A stretch of DNA of 64,000 nucleotides. Origin: Vicugna vicugna. Lineage: Eukaryota. Below are positions 1 through 64,000 of the stretch, piece after piece. The position numbers and the translations under genes are program-made. The notes under the pieces are model-generated. The model had not been told where the DNA came from. It did not search any database and was given only the letters and a program-made list of their open reading frames with translations. Position 1 is the first letter of the stretch. Every line of letters starts with the position of its first letter. The stretch spans positions 1,116,001-1,180,000 of the forward strand of contig MU058221.1 in the NCBI GenBank assembly GCA_013265495.1. The letters run 5' to 3'.

Positions 1-420
1 CCCATCTGCCATTTTTCTGACATAGTTGTGCACAATTAATTTTTTGTTAAGTGTTTGATAACATTCACTGTCAAAATTTGAAGCCAATGTGTTTCCGTAT
101 TGTTTTTTAAAGATTACTGTAATTTATTTTATGCATAGGGCTTGTGAAGTTGTCTGCTTCATCTTGTGTCAATTTTGTGAGTTTTCTTTCTTCTTAAACA
201 TGTGTTCCTTTCCCACGTTGTTGGCTTTCTCAGCATAAAGTTGTTCATATTATTCTCTAAATATCTTCTAATGTCTGTGGATGTGTGGCTACAACCCTCA
301 ATCAACCCCTATTAATAGTTTGCTTTCCCTTCTCTGTTTCTTTTTTCTTGATAAGTCTTGTTACCAATTTTCTTAATTACTCAGATAATTAACATTTCCC
401 TTCTGGTGATTTTCTCAATT
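1..420 (-). mobile_element. Ancient L1 (L1M/L1ME-type) ORF2 fragment
   Basis: T-rich sequence resembling antisense L1 ORF2 (e.g. 'aagtgtttgataacattcactgtcaaa'); highly decayed. Confidence 0.5.
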
Positions 421-623
421 CTTCTCTGCTGGAGCAAGAAAAATCGTCATGTTGAATCGACTGCTACTGTATTTCGAGTCTTCCAGACTCTATTAGGTTC
501 CACTTGCCCCCGCACCTTGGCTGGTAGCTCAGCCAGACTCTCCTTGACTGAGATGCTTTTTCAACAGGCCATACCGTCTGCCCGCTGGAACTGGCACCAT
601 GAATCCGCCCCAGGAAACTACTG

Positions 624-1010
624 CAGGCTTCTCACACTCTCAAAACGCAGAGTGTTCCTATGAAACCTTTTATGAACCAAAATGCTGTAAAGAAAAGAAG
701 CATTTGTGTCAGGGCACATCTTGCCAAGGGATGCACAAAATAAACTGAGATAAAGCACAAATGCTCAGACACAGTTGAAACCCGTAGCAGCGTGATGAGA
801 TGCGGACTGCGGTGCCAGGGTGAGGAGCTTGGCAGGGCCGCTCAGGCTGTTCAGGGCGAGCCCTGCCTCCGCAGCGGCTCACTTTTGGCCTTTCTTCTTA
901 AAAGCAAGAATCCTCCCCAGGTTTATTTCAGTTCAAAGCAGGTCCTAATGAAGTTCTTTCGTAAAAGTGAAGTGACATAAAACAAACCTTCATAACATGG
1001 AAGATACATG
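624..1010. mobile_element. Tigger-type (TcMar) non-autonomous DNA transposon relic
   Basis: Starts 'cagg...agagtgttcctatgaaacc' and ends '...cgtaaaagtgaagtgacataaaacaaacc...gatacatg' followed by TA. Resembles a Tigger-like MITE recalled from laurasiatherian genomes. Confidence 0.55.
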
Positions 1011-1903
1011 TATGACTCTGTGTTCATCTGCGAATGGCAGGGTATTCCATTCGTCTGTGCCTCTTTGTAAACAGTGCTCTTTAGTAAGTCTTTTATTTAG
1101 ATTTTTGGAGTGTTTCTATGAAAGTTAAGATCTTACAAGGCCTTTTATATCATAAACAGAAATACCTCTCTAGAGGTACTTTTGATTTTTCTATGCCATT
1201 TTTATTTTCAAATTTTCTCAGATAAATATAAATTATTTTTAGATCTTAAATACAAATTGTGTTTCTTTAAGAAAAATAGAAACATTATTGACTTCCAGGC
1301 CTTTCCTTTTACCTTTATTTCCTTAAAAAAATTATTGTATACTGTATTGTATACTAATTGTGCAGTTAGAATTAACTGAAGAGGGCAGGATTTCATTTTC
1401 CACTCTAATTTGTTAATTGTGCATTGATCCTGTTTCTGGATGGATCGCCACCCGAGCAGGTAAGTCTAATGATGTAAAATCTAATTTGTAATTTAGCCAA
1501 AACATGGAAGCACATCCCTGAAAGTTTTCTCAGATGCATTTCCTTGCAGAGTTGTTGCTTTATAAAGTATTCTGTAGTATTCCTCTTCGTTTTGTAAAGA
1601 TAAATGTGCGATGAACGGACACAAAATTGTAAGACGTGGGTTTGCATTCCATCTCTGTATTGAATTATCATACGGGACAACAATGTCACGCTAATACCTA
1701 CTATGCTGAAAGAAGCAAATAGAAAAATAAACACAGCAGTTCCTTTAGCGCCAGAAAAACGCTATGTAATTGATCTTACTACTTAATTTTTAGCTCGTTG
1801 CACTTCTAGAGTGGATGCAGCACTGAATACCATGCAGCAGCATCGTCAGCCCACAAGCCTTGCAGTGGACCATATTAGAACATTTGAGTGTATGTTTCTC
1901 TTC

Positions 1904-1945
1904 ATATATATATATATATATATATATAGATAGATATAGATATAT
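1904..1945. repeat. (TA)n/(TAGA)n microsatellite
   Basis: Directly visible. Confidence 0.9.
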
Positions 1946-4839
1946 TGAAGCGTGCAGAAATGTAAATGTATTGACGAATTCTGGAAAAGAGTCAATATTC
2001 TACTAAAAGTAGACTGGAAAACAAACATACCACACTTAGTTTTCAGCTTCTTACCATAAAAATTGATACAATTTTTTTAAAATGTCTTGCTTCTGATTAT
2101 ACGTAACTCATGAGCCGGCATGGAATGCTCGTACGCTCAGCACCCATTTTCTCACTGCCATTTATTGAAGTTTTGAAGCTGGCAAAACTTTAAAGCTTTT
2201 GGATAATGCTCTATTTAGAATACTTCTGATTAATTCAGTATATACTTTTTAAATGTCTCTTTGTACCAGGCCGTTTTGCATGATAATAGTGTATTTATTT
2301 CTTAACATTTCAAATTCTCCAGCGTTTTCATCCTTTCACACCAGAAGTCATAATTATTTCCATAGCAACCACGTTCACTGTCAGAGGTAGACATTTTGAC
2401 TTCTGTCGGCGTATTTTTTCAAGGAGGATAGAACATTAAAACAACAAAAGATGCAATTTTATGAAAATTGTCAAGAACTGAGAGAAAAAGGTATAGGATG
2501 TTTCCTTTAATAATTTTTATTGATAACTTATTATCAGTATAAGCTGTTGTCAAAACTCAACTCTATTATTTCCTTAGTTATCTCAAGTTATAAGTAATAT
2601 CTTGTTTTTCACAGCCATAATTTCTTCTGTACCAAGCCTTCACATATATATAATGAAGAATAAATAGTTTTACATATTCAGTTAAGAAATCTGCTCCAAA
2701 TGTCCAATTTTCTGATCCTGCATTCTTCAATTAAAGGAAAATTTCCATCTAAAAGTGAAATTAATTCAATAAATTTATCTAAAAATAAAGAATTATTTTT
2801 CTCCTCAGCCACTTCCAAAATATTATCAGCACCTTATTTAATGTGGTATTGTCTCTCACGATTTGGAAACTAAAACTTTATTTTATTAAACTGCTTTAGG
2901 ACAAGTAGGTAACAAGTATTTGCCATAATACCTTCCTGAATCCGTGAATGATAAACATTGAAGAAAAACTTATGTTTTCTGCAAATTTTATTGTTTAAAG
3001 TTACTCTTTGGCACCACTGGATGGAGGTGCTAGGTTACTGAAGAAGAGGTCTGTTTTATTTCATTATTCTCGTAGAGTTGTTTACAGGTGGCCAGTAATG
3101 CTGGCTGGATCGTCTTGAAAATAATTACCACCACCACCAGTAGAACACATTTTATAAGGAGAAAAATGAGATATAAAATACAGACCTGTTTTACCCAATG
3201 TCACAAAATGAATTGGCCATAAATCCCAAGCTATCTGTTTCCCATTCTCTTGGCTTACGTTTAGACAGACAGATTAATTTAGCAACATGTTAAACATAGG
3301 TGCTTTATTTGTGCCATCACATAAATTTATTAATGGCATTTTTAACTTTGAATGAAAGAGTTTTCTATAGGTGACACTTATTTATTAAACAGAAGATATA
3401 ACACATTACTATGTGAAGAGTGAATGCTGCACTATTTTCAGGAATAAATGCACAAATTTTTCAGTGACAATTTAGCAAAAAAGGCAAATTATCCGACAAA
3501 AAAAAAAAAAAAAGGAAATACTAGAAACGGGCAAACTGGAGCTAACACTCTTAGGTGTCCAAGCTGGAATATAAGGATTACGTTGTTTGCCACATTGCAA
3601 GGTCCCTGTTAGGAGCCGGGTGCTCAGCGTGAGAATAATGACTCTGCTGAGAGGGTAGATTTGAGCTCTCTCTGTGTTTTCAATGAGGTCCCATACTCAG
3701 GCTAATTATGTTACCCTTTTTAGCTGCCTGGTTCAAAATCTCATCTGGATTTTGCATCTCCATGACCATATTAGAACATTTGCATGTATGTTTCTCTTCT
3801 CATCTGCCCTGCCATATGTGAGCCTCTCCAAGACAGGGACTGTGCCTACCTTTCCTTTAAATCTCAGACCAATACTTGGCAAATGATACACATTTCATAT
3901 GTTTTAAACTATATTGATACGATTTGATGACAAATCAATTAAATAAAAATCGCCACATTCCTCTCATTTCCCAACCACCTCACAAAATTCTCTACCTTTT
4001 ATGCCATTAAAATATGTTTATATGAAAATTGTAAACTTTACAACTAAATATTTTACAGCTTTGGACAGTTTATAAAATAGTATAACACATGTGATGTCAT
4101 TTTATCTTTAGGTGGACATCAGTGAACATGTCAATGATATTTTAAGGAACTATATCATGCATCATATAGTCAATATTTCTATTTTACAGGCAAGGAAACC
4201 AAGCTTTGTAGTGCTCAAACGAATTGCTCAAAACCAAAAGGTAGTACTCAAGTTCAAAGACAAAAACATTTCAACTGCTGTTTCCTCACTCCTGGGACTC
4301 GATTCATTTTCTGCCATGACATTATGATTCTAGAAGGAAGCTAAACCTTGTAAAACATGACATGTGAAGCCATAATTAGCCATGTACACTTCAGGGAATA
4401 AATCTTACAATATTTTCTGTTTACTTTTTTTTTCAAGTTTTTAAAATTTAATTTTAATATTAATTTAATTTTATTTTATTTTAATAGCACTGCAAGCCAT
4501 GAGTAACATAACATAGGAAAGTTAAAGTTTGATAGAGTGGAAGAAAAACTAAAGTTTTAAAATCAGTAAAGTGCAGCCACTAACCTCCCCACATTTTTAA
4601 AATAAATTACATTTTGTATTTTTTGTAATTACAAGATAATTATATTCACTGAAGTTAAACAAACAAGACATTAAAATGTATTTATGATTCTACTAATCAG
4701 CATGGTAGTTAGATATATGTATGTAGTATACAATATATGAATAGTTATGAACTTGTTTGTTGCGTACTAATATCCATTTACTATAATTTTTTTTCCTGTT
4801 AAAAATAAAGATTACTAGAAGTCAGTGGTCCAAAATTTT

Positions 4840-5095
4840 TAAATTCTCAATAAAAAAAATTAACCCAGAATTGTATTTCCAATGAAAATATTCTTCAAAA
4901 ATACTAAGAACTTTTTCAGATTTAAAAAAATTAGGAAAATGTGATACCAGCTGTCTGTATGAAATAAATGCTAAAGGAAGTTTTTCAGAATGGGGAGAGG
5001 CGATGCCAAATGAAAGTCAAATTTCAGGAAAGAACAGAGTACATTGGAAATGTTATTTGTGTGGGCAAATGTAAAAAATGAACTTTCCTCTTAAA
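4840..5095 (+). mobile_element. Old L1 ORF1-end fragment
   Basis: 'aacccagaattgtatttccaatgaaaatattcttcaaaaat' matches the L1 ORF1 C-terminal pattern (PRILYPxKxSFK). Confidence 0.6.
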
Positions 5096-5124
5096 CGATG
5101 GGGCTGCTAAAGGGACACGGCAGA

Positions 5125-5800
5125 CGTCCGGTTCAGATGATGGCACCGATTGTTTCCCTCCGCTCCTCTCTGTCAAGCACAGTCGTAAACTCCAGCTTCA
5201 GTGCAAGAGGCAAACAACGGAGAACTCTGAAAGATGCAGAGAAAAGGGCAGACTGGTAAATAATTGAAAAGGCATACTATGTTCATAGATTGGAAGACAC
5301 AACGTAATAAAGGTATTCGTTCCCTCCAAATTGATCTATAGGTTTAATGCCATTCCTAACAAAATCCCAGTGAGGCTTTTGTATACGTACACAAGCTTAT
5401 TCTAAAAATTATATGGAAGTGCACAGGTCCTAAAATACTTAATCCTGACAAATAATAATAAAGAAGGAGAAATCCTTCTACTGTGTATCAATGCTTACTC
5501 TGCACCACTGTTTTAACCAAGACAGTATGATATCGACAGAGATGCAGACACACAAGCCAATGGAACACAGGAGAGACCCAGAAATAGATGCAAATGTGCC
5601 AAACTGATTTTTAACGAAGATGCAAAAAACCTTAATGAAGGAAGGATAGCCTTTTCCACTAATGGTTCTAGAGCAACTGCACATCTGTAGGCAGAAAAAA
5701 AGTGAAACTTGATGTAAACTTCATGCCTTATACAAAAATGAACTCCAAAGTGTTGAGGACTTAAAGATCAAACAGAAAAATACAAAACTTTGGGGGGAAA
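5125..5800 (+). mobile_element. L1M4/L1MC-MD-type element: 5'UTR piece joined to distal ORF2
   Basis: 5125-5256 resembles an L1M4-type 5' end ('gaactctgaaagatgcagagaaaagggcagactgg'). From ~5260 it is ORF2 ('catactatgttcatagattggaagac', 'ttgatctataggtttaatgccattcc'). Confidence 0.7.
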
Positions 5801-6086
5801 ACAGTATCGTAATATTTTGCCGTGAGGTTTATAGTCTTCATAGATACAATACATATGGGAAGAACAGCAAAGATTCTTGCAAGAAAGAAATCTACCAATT
5901 AAAGATCCACATAATATGCCAACTTTCCCCTGGAGCTCTTCTGTGTACTCACGTCTTCAGTTTTGACATTATCTATCTCATGGCACTTCCCAAATGTTGC
6001 ACTTTTCATAATTAATTGTCTAAATTTTAACCTCTAAAGTATTTCAGTCTTCTTGTTGACAACCCTTTTCACTATAAAAGAACTTC

Positions 6087-6242
6087 ATATATATATGTGC
6101 GTGCATGTGTGTATATACATATGTAGTATATATGTATAAATATATAGTATATTATATATTTGTATATGTAACATATTATACATGTGACATTCCTATATAT
6201 GACATATATATTCATATATATGACATACATGAATATATTCAT
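6087..6242. repeat. AT-rich (TA/TATG) low-complexity repeat
   Basis: Directly visible. Confidence 0.85.
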
Positions 6243-6850
6243 AACTAGTGCTTGTTCTAGGAAATGAGCTATTGTAAAGAAAAATTAAAATAAAGTAATA
6301 AAAGATGCATTGAAGTTCCAGGCTTTTTAAAAATACGTCTCATTAATGCTATCCAGAAAAAAACATGTCATTTTTACATCATTGTATCAATCGATTTCTC
6401 TTTCAAAAATTTAACCCATATTCTCAAATGAAAGATATATTCAAAGTAGACTGAATAATGTGATGAAGTGAGCTTCTGTAACCCTGAACTCCGGAGGCAA
6501 AAGAACTGCTCAGGAATCACCCCTGGACAAAGTCAGGGACTTTTCCATCAATATAGGATGTGGCCTGATTGAGCTTGAGTAAGACTGGGGTTAGAGTGTT
6601 AAGAAAGATGCTTTAGAAGGTATGTAATTATGTCCTGTTGGGGCAAATTATTGTGGGGAAGCAATTCCTTAAGTGTTCCCAAATGTGAATGAGTGTTGTG
6701 TGTGTCTTTTATACTATACTTAATGTATAGCTAGATACTGTTTATTATGTGTGTGTGTGTATACACATACTTTGTGTAATACATAGACATGTTTTACAAT
6801 ATATGCAGAACCTTGTAGAATAGAGAGATATGTTTTAGAATATATACATA

Positions 6851-6873
6851 TGTGTGTGTGTGTGTGTGTGTGT
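6851..6873. repeat. (TG)n microsatellite
   Basis: Directly visible. Confidence 0.9.
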
Positions 6874-7151
6874 TATAAAATGTTGTGTGTACTGTTAGTC
6901 TTGGCTTCAACAAGGCTCTTCTTTGCATTGACAGTAGCACCCATAGATTTGTGCTCCAGGTGCAGAACTGTGTAATCACACCTGAAAAAGTTGCAACTGT
7001 TTCCACTTCCAGTGGCCAGTCTCCAGCTAAATTTCTTTATCCTTAGCTAAATAACATGAGAAGGCAAAATAGTTATAGAATTATTTTGTGGGAACAATCT
7101 TAAATTTCCTAAAGATAGCAATCTTTTTGTTGGTTTTGGAGCTTTAAGGGC

Positions 7152-7266
7152 CCTTCCTTCCTTCCTTCCTCCCTCCCTCCCTCTCTCTTTCTTTCTTTCT
7201 TTCTTTCCTTCTTTCCTTTTTTCTTCCTTTCTTTTCTTTCTTCCTTTCTTTCTTTCTTTTCTTTTT
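7152..7266. repeat. (CCTT)n/(CTTT)n polypyrimidine repeat
   Basis: Directly visible. Confidence 0.9.
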
Positions 7267-7489
7267 AAATTTCATGGCATTTGTGTAGATTCTGGACTCG
7301 ATTTCCAGAAGGAGACATATGAGTACAGATTCCTCTTACTAAGAATGTGCAAGTAACTTAAATACTGGCTTGTATAAGTGAGTATAAGTGAGCTTCATGG
7401 ACCAGGTAATTTCTGGTTTTTTGTCCCTTCATAATTATTAATTCCTTAAACCGCTCATATTATCCCATGGCCTACCTGTATGATATAAT

Positions 7490-8070
7490 TTAAAATAATT
7501 AATGCTAATATTTTGGGGCTGAAGCAATTCATTCCAAGTAATCCTAAGGAATCTATTTTGTTGGGAAACATATTTTTATCCTGCTGGTGGAAATACGAAA
7601 CATTTCTGGAGAACAATGTGACAGTAAAGAGCAAAACATTAAAATGTGCACATCACTGAACAGAAAAGCCATTCTTCTTTAAGGGATACAAAACATATCA
7701 TTACATGTGCTCAGATTTGGCCTCAAGGATGTTTGTTGCACAATTATATATAATAGCCAAATATTTGTAAAGACATAAATAATCAAAAACCCGTGCTTGA
7801 ATATGGTGTCTCTTTGAAGTTGAATGTTGCGCAGTAGTTACAAGAAATATTACAGAAAACTATATTTAGTGACACGGAGAGTATTCATGATCTACATATA
7901 AACGCAAAAGCAATTTGCGACGTACATAACGGATACACATAGACAAACAGGTAAACGCATACACACACACAAGCACAACCCGCAAGCCGTTGGCAGTGCT
8001 TTATCCCCAGGGAGCTTTTGTTTTTGCTTTATTTTCTAAATTATTGCAAAGAACACACATAACTATTGTG
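7490..8070 (+). mobile_element. L1ME-type ORF2 end / 3'UTR fragment
   Basis: 'gctggtggaaatacgaaacatttctggagaacaatgtgaca' and 'aaggatgtttgttgcacaattatatataatagccaaa' are typical of old L1 3' ends. Confidence 0.6.
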
Positions 8071-9339
8071 TAAATCAAATTTCAGTTCTGCTTGAAAGCA
8101 ACACATGTAAGAAATAAGAGCTCTATGGCGAAACATCTCTTGAAATGACTCACACCCTGTTTTTACTTACTGCTTGAAAAGTGTGCAGAGGCTGTCTGCT
8201 CCGTGCCAGGCGCTGTGCGAAGTCGGGAACTCGTGGTCAAGTGAAGAGAGAAGAGACTAAGATCAGAAGCAACAATACAGTGAAGCTAATGTTATCAGAT
8301 GTTTGAACAGAATGCAAGTGAAATCTAGAGAAAAGTTTAACTTACTTTGAATGTTTCTTTTTATCGTAATAATTAGTCTTCAGTTCGATGGTTTTACCGT
8401 GCCTGCACTCCAAGTTCTTAGGAATGTGCTCTCCGTTGCCCTTGCTTCATTTAGTATTTCCTAAATTAACCCTAGACCTTTGTGATGCATTTCTCACCAC
8501 ACAAGTTGCAAAAGTGATACAGATTTCACACACTTTTCTCATCCACCTCCTGGTAATATTCACTTGTTTTTAGCTCTGCTTTCTCAAGTTATTAATTTTA
8601 AAAAATGGTTTATTTGGCAACAAGTTAATGTCCTTTTTCCTGCTGGTCAGGGTACGTGATTTTCATCTTGGAAACTCCCAGGCTGCGCAGGTACGTGTGT
8701 ACTTCCACAATGCAGCAATGGCTCCGATATGTTTATCTGACGTACCCAGCTTTCCCCATATCCATCTTGATTGTGTCATTTCTAAAATAATTTTAAAAAC
8801 CCAGAAATAAAACAATCATAAATGGAATGTCTATCCAAACCTATGGGAACTTAAAATTGTACAATAAATATGTAGACCATGCTTCAGTAATCAAAATTAC
8901 AGGACTATTGAATGGCATTCTTAAATTATTTATAAAGTCACATACGCCTAATGTAAATTGAGCAAAAATTCCTATAAGGGTCAGGAAGAAAACCTTTTGA
9001 GAGAAAGGAATAATTATTGGACATTTTAGACAAGAACATATCAGAATTCTGTTTTGTCAGTTTTTCTTCCCATTTGGTATCAGCGCAGGACATTCTTTGT
9101 TCTGGACATTTTTCTCTTCCAGGAACATGTCCTTAACAACTGGAGCCCTGTTTACGATACAGTCTGAACAGTGCTTCATCTGAGGCCGTCTTCAGCGTTC
9201 CTGTTCTGGAAGAACCATGTTCATAAGTTTGCCCCTCTGGGTCTCACCCAAATGAGAGGAGTACAGTGTATCAATGTGACATCCCTGTTCTGTCCATCAG
9301 AGGTAAGCCAGCCTCTTTCCTGGCTTTTTTCTTAACTTT

Positions 9340-10270
9340 AAAACATTTTGGGGGAGGTAATTGTAGGCGCACAGAAAAATTGCAGAAATTATACAGAGAC
9401 TTTCAGTCTCCCTCTCACATAGCTGCACTTGCTGCTGACATTTGCATCACCGTTGTGCAATTAACACAGCCAGGAAGTTAAACCTTGTACTGCGGACCGC
9501 ACTGAATAGATTCTTCAGATTTTAGCAGTTGTGCCACTAATTTTATTTTTATTTCCACTCCAGGATCTCACTTAAGGTCCCGCGTTGCGTCGGCCTGTTC
9601 ATTCTCCCTCGTTTCCTCCAGTCCTCCTACGTGTCCCCATTATTTCCTTGTTCTCTTGACCGGTTTTTGTTTCTGTTTTTCTCTCCCCAAGAGATCCTCA
9701 GTCTGAACTTGTCTCGTGTTGTCTCGTGAACGGACTGAGGTTATGCTTGCTAAATAAGAGTGCTGCAGAACTCACAGTATTTCCTGCTCAACCCACTAAA
9801 TCTCGGGCCTTGGGACACTGAGATATCTTGTTACTGGGGTGGCTGACCTTGACTGTCTGTGCAAGGTGGTGTCGCCACGTTTCTCTGCCATAACGTTACT
9901 ACCATTCCTGTCATAATTAATAAATATCTTGGGCACGTGCTTTGAGATTGTTACTCTGTTTCTCCTCAGACTTCTACCTACTAATCTGAATGTTTGTCAA
10001 CGGCTGGTGTCTCTGTTATTTATTACACTGATTTTTACCAAATTATAGTTCTCTATTTCACTCTGGTGTTTTTTATAAGAAAGATGAGTCCCTTTTGCGT
10101 GATCTATTTAATGTAATCAAATATTTATTCATATCAGTATAGAATATGTATATACAAGTATGTATAAGTATGTTTATAGATTTATAAAACCTGAACACTC
10201 AGATATTTATTTTATTTTGCAATTTAATATTGTCATTATTTTCTTGCTCATATTGTTTGCATTTGATCCC
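9340..10270 (-). mobile_element. L1MC-type 3'UTR fragment
   Basis: Antisense L1MC-like 3' end ('gaggtaattgtaggcgcacagaaaaattgcagaaattatacagagac'). Confidence 0.6.
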
Positions 10271-10449
10271 TTGGAGAATTTTGAGGCTATTTTGTTTTTT
10301 AAATGAGATTCCGTATCTATGTGTTATGTATCTGTTTACCCACCCATCAGAACCATCCCATTTTACTGATGTGCTGGATTCCAGTTCAGCACCATTATGT
10401 TCATTTCAGCCAGTTCTCTTCCCTCCTGGCAGCTTTTTTCTCTGACGGT

Positions 10450-11092
10450 TATTTGCATCTAAACCTGGACTTTCTATTTTGTTCTTCTGTCTTCGTCTCT
10501 CCCGTTCCTGCACGCTTTTACTTCCAGAGGCTTTATGAGATGTTTTAATGTCCAGTAGGGCTGCACACCCTTTGCAAATTCTTTTTTAGCAATTTCCTGG
10601 CTCTTCTTGCATGCCTGTTTCCTGCGTATGAGCTTTTGTATAAACTCTTCTGGCCGTATAAAACAGTTTGTTGGGATTTGCATTGCAATTGCATTTAATA
10701 TTTAAAATAACGAAGAGAACAGAAATCACCATGACATTGTGTCTTCCTATCCGAGTATGGGGATGCCGTTCATTTTATTCAAATATATTATTCTGTCTTT
10801 CAGCAGTGTTTTAAAATTTCACAAACGTCGGTTTTGCAATTTTCCTGTTACATTCATTCCCAAGTATTTAATATCTTTGCTGGAATAGATGATATCTTAT
10901 TTACCATTAAGTTTTGTTCACTTGTGTATATAAATGCTATTGATTGTTGTGTGTTAATTGTATATCTTCCTACTTCACTGAAAGATTTTATTGTTTGAAA
11001 TAGTTTTCTTGTTAATTTTCTGGAGTTTTCCAGAAATACTATTATATCCTCTATAGTTAGAGGTAGTTTTGCTGCTTCTTTACCCATTCCGA
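10450..11092 (-). mobile_element. Old L1 (L1ME-like) ORF2 RT-region fragment
   Basis: ORF 10854..11087 ([21 protein letters not shown]...SFSEVGRYTINTQQSIAFIYTS) is a decayed homolog of the L1 RT segment 'EVKLSLFADDMIVYLENP...FSKVSGYKINVQKS'. Confidence 0.85.
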
Positions 11093-11094
11093 GA

Positions 11095-12608
11095 TCTGTG
11101 TGTGTGTGTGTTTGTGCGTACTTGGTGTGAGGGAGTGTTCTAACTTCACTGATTTACATGCTGCTGTCCGGTTTTCCCAACACCATTTGCTAAAGAGACT
11201 GTCTTTACTCCATTGTATGTTCTTCCCTCCTTTGTCAAAGATTAATTGACCAAAAGTTCGTGGGTTCATTTCTGGGCTCTCTGTTCTGTTCCACTGATCC
11301 ATAGGTCTGTTTCTGTACCAATACCATGCTGTTTCAATGACTGTAGCTCTGCAGTATTGTCTGAAGTCTGGGAGGGTTATTCCTCCAGCCTCTTTCCTTT
11401 TTTTCAGTAATGTTATGGAAATTCTGGATATTTTGTGATTCCATATAAATTTTAGGATGATTTGTTTTGGTTCTGTGAAAAATGTCCTGGGTAATATGAT
11501 AGGGGTCACATTAAATCTGTAGATTGCTTTGGGCCATGGGGGCATTTTATCAATATTAATGTTTGCAATCCAAGAGCATGGGATATCTTTCTATTTCTTT
11601 AAGTCATCTCTAATTTCCTTAGTGAATGTTTCGTAGTTCTCATATAAGTCTTTCACTTCCTTGGTCAGATGTATTCCTAAGTATTTTATTTTCTTGGATG
11701 CAGTTGTAAAAAGGATTGTTCCTTGGTTTTCCTTTTCTGATATTTCATTGTTAGTGTAAAGAAATGCCGGTCATGTCTGTATGTTACTCTTGTATCCTGC
11801 GACCTTGCCAAATTCTTTCATTAGCTCTAGCGCTTTTGCGTGGAGCCTTTAGGGTTCTCTATATATAGTATCACGTCGTCCACATATAGTGACAGTTTTA
11901 CCTCTTCTCTTTCAATTTGGATCCCTTTTATTTCTATTTGCTGTTTAGTTGCTGTGGCTAGGACCTCCAATACAATATGGAATAGAAGTGGTGAGAGTGG
12001 GCAGCCTTGTCTTGTCCCAGATTTTATTGGGAAGGCTTCCATCTTTTCACTGTTGTGTGCTATGCTGGCTGTAGGTTTGTCATCTATAGCTTTTATTATG
12101 TTGAGATATGTTCCCTCTATACCACTTTGACAAGAGTTTTTATCATAAATGGATGTTGAATTTTATCAAATGCTTTTCTGCATCTTTTGAAATGACCGTG
12201 TGGTTTTTGTCTTTTCTCCTGTTGATGTGATGTAGCACGTTGATCAATTTGCAGATATTGAACCATCCTTGTGTCCCTGGGATGAACCCCGCTTGATCAT
12301 GGTGTATGATCCTTTTCACATGTTGCTGGATTCTGGTGGCTAATGTTTTGTTGAAGATTCTTGCATCTATGTTTGTCAACAATATTGGCTTATAGCTTCC
12401 TTTTTTCATAGTGTCTTTGCCTGCCTTTGGTTTCAGGGTGATGGTGGCTTCATAGAATGAGTTTGGGAGTGTTCCCCTCTCTTCAGTCTTTTGGAAGATT
12501 CTGAGAAGGATTGATACGAGCTCTTCTTTGTATGTTTGATAGAATTCCCCCATGAAGCCATCTGGTCCTGGACTTTTGTTTGCAGGGAGGTTTTTTATTG
12601 CTGATTCT
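11095..12608 (-). mobile_element. Younger L1 ORF2 internal fragment (reverse transcriptase region), disrupted
   Basis: ORFs 12143..12682 ([39 protein letters not shown]), 11827..12042 ([28 protein letters not shown]) and 11057..11545 ([35 protein letters not shown]). Confidence 0.95.
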
Positions 12609-12844
12609 TGAGGTTTTTCCTTTTTATTCTTTTTTTTAAAACTCTTCCTATTTTTAGTTGCATCATTTCTACTTAAGCACAATATATAACATTTGAAATA
12701 TAGTCCTCCACTTTCATCCCTAACTTTGTTTTAGTCTACTATGTCTATGTACTTTAAAAATACTTGTTATCATCTTTTAAAAGTTCAATAATTTTGATGA
12801 AGTATCAAGTCATTATTTGGTTGGATAAAGCTCATACTCTTGTA

Positions 12845-12966
12845 CAGGTTTAAGAGTCTATAAATTCAGACCAAGTTTGGTCCTCTGGCTTTTTGTAAAT
12901 AAAGCTTTATTGCAACATAGGCACAGTCATTCATTTATATATTATCTATAGCATCTTTCACATAAC
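12845..12966 (+). mobile_element. MER58-like hAT-Charlie MITE, 5' half
   Basis: 'ttttgtaaataaagctttattgcaacataggcacagtcattcatttatatattatctatagcatctttc' matches the recalled MER58A consensus; it stops where the MULE relic begins. Confidence 0.75.
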
Positions 12967-14660
12967 CAGTGGACATTTGGTCTATTGAGACATTTAGTCC
13001 ACACCAAAAAGGTCCTTGAAATTTGGTCCTATTAAAACACGGTGATCATATTTCTCTATGCCTAATGATCCTCGATATTTGGTCCTATCAAAAATGTCCA
13101 CCCTTAGAAATGTCTCTGGATTCAAATAGCCTGTAACATTTATTTACAATTTTGGTTTACAGGATTAATACATAGAAATACCATCAACATTTATTGGTCA
13201 GATCACTGTGTTGTGGCTACAATGCCAATAATAACCCTACACCTACTTGTCAGTTTGCATGGACCAACGCTCCCTCCGCTCGTGCCCACCTACTGGCTGC
13301 TGCAGGCTGGCCAAACTGGGCATCAAAGCCACAAGATACTGGTAAGGTTTCCGCTACCAAAAAGCTGGTGACCGCTGGTCAGGCAGCAGCAGCAGCAACA
13401 ACAAAGTCGCCCTTCTGCTGATTGGCAATATGGTATCTCTGTTTGAACATTCCTAGTGGGATGTCTCAGAAACAGTAGACTCACAAAAGGAAAAGCCAAC
13501 GCTCTATTGCAACGTTTTTTGTTACCATTTCCATTCCTTTAACAGAGATTGAAGTAGAAGGTACCAGTGCTGAGAAGAGAAGAGAATCAGGACTGTCTGA
13601 TGTACAACTAGTCTGGATTTGAATGACATTATGATCATTCAAGGTGGCGCCAGGAAAACGTCAGCACAACATTAGTGTTAAAGGGAACGCAAGGAAAACC
13701 CTGGAAAGGGTGAAACATCACAATAACAATAACCAAATGCAGCATCTTTACAGGTTTTTGAAGATGTTTCCATGATACTCATGATGAAGAGCTCCTAATG
13801 ATGCTAACAAGGAGAAGCTCATAAAAGAAACAAGTAAACAGAGTTTAAAACAGACATTGGCCTCCAGACCCAACTTAATTGCATGGAATTGAAATTCCAG
13901 AGGAGTATAAAGAGTATAAAGTGACCAGATGCAGAGAACCATTTCTTATGTACAATTCCAGGGGTCGAGATGGTGAAAGAATTCTTATTTATACAACTTT
14001 AAGACTGTAAGTATAAACATGATTCAACTACATCTAACAAACACACAAGCAAAAGGATGTCTTTTTCTCTTTTCGCAACCACCGGTAAAAAAATATCTTC
14101 TATGTGTCTAACAGCTGAGTACATGACAACAGACTGTGACACTTTCGAGTGGGCATCTGTGTTGTGTGGATTCCAATCTGTGCTTTTGGAAGACGTAAAT
14201 GAAATCATTGAGTACACTGTGGAGAGTGCAGGAGAATACTTAGATGAGCTAATGGATTATTTTGAGAAAGTGTATGCACCCGCGAAGCATGGCAAGGCAG
14301 AAGGAAACAGGCAGCGCCGAGATTTCCAGCAGCAAATTGGAATGTTACGCGTCACTACTGAGGATGCAGGATGGATGATGCAGCGGAGGCTGGCGTAGCG
14401 CGTTTCAAAAAACCACGTTGGTGCAGCATGCCTCAATCTGCAGATTTATTGATGTGTTAAAGGACCAATAGCAAATTGTTTGAACAAGTTATCCCCCGGG
14501 TTCTTGGTGGTCACACTGAAATATGGCAACCAATTTCATAGCAATATTCACAAAATTAACTTCTTATAACAGAAATTGTTAACACATACAATGAATATAG
14601 GGCCAGTCATAGGTGAGTATACACTTGAAAGTAATTGCTTGTCAAACGTTTATTTCTGAT
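12967..14660 (+). mobile_element. Mutator-like (MULE/MuDR) DNA transposon fossil, internally deleted, 3' terminus missing
   Basis: Terminal ATTTGGTCC repeats followed by a decayed transposase (see the pseudogene entry at 13461-14650). Confidence 0.85.
13461..14650 (+). pseudogene. Decayed FLYWCH-MULE transposase
   Basis: Manual translation. From 13469: ETVDSQKEKPTLYCNVFCYHFHSFNRD*SRRYQC (FLYWCH-like). From 13825: KKQVNRV*NRHWPPDPT*LHGIEIPEEYKEYKVTRCREPFLMYNSRGRDGERILIYTT. From ~14031: HLTNTQAKGCLFLFSQ (GCxFH/CxxH motif). ORF 14057..14398 includes VLLEDVNEIIEY...LDELMDYFEKVY. Then, across frameshifts: PRFPAANWNV, GWRSAFQK, HASICRFIDVLKDQ, ITEIVNTYNEYR. Confidence 0.85.
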
Positions 14661-15130
14661 GCTGAGTTCACTTTGTCTTCTTTGCATCCATTTTATTCCT
14701 GCATTACAATTACTATTTTGTTTTATGTACCTTGGATTTTTGTGTTTGGTTTTTGTTTGTTGAATTTCTGACTGACGGTCATTTTTCACACTCAAATATA
14801 TCTGAATATATTAATTCTGTTCGGAATATAGATTACAGTTTTCTCCTGCTTCGTGGCTATTTTTCCTTGTTTTAGTTTCCCAGCTTTTCTGCAATTCATC
14901 TCTATGGTCTTTGCTTTGGTTAATTTTTATTATATAAAAGGTGCTTTACATGGTTCCTAGTTTAATACTACACTGTTCTGTCTTTTTAGCAAAGTCCCAG
15001 TTCTGTGTGTGTGTGGTTGTTATTTTCATCTGGCATTGGCTTTGTTTTAGCTCGAAGTCCCCTAAACTTCCCTGTTGCTCTTTCTCCGATAGCTAACCAC
15101 CGTGGGGCACATCTTCCTCCCCTTCGGATT
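14660..15130 (-). mobile_element. Old L1 fragment (probable continuation of the host L1ME)
   Basis: T-rich, L1-antisense-like composition; no diagnostic motif. Confidence 0.35.
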
Positions 15131-18100
15131 TTCTGTCTCCTCCAGAACTTATGGGTGAAGATTAAGCCCTTTAGATTGGGCTTGTCCTTTCAATGTCGCT
15201 TGCTTCCCTAAGTAGAACCTGCCCCTTTATGTCGCAAGTCCGGCAGGTTTTACGACGTCTGTCCCTTTAGGGACTGCACGCTTTGAAATAGCTTCTCTGT
15301 AGTTCGTATTCTGATAATCTTTATTACTTATACTATTTTTAGGATTGTTGTGTGTTAGATGGAATTAACCTTCCTAGTTATTGCAGCTCACTCTCGAGCC
15401 CCTTTAGTGCCCCAGCACCACGTATTTCTCACATTTTTTCCTTCTTTGGCCACTAAGTTCTGTGGCGCGGGGGGTGAGGGGTTGTTGGGAGAATGTGACA
15501 ACTTGGCATCGGTATTTACTTTGCCCTTTTTTCCCCTCATAGTTTTTGGTACCTTCAACATTCTCTGTTTGCAGGTCATGCCGAAGGTGTGGAAGCGCAT
15601 AACATTTTTGTTAAAGTGAGGTCATGTCATGGCCTTGGGGGAGACAACTTGGAGAAGCATTTTTTCTCTGCTGTCTGTAAGGAGCGCTTTCTTAATGAAC
15701 ACCCTCAGAATTGGGAGTTACATTCGTTGCCTTATATTCTCTTTAAAACTCCTAAAATAATTAGAAGCTTAATTGCCCTTGCTTCAGCCACTGTTTCTAA
15801 AACACAGAGCCTAAGCAGTAATTGAGTTTTAAAATATTCCCGTGGAATGTTAACGCTGAGCAGGGCAAGGCCATCGCGGATTCACTTGATATTAAAAACA
15901 ACCCTTTTCAGAATATCATTTACTTATATTTTCACGAAGAAATGACCATCATAATATTCCTTAGAAAATTCTTCTTTCACAGACGACACTTGTCCTTTTC
16001 TTTATTCCTCAAAGGCAACATAAATACAGGTGTCAAGCTCGCTCATGAAATTGTAAATTTAGTGATATAAAATGACAAATCATTCCCTAGAAACCTTGAA
16101 CTTCTCATCAAGAGGATATTCAAGATAAGAAAAAAAAAATAGGTTTCTTTCAGGAAGCAGATCCGAAGGACATTTTCCAAGTAACACTTTTTTTTAAGAG
16201 ATGCAATCCCAGAGAGGACAGATGGAGGGAAAAAGGGGAATGTGAGGACTGAGGGGAGTGAAGAAGGGAAACACAGACAACGCATCGTAGACGGAGCACA
16301 GTTCTTAGGAAAATTAGTGACTCATGGTTCATCCGAGACATAGGAATACAGCCCTTGCTTCTCCTAACGGGCGAGGGCGAGGGCAAGCTGCTTTTCTGTT
16401 GCTCCCTCCTGTCTCCTGCTTTTCGATGGCACCTCTGCGTATGTTATCTGGCCCCTCCAGGTGGCTTGGAAAAGCCAGAGTTTTGCTGATTCTAATTTCA
16501 CTGGACATGAGTTCAAGATCTCTTTCTCCTGCTGCTTCTCTTGTTTCTGTTTGAAGCAAGATGAATGAATGGTGTGGCCGCTCACTAGTGACACCCTCGT
16601 GCGGAGTCACACCAACAGAAGCCTGGGTTCTGTGACCTTGAGAATGACATGAACCATCCCTGAGGAATCCACAGCTCGGCAGCAAGGCAAGTAGCCTGGA
16701 CCCAGAAGGCACATGGGAAACTGAGCCACGAGACCGAGCTTATCTGGGGCAACGCCTGATGGAGCCCTGTTTGCCAACATGTGCCAATTTGTATGTCTTG
16801 ACCTATAATTTAATGAAAGATGTGATATATAATAACCCTCTTTTAATATTCTATTGCTTTGGGCTTTGCAATGTGTAATTGATTTTGTTTTTCAGTTAAG
16901 ATATAAAATGCAATTCTTTCTTAATCAGGCGTGGGGAGACGCAATGAAACAATAATTGCATTTTCTTTCCTCATCCTAGTTAGAAAACACGGATAACTAA
17001 AGATTGCTATTTCATTTTTATAGACCAAGATCAGGGGTTTTTAAAATCTTTTATTACAATTTTAAAAATTTATCGATTATTTTATTTCAATGTGTAAAGA
17101 AAGAAGAATTTCACTTTTATTTTAGCAATAATTTCCCTTTGAACGCCAGAACAAGACGCTGAGCAGATGGTTATGTCCCTTTATAGAGCCATTGAGCGAT
17201 TTTACTTAGTGTCTTCTTCAATCGGAAACGCATTAACTCAACACACACTGATAATTTTGGAGCAGTTTTTGTTTCTCTCTTATTTTCATATTTATCTTTA
17301 AACTTGGTATAGACTGACCTTTCCCCCTGCATAACATAGAGTGTTATCAAATTAAAATTGAGCATGAATGGAAAAAAATGAATTCTATAACCATCCTTTT
17401 TTGATGGTGGGCAATTCCCCTCATGCAGTACTCCAGATATTGTGGAAATTAAAAATATCCCCTTCAACAAGCCCTCGATATTGAAACCAGAACACTGTCT
17501 AGCCTTAAGGGGCACTGATTGGTGAGAAAGAAATGTGTGTGATGATATCATTTGATCAGAAGATGAAGGAAGCAGGGCAAATTCTTTGTACTTTGGTTTA
17601 TATAACAGACAGACATAACAGGAAAACCTTTAGGATGAGTATAAATTTCAATGAAAATAATAATTGCATAATTCTCAGTACAAGAAATCAGTAAGTTCCG
17701 AAGAAGATGAAGCTTGGGAAACCTTTGAAAAATAGAAAAATGGAATAAAATCTAAGATTAAGAAGTTCAAGAAATCTGAATGCAGTATATAAGGATAATG
17801 GTCATTAAAAATTATTAGTACTGCTTTTATGTGTATACTTTGAGGAAAAGCAGAGAGCATAGGAGGTACTCAATCATACCCTGGATGCATTTTAATGCAT
17901 AAATAAATGAAATGAATTACCTTGAGTTCCTGCAGTCACTTCTCCATCCTATGAGTAGAGATGGAGGAAGAAAACATAAAAATGGTTAGGATCTGTTCCT
18001 ACAGTTTAAAGATATAACCAACTTTCTTTTAGTGATGTCCTGCCATTTTCAGATTTCTTTCATGTTCCCTGTAGTGGTTAAAATTACAAGATTCTTATCT

Positions 18101-21100
18101 TTGCTACTAAATTTAGTTTATGTGTCTCTCGTGAACAACATAAATGGATACAGTTCACATGAGTTTATCCCTGGAAAATTAGTTTTATATGGCTTGAACA
18201 GAATTCCTTTAGCTCGGATGACCTGCAAGTTTCTTCTCATTATCCTGATGTGTTGCATTAGAACCTAATTTTTGCTAATCACCACAAACATTGTAGGGGT
18301 CTCAGCAACAATTTCTGTTTCAGGTAACCTCCTCCCTTACCCCTCCTTTTTTTCCCTCTTTTAGTTTCCAGGTTTGCTGTGATGAAGATCTGAAATGTCA
18401 CTCCCTATTTAAATCTCTGAATTACGTGAGTGGAATAATTCCCAGGGACACTTTGTTATTAGTGAATCTAAGTGACATCTTTCTTTCTGTTTCTGCCTTT
18501 ATCAGGAGCCTTTGTAAGCGCAATTCTTCCTCCCTATACACAAAGAAGCTTTTCCTTTTGCAGCAGAATAAGTGGTAAGAAAAAGCCCTTCTGTAACACT
18601 TTGATGCTCTCCATTCTTGAACTTTTTTGTTCATGGTTCCTCGAAATTTGGGCTCTGGTTTAAAAGCATTGTTAATTTTAAGTAAAAAAAAATAGTCATC
18701 CAAAGGAAGAGTTTTTCTGTCAACCTCCCTTCTTTTTTTAACCTGAACAATCTCTGCCTTTGAAGCATCTCAACAGGGTTCTCCAAGCACCAGTCAAGAG
18801 CCTCTAGTCTGCGTTCAGACCAAGTGTTAGAGCACGTGCGTCTCAGCCCACCTCCCATAGCCTCTCTCAAGGTCCTCATGGAAAGAGCGCAGAAGCACAC
18901 ACATGTTAAAGAAGAAAAGCCCGCAGCAGCCATTGAAGCTAAAAAAAGTGACGTCCCCATTAAAAATAAATGTGATCCGCCTGCTGCACATGATGCAGAC
19001 AAGAGAAGTTGTGACCTTTAATCAAATTAAACAATAAACAGCTTGTCGAAGAGGAGTCCAGAGACGCCATCACAAAATCATGTCTGTTTTCAGATGCCTT
19101 TCTCTGACTCTAGAAAACAGACCCTTTCCTGGGTGGAGACGAGAAGGTCAGGGAGTGGGGAATGGAGGAAAAGTTCTAGAACCCCCTCACTTCTCCTGAG
19201 ATGTAACTTGTTCTGTGCAGATCATTCAGCCAAGAAATTTCTCATGACATCCAGACTCTACTTTCAAATTCTCATCTAAGCCAGAAGCCAGAGTTTCTGT
19301 CTAAAGACTTTACCTACAAAAACTGTAGTTATAAATAAAGTTAGTTTTTAAGTTTGAGGGTCAGATACGACTTACCCTTGTCTTACTGTATATTCATAAT
19401 ATGAATAAATAAACGAATGACATAGTCCATCTGTTGAACTATGTCATTAATTTATCTCGCTTATGGCGAGTTGAGGCAAACTATGACGGATTTGAGAGAG
19501 GAGGAGAGAAACAGATAAGAAGGAAAAGAGAAGTCTGTTTCTAAGAAGGGCTAACCTAAACTGCTAATCCCCTGGGAACACCCAAATGAAGAAATGTAGC
19601 CAAATCTACTTTGCCGCACCGGCCACTGGAGGACGCGTTCTACAGGAAGCAAGAGTCAAGATGAGGTCATTGGAAAGGGAGGGATTCAAGAAGACAAAGC
19701 TATAATATCTGAGAAATCCACCTTTTATTCACAAAATGCTTTTTTCAGTCTTGACTGGAATCCGGCGCCTTTCTGCCTCGGGGTTAAAGTGTGATAGAAA
19801 CAGTCTCCGTCCCCTTTTAGATTCATAAACATAATCGCCCTCAGTGAACAGGACCGACACGCATTCAATGCTGTGATCAGAAATGAATTATTAACTTTTG
19901 CAAGTAATGTGGTTCCGACATGGCAATCTTCTTTTTAGAGGCTGTTTACAATTTCCCACGTATTTCCTCCTCAAATGATAGTTCAGCTCATTGCCATTCA
20001 AGGTTCTCTTGCAATTTGACCTCAACTATACTTTTCCTTTATCTTCTCATGATTTTATATTGCTTTAAAATGACTGTGCAAAGTAAAGCTTCTTAAAATT
20101 TACTCTTGTGTGTTTTGACTTACTTAATTTTTTCCTGATGGAGAGTTCACTTTTTCACCCTTTCCTCATGCATGTATTTGCCTCCCTTCAAGGTTTAAAT
20201 GATCCAGTTTCCAGAAGCCCACACAACGCATCCCTCTCCCTGCCCTCTGCCCCATAGCCCTGTACCTCGTTTTCATTTCCGTTAAAACCCTTGTAATATT
20301 TTGCCCTTGTGTCAGAGTAATTATTTATATATATTTATATATTTATGTACCTGTCAGAGCTCTAATATATTTAAAACAGGGAGACTGAGGAACTGATCCA
20401 ATTTCCTGCTCAGTTAGAATCAGTGTGGAAATTTGAAATACCGGAAACCATGAGGCATGTGTTCTCAGCTGAGTGAAACCAGAGAAGACAGATCAGGGGC
20501 TGACTGTCCCCTCACGCTGACTGTCAGGGTGCCCTGCACACAAGGAGCCTCTAATAAAACGCCTTCCACACATGTTCAACACTGAGTAGTCACTTGAAAT
20601 CTTTAAACCATTAAGAAAAAGAAAGGGATTGCACAGTTTAAATGTCGAACTCAACAAACCCAACTGTGTCTCTGTACACTGTAATAAGATTTATAGATCT
20701 TTTCCCTACAGGAATCTGCAGTCACTAAGATTTTATTTTATATTTTGTTGTAAAGTAGAATGAGGCTTCCTAAAGGAGACCATTTTCAAAATTGCTCTTT
20801 AAAAACGTGTCCATATTCTATTAGCAAATCCCCCCCACCAAAGAAGATTTATACCTTTTTTCCTGTGCATCAATCTTTTTTATCCCCTCCTCCAAACGCA
20901 CCTCCTAGGCTTGGATATTAATGCCAAATCATGGAGAGGGATAAACAGACCATCAGCATTAAAAAATACACCCATCTTCTTTATTGAAAACCTTATGACA
21001 AAAGGAACCTAAAATTTGCATTTAAATAGGGACGATTCAAGAAACATACTGAACTAGATTTTTAAAGTATGTGATTTGTGTAAGGTTGGTAAATGCTGCC

Positions 21101-22829
21101 AACATCGCATTTTTTTTTTTTTAAAGAAACCAAGGAGTGAAAAACTGTTTCCCATGCCGGCAAACTTAAACACGTATCATCTCTTTAGCCAGGAATTTAT
21201 ACCTATATTGTGTTCTCTATAAACAAGAGAGTCACTTTTCAGTATTGAAAATGTTTAAAAGTTTAAAACATTAGGTGGTATGTTTATATCCTTCTTTATG
21301 TAAAATCAGTTAAATCCTAAATGTGACCGCCTCGTCCTGAAACCATTTACTGCCAGTCACCTCCTGGGGTAGAAAGATATGTGAGTCTCTCTCTCCGCAG
21401 TACCTGGAAGATAGAATTCCTGATTGAAAATTCTGTGCTGGGCGAAACCATTACTATCTAACTGAAGTCAATAAAAAATGCAGCCTATGACAGCAATTCT
21501 AACATTTTATAGCGTTTAACAATTGTATGAGAGTGCTCACACACACACAAACAATCCGAATCCAGAGGTTCTGACTCCGGTTTGGATGGGGTTATTGAGA
21601 GAGCATTCCAGCAAGTGTGATGCACAGTATCTTCAAGAAATCAAACAGTGGGTGGGAACGCATGAAGCTAAAGTAACAAAGATGCTGTATTAGTCTTGTG
21701 CTGATAGAGTTAAATTGTTAAAACAGGCTCCTGTAATGATAATTCTTACCTGGCACCAATCTTGATTAATAATTTAAAGGACTCAAACAAGAACCAAGCA
21801 CAAACATAGGATTTAATTTTGGAGGAACAGGTAACACTCAGTCATAACCCCTAAGGAATTTCATTCTCCTGCATTGGGACCAGGTTTGGTTTTGGATTAA
21901 CAGATAAATTCTGAGTGAGGTATGCAGGAAACATGGTTCCTAAAAGGAGCTGTTCGAATGTTTCAGCTTTCCCAGTTCTGTATGCCGTTCGTTAAACAAA
22001 AGGAGAGTGTCAATTCGAGTTACTCTCATTGGCCACACATGCATGCTTTCTAAATCTTGCTGTTAGATCTTTTTTTTTCCCACCTCTGCCCTTCAACTAA
22101 TCACAGGAACCCTTCATTTTAGTAAACAAAACTCCTTTCTGCTCTTCTATTTCTGCAAATAGCCACACAAAACCCATTCTTATGCCACGAATAAACTCTT
22201 GAAAGAGTAATTCACGTAACATGATGCAACATGTCTGACTTTTTTCCTTCTTTACCTGCCTGTCTTCTACTGTCCATCTAAACATATTCTTTTCTTTAAA
22301 GTGACCATTACCTGCTAGTAGAAACCTACACGAATATGAATTCAGCCCCCTTTCATTATACCTGAATACCCTCTCCATCATGCTTTGCCAATATTTATTC
22401 ATTGGATGATGATGTCAATGTCTTGTTTACATTATGAGCTCTCATATATTTTTTTCAAGTCCAAGTGCCTTTGAATAAAATGGAACCTGACATTAATTAA
22501 CCTTGCACAGTATTTTCTGCACAGCATTCTAACAAGTTCTGCTTGATTATATCCAGAGGATAAATATTTAGCGAAGTGGTCCCACTCTGCCTTAATATGC
22601 TCAGTGAACTCTGAGCCCTCCTGTCTCCCCATCACCCTCTGCATACTAAGTGATGTCTAGTGAAATACACAGAACGACAGAAAGAGAAAAAAGTGCCTGG
22701 AAACTCAACACACTTCTGAATAAGTAAGAGACAAAGAATTTGAAATGAACTTTTCAATTGCACTTCAAATTTTATCAAGTTTCTGAAACTGTATATTCTT
22801 TCAGTTCTTTTGGTAAATTTGTACCATAA

Positions 22830-22960
22830 TTACCAACCTTAGTTTAGAGATGAGAAACTGAATCTGCACGCATTTAATTAATTTCTCTAAGCTCGTGCAG
22901 TTAGCAAATAATGGAAGCCAGATTGATCTGGGGCCCCTTCATACCTAAGCCAGCCCTCTT
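22830..22960 (-). mobile_element. MIR SINE fragment
   Basis: 'agatgagaaactgaatc...ttaattaatttctctaagctcgtgcagttagcaaataatggaagccag' matches the MIR core in antisense. Confidence 0.6.
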
Positions 22961-22970
22961 CTCATCGTAA

Positions 22971-23250
22971 CATCATTTTCCAAAGTGTGCTCTGTGGATC
23001 AGAGTTACGGTCAGGGGATGGGGAGGAACCTTGCGGTAAATTGAGTTTGACAAATGTGAAATAAACAAAAGTTCCTGTACTTCTTAACTGTAAGACTCCT
23101 CAGAGTTGCAATGCACTATGATATGATTTGAATTTGAAACTTGCAAAGGGGGACACAGAACACAGTATTTACCAATTCCATGTAAGATTTGCTCTACGAC
23201 AGACTGAACTCTGGAACTCGAGCTCCTCAGAATGCTCTCTGAGGAACGCT
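22971..23250. mobile_element. Possible hAT-Charlie MITE relic
   Basis: Degenerate inverted ends: 'catcattttccaaagtgtgctct' and 'agaatgctctctgaggaacgctg'. Confidence 0.35.
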
Positions 23251-24125
23251 GGGCTTCGAGTTTCTTTGGTCCCTATTTAGATTCTAAGAGTCAGAGAAGG
23301 GATAACATCCCTGAATCTGTATTGGAACGCTGACTCGGAAAAATACGTCTGTTTGACAGAACCATCCAGAACCCATGATAGACAAATACAGAGAATGTTT
23401 TTAATTAATATTTACTCTGAGAGGAAACTAGGAATCAACAGTTTAATGAGATATCTGCCCCTTTGCCCTCTGCAGTTTCAAATGGAATAAGTAAAATATT
23501 GGTTAAAACAGCACGACACTGAAATAATCTGACACTTCAGGCTCAGTTTTGAGAACCCCAGACGCATGGCTGGTTTGGGGTGATCGCAGATGGATTTCCA
23601 ACACCAAGCACTTCCAGCTGCTCTTCCCCAAGTTCGGCCCACTAGACGTGATGTATGACTTTTGAAAATAGAATTGCTCTCTTATCTCAGATGGCGCTCA
23701 TTCTCCTGAGCTTCCAAAAGTCCTCTTATTTTTTGTTTAAAAAGAGAACAATCACTGCAGTGTATTTTTCTGAGTTACATCTAAAAATACAAAACATTTC
23801 TGCAGCAAATTCTATTTAGCCGTTGTGATATCCTGTTTTAATAAGGGTTTCAGCAGCAAGATAAAAATTAAATGTTTGCCAGAGTGATGCATTAATAACT
23901 CAAAACCTTTAATTATAGCAGAGCCCAATTTAATTAAACTCTACATTACGAACTGTCGGCCTTCATATCACGGACCCCTATGTTGAATGCTTTATAGCTG
24001 AGCTATTAAAAAAAAAAGTTATTCCATGGTTTGGAATATGATACAAGTTCTCCAATTATGAGAAAATGATCTTTGTTTTCAGCTGGGGGAACAAAAACTC
24101 TATACTGTATAAAATTATTTTTAAA

Positions 24126-24278
24126 GCACATGTTTTGCCTTTTTTGTTTGTTTGTTTTTATGAGGGGCAGGTAATTAGGTTTATTTATTTATTTAATTAG
24201 GAGGAGGTCCTGGGGATTGAACCCAGGACCTTGTGCATGCTAAGCATATGCTCTACTACCTGAGCTATACCCTCCTCC
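24126..24278 (-). mobile_element. tRNA-derived SINE (camelid-type) with 18-bp target-site duplication
   Basis: Minus strand reads GGAGGAGGGTATAGCTCAGGTAGTAGAGC...GGTCCTGGGTTCAATCCCC (Pol III A and B boxes) plus an A-rich tail. Identical TATAAAATTATTTTTAAA lies at 24108-24125 and 24279-24296. Confidence 0.92.
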
Positions 24279-24559
24279 TATAAAATTATTTTTAAATAAT
24301 GATAAAGAGAAAACTTTGTTATGTGCTAGACATATTCAAGACTCTGAACTACCCACATAAGTCAGGCAATATTTTTACGCCCAAAGAAGATATAAATGAG
24401 GGCTACAAAAGGTTTACCGAAGTAACACATTAAACCGAGATGTCTCTGACTTTCAAGTCTGAATTCAACATTTTTTATAATTGTGTTTTATCATGTTTTT
24501 ACTTTTTTGTGCTGCCTCTTAAATAACCTTCAGTGATGACCAAGGAGCCCATATGACTT

Positions 24560-25500
24560 AAAGGATAGAATTAACAGATAATTCTTACGTTATTTAAAAT
24601 ATTGTAAGAGGAAAGAAGTGTAATTTTTGAAATATACACAGTTCTTACACCAAAAACTGCTATGTAAGTCTGAATGTTGAACAAACACAATACAAATATA
24701 GACTGATTTTACTTACAAATGTGGATACAGAAATACTATACAGCTATACCGAATCAGCCAAAATCTGTCAATGTGTATCCAATGGCAGTTCTTCACAAAT
24801 TAATATGTACAATTGTTTGACAGTCCCCACACAATATCTTTTCTTATAAACTTGACAGAATTAGTGTAAAAGTTATACATAGCAATACGTTGGAAACTGG
24901 TAAAAATTTTTGTTGTATCAGTGTAGTCTATCCTATTACAATTTTAAAAAATTATTGCTATAGCAGACACAGATAGGTGGATAAATGGAATATAATTAAA
25001 AATGTAAAATCAGTATTAAAAGCTATATTGATTTTTTGTTAAAATTGACTTAGATCACTGTCTCTTATTTTATAAAAACATAATTATAGGCAGATTAAAT
25101 ATTTAAATTTTGAGACATAAACTAGAAGAATATCACAACACATCAAAATACCCTGATTGTAAAAAATTAATTTCTATGTTAAAAATGTCCTCTAAGATTT
25201 AAAACGAAATGATTTGAGGAAACTTTACTGCATACATTATCCAGGATACAGCTCTCCGTTCAAAGGTGAACCTTAAAGTAAATGGAACAAAATTATGTAA
25301 ACTTCAACTTAAAAATGTGCAAAAGTCTTAAAGAAGTTAGTTAATCCTATGAAAAAATTCAAAACATATATGCAATGTTTAAATCTATTATTAATCAAGG
25401 AAACAATATGAAACCATAATAATAAAATTCTATTGTAAACTGGGAAAAGTGAAAAAAAAAAAGATAACACCCAGTGTTTTCAAGACCTTTGGAAAATGGT
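24560..25500 (+). mobile_element. Highly decayed L1ME-type ORF2 fragments
   Basis: A-rich with L1-like phrases ('cagacacagataggtggataaatggaatataat', 'cagattaaatatttaaat'). Confidence 0.5.
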
Positions 25501-26990
25501 CACCTGGCCCATGGGCATCCTCACCACTCTGCATAGCTCACCCACACGTGCCCCCACCTGGGCCTGGCACGCAGTGCATGCTCCAAACAGTGGCAAGAGT
25601 AAGCTCTGACAGACAGCAAGTGAGTACACATAGAAAGCTAGCCTGAATCTACAGGCTAGAGATGAACTACAAACTTGATCTCCTCTCTAGGGAAAGCAAA
25701 GAGGAGGCTGTCAGCACTTGGCCTGGTGTCTTGCAGGATTGATAGAAGGCATATTAAGTGTAAGAATTCTTCCAAGTGGATGAAATGGTCACTAAGCACA
25801 TTTGCAGGAAAGTCCATGCAACAGCATTAGACTATCTTCTCTTCTCAAATAAACATCAAACACTGTCCAGGATAGATCATACGATAGATCACAAAACAAG
25901 CCCAAGCAAATTTAAGGTCAAAAACATACCACTATCTTTTTTGACTACAATGGTATAAATCCCAAAATTAACCAGAGAAAAATTAGAAAACTCACAAATA
26001 TGTGAAATTAAAAAACATTCTTGAACAAAGGATCAAAAAAAGTCACGAGAAATCAAAAAAATCTTGAAACAAAGAAAAATGGAAACACAATATATCAAAA
26101 GTTATGGGATGCAGGGAAAGGACTTTTTAATGGGGACATTAATAGCGATAAATGCCTAAATTTAAAAATATATATATATCAATAAGCATCTTAACTTTAT
26201 GCCTTAATGGAATAGAAAAAGAGGAGCAAATTAAGCTGAAGGTTAGCAGAGGATAAAAATAACAGAATAAATATAGGTAAAATAAAGACCAGAACATCAG
26301 TAGAAAAGATTGATGAAATTAAGGGTTGATTATTTGAAAGAAAAACAAAGTTTACAAATCTTTAACGGAACTAATGGACAGAGAAGACTCGACATCAGAA
26401 ATGGAGACATTATGACTGATTTCACAGATGTACAAGGTATTATAAGAGACTGCTATGTACAATTTTACACTCACAAATTAGACAACCTAGAAGAAATGGA
26501 TATATTCCTAGAAACATACAAGACAGAATCATGAAGATACAGAAAATACAAACAGACTAACCACAGTTAAGGAGACTGAAGTGGAATTCAAAAACTCCAA
26601 ACCAAGAATAGTCCAGGATCAGAAGGTTTCCTTGGTGATTTCTACCAAACATTTAAAGAAGGATTGATGTCAATTTTTCTCAGCCTCTTCCAAAAAAAAC
26701 TGAAAAGGAGAGAACATTACTAAACTTATGGGAATGAGGCCAAACTTATCTTGGTTCTAAGCTAGATAAGAAAAATACAAGAAAAGAAAAGAACAAGCCA
26801 ATATCTCTGATGAATATAGAAGTGAAAATCTTCAGCAAATATTAGCAAACTGAATTAAACAATGTATTAAAAAAATTATACATCATGATCAAGTGGGATT
26901 TAACTCTGACATGCACTTAACTCTGACATTGTTCAACGTATGCAAATTAATAAATGTGCTACACCACATGAATAGAGTGAAAGGTGAAAT

Positions 26991-27546
26991 TGAGGTAGGA
27001 AGCCCCATAAAAAAGACCAGCAGGACCCCCAGGCAGGGCCACTACTCTCCTGCCAGCACCATCCGGTTCCCTGGCCCAGCGGCTCTATTTCACTTTTTGC
27101 CTCTAAAACAGCTTACTTCTAGGAAAGCAGAACTTACCCCTAAAATTCTATTGGTTCCCTGATTTTACTCCTGATTGGTTATTTCCTTCATTCCTGAGTG
27201 ATCCATTTCCCTAACTGCTGACTGGTCCATTTGTAGTACTTCATTTGCATGGAGCTCGCTCCTGATTGGTTATTTCTCTCCCTCCTGATTGGTCCATTTC
27301 TACAAAGCTTGTTCCTAATTAGTCAAATTTGTTATACCTTATTTGCATACGATGTTGCAAAGTGTAAACTGGTGGCCTATAAAAGCCTGTGTAAACCTAC
27401 AGACGGGGTCTAGAGCTTGGAGTGTTAACTCTTCTGGGCCCACTGATGTAATAAACCTGAGTTCTACAACTCTCCAAGCGCTGTTTGGTCTCTCGCCCAG
27501 ATCCAGGTTGCTGTAACACTGAGCTGTAACACGTTTTTCTGCAACA
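26991..27546 (+). mobile_element. Solo LTR (ERV1-class) inserted in L1
   Basis: TG...CA ends; 4-bp TSD AAAT (26987-26990 and 27547-27550); TATAAAA near 27378; AATAAA near 27450. The L1 sequence resumes exactly after it. Confidence 0.92.
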
Positions 27547-28349
27547 AAATGATATGATCATCTCAAGAAATAAAGCAAACACGTTTGACAAAATACAACA
27601 TTCATTTATGATGAAACTTCTCAAAAAATTGTGTGTAAGAGAAATGAAATATACCTCAACATATTAAGTCATACATAGCAAGCCTAGGGCTAACATTATA
27701 CTCAATGGTAAAGAAAGCTTTTCCTCTAAGATCAGGAAAAAGACAAAGGGCGCCAAGTGTCACCATTTTAACTCAACATCTTACTTGAAATCTTAGAGCA
27801 GTCAGGCAAGAAGAAGACGTGAAAGACATACAGAAAGGACAAGCAAAACTGTCTCTCTTTGCTGATGATATAACATATATATAGAAAATCCTACAGATTC
27901 CACCAAAATACGTCAGAACCACTAATCAAATCTAGTAAAGGTACTGAATACAAAGCCACTATCCAAATATATTGCATTTCTACATACTTACAGTGAAATA
28001 TCTGAGAAAAATAAAATAAGAAATTCCACTTACAATAGCATTAAAAGCATTATAATTCTTAGCATAAATTTAACCAAGGAGGTGAGAACTCTGTACACTA
28101 TTAAATACAGGACTGTGATAAAAGTAATTGAGGAAGACACAAGTAAGTGGAAAGATATTCCATGTTCATGAATTAGAAAACATCGATATTATTAAAATAC
28201 TCATACTACACTAAGCCATCTCTAAATTCGATTCAATCTAAAGTACAATTCCAATGACATTTTTCACAGAAATTAAGAAAGAAAATTTTAAAATTTATAT
28301 GGACTCACTAAAAACCCTGAGTAGTCAAAGGAATCCTCAAAAGGAAAAT

Positions 28350-28484
28350 GGTGGGGGGGGATAATTCAGTGGTAACGGGCTTGCTTGGCACACACGAGGT
28401 CCTGGGTTCAATCCCCGGTACTTCCATTAAAAATAAATGAACCTAATTACTTCCTGCTCCCCTACAAAAAAAAAAAAAAAAAAA
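28350..28484 (+). mobile_element. tRNA-derived SINE (camelid-type)
   Basis: 'ataattcagtggta...cgaggtcctgggttcaatccccggtacttcc...acctaattac' followed by an A19 tail. Confidence 0.9.
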
Positions 28485-30689
28485 CAGGATAAAATATATA
28501 CACAGACCAATGCACCAGATCAGGAGACAAGACATAAACCCTGGGCTACATGTAACAAGTAGTTCACAGCCACAAATATTCAATGTGGAAAAAAAGTCTG
28601 TTTAACAGACAGTGTTGAGAAAACTGCATGACCACATACAAAAGAATGAAATTAGATCCCTCTGTGCCATCACTCACAAAAATTAACTTAGAATGGATTA
28701 AAGACACAAAGAGAAGACTTGACACTATAAAACTCCTAAGAGAAAACAGGGAGAAAATCTTAACATTGGTCTTGGCAATGATTTTTTGACAATGACACCA
28801 AAAGCTCAGGACACAAAAGCAAAAATAATTAAGTGTGACTCCATCAAAATAAGAAGCCAGTGCACAGCAAAAACAAACCTGCAATCTGCAGAATGCAAGA
28901 AAATAATTGCAAACTGTATGTCTGTTAAGGTTTAATATCCGAAATATGTAAGAAGCGTGTACAACTCAATAGCAAAAAAAAAAAAAATCTGATTAAAAAT
29001 GGGCAGATTATCAGATTAGATATTTTTCTGGAAAAGAATACAAACAGCTAACAGATTAATGAGAGGTGCTTAGTCACCAATCATGCAAATTAAAATCACA
29101 ATGAGATATCATCTCACAGCTGTACAATAGCTATTGCCAAAAGGACAAGAGGTAAATTGTTGGTAAATTTGTGAAAACAAAAAAAGACTCATGCGCTGTT
29201 GGTGGAGATATAAATTGTTGGAGAAAATAATTGTTACCTTGTTATGGAAAGAAGTATGAAGGACTGTCAAAAAACTGAAGCTGGAGCTCTCATATAATCC
29301 GGCAGTCTCCCTTCTGGGCATGTAGCCAAAGGCCATGAAAACAGAGTCTTGGTGAAGCATCTGTCCTCCCATGTTCATTGCCGCGCTAGTCACAACAGCA
29401 ATATTTAAGAATGATATTCAGCCATGAGGAAGAAAATAAGCCTGCCATTTGCAACAATGTGAATACAATTTGAGAGCATATAAGGGAAATAACTCAGAAA
29501 AAGGAAAAGACTGAATGCTGTCACTTAATTTGGGAAAAAAAACTGAATTCATAGCAAAAGGAAATGAAACGGTCGCCAGGGGCTTGGGGGTGGAGAAATG
29601 GGGAGCTGTTGTTCAGAGTGTAAACTTCCAGTTTATAAAATGAGTAAGTTCTGAAACACTAGTGTACAGCATAGTGACTATACTGACAATGCTGTGTTAT
29701 ATCGTGCTATTATGTGCTGTGACGCAGGAGTTAACCAGCCGCACGGAGGTAACAAGATAGCAATATATAAATGTGTAAATCATATCTTCATACACCTTAA
29801 ACCTACATAATATTATATATCAATTATATCTCAATAAATCTGGGTAGAAAAAAAGATATATTTTGAATTGCAAAAACTAAAAAAAAGAAGAAAAATCAAA
29901 TTATAGTACATTAATAAAAGAAGTTACCACTTAGCTAGTACTTTTTAAAATGATAAATGATAAAGTTGAAGAATTAATGAAAAAACAACCCTCTTACTAT
30001 TTTATTTTAGCCTTAAACATCTTTATTGCCATTATTGTTTTAGTGATTTTTATCTTTTAATCAAAATGACATGCAGGTTAATTATGGAAACTTTAACAAT
30101 CACAGTAAGCGTAAAAAGGAAAATTAAAATCACTTAGCTCAAAACCGCTGTAAATATATGTGCATATATATGCATGCATATGTGTACAAAATACACAGAA
30201 ATAGAAATGAGTACAAGTCTAAGGTAAATTAGGAAAATAATACCATTTTAAGACATATTTTCTTTCTTATGATCAACTATCCAACCATTTATTTTAAACA
30301 AAAATATCAAGATATATTGCATTTTTGAAACAGGAAATAGATGTTTAAATGAAATCATAAAGGTATCGTTTGTGCTTACATCAAGTATCATGTGATAACT
30401 GAGAAGAACAAAATCATTTTTTACCCTGATTTTTTTGTGAAGCCTGAAAAATCACAAACTACATTTATTTAAAAAAAATAGTTCCAATATTACACAATCA
30501 CATGTAAACATAATTGCCACTGTCCCTTTTTAGAAGACAAAATATTTGGGGGCAGACTTACTGAGGAATTAGTAACATGAAAGGAGTCCTAATTAGAAAT
30601 GAAAATATAATTCTGTTTTCCTTGAGGAACAAACAAAATTCATCAAGGATGAGATGTCCTTGGGTGGTGCAGGAGCTTTTAGGTGAAAA

Positions 30690-31473
30690 TTGGCCAAGGT
30701 GGCAAAGTAAGAAGACCTTGAGATCACATCTTCCCTTGGGCACATCAAAATTACATCAAAAACTATTTACGGAGCATCTGTTGGTGTATACAACGTAAAG
30801 ATTAGCAGGCAAACTCCTCTAAAATGAAAGACATGAATTAGAAAGAAGGAGTCAGATGGGAGGGGACTGGTGCTGGTGAGCATCATTTTGAAATTCCCCT
30901 TCAGTACAGCCCCTGCCAATCGGCAGGCCTGCACCAGCCTCAGGGCACTGGCCTTCCAGCCAGCGAGCTGGCACCAGCTTCGAGAAACACTGGGCCCCTT
31001 GGCCAGCCACCCCGGAACCAGCTCCACTCATCAGCCGGCCAGCACTGGCTTTGGGACAGCCTGGAACATGCAGCCAGCCGTGTTAGGAACCAGCCTCGCC
31101 CACCAGCAAGCAGACAGTAGATCTGGGAATCGTAGCCACTCAGCCACCTACTCGAGAGCCCTGTTCAACCAACAGGGATCCTGCATTAGTCCTGGATTCC
31201 CCAGGGCTTGGAGCCGGCCCCCTCGTGACTGAGTCAATCCAATAAATCAGATAGAACGTTTGTAAATATATATGCACCCAACATAAGAGCACTTAAATGT
31301 ATGAAGCAAATATTAACAGACATAAATGGAGAAATTGGCAGTAACACAATAATATAGGGGGTTTTAACACACTACATACATCAATGGACAGATTGTCCAG
31401 ACAGAAAGTCAGCAAGGAAACACAGGCCATAAATGATACATTAGAACAAATGAACTTTATACCTCTCTATATC

Positions 31474-31520
<47 letters not shown>

Positions 31521-33275
31521 GCAGACAGACATATAGCAGATAGCAGAATATACATTCTTTTCAGTTGCACTTAGAACATTCTCCAGGGTAGATCCGTGCT
31601 AGGCCACAAAGCAAGTCTCGTAAATTTAAGAAAATTGAAGCCATATCAAGCATCATTTCTGACCGCAGTGCTGTGTGACCAGAAACCAACTACAAGGAAG
31701 AAACAGCGCAAAACACACAAACCAGCCAAGGGCAAGCGATACATGTAGACCAGCGGAGCAAAAAACAGAGTGCCCGGAAAGGAAGCCACACTTCCGTGAC
31801 CAAATAATCTGTGACAAAGGAAGCAAGAAAGCCCAACAGGGTAAAATCACCCTTTTCAATACCTGTTGGGAAAACTGGACAGCCACATGCAAAAAAGGGT
31901 CAAACTGGACTACTTCCTCATTTATACACAAAAATAAACTCACAATGGATTAAGACCTTAAGTGATAAGTTCTAAAAACCTAAGACTCCTAGAAGAAACT
32001 ATTGGCAGAACACTCTGTGACATGATTCTTAGTAATATCTTTCTGGATATGTCTCCTCAGGCAAGGGAGGCAAAAGCAAAAATAGACAAATGGGAATACG
32101 TCAAGCTGAAAGGCAGTGAAGGAACCAGTGAACAAAGCAAAAGGGCCACCTATGAAACGGGAGAAGATATTTGCAAACGACATATGAAATAAGGGGTTAA
32201 TATCTAGACCATACTAATAACTCATACAACTCAATATCTTAAAAAATCTTGATTGAAGATGGGAAGGAGACAAATAGGAATTTTCCAAAGACATGCAGGT
32301 GACCAACGAGCACATGAAAAGATGATCAACGTCACTAATCTAATGAGAGGTAGTAACTCACTGTGCTTTTAGCTTGCGTTTCTCTCTTACCTCTCACCTG
32401 TCAGAATGGCTGTCACCTGACAAATAACAAACACTGGCAAGAACATGGAGTGAAGGAAACCCTTGTGCACCCTGATGGGAGTGTAAGTTGGTGGGCCACT
32501 TTGGAAGCCAGTATAAAGGGCCCTCAAAACATTAAAAAATTGAACTTCTATACTATCCAGCAATTCTACTCCTGGCTATTTATCTGAAGAAAGGAAGGCG
32601 CTAATTTGAAAAGATACGTCCACATGGTGGAGGGGGTGATGAGATGTGTGAAACAGGTGAGGGAAACTAAGGGGGCAGGCTTCTTATTGCAAAATAAATG
32701 AGTCACAGATATGAAATATACAGTCTGGGGAACAAAGTCAATACTAATGCAACATCTTTGTGTGGTGACAGGCGGTAAGTCGGATTACGGCGGTGATCGT
32801 TTAGAAACGTACAGAAATACTGAAGCTCTGTGCTGTGCACCAGGGAGCAACATAGTGTTGTGGGTCAATTCTACTTCAATGGCAAACAAATAAACACATA
32901 GGAAAAGAAATCAGACGTGTGCTCTGCAGAGGCTGGGGCACGAGGGAAGAGAGAGTTGAATGAAGGTGGCCAAAGGTAAAACCTTTGAGTTACAACATAA
33001 GCAAGCACTGGGGATGTCATGTGCAACACAATTAGTATAATTAGCACTGCTCTATGTTATGCATAAAAGTTGTTCAGGGAGTAAATCCAAGAGGCATCAT
33101 CGTGAGGAGAAAAAAATTACTTTTTAATTTTGCATCTGTATAATGGATAATGGACAGTCACTAAACTTACAGTCGTAATTATTTCACACTGGACGGTAGG
33201 TCCGTCCATTACGCTACACCTTACTTACACAGTACTGTATGTGAACTATATCTCAATAAAACTGGAAGGAAAAAT
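30690..33275 (+). mobile_element. Internally deleted L1 (5'UTR, ORF2 pieces, 3'UTR)
   Basis: The 5'UTR-like start 'ggccaaggtggcaaagtaagaagaccttgag' is followed by a GC-rich UTR, an endonuclease piece ('gtaaatatatatgcacccaac'), ORFs DQIICDKGSK..LFNTCWENW and FLDMSPQAREAKAKIDKWEYVKLK, and a 3' end 'tctcaataaaactggaaggaaaaa'. Confidence 0.88.
31475..31520. repeat. (GATA)n microsatellite
   Basis: Directly visible. Confidence 0.95.
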
Positions 33276-34499
33276 ACATTTTATGTTCTCTATCTTTAAA
33301 AATACACATTTGCTTTCTGATGATAAGATTTTAAGTAATTTCTCCTTCTTTGACTTTTTCTATTTTTATGGTTTCAAATTAATCTGTGCTGCATGATCAA
33401 TAATTTATAAACTCACCTGAAAAACAAGGAAAGGATTAAGTAAAATGTCAACTTACAGTTGAAAGTTCATAAAATCAGAAAGTTCAATCACTAAATCTCT
33501 CTCTATGCTACAATCATCTTGTTAAAATATAATGATGTCAGCGTAATTCACACTTTGCTTTTTCGCATCAAAAAGATAATATATGTATGTTTATCTCCAA
33601 TTTTAGAGAAATGCATTTTGGGCACTTTATCCCTTTGTGGCTGTTCTGGGTTCTAAGGAAGTGACTTTTTTTAGTGATAAAGGCCAATCCTGTCAGTAGA
33701 ATAATAATTAGACTATATTCTACCACAAGAAATGCTTGCTGCTTTTTAAAACACTTCCTTGCGAAGGTTTCCATACAAAAACGGGTTTTCTCCCTCTGAG
33801 GCTGTGTTTCACAAGGGTTAGGGGAGCAGGTGTCCTTTCTTTCGATACCTGCCACGAAATAACCCGCACTGGGTCGTCCTCCGCACCGTTTCTGCCAGTC
33901 ACTGTGCACAGTAGTAACCATGAGACGCAACCCGAGTGTTGCCACTGGGAAGAGACTCCAACGTCACCTTCCAACACTGTCGTAACTCCTTCCATAAAGG
34001 GTTCAGCGCTGAGCTCATCTGGGGAAGGAAAGCTGCTAAGCCATCTTCACTTAGTAACCCCTGCGGGCAGCTGACATGCTACAGTGGAACTATTGCAAAA
34101 ATGACTCATAAGATAAATTAATATGTTTGCCCTGAAGAATAGGATGCTTAATTCTCAACAGCTTCTTCTCATTCACTATTTCTCCTTAGGAGAATACTGG
34201 TTGATTTGCATATGCATATTTTAATCATCACGTTTGTCAACTAATTAGTGATCAACTATTGTTTACCTTTAACTTTATAAAGGTACAGGTTTATACCAAG
34301 AGTAAAACGTGTATTGCAAATCAGATGCGATTAAATATAATTAGCATTAAAAAAATCTTTCAGATAATCATTTTCTGAATCCACCTACAAATACAATCAG
34401 TGACAATAAAATTCCAAACAATAAATATAAAAAATAAATGTTGATGCAAACTTAGTTAAGAGTGCTTGGACAATATGTATGGAGGACTGAAATCAGTAC

Positions 34500-34902
34500 A
34501 GCTGCCTGTACCTGTGCTGAACAGCACTGTACCGCATCCACTCCTTAGCTTAAAACGCTAGGGAAAGCAGGACCTGCTTCTCGAAGATGTGACAGTGAGC
34601 CAACTAAAACAGTTCTCTTATCAGGACCAACAGCTCGCTTAGGATTTCCTTCAAGACCCTTGTTTCATATTGCATCCCAAAGTCTGCCGAGCCTCAGCCA
34701 GCTTTGCACGTTGCAATTTTTACCTTAACATCACACGACTCAGATTCTCAAACTCTGTAAATACACGCCCCTCGCTCCCTGCGCCTGAAACGCTCTTTGT
34801 CAAGTTGGTGTCTTCCCTTCTTGCGGTAAGTCTGATAAACTCAGCTTTGCTTAATGAGCAGTTTCTCCTGGTGGTCTTTTTTTTGGGGGGGGAAGCGTCA
34901 AC
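34500..34902 (+). mobile_element. Old ERV solo-LTR fragment
   Basis: LTR-like R/U5 end ('gcggtaagtctgataaactcagctttgc...gtcaaca') and an upstream TATA-like 'ctgtaaata'. The 5' boundary is uncertain. Confidence 0.5.
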
Positions 34903-35019
34903 AGCTTCAAAGCATTACATGAAGCATGACATAGAACTAAGGATTCTGTACCCACGAACGTATCTTTAGAAAAGACTCCAAGTTCATTCCATAGACGTGT
35001 TCGGCTTCCAAGGTGTCAC

Positions 35020-36215
35020 ATTAAGTCTTTTATCCTCTTACTTGACTTGTCAGGGATGTTGGCCCTGTTTCTGTTACCAATCTCTTAATGTCGTGCGTGT
35101 TCGAAGTCATTCCCATTGTCATCTCCTCTCGTCTGTCTCCATCCAGCGGATCATCATTTTATTCAGTTAAGCGGCTTTATGGTTAAATATTTGCCAAGAA
35201 TATCAAAGGTATACCTTTCGGCTAGTTCTCTCTCCTTAAAGCCAGATGCTTATGTCCAAATACCCACTTACATCTCCACTAAGATATCTCAGAGTTATTT
35301 TAAACACACACACACACACACACACACTCCACAATACAGCCTTCTCCACTTTAACAGCTGACAATTCCTTCCTTGCAACGGCTCAGGACAAAACGTTTGA
35401 GTCATCTTTGTCTCCCCTATTTCTCTTGTACTGTATCTAATCTGCCAAAAATTCCAGTTGGATTTACTTTAAAAATATATGGTGATACCATGGTTACCGA
35501 CACCAGCACAGCTCTGATCGAAGCCATTCCCCCTCCGCTGCTGATGCTCTGCTCTGCTCCTTCCCTGGCCCCAGACGTTCTGTTATCAGCACAGAAGCTG
35601 TGCTGATCCGTTTCAACATGGGAGGAAGACTGTGTCACTTTCCTATTCGAATAATTTAATCTTTTCATTTTTATTCAGAAAAAAAATTGAAAATCCATAA
35701 AGTAACCTTAATGCCCTGAATCATTTGACCCCTGTTACCTCTCTGCCCTCACTTCTTTCTGTCTTGCTGATACAGCTTCTGTCTCAATGACTTCCCTGCT
35801 GTTCCTCAGACACACCAGTCATATCCCGCCTCAGGCATTTTTCACTGTTTGTTCTTTTTTTGCCGGTTTTGTTCTTCCCCCCAATATTTGCACGTGTATC
35901 ACTTGGTTGACAGGTCCTGGCCCCACAGCCTTACATACAATGGCCACCACTTTTCATTCCCACACCTCTCATTCCCTTTTTTTCCCCTATATTTTTCACA
36001 TTCTCACGCGCCATTGCATTTAGTTGTTTTGTATTTATTTTACAACATTTATTTTCTGGCCTTCCCCCATTTCGCCTTACCTCACCATTTCAGTACAAAG
36101 TGCATATGTGGCAAGTATTATAATTTGTTGTATTTCTGTTGCACTCCAAACGCTAAAAACTCTGCCCAACACATATCACAGAAAGAATACATGATTGATG
36201 AATTGCTGAATAAAT
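35020..36215 (+). mobile_element. L2 LINE 3' region
   Basis: 'atgtccaaatacccacttacatctccactaagatatctc' and 'cttccctgctgttcctcagacacacc' are L2-like; ends 'ttgatgaattgctgaataaat'. Confidence 0.75.
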
Positions 36216-37012
36216 CATACTAATTAACAGCAAAAATCATAATGTCTGCTATAAGCATAATTAGTTTTTTTAATATTTGTTTGAAGAAGTGAGTGGCTGC
36301 CCTCTTAAGGCTTTCCAATTTGTTATCCTGAAGCAAGAATAAAGTCCAGGGAAATTTTTACCTCCATAAAAGAGAAAAATTCCCTGACATAAAAAAAAAA
36401 AAACAAAGCTTAACCTTTGAAGGACTGTCAGTGTATCCAAACATCCCACAAGAAAATAATAATCAGATTATGTCCAACCCAAAATGTACATCCCCACAGG
36501 AAACAAAGATACACAAGCAATAGTTTGAGTCACGTCAATGGAGGAACAAGAACAAGAAAAAAGGATGACGGATTAGCCCTCTTACGGACCGAGTGCACAG
36601 AAGTATTTCAACAGGAAAAATATTATAAAGGCAGGAATGCCAAAAAGTAATGATTTTTCTGAGATTTTAATTCCACATATTCATAAGGTCTACAGACCAT
36701 TCAACTTCAGTGTTTGCAGTCAAATTCCTAATAATGAGAAGCTTGACAAACATTTTGAAGGCTTTTGAAAAAGTATCTGGAGGAAAAAATGCGGAATACG
36801 CTGAGAAATTTCTGAAAAAAAAAAAAACCAGAAAACAGGGTTGTAAACATATTATTTTCTAACAAAACAAAAGAGAGGGTACAGATCTTTACATGTTTTT
36901 GCGTGCACAGATACACATGTATGTAGACCCAACTCAACCAAAATGAAGTGTTCTGTGTGTTTGGTCTAACACCCAACTCCTCCAGGGTTCCACAAGCCAT
37001 CAAGGTAGCACA

Positions 37013-37418
37013 TGGTCACCAGGGAAGGAGGGGGGGAGGGAAGGGTAAATGGCAAGTCTGGGATTAGCTTATACAAACTGCTATGTGCAGAACTTATAAA
37101 CAGCAGAGTCCTACTGGATAGTACAGGGGAAAATATTTGGTGGCTTGCAGTAACCTGTAAAGAAAACAGAAGATGAAAAAAGAATATATATACATACATA
37201 ATATATATAAATATATATATATATTTATATATAAATACAAAATTCTTATATATATATATTTATATATATATATATAATTTTATATAAATATAAAATTCTT
37301 ATATATATTTATATAATATGTAAATATAAAATTATAATTGAATTACTATGCTGTACACCAGAAAGTAACGTTGTAAATCAAAAATTAAAAGCGCATATGA
37401 AAAAAAAACAAACAAAAG
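37013..37418 (+). mobile_element. L1 3'UTR (artiodactyl/camelid-type), 5'-truncated, with internal AT-rich repeat
   Basis: 'gggattagcttatacaaactgctat...aaacagcagagtcctactggatagtacaggg...tatgctgtacaccagaaa' plus an A-rich tail. Degenerate TSD: aaggtagcacat / aagatagtgcat. Confidence 0.85.
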
Positions 37419-40400
37419 AAGATAGTGCATACACACCAGGAGTAAGATCTCTCTCATTTCAATCAGGAGTCAGCGTAAACTGGCACATGGAACCTATTTC
37501 TTGCTGACTTCTCTGCAGTCGTTGTGATAAAGAGAGAACTCTAGATGTCCTCTTGTCCCTTTGCCTGACCCAAACACAGCAACCTTCCTGAACACATCAG
37601 GATTAATTTTTTATAAATTTTATCCTGTTACGTTTGTCTCAGGAGATCTCTCTCACTCCCAGGTAACATCTTACACGTTTCACTTTTGTCCTCATATGTC
37701 TTTCTACACCTACTAGTGTTTCCTTCTCTATCCTTCCTCAAATCCTAAAACCATTCCCCTAGGTCTTCTGAAATTCATAATCTACTGTCAGCTACAGAGC
37801 TCGTACCTTCACCATGTATTCTATATATTTCTTTCCAAGTTTCCACTAATGAAAATCTGAACCTTCCCCTAAGGATCTTGGTTACCCCTATTTACCATAG
37901 ATCTTATTTCAATGGATTTGGAATGAGGTCTTCATGCCAGTGACCTCCTTGTTTCTTAATCATCTCCAAGTTCAAACCATTCCCTTTTCCTCCTTCAATA
38001 ATGAAAAAGGAGGAGGAGGAGAAAGAGAAACAGAACTACATCTCATCTCAGGAGATTAGATCGCACCGCATCCTTCACTGTTGCCGTTTCGCACTGCTCT
38101 CAGATTAAAACTTGAGTTAATGTGATCAGATATGTTATCCATACTTTGCGAAATTATGGAGAAACCAAGATGTATTGTTTTTAAACATTCTTCATATACT
38201 CTTATAACCTGCTTTTCTCACATAATAATAAACCATAATAACGTTCCCTACATCATGAATTTTAATGGCTGTATATTATTATATTATATGGAATTACATT
38301 TATCTATTTAATAATTTCCTGTTGTTTTTCCCCATTTTATTATTAAAATACTGCTATTAAAATAAAAAATAAGCATATTGCAGATTATATTCTTTGATTT
38401 CAGAGAACTTGATAAGTCTAGAATAAAGTTAATTTTTCTGTATTTGTTTAAAGAATAGAATTAAAGAATAAATATTTATATATTGAATTGTACTCCACAA
38501 CTTGCCTTTTTAATTCTCATGGTTTACTTATTAAAAAAAATTATACTTTAGACCCCAAAGGAGACTTCAATGAATTTTTTAAAAGGAGAAATATTTGAGG
38601 CTACATTCCATGGTTAGTATATATCCAACTCAAACTATGGTTAGAAAAAAAAAAAAAGGAGTTTGGGAAAAAAATAGCCAAAGCAAAATTAAAAAAGAAA
38701 AAAATTCAATTAAATGATTCCTGGTTCTAAGTGTTAATAAAAACCATAATTATGGAAGCCTTAAAAAATAACAAAAATGAAAATGTCATGTATCAACACC
38801 TATCGTATTGACCATGAGTAGAGAAATAAATAAAATTATGAACAAGGCAGTTTGTTTAAGGAGTTAAAAAGAAAAGCATAAAATAAAGTTACGGAAAGCA
38901 GAAGTTTCCCAGGGGTGCAAAGATCCAGACACCAGACTTGCTTGAGCTTGGAATTTTGTAATTTATAGTTAAGACAAAGTAAAAAAAAAAAAATTGTTTC
39001 ATTTAAAATCATTTGGCTTATTTCAGACGCTTTAATAAATATTATGCTTTTCATAGACTCTGCCAAATGGCCCAGATAGGCCATCACAATTTTAAACTGC
39101 AAAGCGTTACAGTGTTACAGGAAACGTGCTGCAGTTTATTGTGTTAGAATCTCCTGGTTGTCTGCAGCAATGTTTTAGGATGACTTGCAAATGAATAAAC
39201 AAGCACCACATGCCCTAGAGAGTGAACATCCAAGGAAAAACTTCTGCAGCACCTTGTAAAGCAGAATCATCCAGTCCTTCCTGGATTCCTGTCTCCCTGT
39301 TGGTGGTCTGGAAGCAAGATGAAAGCAGATGAAATGTTTACTACCAGAAAGGGTGCCTCCGCGGTCCTCACGGGGGAATTGTAAGCTTAGCCCCGTGATC
39401 TCGCCTTTAGTCTTTTTAACGATTCTTAGCCACAGACTTTCTGCAGTAACATCTTTTTCTTCCTCTCTCTGCTTGAGCCTTGAGGAGCCTAGTGCAATCT
39501 TGATTTTTTTTTTCTTTTTAGCCTTTTATTAAACTTAAGCCTAGAAATAAGGGAGAGCTGAAGGAAAAGGATTAGAGAGGTTTATTCAACACTGCCAGAG
39601 AAAGGAAATCCCTGCCTGACTGCCGGGTGTATTCAACGCCTGATTTTGCAATTGCATAAAACGATCACTGGCTTTGCATCTATGTCAGTTACACCTAGTG
39701 CTGGAGAAAACGATTTAACCAGCGGCCAAGTTCAATGTCATTCAAGAACTCCAATTAGTTGAGAGGTGTGTTCCTTTTCCAAGAGATGCTGCAGCGAGCC
39801 GTCTAGGTGTTATTTCAGTGTCTCATTAAAGATCATTAACATGAGCGTATTTTAGAGGCATTTATGGGTTTAGGGAGGGTACTGTTCAGACATGTTTGTT
39901 TATGAAAAGTGTTTTGTATTAAAAATGTTACGAGTGCAGCGTTTTTCATAACCAGAAGTTATTTTTCAGTGTTACAAGCAGATTAGGTAACATTTCTGCT
40001 TGCCTTTCAAAGGTTCCCAATTTTTATAACACAGAGATTGCTGTTTCCTGTTCCATTAATAACAATCACAGGCAGATGTTGTTTTATCCAATTCTTACTT
40101 CTTGCCAGGGAGAAAAAAAAAAGACACAAATGTTAAACTGAGATTCCGAAGCCTCCACAACACACTTTCTTCTTTTCTTCTGCTTCTTTCTTCTATTCTA
40201 TTGTTGATATTAACCATAAATAAACTGGTTTTAAAATACGAGATTTGTAAACATCGTAATGGATTGCTTATCATGTTTGGGAAAGCATTGCTTCCAGACT
40301 CACGTTTTCCATCCTTTCTTTCTTGATTAATGCGAAAGCTCATTGACTCACCTCTCCACGAGCCTCATTTGGTTTTTGGATAAGCCATACAATTTTGTTG

Positions 40401-40529
40401 TATAAGCTTACTTTACCCGACAAATTACCATCAACCAACAAACACCATCAGAGTAAGGAGCTGGTCTTCTTAAATATTTCCAAATCGTCCTAATTCAGCA
40501 CTCAACCTAGGTGGGGAATTCTATACAAC

Positions 40530-40689
40530 TTGTCATTTCCTTGGTTACTCTTCAGAATGAATGTATTTCCATAAGACATCTGTTTATTCATAATCCTTCT
40601 CTTAGTGTTCCTTAGTAATTGTATCTCCTTTATTAAACATTTTTACCCACGCATTTTTGTTACAGTATTAACCTTCTGCGGGTATATAG
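40530..40689 (+). repeat. ~160-bp direct repeat, copy 1
   Basis: About 95% identical to 43268-43426 by manual alignment. Confidence 0.95.
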
Positions 40690-41249
40690 ATGAACCACTT
40701 TTTCTGAACTGTCCAGTTAAAAATTAATAACAAAATAAGATTTTAATGTATGATCATGAGGAAGAAGCGTATGTGTGTTATTTTACTGTGTTCATATAAC
40801 CAGCACTTAGTAAGTTAATTCCACACGCCAGATACAGGGCTGAGTGGCCCAGGTGTGGAGAGAAGTATCATGGAGCAAAGAGCTCGAAGGGCTGACTGTC
40901 TGGTGCAGGAGAGGAATGAGTAAATCCATCAGGATAAAGCATAACACATGCTAAAGTTGAGCAAAACATGGAATGAGATAGAAATTCAGATGAGTGATTC
41001 TCAGCCAAGGAAGAGTAAGGTTGAGGGTAAGTTTCGGGCCATTTCCTCATAAAAGAAGATACAAAGCTAAATCTTGAAAAACAGAATGTGGCCAAGGGGA
41101 ACATTGGGGGCAGGATATTCTAGGCAAAGAAAACAAGATCTGCCAAATCCGATAAGGGCATGAGGCAGATAAAGAGCTGAAGGGTATTTTACAGTGTTTG
41201 TATGGGAACATTAAGGAAAAAGTTTGGGAAGACTATAAGCAAATGATTA

Positions 41250-42700
41250 ATAACTAAAACAATATTAAAGAGTTAGCATTTCATTATAAAGGCAAGAAGA
41301 GAGATAACGTGGAATCAGACACAAAAGAAGCAGAAAACCAGTAATTAAATGACAGTCATAAGCCATAACATTACAATAATCAGTTTCAGCATAAAAGACA
41401 TACAAATAACAAAGCCAGACGTTGGAAACTTTGGGGAAAAAAAATCACAACCCAATTCTGTTTTGTTTACCGGAAGCCCAATTCAAATTTACCATCATAG
41501 GAAACTTGAAAGCAAAAGGATAGAAGATATATGCCGTGCCAATATTAAAAGAAAAAGTGGCAGTGGCTAATTGAGTGTCACATACAATACTTAAAAGAAA
41601 ATTACTAGAGACAAAGACAGGCATTGTGTAACAACAACAACAAGTTTCACCCACTAAGAAGACACAAGGATTCTATTTGTTCCCCAAACAACACACTTTC
41701 AAAATACATGAAGCAGAAACCAACAGAGCTAAAGAACAAGCCGACAAACCCACCATAATACTAGCTCATGACTTCACTGCGCCACCCTCGGCCAAGGATA
41801 GAACTGTAACAAAGGGTTACAAGGATGCAGAAGGTCTGAACTATGCAACTCAGAGGTTCTAAGTGATGTTTATAGAACGCTCTATGAAAGGGCGTTAGGA
41901 CACACATTTTCTTTCAAGCAGCATAGAATAATCACAAAGATAAACCATATCCTGGTTTAAAACATAAAACAATCATCAAGAAATTAAAATAACTAAAATA
42001 ATGCAGTGTATAGTCTCTGATTTTGGAGGAATCAAAATAGAAATCAAAGCAGAAAAAGAAAACAAAAAAATTAAACCTTGAAAATTAAACACACTGTGAA
42101 ATAATCCACAGGGTGAAGAGTCACTCTCAAAGTAAATTAAAAATAGAGGGGGAGATGAAAAGGACAGGTAGGAGATTAAAGGATGCAGGATGCAACTAGA
42201 TCCACGCTGAGACAGAAAGTTTAATATTAAATGCTTATATTAAAAAAGGAAAGTTTGCAAATTAGCCGTGTAGGGAACCTGTCTGAAGTCACGATGAAAC
42301 GACAGCTATTTCATTTAATTTTATTTTAAACAAAAGAAAGCAGAAAAAAGGAAGTAATAAGGAAAGGCCAAAAATCAAATAAATTAAGAAAAAGAAATTA
42401 ATAGAGAAAATCAATGACACAAAGCAGGCTTTTTTCAAAAAACAATTAATACAACTGATAAATCTCTAGCAAAGCTGAAAATATTTAAAACCATTTTTCC
42501 TGCTGTATAATTCTGTTTTATAACATCATCAAAGTGGCAGACGATAGTGATGGAGAAGAGATTAGTGGTGGCAAGCAGGTAGGAACAGGGGAGGGGAGGG
42601 GTGTGGGCATGTTTATAAAAGGGCGACATGACGGAGCCTGGGGTGATGGGAAGCTCTTGTATTTTGATCTGATCTTCCCATCCATGTGTGTCATCTTCAG
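41250..42700 (+). mobile_element. Old L1 (L1MC/MD-like) ORF2 endonuclease region + 3'UTR piece
   Basis: Endonuclease-like segments (LESKRIEDICRAN; 'aatcacaaagataaaccatatcctgg'). A 3'UTR-like piece 'gatggagaagagattagtggtggcaagc' follows after 42480. Confidence 0.75.
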
Positions 42701-43120
42701 TTTCTCTCATCAGTGTTGATCAAATAACAGTGGCATAGGTTTATATGCGATACAACGTCAGAGACGGTTGGCAGACATTCATTCTATTTTTGAATGAACA
42801 CAAACTTCACTCTGAGAAGTAGAACGTGTATTTCCATGTACAGAAAACAATTTAAAAATCGATTTATTTTAAATATGTATGTATTGATAAGTAAGTTTAT
42901 GTATTTCAATGTTCTCATGATTGTCCACCCATATATTCTAAAATTATTTCATTAAAGTTGAGTATTTGTACATGTTTTTACTTCACAGAAGGGAAATTGC
43001 TTTATCAAAAGACACACTTTAAGCAGGACTTTGAATATACTGTTCAGTTGTTCCTTCCTCTGTAAAATATGGAGGTTGCTGCCTTCCAAGTCCTTGCAGT
43101 AGCTGGAGGGCTGGGATTCC

Positions 43121-43233
43121 CTTTCTTTTCCTTCTTCCTCCCTTTCCCTCCTTCCCTGCCTCCCTCCTTCTCTCCATCATCACTCTTTCTCTCTCTCACT
43201 CTCTCTCTCTCCCTCCTTCTCTCTTTCTTTTTT
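43121..43233. repeat. CT-rich low-complexity tract
   Basis: Directly visible. Confidence 0.85.
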
Positions 43234-43267
43234 GTCAATGCAATTAGAACACGATTCACATTTTAAA

Positions 43268-43426
43268 TTGCCATTTCCTTGATTACCCTTCAGAATGAAT
43301 GTACTTCCATAAGACATCTGTTTATTCATAATCCTTCTTTTAGTGTTCCTTAGTAATTGTATCTCCTTTATTAAACATTTTTACCCACGCATTTTTTGTT
43401 AGTATTAACCTTCTGCAGGTATATAG
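43268..43426 (+). repeat. ~160-bp direct repeat, copy 2
   Basis: About 95% identical to 40530-40689. Confidence 0.95.
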
Positions 43427-43699
43427 CAAATGTCCCAAGAAAAATCTTCAGCTGGAATCCAGGGGGTCTTTTGTGACCTAAGCTACTGTTGTCACTTTTG
43501 TGACCTCAGCAATGTAATGTCAATGTGATTGTTGTCATAGTTGTCCTGGAATCTCCTCCAAAGTGAGGCAGCAGTGAATCAGGTGCTTCCACTTGAGCAC
43601 TTGCTTGACACTTCCTCAGAGATCATCAACCAGGAATCTATTTTTTATAATTTTATAGTAAGGCATTTATGTTGCAACATTCATTTCTTATGATAGAAA

Positions 43700-43900
43700 T
43701 TGAGTGGACGTAGGCTAGATTATTTGAATTTATTTCCAACTCAGCACACTACTGTATTAGTGACAGTGGAAAACTTACTCTTCTAGTCTTAGCTTCCATG
43801 GTTGTAATAGTAAAAGCTACCTCATAATGTTACTGGAGAATTAAAAGTGTTGAAATATGGAAACATTTTCAGAATGGTATCAGAAAACAGCACAAACGAA
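43700..43900 (+). mobile_element. MIR fragment
   Basis: 'gtgacagtggaaaacttact...ctacctcataatgttactggagaattaaa'. Confidence 0.45.
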
Positions 43901-44119
43901 GTGAAGCAAGTTTAGCACATTTCCGTATATTAGACCTCTGCGCAAGTGTCAGGTATCTGCGATTATATCGCAAGTTTCTAGAGGGAAGAGACCATATTTC
44001 TTGTAATTTTGTGACTCCAGAATGACTAACATATATTTTATGCTCCGTTCTTTCTATACATGAAGTAGAGATTTTGCCAAGCTCACTGTCTCATAAATAG
44101 ATCATAGCTCAACTGTCTG

Positions 44120-44322
44120 TTTCTCAGAAAGTCCCTTCCCAAAGCAAACACTCTGACACATTACTCTGTGCTTTTATCATATGTATCACAGTTTTATCCC
44201 TTTCTTTACATATTTATTAGACATTCTAACTCTGTGAGATCTGGACTTTGATGTGTTCCTAGCATCTAGCTGAGTATCTGACACATAGAAGGTCTGTAGT
44301 GAATATTTGTTGAAGAAGTGAA
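44120..44322 (+). mobile_element. L2 3'-end fragment
   Basis: 'cctagcatctagctgagtatctgacacatagaagg...gaatatttgttgaagaagtgaa'. Confidence 0.6.
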
Positions 44323-45998
44323 GGTGAGATTAATTTTGCCTTTGTGGTTTCAGAAGCATATATTTTTCAGGATACATTGTTACGACTTCTCATCTATTAA
44401 AAAGTCACTTATCTATCTCAATGAATCTGTTTGACCCTGCTCAATATAGATTTTGATTTTTCAATTAATTTTTAGATAAAATGTCTTTAAGAAGTGTTAC
44501 AGTCATGTTGTAAGGATTATTTTTAGTCCGTGTCTCTTATGCATTAGTATTTCATGCAGAACTTGATCATGACTGGAAAGTTAACCTCTTCTTTTAGGCA
44601 TCGACTTTCAAACATTTTGGGATTTGAAACACTTTAATGAAAACTTTTGTGATTAAACTATGCTAGGGCAGGATTCCAACAGAACCTGTTGCAAAAACAC
44701 TGAAATTGAACACAAGTGCTACAATAATAGTATTTTTCAAAACTCTTTAACATTTTTCTGGGTGACACTCTCTCTTACATGCATAAAGCCTTTTGACAGT
44801 TCATTTCCACAAATATCATATGATTAATGTATCATGTTACTTTATCTTATACTTATTTTGAGCAAAAGTAGACCCTGCATACTATAGGAAAAAAAGGTAT
44901 GACTGAAAGAGAAAGGGATTTTTTTTTCTATAAAAAATCAGTTATTCTCACTAAAATGCCATTCCGTTTCTAGCAAGTTAGCTCCAAGGTAAACTTCTGC
45001 TTCTTACAAGTCATATGAAGAGAAATAAGCAACATGGGATTCGGGGAAAAATGCTGGACATACAGGGGGCATCCTGAGCGTATCTGCTAAGTATGTTGCT
45101 TATTAAGATGAGGCGGTTATCAGGATGAGAACCGCTGCTCACTGAGGTCCTGAAAGACTTGCTCACCAGCCCAGAGCGGGGATGGAGCCAAACTTGGTTA
45201 GCTTCTGGCCCAGAGCACGATGGACTACATCCTGGCTCTTCTTCAGTTCAGACGAAAGGAGTTGTGTTCTTGCCTTTATACACGGTGCTAAGAACCAGAA
45301 ACAGAGCTGTCAACATAAAGATTCCTGCTCTCACTCAGCTTAAAGCATAACTGTAATTAAAAACTTGAAGTAATAAGACCATTAATCACAATACATTAAT
45401 TATTTACTCACTTTTGAGTGGGATCTTCTTAAATAAATTAAATTGAGCTCAACAACCCTGCTGTTTCTATCATTAGAATATTAAAAAATCTTAAACTAAA
45501 AAAAATGAACTTATGCATGGAAAATAAGCTATTCAAAAGGATAACTCATGGCCAATTTCAGTTCAGATTAAGAAGTAAAAAGTCACATTAAAAATGGGAC
45601 AGTATTTCTTCTCTTCTTTTAAAGGCCAACCGTCTAAAAACTCTCATGCTTATTACAGACCAGAATGAGACATCTGTCTAAATACCTCCTTTTTTCCTAA
45701 CCGAATACAGTGGTATGTCTGTGCATGCACACTTTTGTGTATCTGTTTTACTATAAATTGCAAGTAAGTAAGTTTGATGCAGCCTCTCTGCTTGTGAATC
45801 TCAAACTCTGAAAAGGTAAATGGATAGGGAAGAAGTTACTTAATAAATATATGAGGTAAATTCAAGGATTAAGAAAATAAAAATAAAACAGAAAGAGAAG
45901 AATGAGTCCTAACAGCCCAGGAGACGGTAAGAATTGGTGAGCGTAAACGGAGGGTTGTAGGTGCTGAAGTCAGAATAGAGCCTCTCGTTGAGCCTACC

Positions 45999-46547
45999 TG
46001 TTGCAGAAAAAGGGGGCACAAGAGGGTGGTCCCGTCCCAGGTCTCAGGCGAGCCCCTGGGGTGGAAGGGGCCTGCCAAGTGAGGGTCCTTGGCTTTGAGG
46101 AGGAAAGGATTCAAGAGTGAGCCGCAGTGAAGTGAAAGCAAGATTGTTTAGAGAAATAAACATTCTATAGACAGAATACAGTCCTGTCTCAGAAGGAGGG
46201 GTGGCCCCCGGGTGTGGAGTGGCCAGTCTTGTGGGCGGGGTGACTTCACAGGCTAACAAGTGGGAGGATTACTCCAGCTGTTTTGGGGAGGGGGTGGGGG
46301 CTTCTAGGAACTGGGCCCCTGCCTCCTTTTTGGCATTTTATGGCCACCTGGGAACTGTCATGGCACCTGTGGCTACGCCCTTTATCCCGCGAGTGCCTTA
46401 CAAGGAGCCTACAGTGAGGCTCAGAGTCAACTGGATGTTGAATCTTCTGCCAGACTGGGCCTAGCTGGTTCTAACCCATTTATGTCCTATCCTCAATGTT
46501 TGTGTCATTCTTTCAATGGCTGCCCCCATCCCCTTCCTTCCCGTCTC
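45999..46547 (-). mobile_element. Solo LTR (ERV1-like), copy A
   Basis: Begins 'tgttgcagaaaaagggg', contains 'ggattcaagagtgagcc...gtgaaagcaagattgttt' (antisense polyA region) and ends 'cccgtctc'. Confidence 0.8.
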
Positions 46548-46667
46548 TAATTATAAAATCATTTTTATAAAAATATATATAACAATAACCCCCCAAAAGA
46601 CAAAATACTAGTCCCAGTTTTAATCAAGGAAAATTTCCTACTAAATATTTTATATTTCATATGTAAA

Positions 46668-47163
46668 TGATACAGGAAAATGGGGCATGGGAGGATGGCC
46701 ATGTCCCAGGTCCCCACTGAGTTCCTGGGATGTGCCCTGCCAAGAGAGAGTCCTCGGCTTCAAGCAGGAAAAAATTCAAGAGTGAACCCTAATAGGGTGA
46801 AAGTAAATTTAGAGAGGTGCACACTCCACAGACAGAGTGCGGGCCGTCTCCAAAGGCAGGAGAGAGAGCGACCATGAGGTGCAGGGCAGTTAGGTTTTAT
46901 GGGCTCAGTAACTTCATGTGCTAACAAACAGGAGGATTATTCTAACTATTCTGGGGAAGGGGCTGGGATGCCCAGGAATTGGGCCGTCTCCCACTTTGTG
47001 ACATTTTATGATCAGCCTCAGAATTGTCATGGCGCCTGTGGGCGTGTCATTTACCATGTTGATAAATTACAATGAGCATATAATGAAGCTCAAGGCCATC
47101 TTGGTGCTAATTGCTGTGTCATTCTTTTAATAGTTGTGCCCTGCCCCCCGCCCTCCTGTCTCG
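46668..47163 (-). mobile_element. Solo LTR (ERV1-like), copy B, related to copy A
   Basis: Begins 'tgatacaggaaaatgggg' and shares blocks with copy A (ttcaagagtga, gctaacaa..ggaggatta, tgtgtcattcttt). Ends 'cctgtctcg'. Flanks are tgtaaa and tgtaga. Confidence 0.8.
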
Positions 47164-48068
47164 TGTAGATCAGTTTGGACAAACTACCTGAACATTGGCT
47201 TTAACCATTTAAACAAGATCAGCTGTTTAATAATACGAAGACTCACCTCTCCTGGTCGGTTGTCTACATTTCAATTCAGAAGAGTATGTCTCTGCTCCGT
47301 CAAAACAATTGTTTCCGCTCCTATGACCAGTCCGCTGAAGTATGTGGCCCGCCTTTCTGTACTCACTGGCGGTGAGCAACGCACAGGAATGAGAGCAGCT
47401 GAGCTCATGTCATACACCAAGTGCCACATGTCAGCAGTTTTGTGAAGTTTGCCCATTTGTTCTTAAAAGCAGACCCATGGAGACTTAGTGTTAAAATGGA
47501 AATGCAAGACTTAAAGAGGTTAAGCGAGTGGTGACGTAAGTTGCCTAAGGCAAATGGTTCCTTATTATTATTGGTATAATTTGTGTCCTTATTATTACTG
47601 GAGGCAAATGGCTCCTAAGTGGCACAGCCTGGGTCCTCGGACTGCACCCCACTAACACGGCATCACCGAACACCCACAGAGAACGAGGAGGGAGAAAGGC
47701 CAGCATGGTGCAGTGCCTCCTGGGAAACAAAATTAGCATGGAACAAACATGTTACTGTCAGAGCGCGAGTGGAGAATAGGTAGAATTTTTAGAGACAAGA
47801 GGGAACAAGGAGGATTTCAGACAGATAAAGCCCAGCAGGCAGAGGAAAGCGCTGGGCCAATTTAAAAATTAAAATTAGCTCAAGGTAGCGGTCATCCAAA
47901 TTGAACTAGATCAAAGAAATATGCAGTGAAGGAAAGAAAACAAAGACAGCAATGAAGAGTAAGTCTGCAGTGGGTAAAGCACAGTAGAAACAGTAAGTGG
48001 ACAGAAAAACCAACTTGGATTCGAAAAGCAGGTTTAGCACCCCCACCAAGCTCTCTCCCTAAGAGACG

Positions 48069-48485
48069 TGTAATTGAGCGGGGCCCTACGGAGCCTTCCC
48101 GGGGCAGACCCCCCCCATATCCTTTGCTTTACCTCCTCCCTGAAGGACCCAGGTGACTCTAACGGACACACATTTCCTGAGTTGTTTTACAGACGTGAAA
48201 CCCCATACCAAATGGGAGATGTTAACCTTCCGATGGCCACGGATACATATCCCCCAGGCTTAAGGGTGGATATTGTTAACCCCCGAGACGCCGCCCTGTT
48301 ACAGCACCATCAACGGACCAAGGAATTGTGCACGAGCTGAACGTACACCCTGGGATGCTCCTTCCTCACTTAATCTTGTATTGTCGCGTTTAAAATAAAG
48401 CTGCACTTCCCTTCATCACAACCAGTGTCAGTAGAACGGGCTTTACTGTGTACCAGTGAGTGGACCCACGTTTGGTTCTGGAACA
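48069..48485 (+). mobile_element. Solo LTR (ERV1-like)
   Basis: TGTAA...AACA ends; 'aaataaagctgcactt' polyA region; U5-like 'gagtggacccacgtttggttctggaaca'. Confidence 0.75.
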
Positions 48486-48589
48486 GAAATCCCTGGCTTG
48501 CCCCGAAATATTTTATTGTATTTATGGGGTCAGTGGAAGCAGGTGGGGAAGAGTGTAATAGCCATTCTTCCCCCAAGACTGAGAGACGT

Positions 48590-49198
48590 TGTATAATGAT
48601 AAAAAGTATTTACTGCAAATTCAGAGAAAAAAAAAAAAACGCAGGAAAAACACTTAACATCCTTTATGGGACATAAAAGTTCAATAGAATGACCTCGATA
48701 AATTAAGAGGAGAAAGGCAAGAGCAGAGAACAATAGAGGTGAAGAAGAGGAAAAGTCAGGAGGTAAAAAACTCCCCAGAACATGCTAGGAAGTGGGACTC
48801 ACAAAAAAAAGCATTTTCAAGAAAATAAAACACAATAGCAAAATTGTAAAATACATTGGAGACAGTACATTTTTTTAAAAGTTGCTCTCAAAAATCAAAT
48901 AGAAACATGGAGGACAAAAAAGAGTCTCTACAGAATATAAAAACATGGAATTACATCAAGAAAAATGAAGCTGAGGCAGGTGAAAAGGGAAGGGCTCAGA
49001 GCCACCACTGACAAGTGCAGAGTTTCTAAAGAACAGAGGAGCAACTAGAGGGAAATAATTTAAGAGCTAGATACGAGAAAATATTTTCTGAGTTGAAGTA
49101 AACTTATTTATGTCCACTGCAAGGGTTTATAATGTTTCAGGCAACTTACGACAAATGCTGCAAGAAACCTAGTGTTTCCGTTTTCTTTTCTTTGGTTT

Positions 49199-49284
<86 letters not shown>

Positions 49285-49344
49285 TTTTTTTTTTTTTTTT
49301 TTTCTTTTTTTACCATTCTTTCTTTCTTTCTTTCTTTCTTTTTT

Positions 49345-49380
<36 letters not shown>

Positions 49381-49640
49381 TTTGTGGTTTTTATTGTTGA
49401 TAATGAGGGTGCTGGAAAAACAAATTAAGATCCGAAGCGCACTGAAACTCTTAAAAACAGAGGTTAAAGTCCACACATAATTCAAATTAAATTGACTTCG
49501 TACCAGCAATAAAAGCCAAGAGAATGGAGAACCACTTGGGTAGGGGGGCGTGTTTAGAGAACTTTACACCAAAGCGAGTTAAATTGTTGATCTCATGGGT
49601 GGCAACCAGAAAAATATTCTCAAATAAGGAATGACTCATC
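48590..49640 (+). mobile_element. Ancient L1/HAL1 ORF1-like fragments, split by a (TTTC)n tract
   Basis: A-rich ORF1-like phrases ('gagaaaatattttctgagttgaag'). Confidence 0.45.
49180..49383. repeat. (TTTC)n microsatellite with an internal poly-T run
   Basis: Directly visible. Confidence 0.95.
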
Positions 49641-49821
49641 AGTAGGACTTATTCAGCCTTGAATAGAGTCACAGGAACGTGTATGAGAAAGAGCTGAAAG
49701 ATAAGTGAAGCCTGTTTGCTCACATTGCCACACCATGCTCTAAACAAGTGTGGCAGGGAATTCTAGAAACAGTGGAGAGAAGAGACCAAACTTACACAAC
49801 TTACTGTAAAAATGAATATAA

Positions 49822-50038
49822 ATATTAAGGACTGCATGTCTTCACCCCCATGCCGCGTATTTAGATGTTGAAGCCATAAGCCCCAGTGTGATGGTCTTTG
49901 GAGATGAGCATTGGGGTCTCTTTCTCTCTCTGATCTTGGACTTCCAGCTTCCAGAACTGTGGGAAAAACTATCATACTTGTTGTTTCTTCAAACCTGTGC
50001 ATAATATTTTGTTAAGGCAGTTCAAGCTAACGAAGACA
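49822..50038 (+). mobile_element. MLT1A-like MaLR LTR, internally deleted
   Basis: 'atgttgaagccataagccccagtgtgatggtctttggagatg' and 'tgatcttggacttccagcttccagaactgtg...gctaacgaagaca'. Confidence 0.8.
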
Positions 50039-50219
50039 AACGTCAACCTCATTTTATGGAAAAAATAATATTCTGGGCAACATGTGAATAACACTCATCT
50101 GAAAATAAAAGAACTGTAAGTCTTCGGTACCTGCAAACAAGTGCATGGAGAAAGGATGACAATTAAATTCATGAAAATGAAGGGGTGGTGTGGTTGTGCC
50201 AGAGCACCAGACAGCTAGA

Positions 50220-50832
50220 TGTGAGCAGAGGAAGGGGGACACAGACACATGGCAGGACCTGGGCAGGAAGGAGGGGCCCAGGCCAAATGCAGGAAACCAC
50301 ACATCATGTGAGCACCAGGGGTCCCTGGGCAGAGGAAGGAAAGCAGGAACCTCTGGGCTGACAAGGGGCCACACCTTTTGGGGTGACGAGCAGTCTGGAG
50401 TCTGACAAAGAAAGGAGGGGAAAGGCAGGGATCTCCAGTGTCCAAATGTGACCTTTTGCTCATTATGCCCTCATTTCAATAAAATCAGCCTTGCAGATCA
50501 AAAGTACCCATCATGCACTGGTGCCGTGAGACTTCCGATCCAGACTAAATAAGGACAAAAGTCCCTCCTCCCTTTGGGAAGGTGCAGTTGGGATGAAAAT
50601 CAGGGAATATGACCCCAAACCCTTCCCTCCCCAGTGAATATCCCACCCATTCATTTTACACCCTATGTGACCAACTTGCCAAAGAAACTCAGGGCAGCCG
50701 CTCCCCTGAGCCTGCTCGCTCTCCCCTTGAGCGTGCCCTATCCATCCCTTAATAAATCCTCACTTTAGTGTCTCTGAATTCTTTCTGGGATGGGACGAGA
50801 ACCTGAAACACCAGCTGGATCCACCAGCAGCA
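50220..50832 (+). mobile_element. Solo LTR (ERV1-like)
   Basis: R/U5-like 'cttaataaatcctcactt...tctctgaattctttctgggatgggacgagaacc...gcagca'. The 5' boundary is uncertain (50220 or 50384). Confidence 0.7.
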
Positions 50833-53642
50833 GTTGGAGGGTTTAACAGGCAGTATTAAAATATACACCTTTGGCAGCAGACTTGAAAAGCAAAGTCCAT
50901 TCTTCCTTTTTAAAGGGAACTGTTGAACGCTGAGTTATGTACCCAAGTTATGAAGCGACATGGTAAGCAAATCCAAACATTAAACATTGTTAATACGTAA
51001 ATAACTTGCAAAGGTTTGTAGCAATGTTCGTTTCAACATAGTTGATTAACACCCTCAGCTACAAATCAAAGTTATTTCACGTGCAAGGGGTTAGGGAGTG
51101 AAAATTCGACCCACAGAATATGTGATATTAAAAGTGAGGAATGGAAACCTACTTTTCTCTTCAGCAGATTTAGGGGCGGGTGTGCTGAGATCCAGAGTAA
51201 CAGTATCAATTGCTTTCTCACATACTGAAGTCATACATACAAAAATGGCTTAGGAAAAACGCTCGGAATCCCTGAGCGAGGGGCGTACATAAACGAGTGT
51301 TTACCTGCCCACAGTGCAAGCCCTGAATCTGCACAACTGCTCTGAGGACTTAAAAATGTGCACTGCTTTGCCTGTTTCATTGCTTATTCTATCTCAGATA
51401 ATTGTTTCCCCGCCTTGGGGGCTCTCTTTCTCCCATTCCCATATTTGTGCCATTTGCTAACAACACCCCTTGTGGCATTGCTGTGATGTAGCTGCAATTT
51501 CTGGCTTGTTTTTAACCTGTGTATTTTCGAGAGCTCCGGCTGTGGCAGACGTCAGGCAGGAAGGATGCACATTGAGCAAGTTGGTCCGTGTCCCACGGGA
51601 GTCCCCAGACGTGGAGAGCGAGGGCATACCAGCGTGAGTCAGCGCTGAGCTCATGAGAGAGAGCGATGGCTGTGCGCCTGTGCGCCGCTGAGAGTGGAGA
51701 GGGGGGACGCTGGGAAAACTTGAGCTTCACGGCATCTCCCTAGAATGATGCTAGAGAGAGAGAGGATTAAGAAGAGCAGAACCGACAGAGGGAATAGTAA
51801 TGAGGAAGGACATAACTGAATAGATTCCTTAACAGCACTGTGTGGAAAACATCTATCCCCTTGCACTAAGCCAGAATGATTCAATTAAGCTCCAAGAGAA
51901 AACCAGTCAGCAAGCAACGGGACAGGGTTAATTCAAGCCGAAGGGTCATTAGCTAAGTGAGGTGCAGGGGGCTGTCCTTTTCCCTCTGTTGCACATCTCT
52001 ATGAGATGGCACGACACGTGCTTAGGAGAGTCCCCTTTGCTATTTATTTTTCTCTTCTGAAACCAGCAGAGAGCCAGAGCAGAGTTACTCCTATCTGGGG
52101 AGTTCACCTCTTCCGTTTTCTCTACAAACTACCTCTTTTCCCAACAGTTTTCAGTTGGGCCTTTATTTCAGTCTGAGTTGCTTTCTATTTGTCATTTTTC
52201 TGATGATGGCAAGCAAGGACAACTCTATAGTCAGCGTCTGAATAAACGCCGGTCCCCCCAGTAGAATAAATGGCAAACAGTCCTCCTGCTTGCTTTTCCT
52301 GACCTCTGAAGAATTAGGTATGGAGGGGAAACCCTTCTGCTGCACTGAATGTGGAATATTATCTCCATGTTTTAATACAGAAAAACACTTTTCCATTTTA
52401 CCATCTGGGGAGAAAAAACTTGCCCTTTGATTTAAATAGGTCATAAGCATTCAAATCTCCAAGAAATTTAAACTAATACCCTAAAAGTATATATTTGTAA
52501 GCTTTTGAAAAATAAGAGAGACCTCCTATTTCTCATCTGCAATTTCTACCTGACTCATTGCAAATATTCCTGCAACCTCTAAATAGCGTCTAAATGGTGA
52601 TGACTCTGCAATTTTTCTATCTGTCGTTTGTTTACAGACTTTCAGTTACTTGTAAGATATTTCCACTTGCATATTTTACAAGTATCTCAAACATTAAAAG
52701 AACCCACCAATGGTGAACATCCTGGATCTTGTAAAACCCCCAGTGTCCACCTTCCAGGTGCACTCCCTCCTGGACTGCGGTTTGAGTAAGAAGGCCTTGC
52801 TGTGACTTAGCTTGGGAAGCTGGAATTTCACAATCCATCTGGAAACCCTTTAAGAGGCTGCCTTGGCTTTTCCTCCAGCACCTCCTGGACCGTGTTACCT
52901 AATCCACCTGTCTTGCAAATTACAGGTGTTGATGGAGCATATCCGTTTTAATGGAACTGCGAACCCATGGGAGGAATTCACAGACTCTCCCTTAATGACA
53001 TTTATGTTTTTAGATTATTTAGCAGCTTTGATTATTTAGAAGAACCCCTTATGATTTATCAAGTAAAATGACATGATTAATGTTTTACATTATACTTGCC
53101 TTAATGTGATTTTACAAGTGGAAAGAAGCATCTGGATTTAATCACAAAATTACACCGAGCATCAGCGGCGCGTGGAAAGCAGCCGAGGCTCGTGGTGAAC
53201 GTGCCATCTCTCCCGCGGCTGTCCCGACTTCACGGAGAGGGCACCTCCTCAGGCAGTTGCAGAAGAACGAGCAGAGGGAGAAGGGGCCGCAGGTAAACCC
53301 GTTACAAGAAAGCAGGGCGCCCTTGTAATGCTCTGCGGTTCGACTTCATTTTAATTCTTGTTGACCTGCAGTCTTCAGGTTTGCTAGGAATGACCTTCTG
53401 CGCAACTTTCATAGAAAACAGAATCCAGGAGAATTCTTGTATTTCACCGTAATGCTGGTTTTCATCTCTTTCTCTTCTCTCTACTTGCATTTGCTCTGTC
53501 TGCAGCCAAGTCACTTTTTATATATTTTTGTCTGGCTTCCCATTAAAGATGTATATAACTATTGCTGGCCTTGCCTGAAAAAAAGAAAAAAAACAATATT
53601 TCCAAATACATGCTAGGCTATATAGCTCCCCACTTTTCCATA

Positions 53643-53643
<1 letters not shown>

Positions 53644-53681
<38 letters not shown>

Positions 53682-53687
53682 CATACA

Positions 53688-53716
<29 letters not shown>
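53644..53716. repeat. Compound (GATA)n(CATA)n microsatellite
   Basis: Directly visible. Confidence 0.95.
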
Positions 53717-53718
<2 letters not shown>

Positions 53719-53744
53719 TTTGTTTCACTGATAAGAAAGCTTTA

Positions 53745-53977
53745 TGGTCAGATTTACTTTAGCTCATTTACTCTATATTAGCTGCGAAATCATGAATAAA
53801 TTACTTAACCTTCCTTAGCCTTGGTTTCCTTCTCAGGGAAAAAAAATCAGCAAAATTATAAACACCTCATACAGTTGTTGTGGAAATTGAATGAGATATT
53901 CATCAGGTCCATTTGACATCATGCCTGGCAAATACGAAGTGCTTCAAAACTGTTATAAACGCTATCATCATCATCAT
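53745..53977 (+). mobile_element. MIR SINE
   Basis: 'aataaattacttaaccttccttagccttggtttcct...acctcatacagttgttgtggaaattgaatgagata...catgcctggcaaatacgaagtgct'. Confidence 0.75.
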
Positions 53978-54289
53978 GGGGACTAAGTTACCTTGATTCC
54001 TTTCTGGCAATTTTTCTACTGAAGAAACAGTCATTTAAATACATCTTTAAATAAAAAAAGATAAATGCTTGAACTGGATGAAAACACTTTCAATTCAAGA
54101 TGGAATTCAAGGCAAGTGTATTTATATCCGTCCCTATCTAAATTCCTAAAGCAGAATTCCATGCGGTGGAACAAAGTGATAATAACTTTCTAAAATCCAG
54201 GTAACTGGAATGGGAGGCATGAGTACCCCAGAGACTTAGATCCATTTCTGCCCTGAAAACGTGAGTTACCGTTCAAAGGGGGGAACTGC

Positions 54290-54690
54290 ATCCGCGGTAA
54301 AACCATTTAGGGTCGGCCGGGGAAGGGCGGCGCACGGGTGGCAGCCGGGGTCCCAGGGGCCCCCCCGCGGCTGACAGTCGCAGACGCAGAAGCGGAAGGT
54401 CGCAGGGCTGAGCTGTCTGCGCAGAGACCCCTCCCACCTTCAAACCCGCTTGCGGAGTCCGATCGCGGAGCCGCTGCGGGGACCCTGCGGGGAGCCCGGG
54501 GCGCACAGGCCCCGGCGCGCACCTCACTTGTGCGGCGAGCGGGCATCCCCGAGCCGCTCCCCGTCCCCTGCCGTCTGTGCGCCTGCAGGCCTCTCCTTCC
54601 ACGCGGAGACGTTGAGGGTGAGAAGTCAGGCTGCTGGGAAAACTAACGGTGAAGAAAGTAGAAAGAGCTTCCCATGCACGCGTGACCACA
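54290..54690. promoter_or_regulatory. CpG island / probable promoter
   Basis: A GC-rich, CpG-dense ~400-bp non-repetitive segment in otherwise AT-rich DNA, with a GGGCGG box near 54325. Confidence 0.7.
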
Positions 54691-54701
54691 GACATGACAG
54701 G

Positions 54702-54705
<4 letters not shown>

Positions 54706-54750
<45 letters not shown>
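54706..54750. repeat. (TG)n microsatellite
   Basis: Directly visible. Confidence 0.95.
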
Positions 54751-54754
<4 letters not shown>

Positions 54755-55289
54755 AACAGCTGCAGAAAGAACTGAAGATGAAGTCCAGGAGGTTTCCAGA
54801 TGACAGATTTTGGCTTTGTGTCTTTCCATTCATAAATCTGAACTATCTCAATTTATTTAGGCTATCTCAAATGATATTCCCTACACTTTTATAATTTTCT
54901 CCATGAAGACTGTGTGCACTTTTCAATTTATTTATAAGTGTATTATATGTTTATCTCTACAAATGGGACTTTAAAAAGAAACGTGCTGTCTGAGTATTAT
55001 TGATACCTATTTCATAGGAATGTCACTGATTTCTCAGAATTGGTGTCATACCCCCCAAAGTGATAAGCTATTTAATTAAGTAGAATCATTTATAGATCTT
55101 TGTTTTCCTTGGTTATAGTCATATGAACTATGAAAAGTGACTATTTAATTTCATTCTTTCTAAGTCTTTTATACCTTTAATTTTTTTCTTACTCCACTAG
55201 TTATTACTATGAGTATGAGAAACATTCTTACTATTTCCCTATACTTAAATGATCTTTTACTAATATTTTACCAATGTTAAATATATATA

Positions 55290-56345
55290 TTTTATATGTT
55301 ATCTGCTTACTCTAGTTAAGGATGTCTCTTTCTATACTTAGACTAATGAGAAAATTTTTTAAATTATGAAAATCTGCTGACAGTACATACAATACATAAG
55401 TATACACTATAATAGTAAATTTAATGGAATTGCTTTTTGCATCTCTTGGTATGATATTTTTCTCTTCGAGTTTATTAATGCAGTATATTGCATCAACTGA
55501 TATTTTAATATACAAATAATCTTAGAAAATCTTATCCTCCTCTTGAATTTCAATTTTTAAATAAATATGTGATTTATTTTGTCTGACTCTTTTTGATTTG
55601 CACCTCTCTGCTCATGACCAAGACTGCACGAAGGTGCTTCTGTTTCCTATGCTCTGACAGATTTGGGCTTCTGAACAATACCTTAGTCCAGTAACAGAGA
55701 TGGACACATCGTCTCTGAAACTAATCTCTGTAAATTAGGGAAAGACAGTTTACTTCCATTCCTCGAAGTTTGTGTAATATACTTCTTAACTGTCTGGCAC
55801 AGAATATTGTTATCTGTAAAATCTTAAGACTGACTCAACTATTTCAATGATCAAAATTTATCTTACATATTTATAATATTTTAATTAATATTTGTAAAAA
55901 CTGTCTTTCCAAAGTTTTTCGTATACATGGGGCATAATTTTTTTCAAAACATTTTACTTGCCAGACACATGGTTTGCAGGTTTTTATCTTTTCCTTTTAA
56001 GTATCTTTAGCTCTTCAGGGTTTTTCACAAAGCAAAACCTACTTTATTTGTAGTAAGTCTACTTTGTCAATTTTTTCTTTTATGGATTATGTTTTTTGTA
56101 CCATGACTGAGAACCCTTCATCTAGCTCCAGGTCCCAATCATTTTCTTTTATGGTTTCCTCTAAAATTTTTATAGTTTTATATTTAAATCCATAATCCAT
56201 TTGAGTTAATTTTTATAAGGTGTGAGGTGAGGTTTAAGCTGATAATCTTATTTTTTTTTGCATTTTTTTGTTTGTTTGTTTTTGCCTATGAATATCCACT
56301 TGTTCCAGAACCACTAGTTGAAAACATCCTTCCTTCATTTAACTG
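55290..56345 (-). mobile_element. Old L1 ORF2 fragments (probably two elements)
   Basis: ORF 55312..55515 (AIYCINKLEEKNII..RDAK, ISLSIERDILN) is L1 ORF2-like; antisense 'atccatttgagttaatttttataaggtgtgaggt'. Confidence 0.7.
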
Positions 56346-56784
56346 TACAATAATAAGGGGCTTTTCCTGTCACATATAAACACAGCAATTTATACTCTGT
56401 GTTAGGGGGGTAAGACTGCATAATTTGTGTGTTTTCTATTTTGACTTTCCAAGTTGTATTTACAATTCTGGAATTAACGTTTCTAATGGGGAAAAAAGTA
56501 TGTTAAAAATAAAAAGATAGTGTTTAGGAGGTGCTCTGGAGACATTATCCATTCATTAAATTCTAGGTTTTTATCTAGAACTGTTATGATTTTAATTCTG
56601 AATGATTTACTGTTCAAGCTGATTTGATCCAAAGATTTTTAGACAGGGCATTTTGTAAAAGAGTAATAGTTACAACGAATCTGATTCTCCTCACATTTTA
56701 TAAATTTATACTTTTAAATTAAGGAAGTGAATTGATGTTTTTTCTTTTAAAACTGACTAACAGATATTCTAAACTTTCCCCCAG

Positions 56785-56827
56785 ATGGTTTCATTGGTGA
56801 AAAGGAAGCAGCGTTTGAAGTTTTGAG
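56785..56827 (+). other. Candidate 43-nt internal exon
   Basis: Branch-point-like GACTAAC near 56755, pyrimidine tract and 'tttcccccag|' acceptor, 'GAG|GTGAGT' donor. Confidence 0.45.
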
Positions 56828-57739
56828 GTGAGTGCCGGAAACCGAGACAGAACCCATTACATCAGACAAAAGTCACACAGAGAAAAAGAATTGAGTAACG
56901 TTAGAATGCTGGTAGCCGTGAGGAACTAAATGAGGTGACGCTACATATTCCGCTATTTTCCTTTCCTTTCAGTGAAACGTACTGAGGTTGGCCTTACTCT
57001 CTTAGATTCCAATTACTGTAACACAAAAGCCTCCCCGTGAATACCCACGTGCATTTTTTCTTACACGTTTTGTTCTCTTCCACAGTAACAACCACTAATT
57101 ATATGCAACTTCAAATGAATAAGGAGAGGCAATTATCATACAAATACTTTTTAAGTAGGCAGCTCCTTCTCAAATTAGCTTCAGAACACGGCCAGCGTTT
57201 GCTTCCATTACCCCCAATGACTCTGCTTACATTAAGACCCTTTATGGAACCAGGTTTTCTGGTTACATTTGCAAGCTGTGGGGCTCTGAGATCTGGTAAT
57301 ATGACCATGTGAATGAATAATTGCTTTCTGATGTTTGCTACTTTTATATACCACATACTTGGTAATATTTAAGAAAAGTCCACTTAATGTTTGCATGCTC
57401 AATTACAAAAGTGCTAACATTTACTCATTTCTGAACTCTAGTAAGGTTGAAAGTTTACACAGGTTTAGTTAACATCCAATTAAGTGTGGGTTAACTACAG
57501 GTGTTCAAGAATTGTATAAATTCAAATGGTTTGAAAAAGAAACTGAGGCAAAAAAAATACATGCAGATTGTCCAATGTAAAAAACTAGTATTTCGTAGCA
57601 GAACGTGATGCTGAAAAGGAAGACTAACTGATTTCAGGGTCTGAAAAGGTGGCAGCCCTTCGGTGTGACCGTTTCAGTCTGTTGTTAGCATCCTCACTGT
57701 TTTAAATTAAGGCCAATGAGATTGTTTTAATGGATAGCA

Positions 57740-60030
57740 TTCTGACCAATCCACTTCTGACGTTTGAACACTGCATCACACTCTGAATTCCCTAGAATTG
57801 CCTGGTTCCCGCTACCTCCTCCCATTGCTCCTCTTTTCCAACTGTTACAGAAACATCTTGCCTCTTGACGCCTCCAGTTTTCCTAGTGATTCTCTCTGCT
57901 CTGGATTTATTATTTTCCTATTCATTTTTAACCCCGTAACTCTCTGTGACCTCAAATCTTTCTCAAGTCCTTAAATCCAGTCACCTGTTGTCCTCCGTCT
58001 TACCTCCTGTGCTACCCCACCTTGTTCCCATCCCAAGCTCTGTAAGATTTGCCTTTGCAGCCAGTTTGCCCAGTGTAACGACGGGGGAATTCCAGAAACA
58101 GTGAACGTGAACCGATAAAGAGAAATAACCAACAATATTAGCTTGGGCCTCCCATGACCTGAAAACTTTCTGTATGCTGACTCTCATTTTTTAAAACATT
58201 TTTCCCCCCAAATGTTTTCCAATGTCTTCAAGCCTCATGCCTGTCCTTCACCTGTACCCTCAGCAGAGGACCACACCTTTTCACAGTGAGGGATGGTCAG
58301 TAAATGTAAGCCTCTTCAAATCTTCCTCCCCGTCCCACCTTTCATCACCATCTGCATCTTCATCCTGTTACGCCCTTGCCACCAGGAGAGGCTCTGCTGT
58401 CGTGCACGAGCTAGTGATGCCACGATCTGCTACTGAATTACGGTTAACAATGACTCTTTGTCTTGAATATCACAACTTCTTGCTCATTAATAGCCTTCTC
58501 CCCTCAGTTGTTTTCCATTTTAAAAAGAACAAAATTCAACTTGGTATTTTCCATATAACTTCAAGTTCATTCCCTAATTTGCACCTAAACTTCTTGAAAA
58601 CTTAGTGGACTGTGATATTTTCCTTGCTTTTCAATCGCTTCACCTATTTCGGGATGCCCACATGTTCATCTAGTATTTTTTTTTTTAACGTATGACTTTC
58701 TTCCTCTGAGATACAGAATGGTGTTAATAAACATTTCTGTTTTAGAATTATGCCTCCTCTTGGTCTCCAAATCACTCCTCTAATGATGGGGTCTGTTCTG
58801 TCCTTTCTAAGTATCCAGACTCTTCTTTTTCTCCTGTAGCTTCTGCTTCCCTTTAGTCACCATTTAAACGTTCAGTTCCCCTTCGGTCTGCCCCTCTCGT
58901 CCCTCCTCCGTCTTAATTCTCAGCTTTTCCGCAGCGTGTTCTCACGCACACACTTGGCTTCACACGCCCCCGTCCATCCGAAGCACGGCCGAGTCAGCAC
59001 TTCCACCACGAAATACTCTCTTGAGCATTGATATATGTGGCTGGTCACCGGTTACACATTTTGGTAAATATGAGTAACTCCTAAGCCGATCGTATTCAGC
59101 CTGGATCAAACAGAAACTGGACTGACCCCCTTCTCACCATCTCTGCCCATCTCAGAAAACAAACCACCAAAAGAACAGCCCCTGCTCCTCCTCCTCCTCT
59201 GTTTTTCTACCTTCCGGGAGCGGCATTAACTTTTATCTAGTCAGTAATGCAGACATCATGGCTCATACTTGATTTTCCCTTCCTCTTCGCTTCCCCACAT
59301 CCAATCAGCAAATCCAATTTGCTCAATAACTTAAAGAACGTGTATTTTTTCCCTTACTGTCAGTCTAAATGTCTCAGGTTACTTTTGTCATGTTTGTATT
59401 TTCAAGACCTGGAGTATTTCCTCACGATCTATTCTTGTTTCCAGTTAAACCACTGTCTGCCACGGCAAGAAGATTGCTTTTAGGGGAGAGCAAGGATTGT
59501 TACATCATCCTCTGGTTCTAAATTTAGAAATGATCCCTCTTTGCCTTAAAGATAAAATGCGAATGTTCTATTGTGACATTAAACGCTTCTTATGAATTGG
59601 CCTTTATCTGCGATTCAGAATAATACCTTAATCTTCGTCATAAGATATTCCACTTTCTTCCCATGCGAAATACCTATCTTTTAAATGTCTAAGACACTAT
59701 CAAAAATGTCTGTCCTTTGATACATAACATGCTATTCATGGTAGAAGTATTATTGCCAATAACTTTTCTCAGTTGCTTCTGATTTTGCCCACCACCTCCT
59801 CAGAGAACCCTTCCAGGGCCATTTGAAGCCGGATGTTTTCTGTCTCTCTCCATAACCTCTCTTACGGCATTTAATACCCTTTATGCGATACTTTGCTTTT
59901 GTGTCCATCATTCCCAGAGGACTGTGAAGTATTTCGAGGGAGGGCCCGTGTCCTATTCATCTTTGAATGATTCGTGTACAGCGCAGGGCTTCAATTACTG
60001 TAAGAATTCAAGTACTGAATAAATGGATAA
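57740..60030 (+). mobile_element. L2 LINE fragments
   Basis: Pyrimidine-rich L2-like sequence ('ccccacatccaatcagcaaatcc', 'ccttaaagataaaatgcgaa') ending 'actgaataaatggataaat'. Confidence 0.6.
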
Positions 60031-60439
60031 ATATGCCTTTTGATCTAAAGCAGATTACTCTGTTCTGATGATCAGAATTTTCATGTCTGATAGACAGTGA
60101 AGTATGAACACGATCAGTTTCTGATTTTAGGTTCCTTTCTTGAAGATTCCAAACAGTTCATCTTTCTGACACATTAATGCCTCAAATATATTTGCAATAT
60201 TGCATGACTTTCTTTTATTTTCATTTTTTACCTTTCTGCAATTTTGCCTTAGATTTATTGAGTTCCAGAAGATCCTTCTCTTCTTCATTCTAAAACTGAG
60301 AGCTATTTGTAGACTTTGATTAGCCTGGCTCCCAGCTCAGGAGCGTGCTTTCAAATTTTGGTGGTCTTTATGTGCTAACGACTGCAGCACATTTAAAAAA
60401 AAAAAAAAGGCAGGGTTTTTAATGAGGTTCCTGAATTAA

Positions 60440-61100
60440 GTCAATTCACCTGCACATTTGCATAACAGATTCACTCAAACTACTCACGCTATTCAAAATG
60501 CAGCATCCTTATGTGCTGTAAGTGGATAATCGCTTCCGCAGCGCTCTCCTCCCTGGGGAGCTGGAGAAGTAACTTGCTAATTAACGAGCGCGCCCTGTCC
60601 TCTGGTTTGCGCAGTCGCTTAAATCTGTGATGATCAGATTCATGGTTCTTTTCTGGAGCTGGTTTAAAGAGTCTGCTTTGGCGGCTCTGATGACTCAGTC
60701 GTTCCAGTGAGTGCTCTGAGTCCCTAGACTGCCTGCCCAGCCCCGATGACATTCTGAGGGCGTGGGGTGGGGGAGCAGGCTTCCCAGTCCTGCCTGCAGG
60801 GAGGTTTTCCTCGTGTGGGCTGGCTTCTGCTCACCTGGCCACTGAATTTATGACCACTCGTTTGCAACCTGATCAAACTGTCCTTTGGGGCGTTGTCACA
60901 GGACTCATTGCCATGATCTGCGGGTTTAGAAAGTTGCTCCCCCAAAAAAAGACTCCACGTTCTCCACCAGTTGGTCCCACCCCCGGCTGCTCCCTGTTGT
61001 CCCGCGCTCGCTCAGCCCTCCGCTGTCCCCTCGTCGCGGTTTGCTGCAGTGTTTGGAACGCCTGAGCGCCGGGATAGAGCTCGCTGAGCCAACAGTGTTC
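60440..61100. promoter_or_regulatory. CpG-enriched, TE-free putative regulatory element
   Basis: Local CpG enrichment, an octamer ATTTGCAT at 60456 and an AP-1 TGACTCA near 60692. Confidence 0.4.
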
Positions 61101-61371
61101 TGTCAGGTCATCAGTGAGGCTACATTTCACAGCAAATGATGCACTGCATCCCCTAAGCCATCCTGGAGGAGGCTTAGGGGCTTTGAATCTCCCAGGCTGG
61201 GCTTGTCAACCCAAGCACGCCATGACTCAGCCTCAGTCTCCTAATTTATTATCTTTTTTTCTTTCCCCACATCTTCTCTCTTCTTGGAGCTCCGAGGCCA
61301 ATGAGACAAATGGAGGAAAAAAAGGCACAAAGATGGGGACTTCTGTCCCTTGCCTTTTCTGCAGCCCTCTT

Positions 61372-61878
61372 TGTTACCTAGTCCAGCTTCTTTCTGCTCA
61401 CCACACAACAGGCCAGTGCATCTGGAGATGAGGTGTTGGGGCAAGGAATAATGATTTTACATGGAAAGCCCAGCAGGCTGAGAAGTTGGGAGACTAATGT
61501 CTTAGAAAGCCATCTTCCCCAAGTAGGACTCGGACTCCTTTTATGCTAAAAAGGGGAGGGGATGTAGTTGGCTGTTGAAAACTTCTCGATGTCAGAATCC
61601 TTTGTTCTTGCAGCTGTCCATGGAGGTCAGGTCCTGGCGTCCCTGCAAACCTCCCACAAGAGAAATGTTACTCTCTGGTCTGCAACTTTTTATCTCTGTA
61701 TGAATGGGAAAGTGTTATACCCTTAAAGGTCAGAGCCTCGAGAGTGGGCTGCCCGGTATATTTCAGGCTACAGGCAGCGTTTTTACAAAAGGTGCAGAGC
61801 CAGGATGACGAAGGAAGGAGAGCGCAGGGTTAGCGCTAAAGGAACCGATCTGAGTCACATTTGCTCCTCGCTACCACA
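61372..61878 (-). mobile_element. Solo LTR (ERV1-like)
   Basis: TGTTACC...ACA ends; antisense TATA-like 'ccttttatgct'; 'gagatgaggtgttggggcaaggaataa' is typical of antisense U5/R. Confidence 0.75.
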
Positions 61879-62123
61879 CCCCGACATGGAAATCCTCTGC
61901 TTCTGCATTTTCCCATCTTCCCTGAGCTGTTTCCTCCAGCTTGAAATACTCAGGCCTTGCTGTTCTGGCTCCTGTTTGGTCAATGGCACACTAAGGAATT
62001 TAGGAAGACCTCAGCTCATAATAAAGAACGACTCAAAGTAATGGCATTGTTATGGTCACACAAAAAGTGTTTGAGACTCATATGCAAATAGTTACATTTT
62101 AGGTCTTGGTGCTATAGTTGCTG

Positions 62124-62266
62124 GGGGAAGGGTATAGCTCAAGCGGCAGAGCGCATGCTCAGCACACAAGAGATCCTGGGTTCAATCCCAGGTACCTTCT
62201 CCAAGCGGAAATCAATGAAGAAACCTGATTACCTCCCTGTGATAAAACAGACACTGCAAACAAAAC
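62124..62266 (+). mobile_element. tRNA-derived SINE (camelid-type)
   Basis: GGGGAAGGGTATAGCTCAAGCGGCAGAGC...TCCTGGGTTCAATCCC; 8-bp TSD AGTTGCTG at 62116-62123 and 62267-62274. Confidence 0.92.
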
Positions 62267-62419
62267 AGTTGCTGATGGAGTCAGTATGTAGTTATAAGGC
62301 CAAAATGTGTACAGGATCATCAGATAAATGGGTGAGCATGTTAAAAATGTCATCCCATTATGCGCATTTTATTCGCTTTTATACACGTGTGCTAGACACG
62401 AGGTGTCCTGCAAGACAAG

Positions 62420-62550
62420 GGTACTCATTTCCGCCGACTGCTGAGAACATCGCCCGTTAACGGTTCAGGGCTGAGTCCTTCTTCACCAGCTAACCTTGGC
62501 TGAAGGCACTGTCTTGCCCAAGGTTATGACCCCTACTTGAAGGGGACCCA
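62420..62550. mobile_element. LTR16-like (ERVL) fragment
   Basis: 'ctgtcttgcccaaggttatgacccct' resembles the recalled LTR16 consensus. Confidence 0.45.
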
Positions 62551-62574
62551 AAAGGATTCTAGAACCAGCTTTCA

Positions 62575-63205
62575 AAGCATGTTTTTCCTTTCCCATACCA
62601 CCAAGCAACCCTCACACATCAGCTGAGTGTCCTACAGTTCAAGTCACGAGTCACCGAGAGACCGAATCAGACCCTCGGTCTCACAAGATGACTCTCATGT
62701 GCCACCACCCCCTTGAAGGCACAAGTTGCGAGTCCAGGCTGTCACTGGGGCTCCTCTCTGACCTGTAACAGATTAGAGGTTTCAACGACCCCTATTCTTG
62801 GGTGTAATTAACTTGCTGGAGTGGCTCACAGAACTCGGAGAAATATTTTATTTCCTAGGTTACTGTTCATTGTGACTCAGGAAAGCCCAATGGAAGAGGC
62901 GTGTAAGATAAAATGGAGGAAGAGTCTCGAGCTTCCATGCTCTCTCCAAGCATGCCGGTCTCTCCGAATCTCCAACGGTTCACCAATCCATGCATTTTCC
63001 AAAACCTGTCCTTTTAGGTTTTTTTTTGGAGGCTCTATTACAAGGCATCAATGGCCATTTGATCCATTCAGACTGCAGCCTCTGTCCCTACCCCAGAGGT
63101 TAAGGGAATGGGACTAAAAGTTCCAACTCTTCAATCATATGGCTGGGTTTCCTAGCAACGAACCCCCATCCTTAAGTGCTTTCCAAAAATCACCTCCTGA
63201 GCTCA
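62575..63205 (-). mobile_element. MER21-like LTR
   Basis: 'accaagcaa...catcagctgagtgtcctacagttcaa' and 'ttaacttgctggagtggctcacagaactcggagaaa' match the MER21 antisense pattern. Confidence 0.7.
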
Positions 63206-63621
63206 CACTTGGCCAAAAAGAGATGAAGTCAGAGAAATAACAGGCAATGAGGAAAAATTAAATAAATGTATGTGAAATAAAATGTGTAAGAAATTAAAAC
63301 GAATTTACAAAATCCACATAGTACTAAAAAGCTGATGAATAATGCTGCAAAAAACAAACGCTGTCACATGGAAAACAAAGAGGATATTTTCCTGTATTAT
63401 TTTCTAAGGCAAAAACAGAGGATAAACAGGTATGAAGGGAAAATTGAAGGATCAAAACAAAGATCATTTTTGATCCTGAGTATCCAGAAAAAAGTGACAA
63501 AATATAATGAAGGTTAGAACAAATGATATTTTTACAACAATGGATTTATATTAATACTGAATGGGTTATTCCTAGCAGAATGAAAGCAATTAAAAAACAC
63601 ACCTAGGCTTTTAAAATTGGT

Positions 63622-63915
63622 GTTTTTTTTTAAGCTGATTTACAATGTTGTGTTAATTCAAGGTAAACAGCCTAGTGATTCAGTTATACATAAAAATATA
63701 CATATATATTATTTTTCAGACTCTTTTCCATTATAGCTTATTACAAGATACTGAATATAGTTCCCGGTGCTGTACAGTGGGTCCCTGTTGTTTATCTATT
63801 TTATGTATGGTACTGTGTTTATGTTTATCCCAACTCCTAATTTATCCCTTCCCCTCACTTTCCCCTTTGGTAATCATAGTTTTGTTTTTTTTTCCCCAAT
63901 GTCTGTGCACCTATT
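63622..63915 (-). mobile_element. L1 3'UTR (artiodactyl/camelid-type)
   Basis: Poly-T followed by 'gatttacaatgttgtgttaatt...ttattacaagatactgaatatagttcccggtgctgtacagt'. Confidence 0.88.
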
Positions 63916-63926
63916 TTTAAAAATAT

Positions 63927-64000
63927 ATTTTTATTGAAGTACAGTCAGTTTACAATGTTGTGTCAATTTCCGGTGTACAGCACAGTGCTTCAGTCACATG
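63927..64000 (-). mobile_element. Second, younger L1 3' end (runs off the window)
   Basis: 'tttttattgaagtacagtcagtttacaatgttgtgtcaatttccggtgtacagc'. Confidence 0.8.

What the first reader, a model, noticed from the sequence alone, without database searches (positions are those of the whole stretch)
12967..14660. Fossil FLYWCH-Mutator (MULE) transposon that appears not to be Ricksha
Seen in sequence: stitching frames gives an ordered series of motifs, of which the ORF track shows only one piece. They are SQKEKPTLYCNVFCYH..RRYQC; IPEEYK..EPFLMYNSRGRDGERILIYTT; KGCLFLFSQ; LLEDVNEIIEY..LDELMDYFEKVY; PRFPAANWNV; DDAAE/GWRSAFQK; HASICRFIDVLKDQ. Established knowledge: this order matches animal MULE transposases (FLYWCH finger, FLxxDSGxxxxRILIF, GCxFH, FPxxxWN, RTNNxxEGWH with the catalytic E, HPxIWxFIxxLK). 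The segment with the first catalytic aspartates (DGTF...D) is deleted between ~14000 and 14030. Inference: MULEs are rare in mammals, where Ricksha is the known eutherian family. As I recall it, Ricksha has AATCCC-type terminal repeats and a different protein sequence, so this may be a separate, little-described MULE invasion of the camelid or laurasiatherian germline.
Basis: partly seen in the sequence, partly recalled or inferred. Interest (0 to 1): 0.85.

Follow-up and report, generated by a model that had tools for sequence, protein, structure and literature searches.

The report
Mammalian Mutator fossil resembling whipworm transposase
This is a broken, long-dead copy of a Mutator-type jumping gene with many decayed sister copies in this mammal's genome, and the closest intact enzymes found belong to whipworms, gut parasites of mammals, so it likely entered mammals by an ancient jump between species.

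Summary
Confirmed. Window 13460-14666 (+) is a decayed FLYWCH-MULE transposase gene. A frameshift-aware alignment to an intact Trichuris suis protein (KFD61048.1) gives 169 of 388 identical residues, score 517 against 32-46 for 20 shuffles. It has 9 stops, 9 frameshifts and an 82-codon deletion at 13998 that removes both catalytic aspartates. Four runs from four organism labels each hold 26-33 matching contigs, mostly under 90% alike, and one contig carries the left end inverted, which points to terminal inverted repeats. This copy has no right end or target-site duplication. Related fragments pooled by plurality are 69% identical to the whipworm protein (136 of 198 columns), too close for inheritance since the nematode-mammal split, so horizontal transfer is likely; direction and donor are unresolved. 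Decay of about 0.2-0.3 substitutions per site suggests an invasion older than camelids. 'Not Ricksha' rests on recall: no Ricksha, Dfam or Repbase sequence was available. Ten literature searches found no description, but the 2010 horse 'Phantom' report could not be read. The scan noted a matching whipworm-related fossil on other genomes (five earlier findings).

The parts
12967..13110 (+). Left end region with three imperfect 45-56-nt repeat units (core ATTTGGTC at 12974, 13021, 13077) and a 10-nt perfect inverted pair (12969-12978 / 13092-13101); likely part of a repeat-containing TIR, outermost base not defined
   Evidence: (D5); sister contigs loop back between these units and one carries 12988-13030 inverted beyond the 3' coding part (table 5)
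13111..13462 (+). 5' leader between the left end and the coding start
   Evidence: sister contigs join pieces at 13150-13238 to left-end and coding pieces; 13250-13481 had no cover in any of 4 runs, so its membership is inferred from position
13463..13667 (+). Decayed FLYWCH zinc finger (the W and three of four predicted zinc ligands changed; 3 stops, 1 frameshift)
   Evidence: Pfam FLYWCH E 0.0094, below cut-off; related fragments P0003, P0004 and P0012 hit FLYWCH at E 4.9e-7, 5.1e-4 and 9e-4
13668..13998 (+). Linker and start of the catalytic domain up to RILIYTT; includes a local 9-nt tandem duplication at 13903-13920
   Evidence: sister copies lack 9 nt there (table 4)
13998..14005 (+). 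Junction of an internal deletion of about 246 nt (82 codons) that removed both catalytic aspartates; the 5-mer at 14001-14005 also begins the letters with which sister copies run on, a possible microhomology
   Evidence: (table 7); microhomology read by eye
13998..14078 (+). Segment after the second aspartate, gap-free in register, with the CxxH motif (C kept, H changed to L)
14081..14346 (+). Helical insertion domain ending in FPxxxWN (W at 14338-14340)
   Evidence: phmmer hits P0006-P0009, P0011, P0013, P0014
14368..14411 (+). Catalytic glutamate motif; E kept at 14386-14388, frameshift right after it
14412..14666 (+). C-terminal helices, aligned to residue 511 of 516 of the whipworm protein; no right TIR or target-site duplication found beyond
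12846..12966 (.). Left flank (not part of the element): about half of a MER58-type hAT miniature transposon, name recalled
   Evidence: sequence read by eye; no tool test
11830..12730 (-). Left flank (not part of the element): reverse-transcriptase remnant of a LINE (LINE-1 by recall)
   Evidence: Pfam RVT_1 E 7.6e-12 and 1.6e-9

Best explanation
This is a dead, internally deleted copy of a Mutator-type (FLYWCH-MULE, Phantom-like) DNA transposon from an old multi-copy family, whose closest intact relatives found are whipworm proteins, and which likely reached a mammalian ancestor by horizontal transfer. How it would have worked (established MULE biology, inferred here): one transposase of about 480 residues bound repeat units in long terminal inverted repeats through its N-terminal finger region, cut the element out with a D-D-E active site and pasted it elsewhere, leaving 8-11-bp duplications. 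What happened to this copy: an internal deletion removed both aspartates (shown), possibly during gap repair at a 5-nt microhomology (inferred); the right end was lost (shown as absent; cause unknown); it then decayed neutrally (9 stops, 9 frameshifts; shown) for roughly 80-130 million years (inferred, with a recalled rate of 2.2-2.5e-9 per site per year). It has no present function that I could detect. The family is probably distinct from Ricksha (recall only).
For: Alignment over 476 of 516 residues' span of T. suis KFD61048.1 at 43.6% identity, far above nulls. That protein has Pfam FLYWCH and MULE above cut-off and D228, D294 and E418. An unbiased phmmer of one window frame against 1.84 billion proteins gave 14 hits; the best and only full-length one is a Trichuris trichiura FLYWCH-MULE protein, E 1.6e-16. 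A profile search returned 6 proteins: 4 Trichuris, 1 unnamed intact transposase at 36% to the window, 1 unnamed fragment. The plurality of 12 fragments plus the window is 136/198 identical to KFD61048.1, against 109/207 to the unnamed intact protein. Window and N-terminal fragments form one clade, support 97/95. P0005 and P0024 match the window at 56-57% in a wrong reading frame and match no intact protein, which shows DNA-level kinship. Sister copies and an inverted left end in all 4 runs laid. The same locus is present in 4 of 4 runs with 0-5 differences in 762 nt, so it is host DNA. Whipworm proteins cannot be host contamination of this family, because they are open and come from three T. 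suis assemblies and T. trichiura while the mammalian copies seen are broken.
Against: No right TIR or TSD at this locus. No Pfam hit above cut-off from the window itself. The two word-based protein searches that gave hits scored only about 8000 candidates each and missed the many arthropod FLYWCH-MULE clusters that the Atlas shows exist, so a closer non-whipworm relative may be hidden. At 69% the whipworm protein is a cousin, not the donor. The best tree puts the fossil outside all Trichuris sequences (85/82) and AU tests reject none of 3 placements. In the C-terminal block the fossil clade is weak (50/40). The hosts of the unnamed fragments are unknown. The window is only 92/168 identical to the leave-one-out plurality, more decayed than most fragments. 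No Ricksha, Dfam or Repbase comparison and no DNA-level dS test were possible.
Confidence: 0.75

Rival explanations
1. The family is a real MULE fossil but is already catalogued: a Ricksha-related subfamily, the horse 'Phantom' element of Marquez and Pritham 2010, or an uncurated Dfam family. Only the whipworm link would be new.
For: A horse Phantom MULE was reported in 2010 (as described in PMC6446971 section 6). The estimated age means other placental mammals should share the family. Repeat libraries could not be searched.
Against: Repbase listed only 3 placental MuDR entries in 2019, all Ricksha (PMC6446971; PMC5753468 passages). Dupeyron et al. could not detect a MULE transposase in the horse sequence. 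No AATCCC or GGGATT in the element (motif recalled). My recall of the Ricksha proteins differs.
Confidence: 0.4
2. Mammals and whipworms each received related elements from a third, unsampled donor (an arthropod or other invertebrate), with no direct host-parasite jump.
For: About 0.47 substitutions per site separate the family plurality from KFD61048.1, and the fossil falls outside the Trichuris group in the best tree. Arthropod clusters with the same domains are common. An unnamed intact relative exists (P0030).
Against: Nothing closer than whipworm proteins appeared in three searches with hits. Whipworms live in mammalian gut tissue (established knowledge). Nematode-mammal transfer has a precedent (PMC6542046).
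Confidence: 0.4
3. Transfer ran from mammals to whipworms: the element invaded mammals first, and whipworms picked it up from the host and kept it, later recruiting one copy as a gene.
For: The fossil family branches outside all Trichuris sequences in the best tree (85/82).
Against: Trichuris holds both an intact-site protein and a diverged pair without the first aspartate motif shared by two species (69% identical to each other, 46-52% to KFD61048.1), which implies long residence in worms. AU tests do not separate the placements.
Confidence: 0.12
4. Vertical inheritance from the bilaterian ancestor, or a decayed host gene derived from a MULE.
For: Mammals have MULE- and FLYWCH-related host genes (recalled). 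Transposase cores are conserved.
Against: Dozens of dispersed, decayed copies with inverted ends. 69% identity over finger and C-terminal regions is too high for a transposase after more than 550 million years (split date recalled). No introns, and no sign of selection.
Confidence: 0.03

Closest known systems
Trichuris suis FLYWCH-MULE proteins KFD61048.1 / KFD50635.1 (also KHJ40540.1)
   Same: Same domain order and colinear over the whole length; 43.6% to this copy, 69% to the family plurality.
   Different: Open reading frame with D-D-E intact; lacks 9 residues before FPPxTW that the fossil fragments and the other relatives keep. Its ends and copy number were not seen. Annotated only as hypothetical or FLYWCH-type.
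Trichuris suis KHJ48013.1 and T. trichiura CDW58273.1
   Same: FLYWCH + MULE; 34% and 32% to this copy, 57% and 52% to the plurality.
   Different: First aspartate motif degenerate in both, catalytic E replaced in CDW58273.1; likely a recruited worm gene (inference).
Phantom group of MULEs (Marquez and Pritham 2010, not held, not read; described in passages of PMC3169594 and as group 20 in PMC6446971), including Tm1 of root-knot nematodes
   Same: N-terminal FLYWCH plus MULE domain, one ORF of about 480-500 residues, TIRs with internal repeat units.
   Different: Phantom is defined as a clade of invertebrate and ichnovirus elements; placement in that clade was not tested. The repeat unit here is about 45-56 nt against 13-15 nt in Tm1. 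A mammalian host is unusual.
Ricksha / Ricksha_0 / Ricksha_a (Repbase MuDR of placental mammals; PMC5753468 passages)
   Same: Old, dead Mutator-class elements in placental genomes.
   Different: By recall, different end repeats and a distant protein; no sequence was available to test. Dupeyron et al. doubted their MULE identity, whereas this family aligns clearly.
RTE1_Sar (shrew and strongylid nematodes) and AviRTE (birds and parasitic nematodes), PMC6542046 abstract and passages
   Same: A transposon shared by a vertebrate host lineage and parasitic nematodes.
   Different: Those are retrotransposons; RTE1_Sar consensus sequences are 80% identical at DNA level. This is a cut-and-paste element, a different nematode group and a more distant match.

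Membership tests
Mutator superfamily (MULE) | DDE transposase with the MULE domain | tested here: met
   Colinear with proteins that pass Pfam PF10551; E kept at 14386-14388. Both D are deleted in this copy, so the window itself has no PF10551 hit.
Mutator superfamily (MULE) | CxxH motif after the second D and the conserved W of FPxxxWN (motifs recalled) | tested here: met
   C at 14058-14060 kept, H changed to L; W at 14338-14340 kept.
Mutator superfamily (MULE) | Terminal inverted repeats, often long (PMC6446971 section 3) | tested here: inconclusive
   No right TIR in the window: best inverted match downstream scored 47, mean 32.7, sd 5.9 over all tiles, and 30-31 next to the element. One sister contig in each of 4 runs has the left-end sequence on the opposite strand beyond the 3' coding part.
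Mutator superfamily (MULE) | 8-11-bp target-site duplication | tested here: inconclusive
   9-10-mers left of 12960-12975 recur downstream at several places with one mismatch, none next to an inverted end. With the right end gone no TSD can be called.
Mutator superfamily (MULE) | Dispersed multiple copies | tested here: met
   26-33 contigs per run at 80% likeness or more, 16-20 of them under 90%. Contigs are not a copy count.
Phantom group | N-terminal FLYWCH finger plus MULE domain in one ORF | tested here: met
Phantom group | TIRs simple or with internal repeats | tested here: inconclusive
   A 12-nt exact direct repeat in the left end is reached by 2 of 2000 shuffles but by 7 of 453 window tiles. 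Sister contigs loop back between units. True terminus not seen.
Phantom group | Placement in group 20 of the Dupeyron tree | not testable with these tools
   The two FASTA supplements cannot be read; no reference Phantom protein could be fetched. 'Trichuris' does not occur in the 3 readable supplements.
Ricksha | DNA identity to the Ricksha consensus sequences | not testable with these tools
   No Dfam or Repbase; 'Ricksha' absent from the 3 readable supplements.
   0 AATCCC or GGGATT within 12967-14666; the motif itself comes from no call.
Host-parasite horizontal transfer | Similarity higher than vertical descent allows, patchy range, contamination excluded | tested here: inconclusive
   69% protein identity and host-DNA status are met; dS against host genes and taxon range could not be tested.

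The most novel reading that the evidence does not exclude
An undescribed Mutator family, separate from Ricksha, jumped between the whipworm lineage and early placental mammals about 100 million years ago, amplified in the host germline and died there, while whipworms kept an intact-site transposase and recruited a second copy as a gene. It would be the first DNA-transposon transfer between parasitic nematodes and mammals that my searches could find, clear proof of MULEs in vertebrates, and a molecular date for the whipworm-mammal association.
Probability: 0.3. Interest if true: 0.72.

Novelty: new member of a known kind. Interest (0 to 1): 0.52.

Why it matters
The 2019 survey of 1631 MULEs found only limited evidence for MULEs in chordates and judged the vertebrate entries, Ricksha included, likely mis-identified (PMC6446971, section 6). 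This locus shows a full-length, colinear MULE transposase fossil in a mammal, which makes that open question directly testable. Its closeness to whipworm proteins suggests a new host-parasite transfer of a cut-and-paste element; the nematode cases in the paper I read are retrotransposons. The locus itself is inert DNA, and the mechanism is a known one.

Tried and rejected
Pfam on six single frames: no MULE or FLYWCH. Word-based protein search with one frame: 0 of 390 candidates. No whole genome held, so no copy count or empty-site test. Viral contigs: 0 loci from 64, 4 and 48 pattern matches. Prokaryote genomes: 0 of 28. Metagenome contigs: 2 loci of 136 matches, both rejected as GC-rich, bacterial-looking DNA with scores 39-49, at null level. 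PDB sequence search: none. AlphaFold model of the unnamed intact relative from a 5-row alignment: mean pLDDT 41.8, not used and not sent to fold search. Left end as a DNA hairpin: z -1.45, 15 of 200 shuffles as good; its 10-nt inverted pair is reached by 17 of 2000 shuffles but by 11 of 453 window tiles, so it is weak alone. A TSD candidate at 12952-12962 / 14780-14790 (10 of 11) was rejected: similar words recur and no inverted end adjoins it. The idea that the MULE split the MER58-type element was not kept, because the other half was not seen by eye downstream and a deletion explains the junction as well. The gap in contig cover at 13250-13481 and 13656-13713 is not used as evidence. Rfam found only two tRNA-like SINE heads. 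Pfam on 44 stretches (41 of 86 open stretches of 85 codons or more, and three frames of 14680-15400) found no host gene, only RVT_1 twice. Direction of transfer: AU test p 0.19-0.86 and 0.29-0.71 for three placements. P0010 was left out of the plurality because it looks like another lineage (41/96 to it). Searches of earlier findings by sequence, relatives and near place gave nothing.

Full report
Observation. Only one lies in a long open stretch (14003-14395). Single frames gave no MULE or FLYWCH Pfam hit (0 of 6), and a word-based search with one frame found nothing among 390 candidates. A full phmmer scan of frame 2 (13469-14386, stops as X) against 1.84 billion proteins gave 14 hits. The best, and the only full-length one, is CDW58273.1, a FLYWCH and MULE domain protein of Trichuris trichiura (E 1.6e-16). 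The other 13 are unnamed fragments of 64-175 residues.

Closest intact relatives. A search with that protein gave one further hit, T. suis KHJ48013.1. A profile of 14 rows gave 6 proteins: four from Trichuris, one unnamed intact transposase (P0030) and one unnamed fragment. T. suis KFD61048.1 (P0029) keeps D228, D294 and E418 and passes both Pfam cut-offs. A frameshift-aware alignment of the window to it runs from residue 36 to 511 and from 13460 to 14666, with 169 of 388 identical residues and score 517. Twenty shuffles scored 32-46 and 20 scans of other window stretches 31-43. The other intact proteins gave 43% (KFD50635.1, KHJ40540.1), 36% (P0030), 34% (KHJ48013.1) and 32% (CDW58273.1).

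Damage in this copy. There are 9 stops and 9 frameshifts, and residues 213-294 are missing at 13998. This removes both catalytic aspartates and most of the Pfam MULE domain. The 21 codons after the junction are in exact register up to the CxxH motif. The catalytic E survives at 14386-14388. In the finger, the W and three of four predicted zinc ligands are changed.

Family evidence. Eighteen public runs under five coded organism labels hold 83-95% of the sampled words (18 of 24 listed, 6 studies). I laid 4 of them on 12960-14680 at 80% likeness. Each gave 26-33 contigs, 2 at 99% or more and 16-20 under 90%. The same locus (13919-14680) differs by 0, 3, 3 and 5 letters in 762, so the insertion is older than those organisms' split. 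Sister copies lack 9 nt at 13903, so the EYK-EYK repeat is a local duplication. They run on at 13999 with other letters that read by eye as the in-frame start of the deleted segment; their first five letters recur at 14001-14005, a possible microhomology. In all 4 runs one contig joins 14527 to 13030 on opposite strands, as expected if the left-end sequence recurs inverted at the right end. Other contigs loop back from 13030, 13032 and 13097 to 12981-12986, which fits repeated units in the ends. Contigs are not a copy count, and these are lower bounds.

Ends. The left end has three imperfect units with the core ATTTGGTC. A 12-nt exact repeat there is reached by 2 of 2000 shuffles but by 7 of 453 window tiles. 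No inverted copy of the left end lies downstream in the window, and no TSD could be called. The left flank is, by recall, half of a MER58-type element, preceded by a LINE remnant (RVT_1). No host gene was found among 44 stretches scanned.

How close is the family to the worm protein? I aligned one fragment from each of 12 clusters plus the window read-through (X at breaks). Fragment limits were set against P0030, not the whipworm protein. P0010 was aligned but left out of the count. The plurality is identical to KFD61048.1 at 136 of 198 columns (69%), to KHJ48013.1 at 117 of 207, to P0030 at 109 of 207 and to CDW58273.1 at 107 of 207. Without the window it is 119 of 170. The hosts of the fragments are unknown. 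Two of them match the window at 56-57% in a wrong frame and match no intact protein, so those at least are the same DNA family. In trees the window and N-terminal fragments form a clade (97/95); the C-terminal block is weak (50/40). With P0030 as the only outgroup the best tree puts the fossil outside all Trichuris sequences (85/82), but AU tests reject none of three placements. So donor and direction are open.

Age. In a neutral-decay simulation 9 stops in 388 codons fit about 0.2 substitutions per site (0.1 to at least 0.35 lie within the 5-95% ranges), and 55-58% identity to the plurality fits 0.27-0.3, an upper bound because the plurality is noisy. At a recalled rate of 2.2-2.5e-9 per site per year this is roughly 80-130 million years, older than camelids. 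The range among mammals was not measured.

Mechanism. By established MULE biology (PMC6446971 section 3) the element was a cut-and-paste transposon: one transposase with a zinc finger and a D-D-E site acts on long terminal inverted repeats and leaves 8-11-bp duplications. Shown here: the domain order, the E, the sister copies, an inverted end in a sister copy, and the decay. Inferred: binding of the finger region to the end repeats, the TSD length, gap repair as the cause of the deletion, and horizontal entry. Horizontal entry is inferred because 69% identity is too high for a transposase after more than 550 million years (date recalled). Contamination is unlikely both ways: the locus is host DNA in four organisms, and the worm proteins are open and come from three T. 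suis assemblies and a second species.

Against this reading. The word-based searches scored only about 8000 candidates and did not return the arthropod FLYWCH-MULE clusters that the Atlas lists at feature scores 0.97-0.98, so a closer relative may be hidden. No DNA of the worm element was available. Viral, prokaryote and metagenome scans gave no true relative. The structure model was too poor to use.

What is known. PMC6446971 (passages, section 3, first part of section 6, and a term search of 3 readable supplements) found limited evidence for chordate MULEs, lists 3 placental Repbase MuDR entries (Ricksha) and doubts them, and notes a horse Phantom element reported in 2010 in which it could find no transposase. 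Its two FASTA supplements could not be read and may bear on the Ricksha and Phantom comparisons. PMC5753468 (passages) lists only Ricksha, Ricksha_0 and Ricksha_a as human MuDR. PMC3169594 (passages) describes Phantom and Tm1. PMC4350176 (passages) names human MuDR as a transfer candidate. PMC6542046 (abstract and passages) gives the retrotransposon precedents. Marquez and Pritham 2010 is not held and was not read. Ten searches (listings only unless named above) found no paper on a whipworm-related MULE in mammals; subscription papers, Dfam and Repbase were out of reach. That the family is not Ricksha rests on recall and on the absence of the recalled AATCCC motif.

Earlier notes of this scan. 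I reached the Trichuris link and stated it. Searches then showed five notes on other genomes with the same reading (e1-8044956, e1-8091863, e1-9278789, e1-8091236, e1-9380399; the last reports both TIRs on a 2553-letter copy) and two on a second MULE family with crustacean relatives (e1-9810172, e1-9233084). I did not compare their DNA with this locus, and they are not independent support. They gave me the lead to PMC3169594. A note on this genome (e1-9039632) names a camel SINE, in line with my recall of the SINE here.

Verdict. A real, dead MULE copy of a family that I could not find in print, with whipworm proteins as nearest intact relatives: a new member of a known kind. Identity as a MULE fossil is near certain (about 0.98). 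Horizontal entry is likely (about 0.85), distinctness from Ricksha probable (about 0.8, recall), absence from repeat libraries about even, and a direct whipworm-mammal jump about 0.45. Interest 0.52.

Noticed in passing
P0028 (KHJ48013.1), P0001 (CDW58273.1): A pair of Trichuris FLYWCH-MULE proteins, 69% identical between two species, with a degenerate first aspartate motif: a candidate recruited transposase gene in whipworms.
   Followed up: partly
P0030 (unnamed, 515 aa, contig 2055 nt): Intact FLYWCH-MULE transposase of unknown host, 44% to KFD61048.1; has a 23-residue insert that may be an unspliced intron.
   Followed up: partly
P0010 (unnamed, JGI/IMG, 147 aa): FLYWCH-like fragment, 48% to KFD61048.1 and 43% to the mammalian plurality: possibly a third lineage of this clade.
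   Followed up: partly
window 24139-24275 (-) and 62129-62268 (+): Two tRNA-Ala-like SINE copies, 74% alike; by recall the camelid SINE, which is the basis for calling the host a likely camelid.
   Followed up: partly
window 12846-12966: Half of a MER58-type element abuts the transposon's left end; the other half was not seen, so a deletion may have trimmed both.
   Followed up: partly
window 14700-15500: T-rich right flank that looks by eye like an old antisense LINE-1 fragment; no Pfam hit in three minus frames of 14680-15400. Part of it could be the element's 3' end.
   Followed up: partly
window 40527-40689 / 43265-43426: A 164-nt direct duplicate, 94% identical, 2.7 kb apart.
   Followed up: no
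window 46004-46372 / 46673-47041: A 370-nt direct repeat, 69% identical, 669 nt apart.
   Followed up: no
window 11423-12195 / 27558-28320: Two opposite-strand LINE remnants, 65% alike.
   Followed up: no
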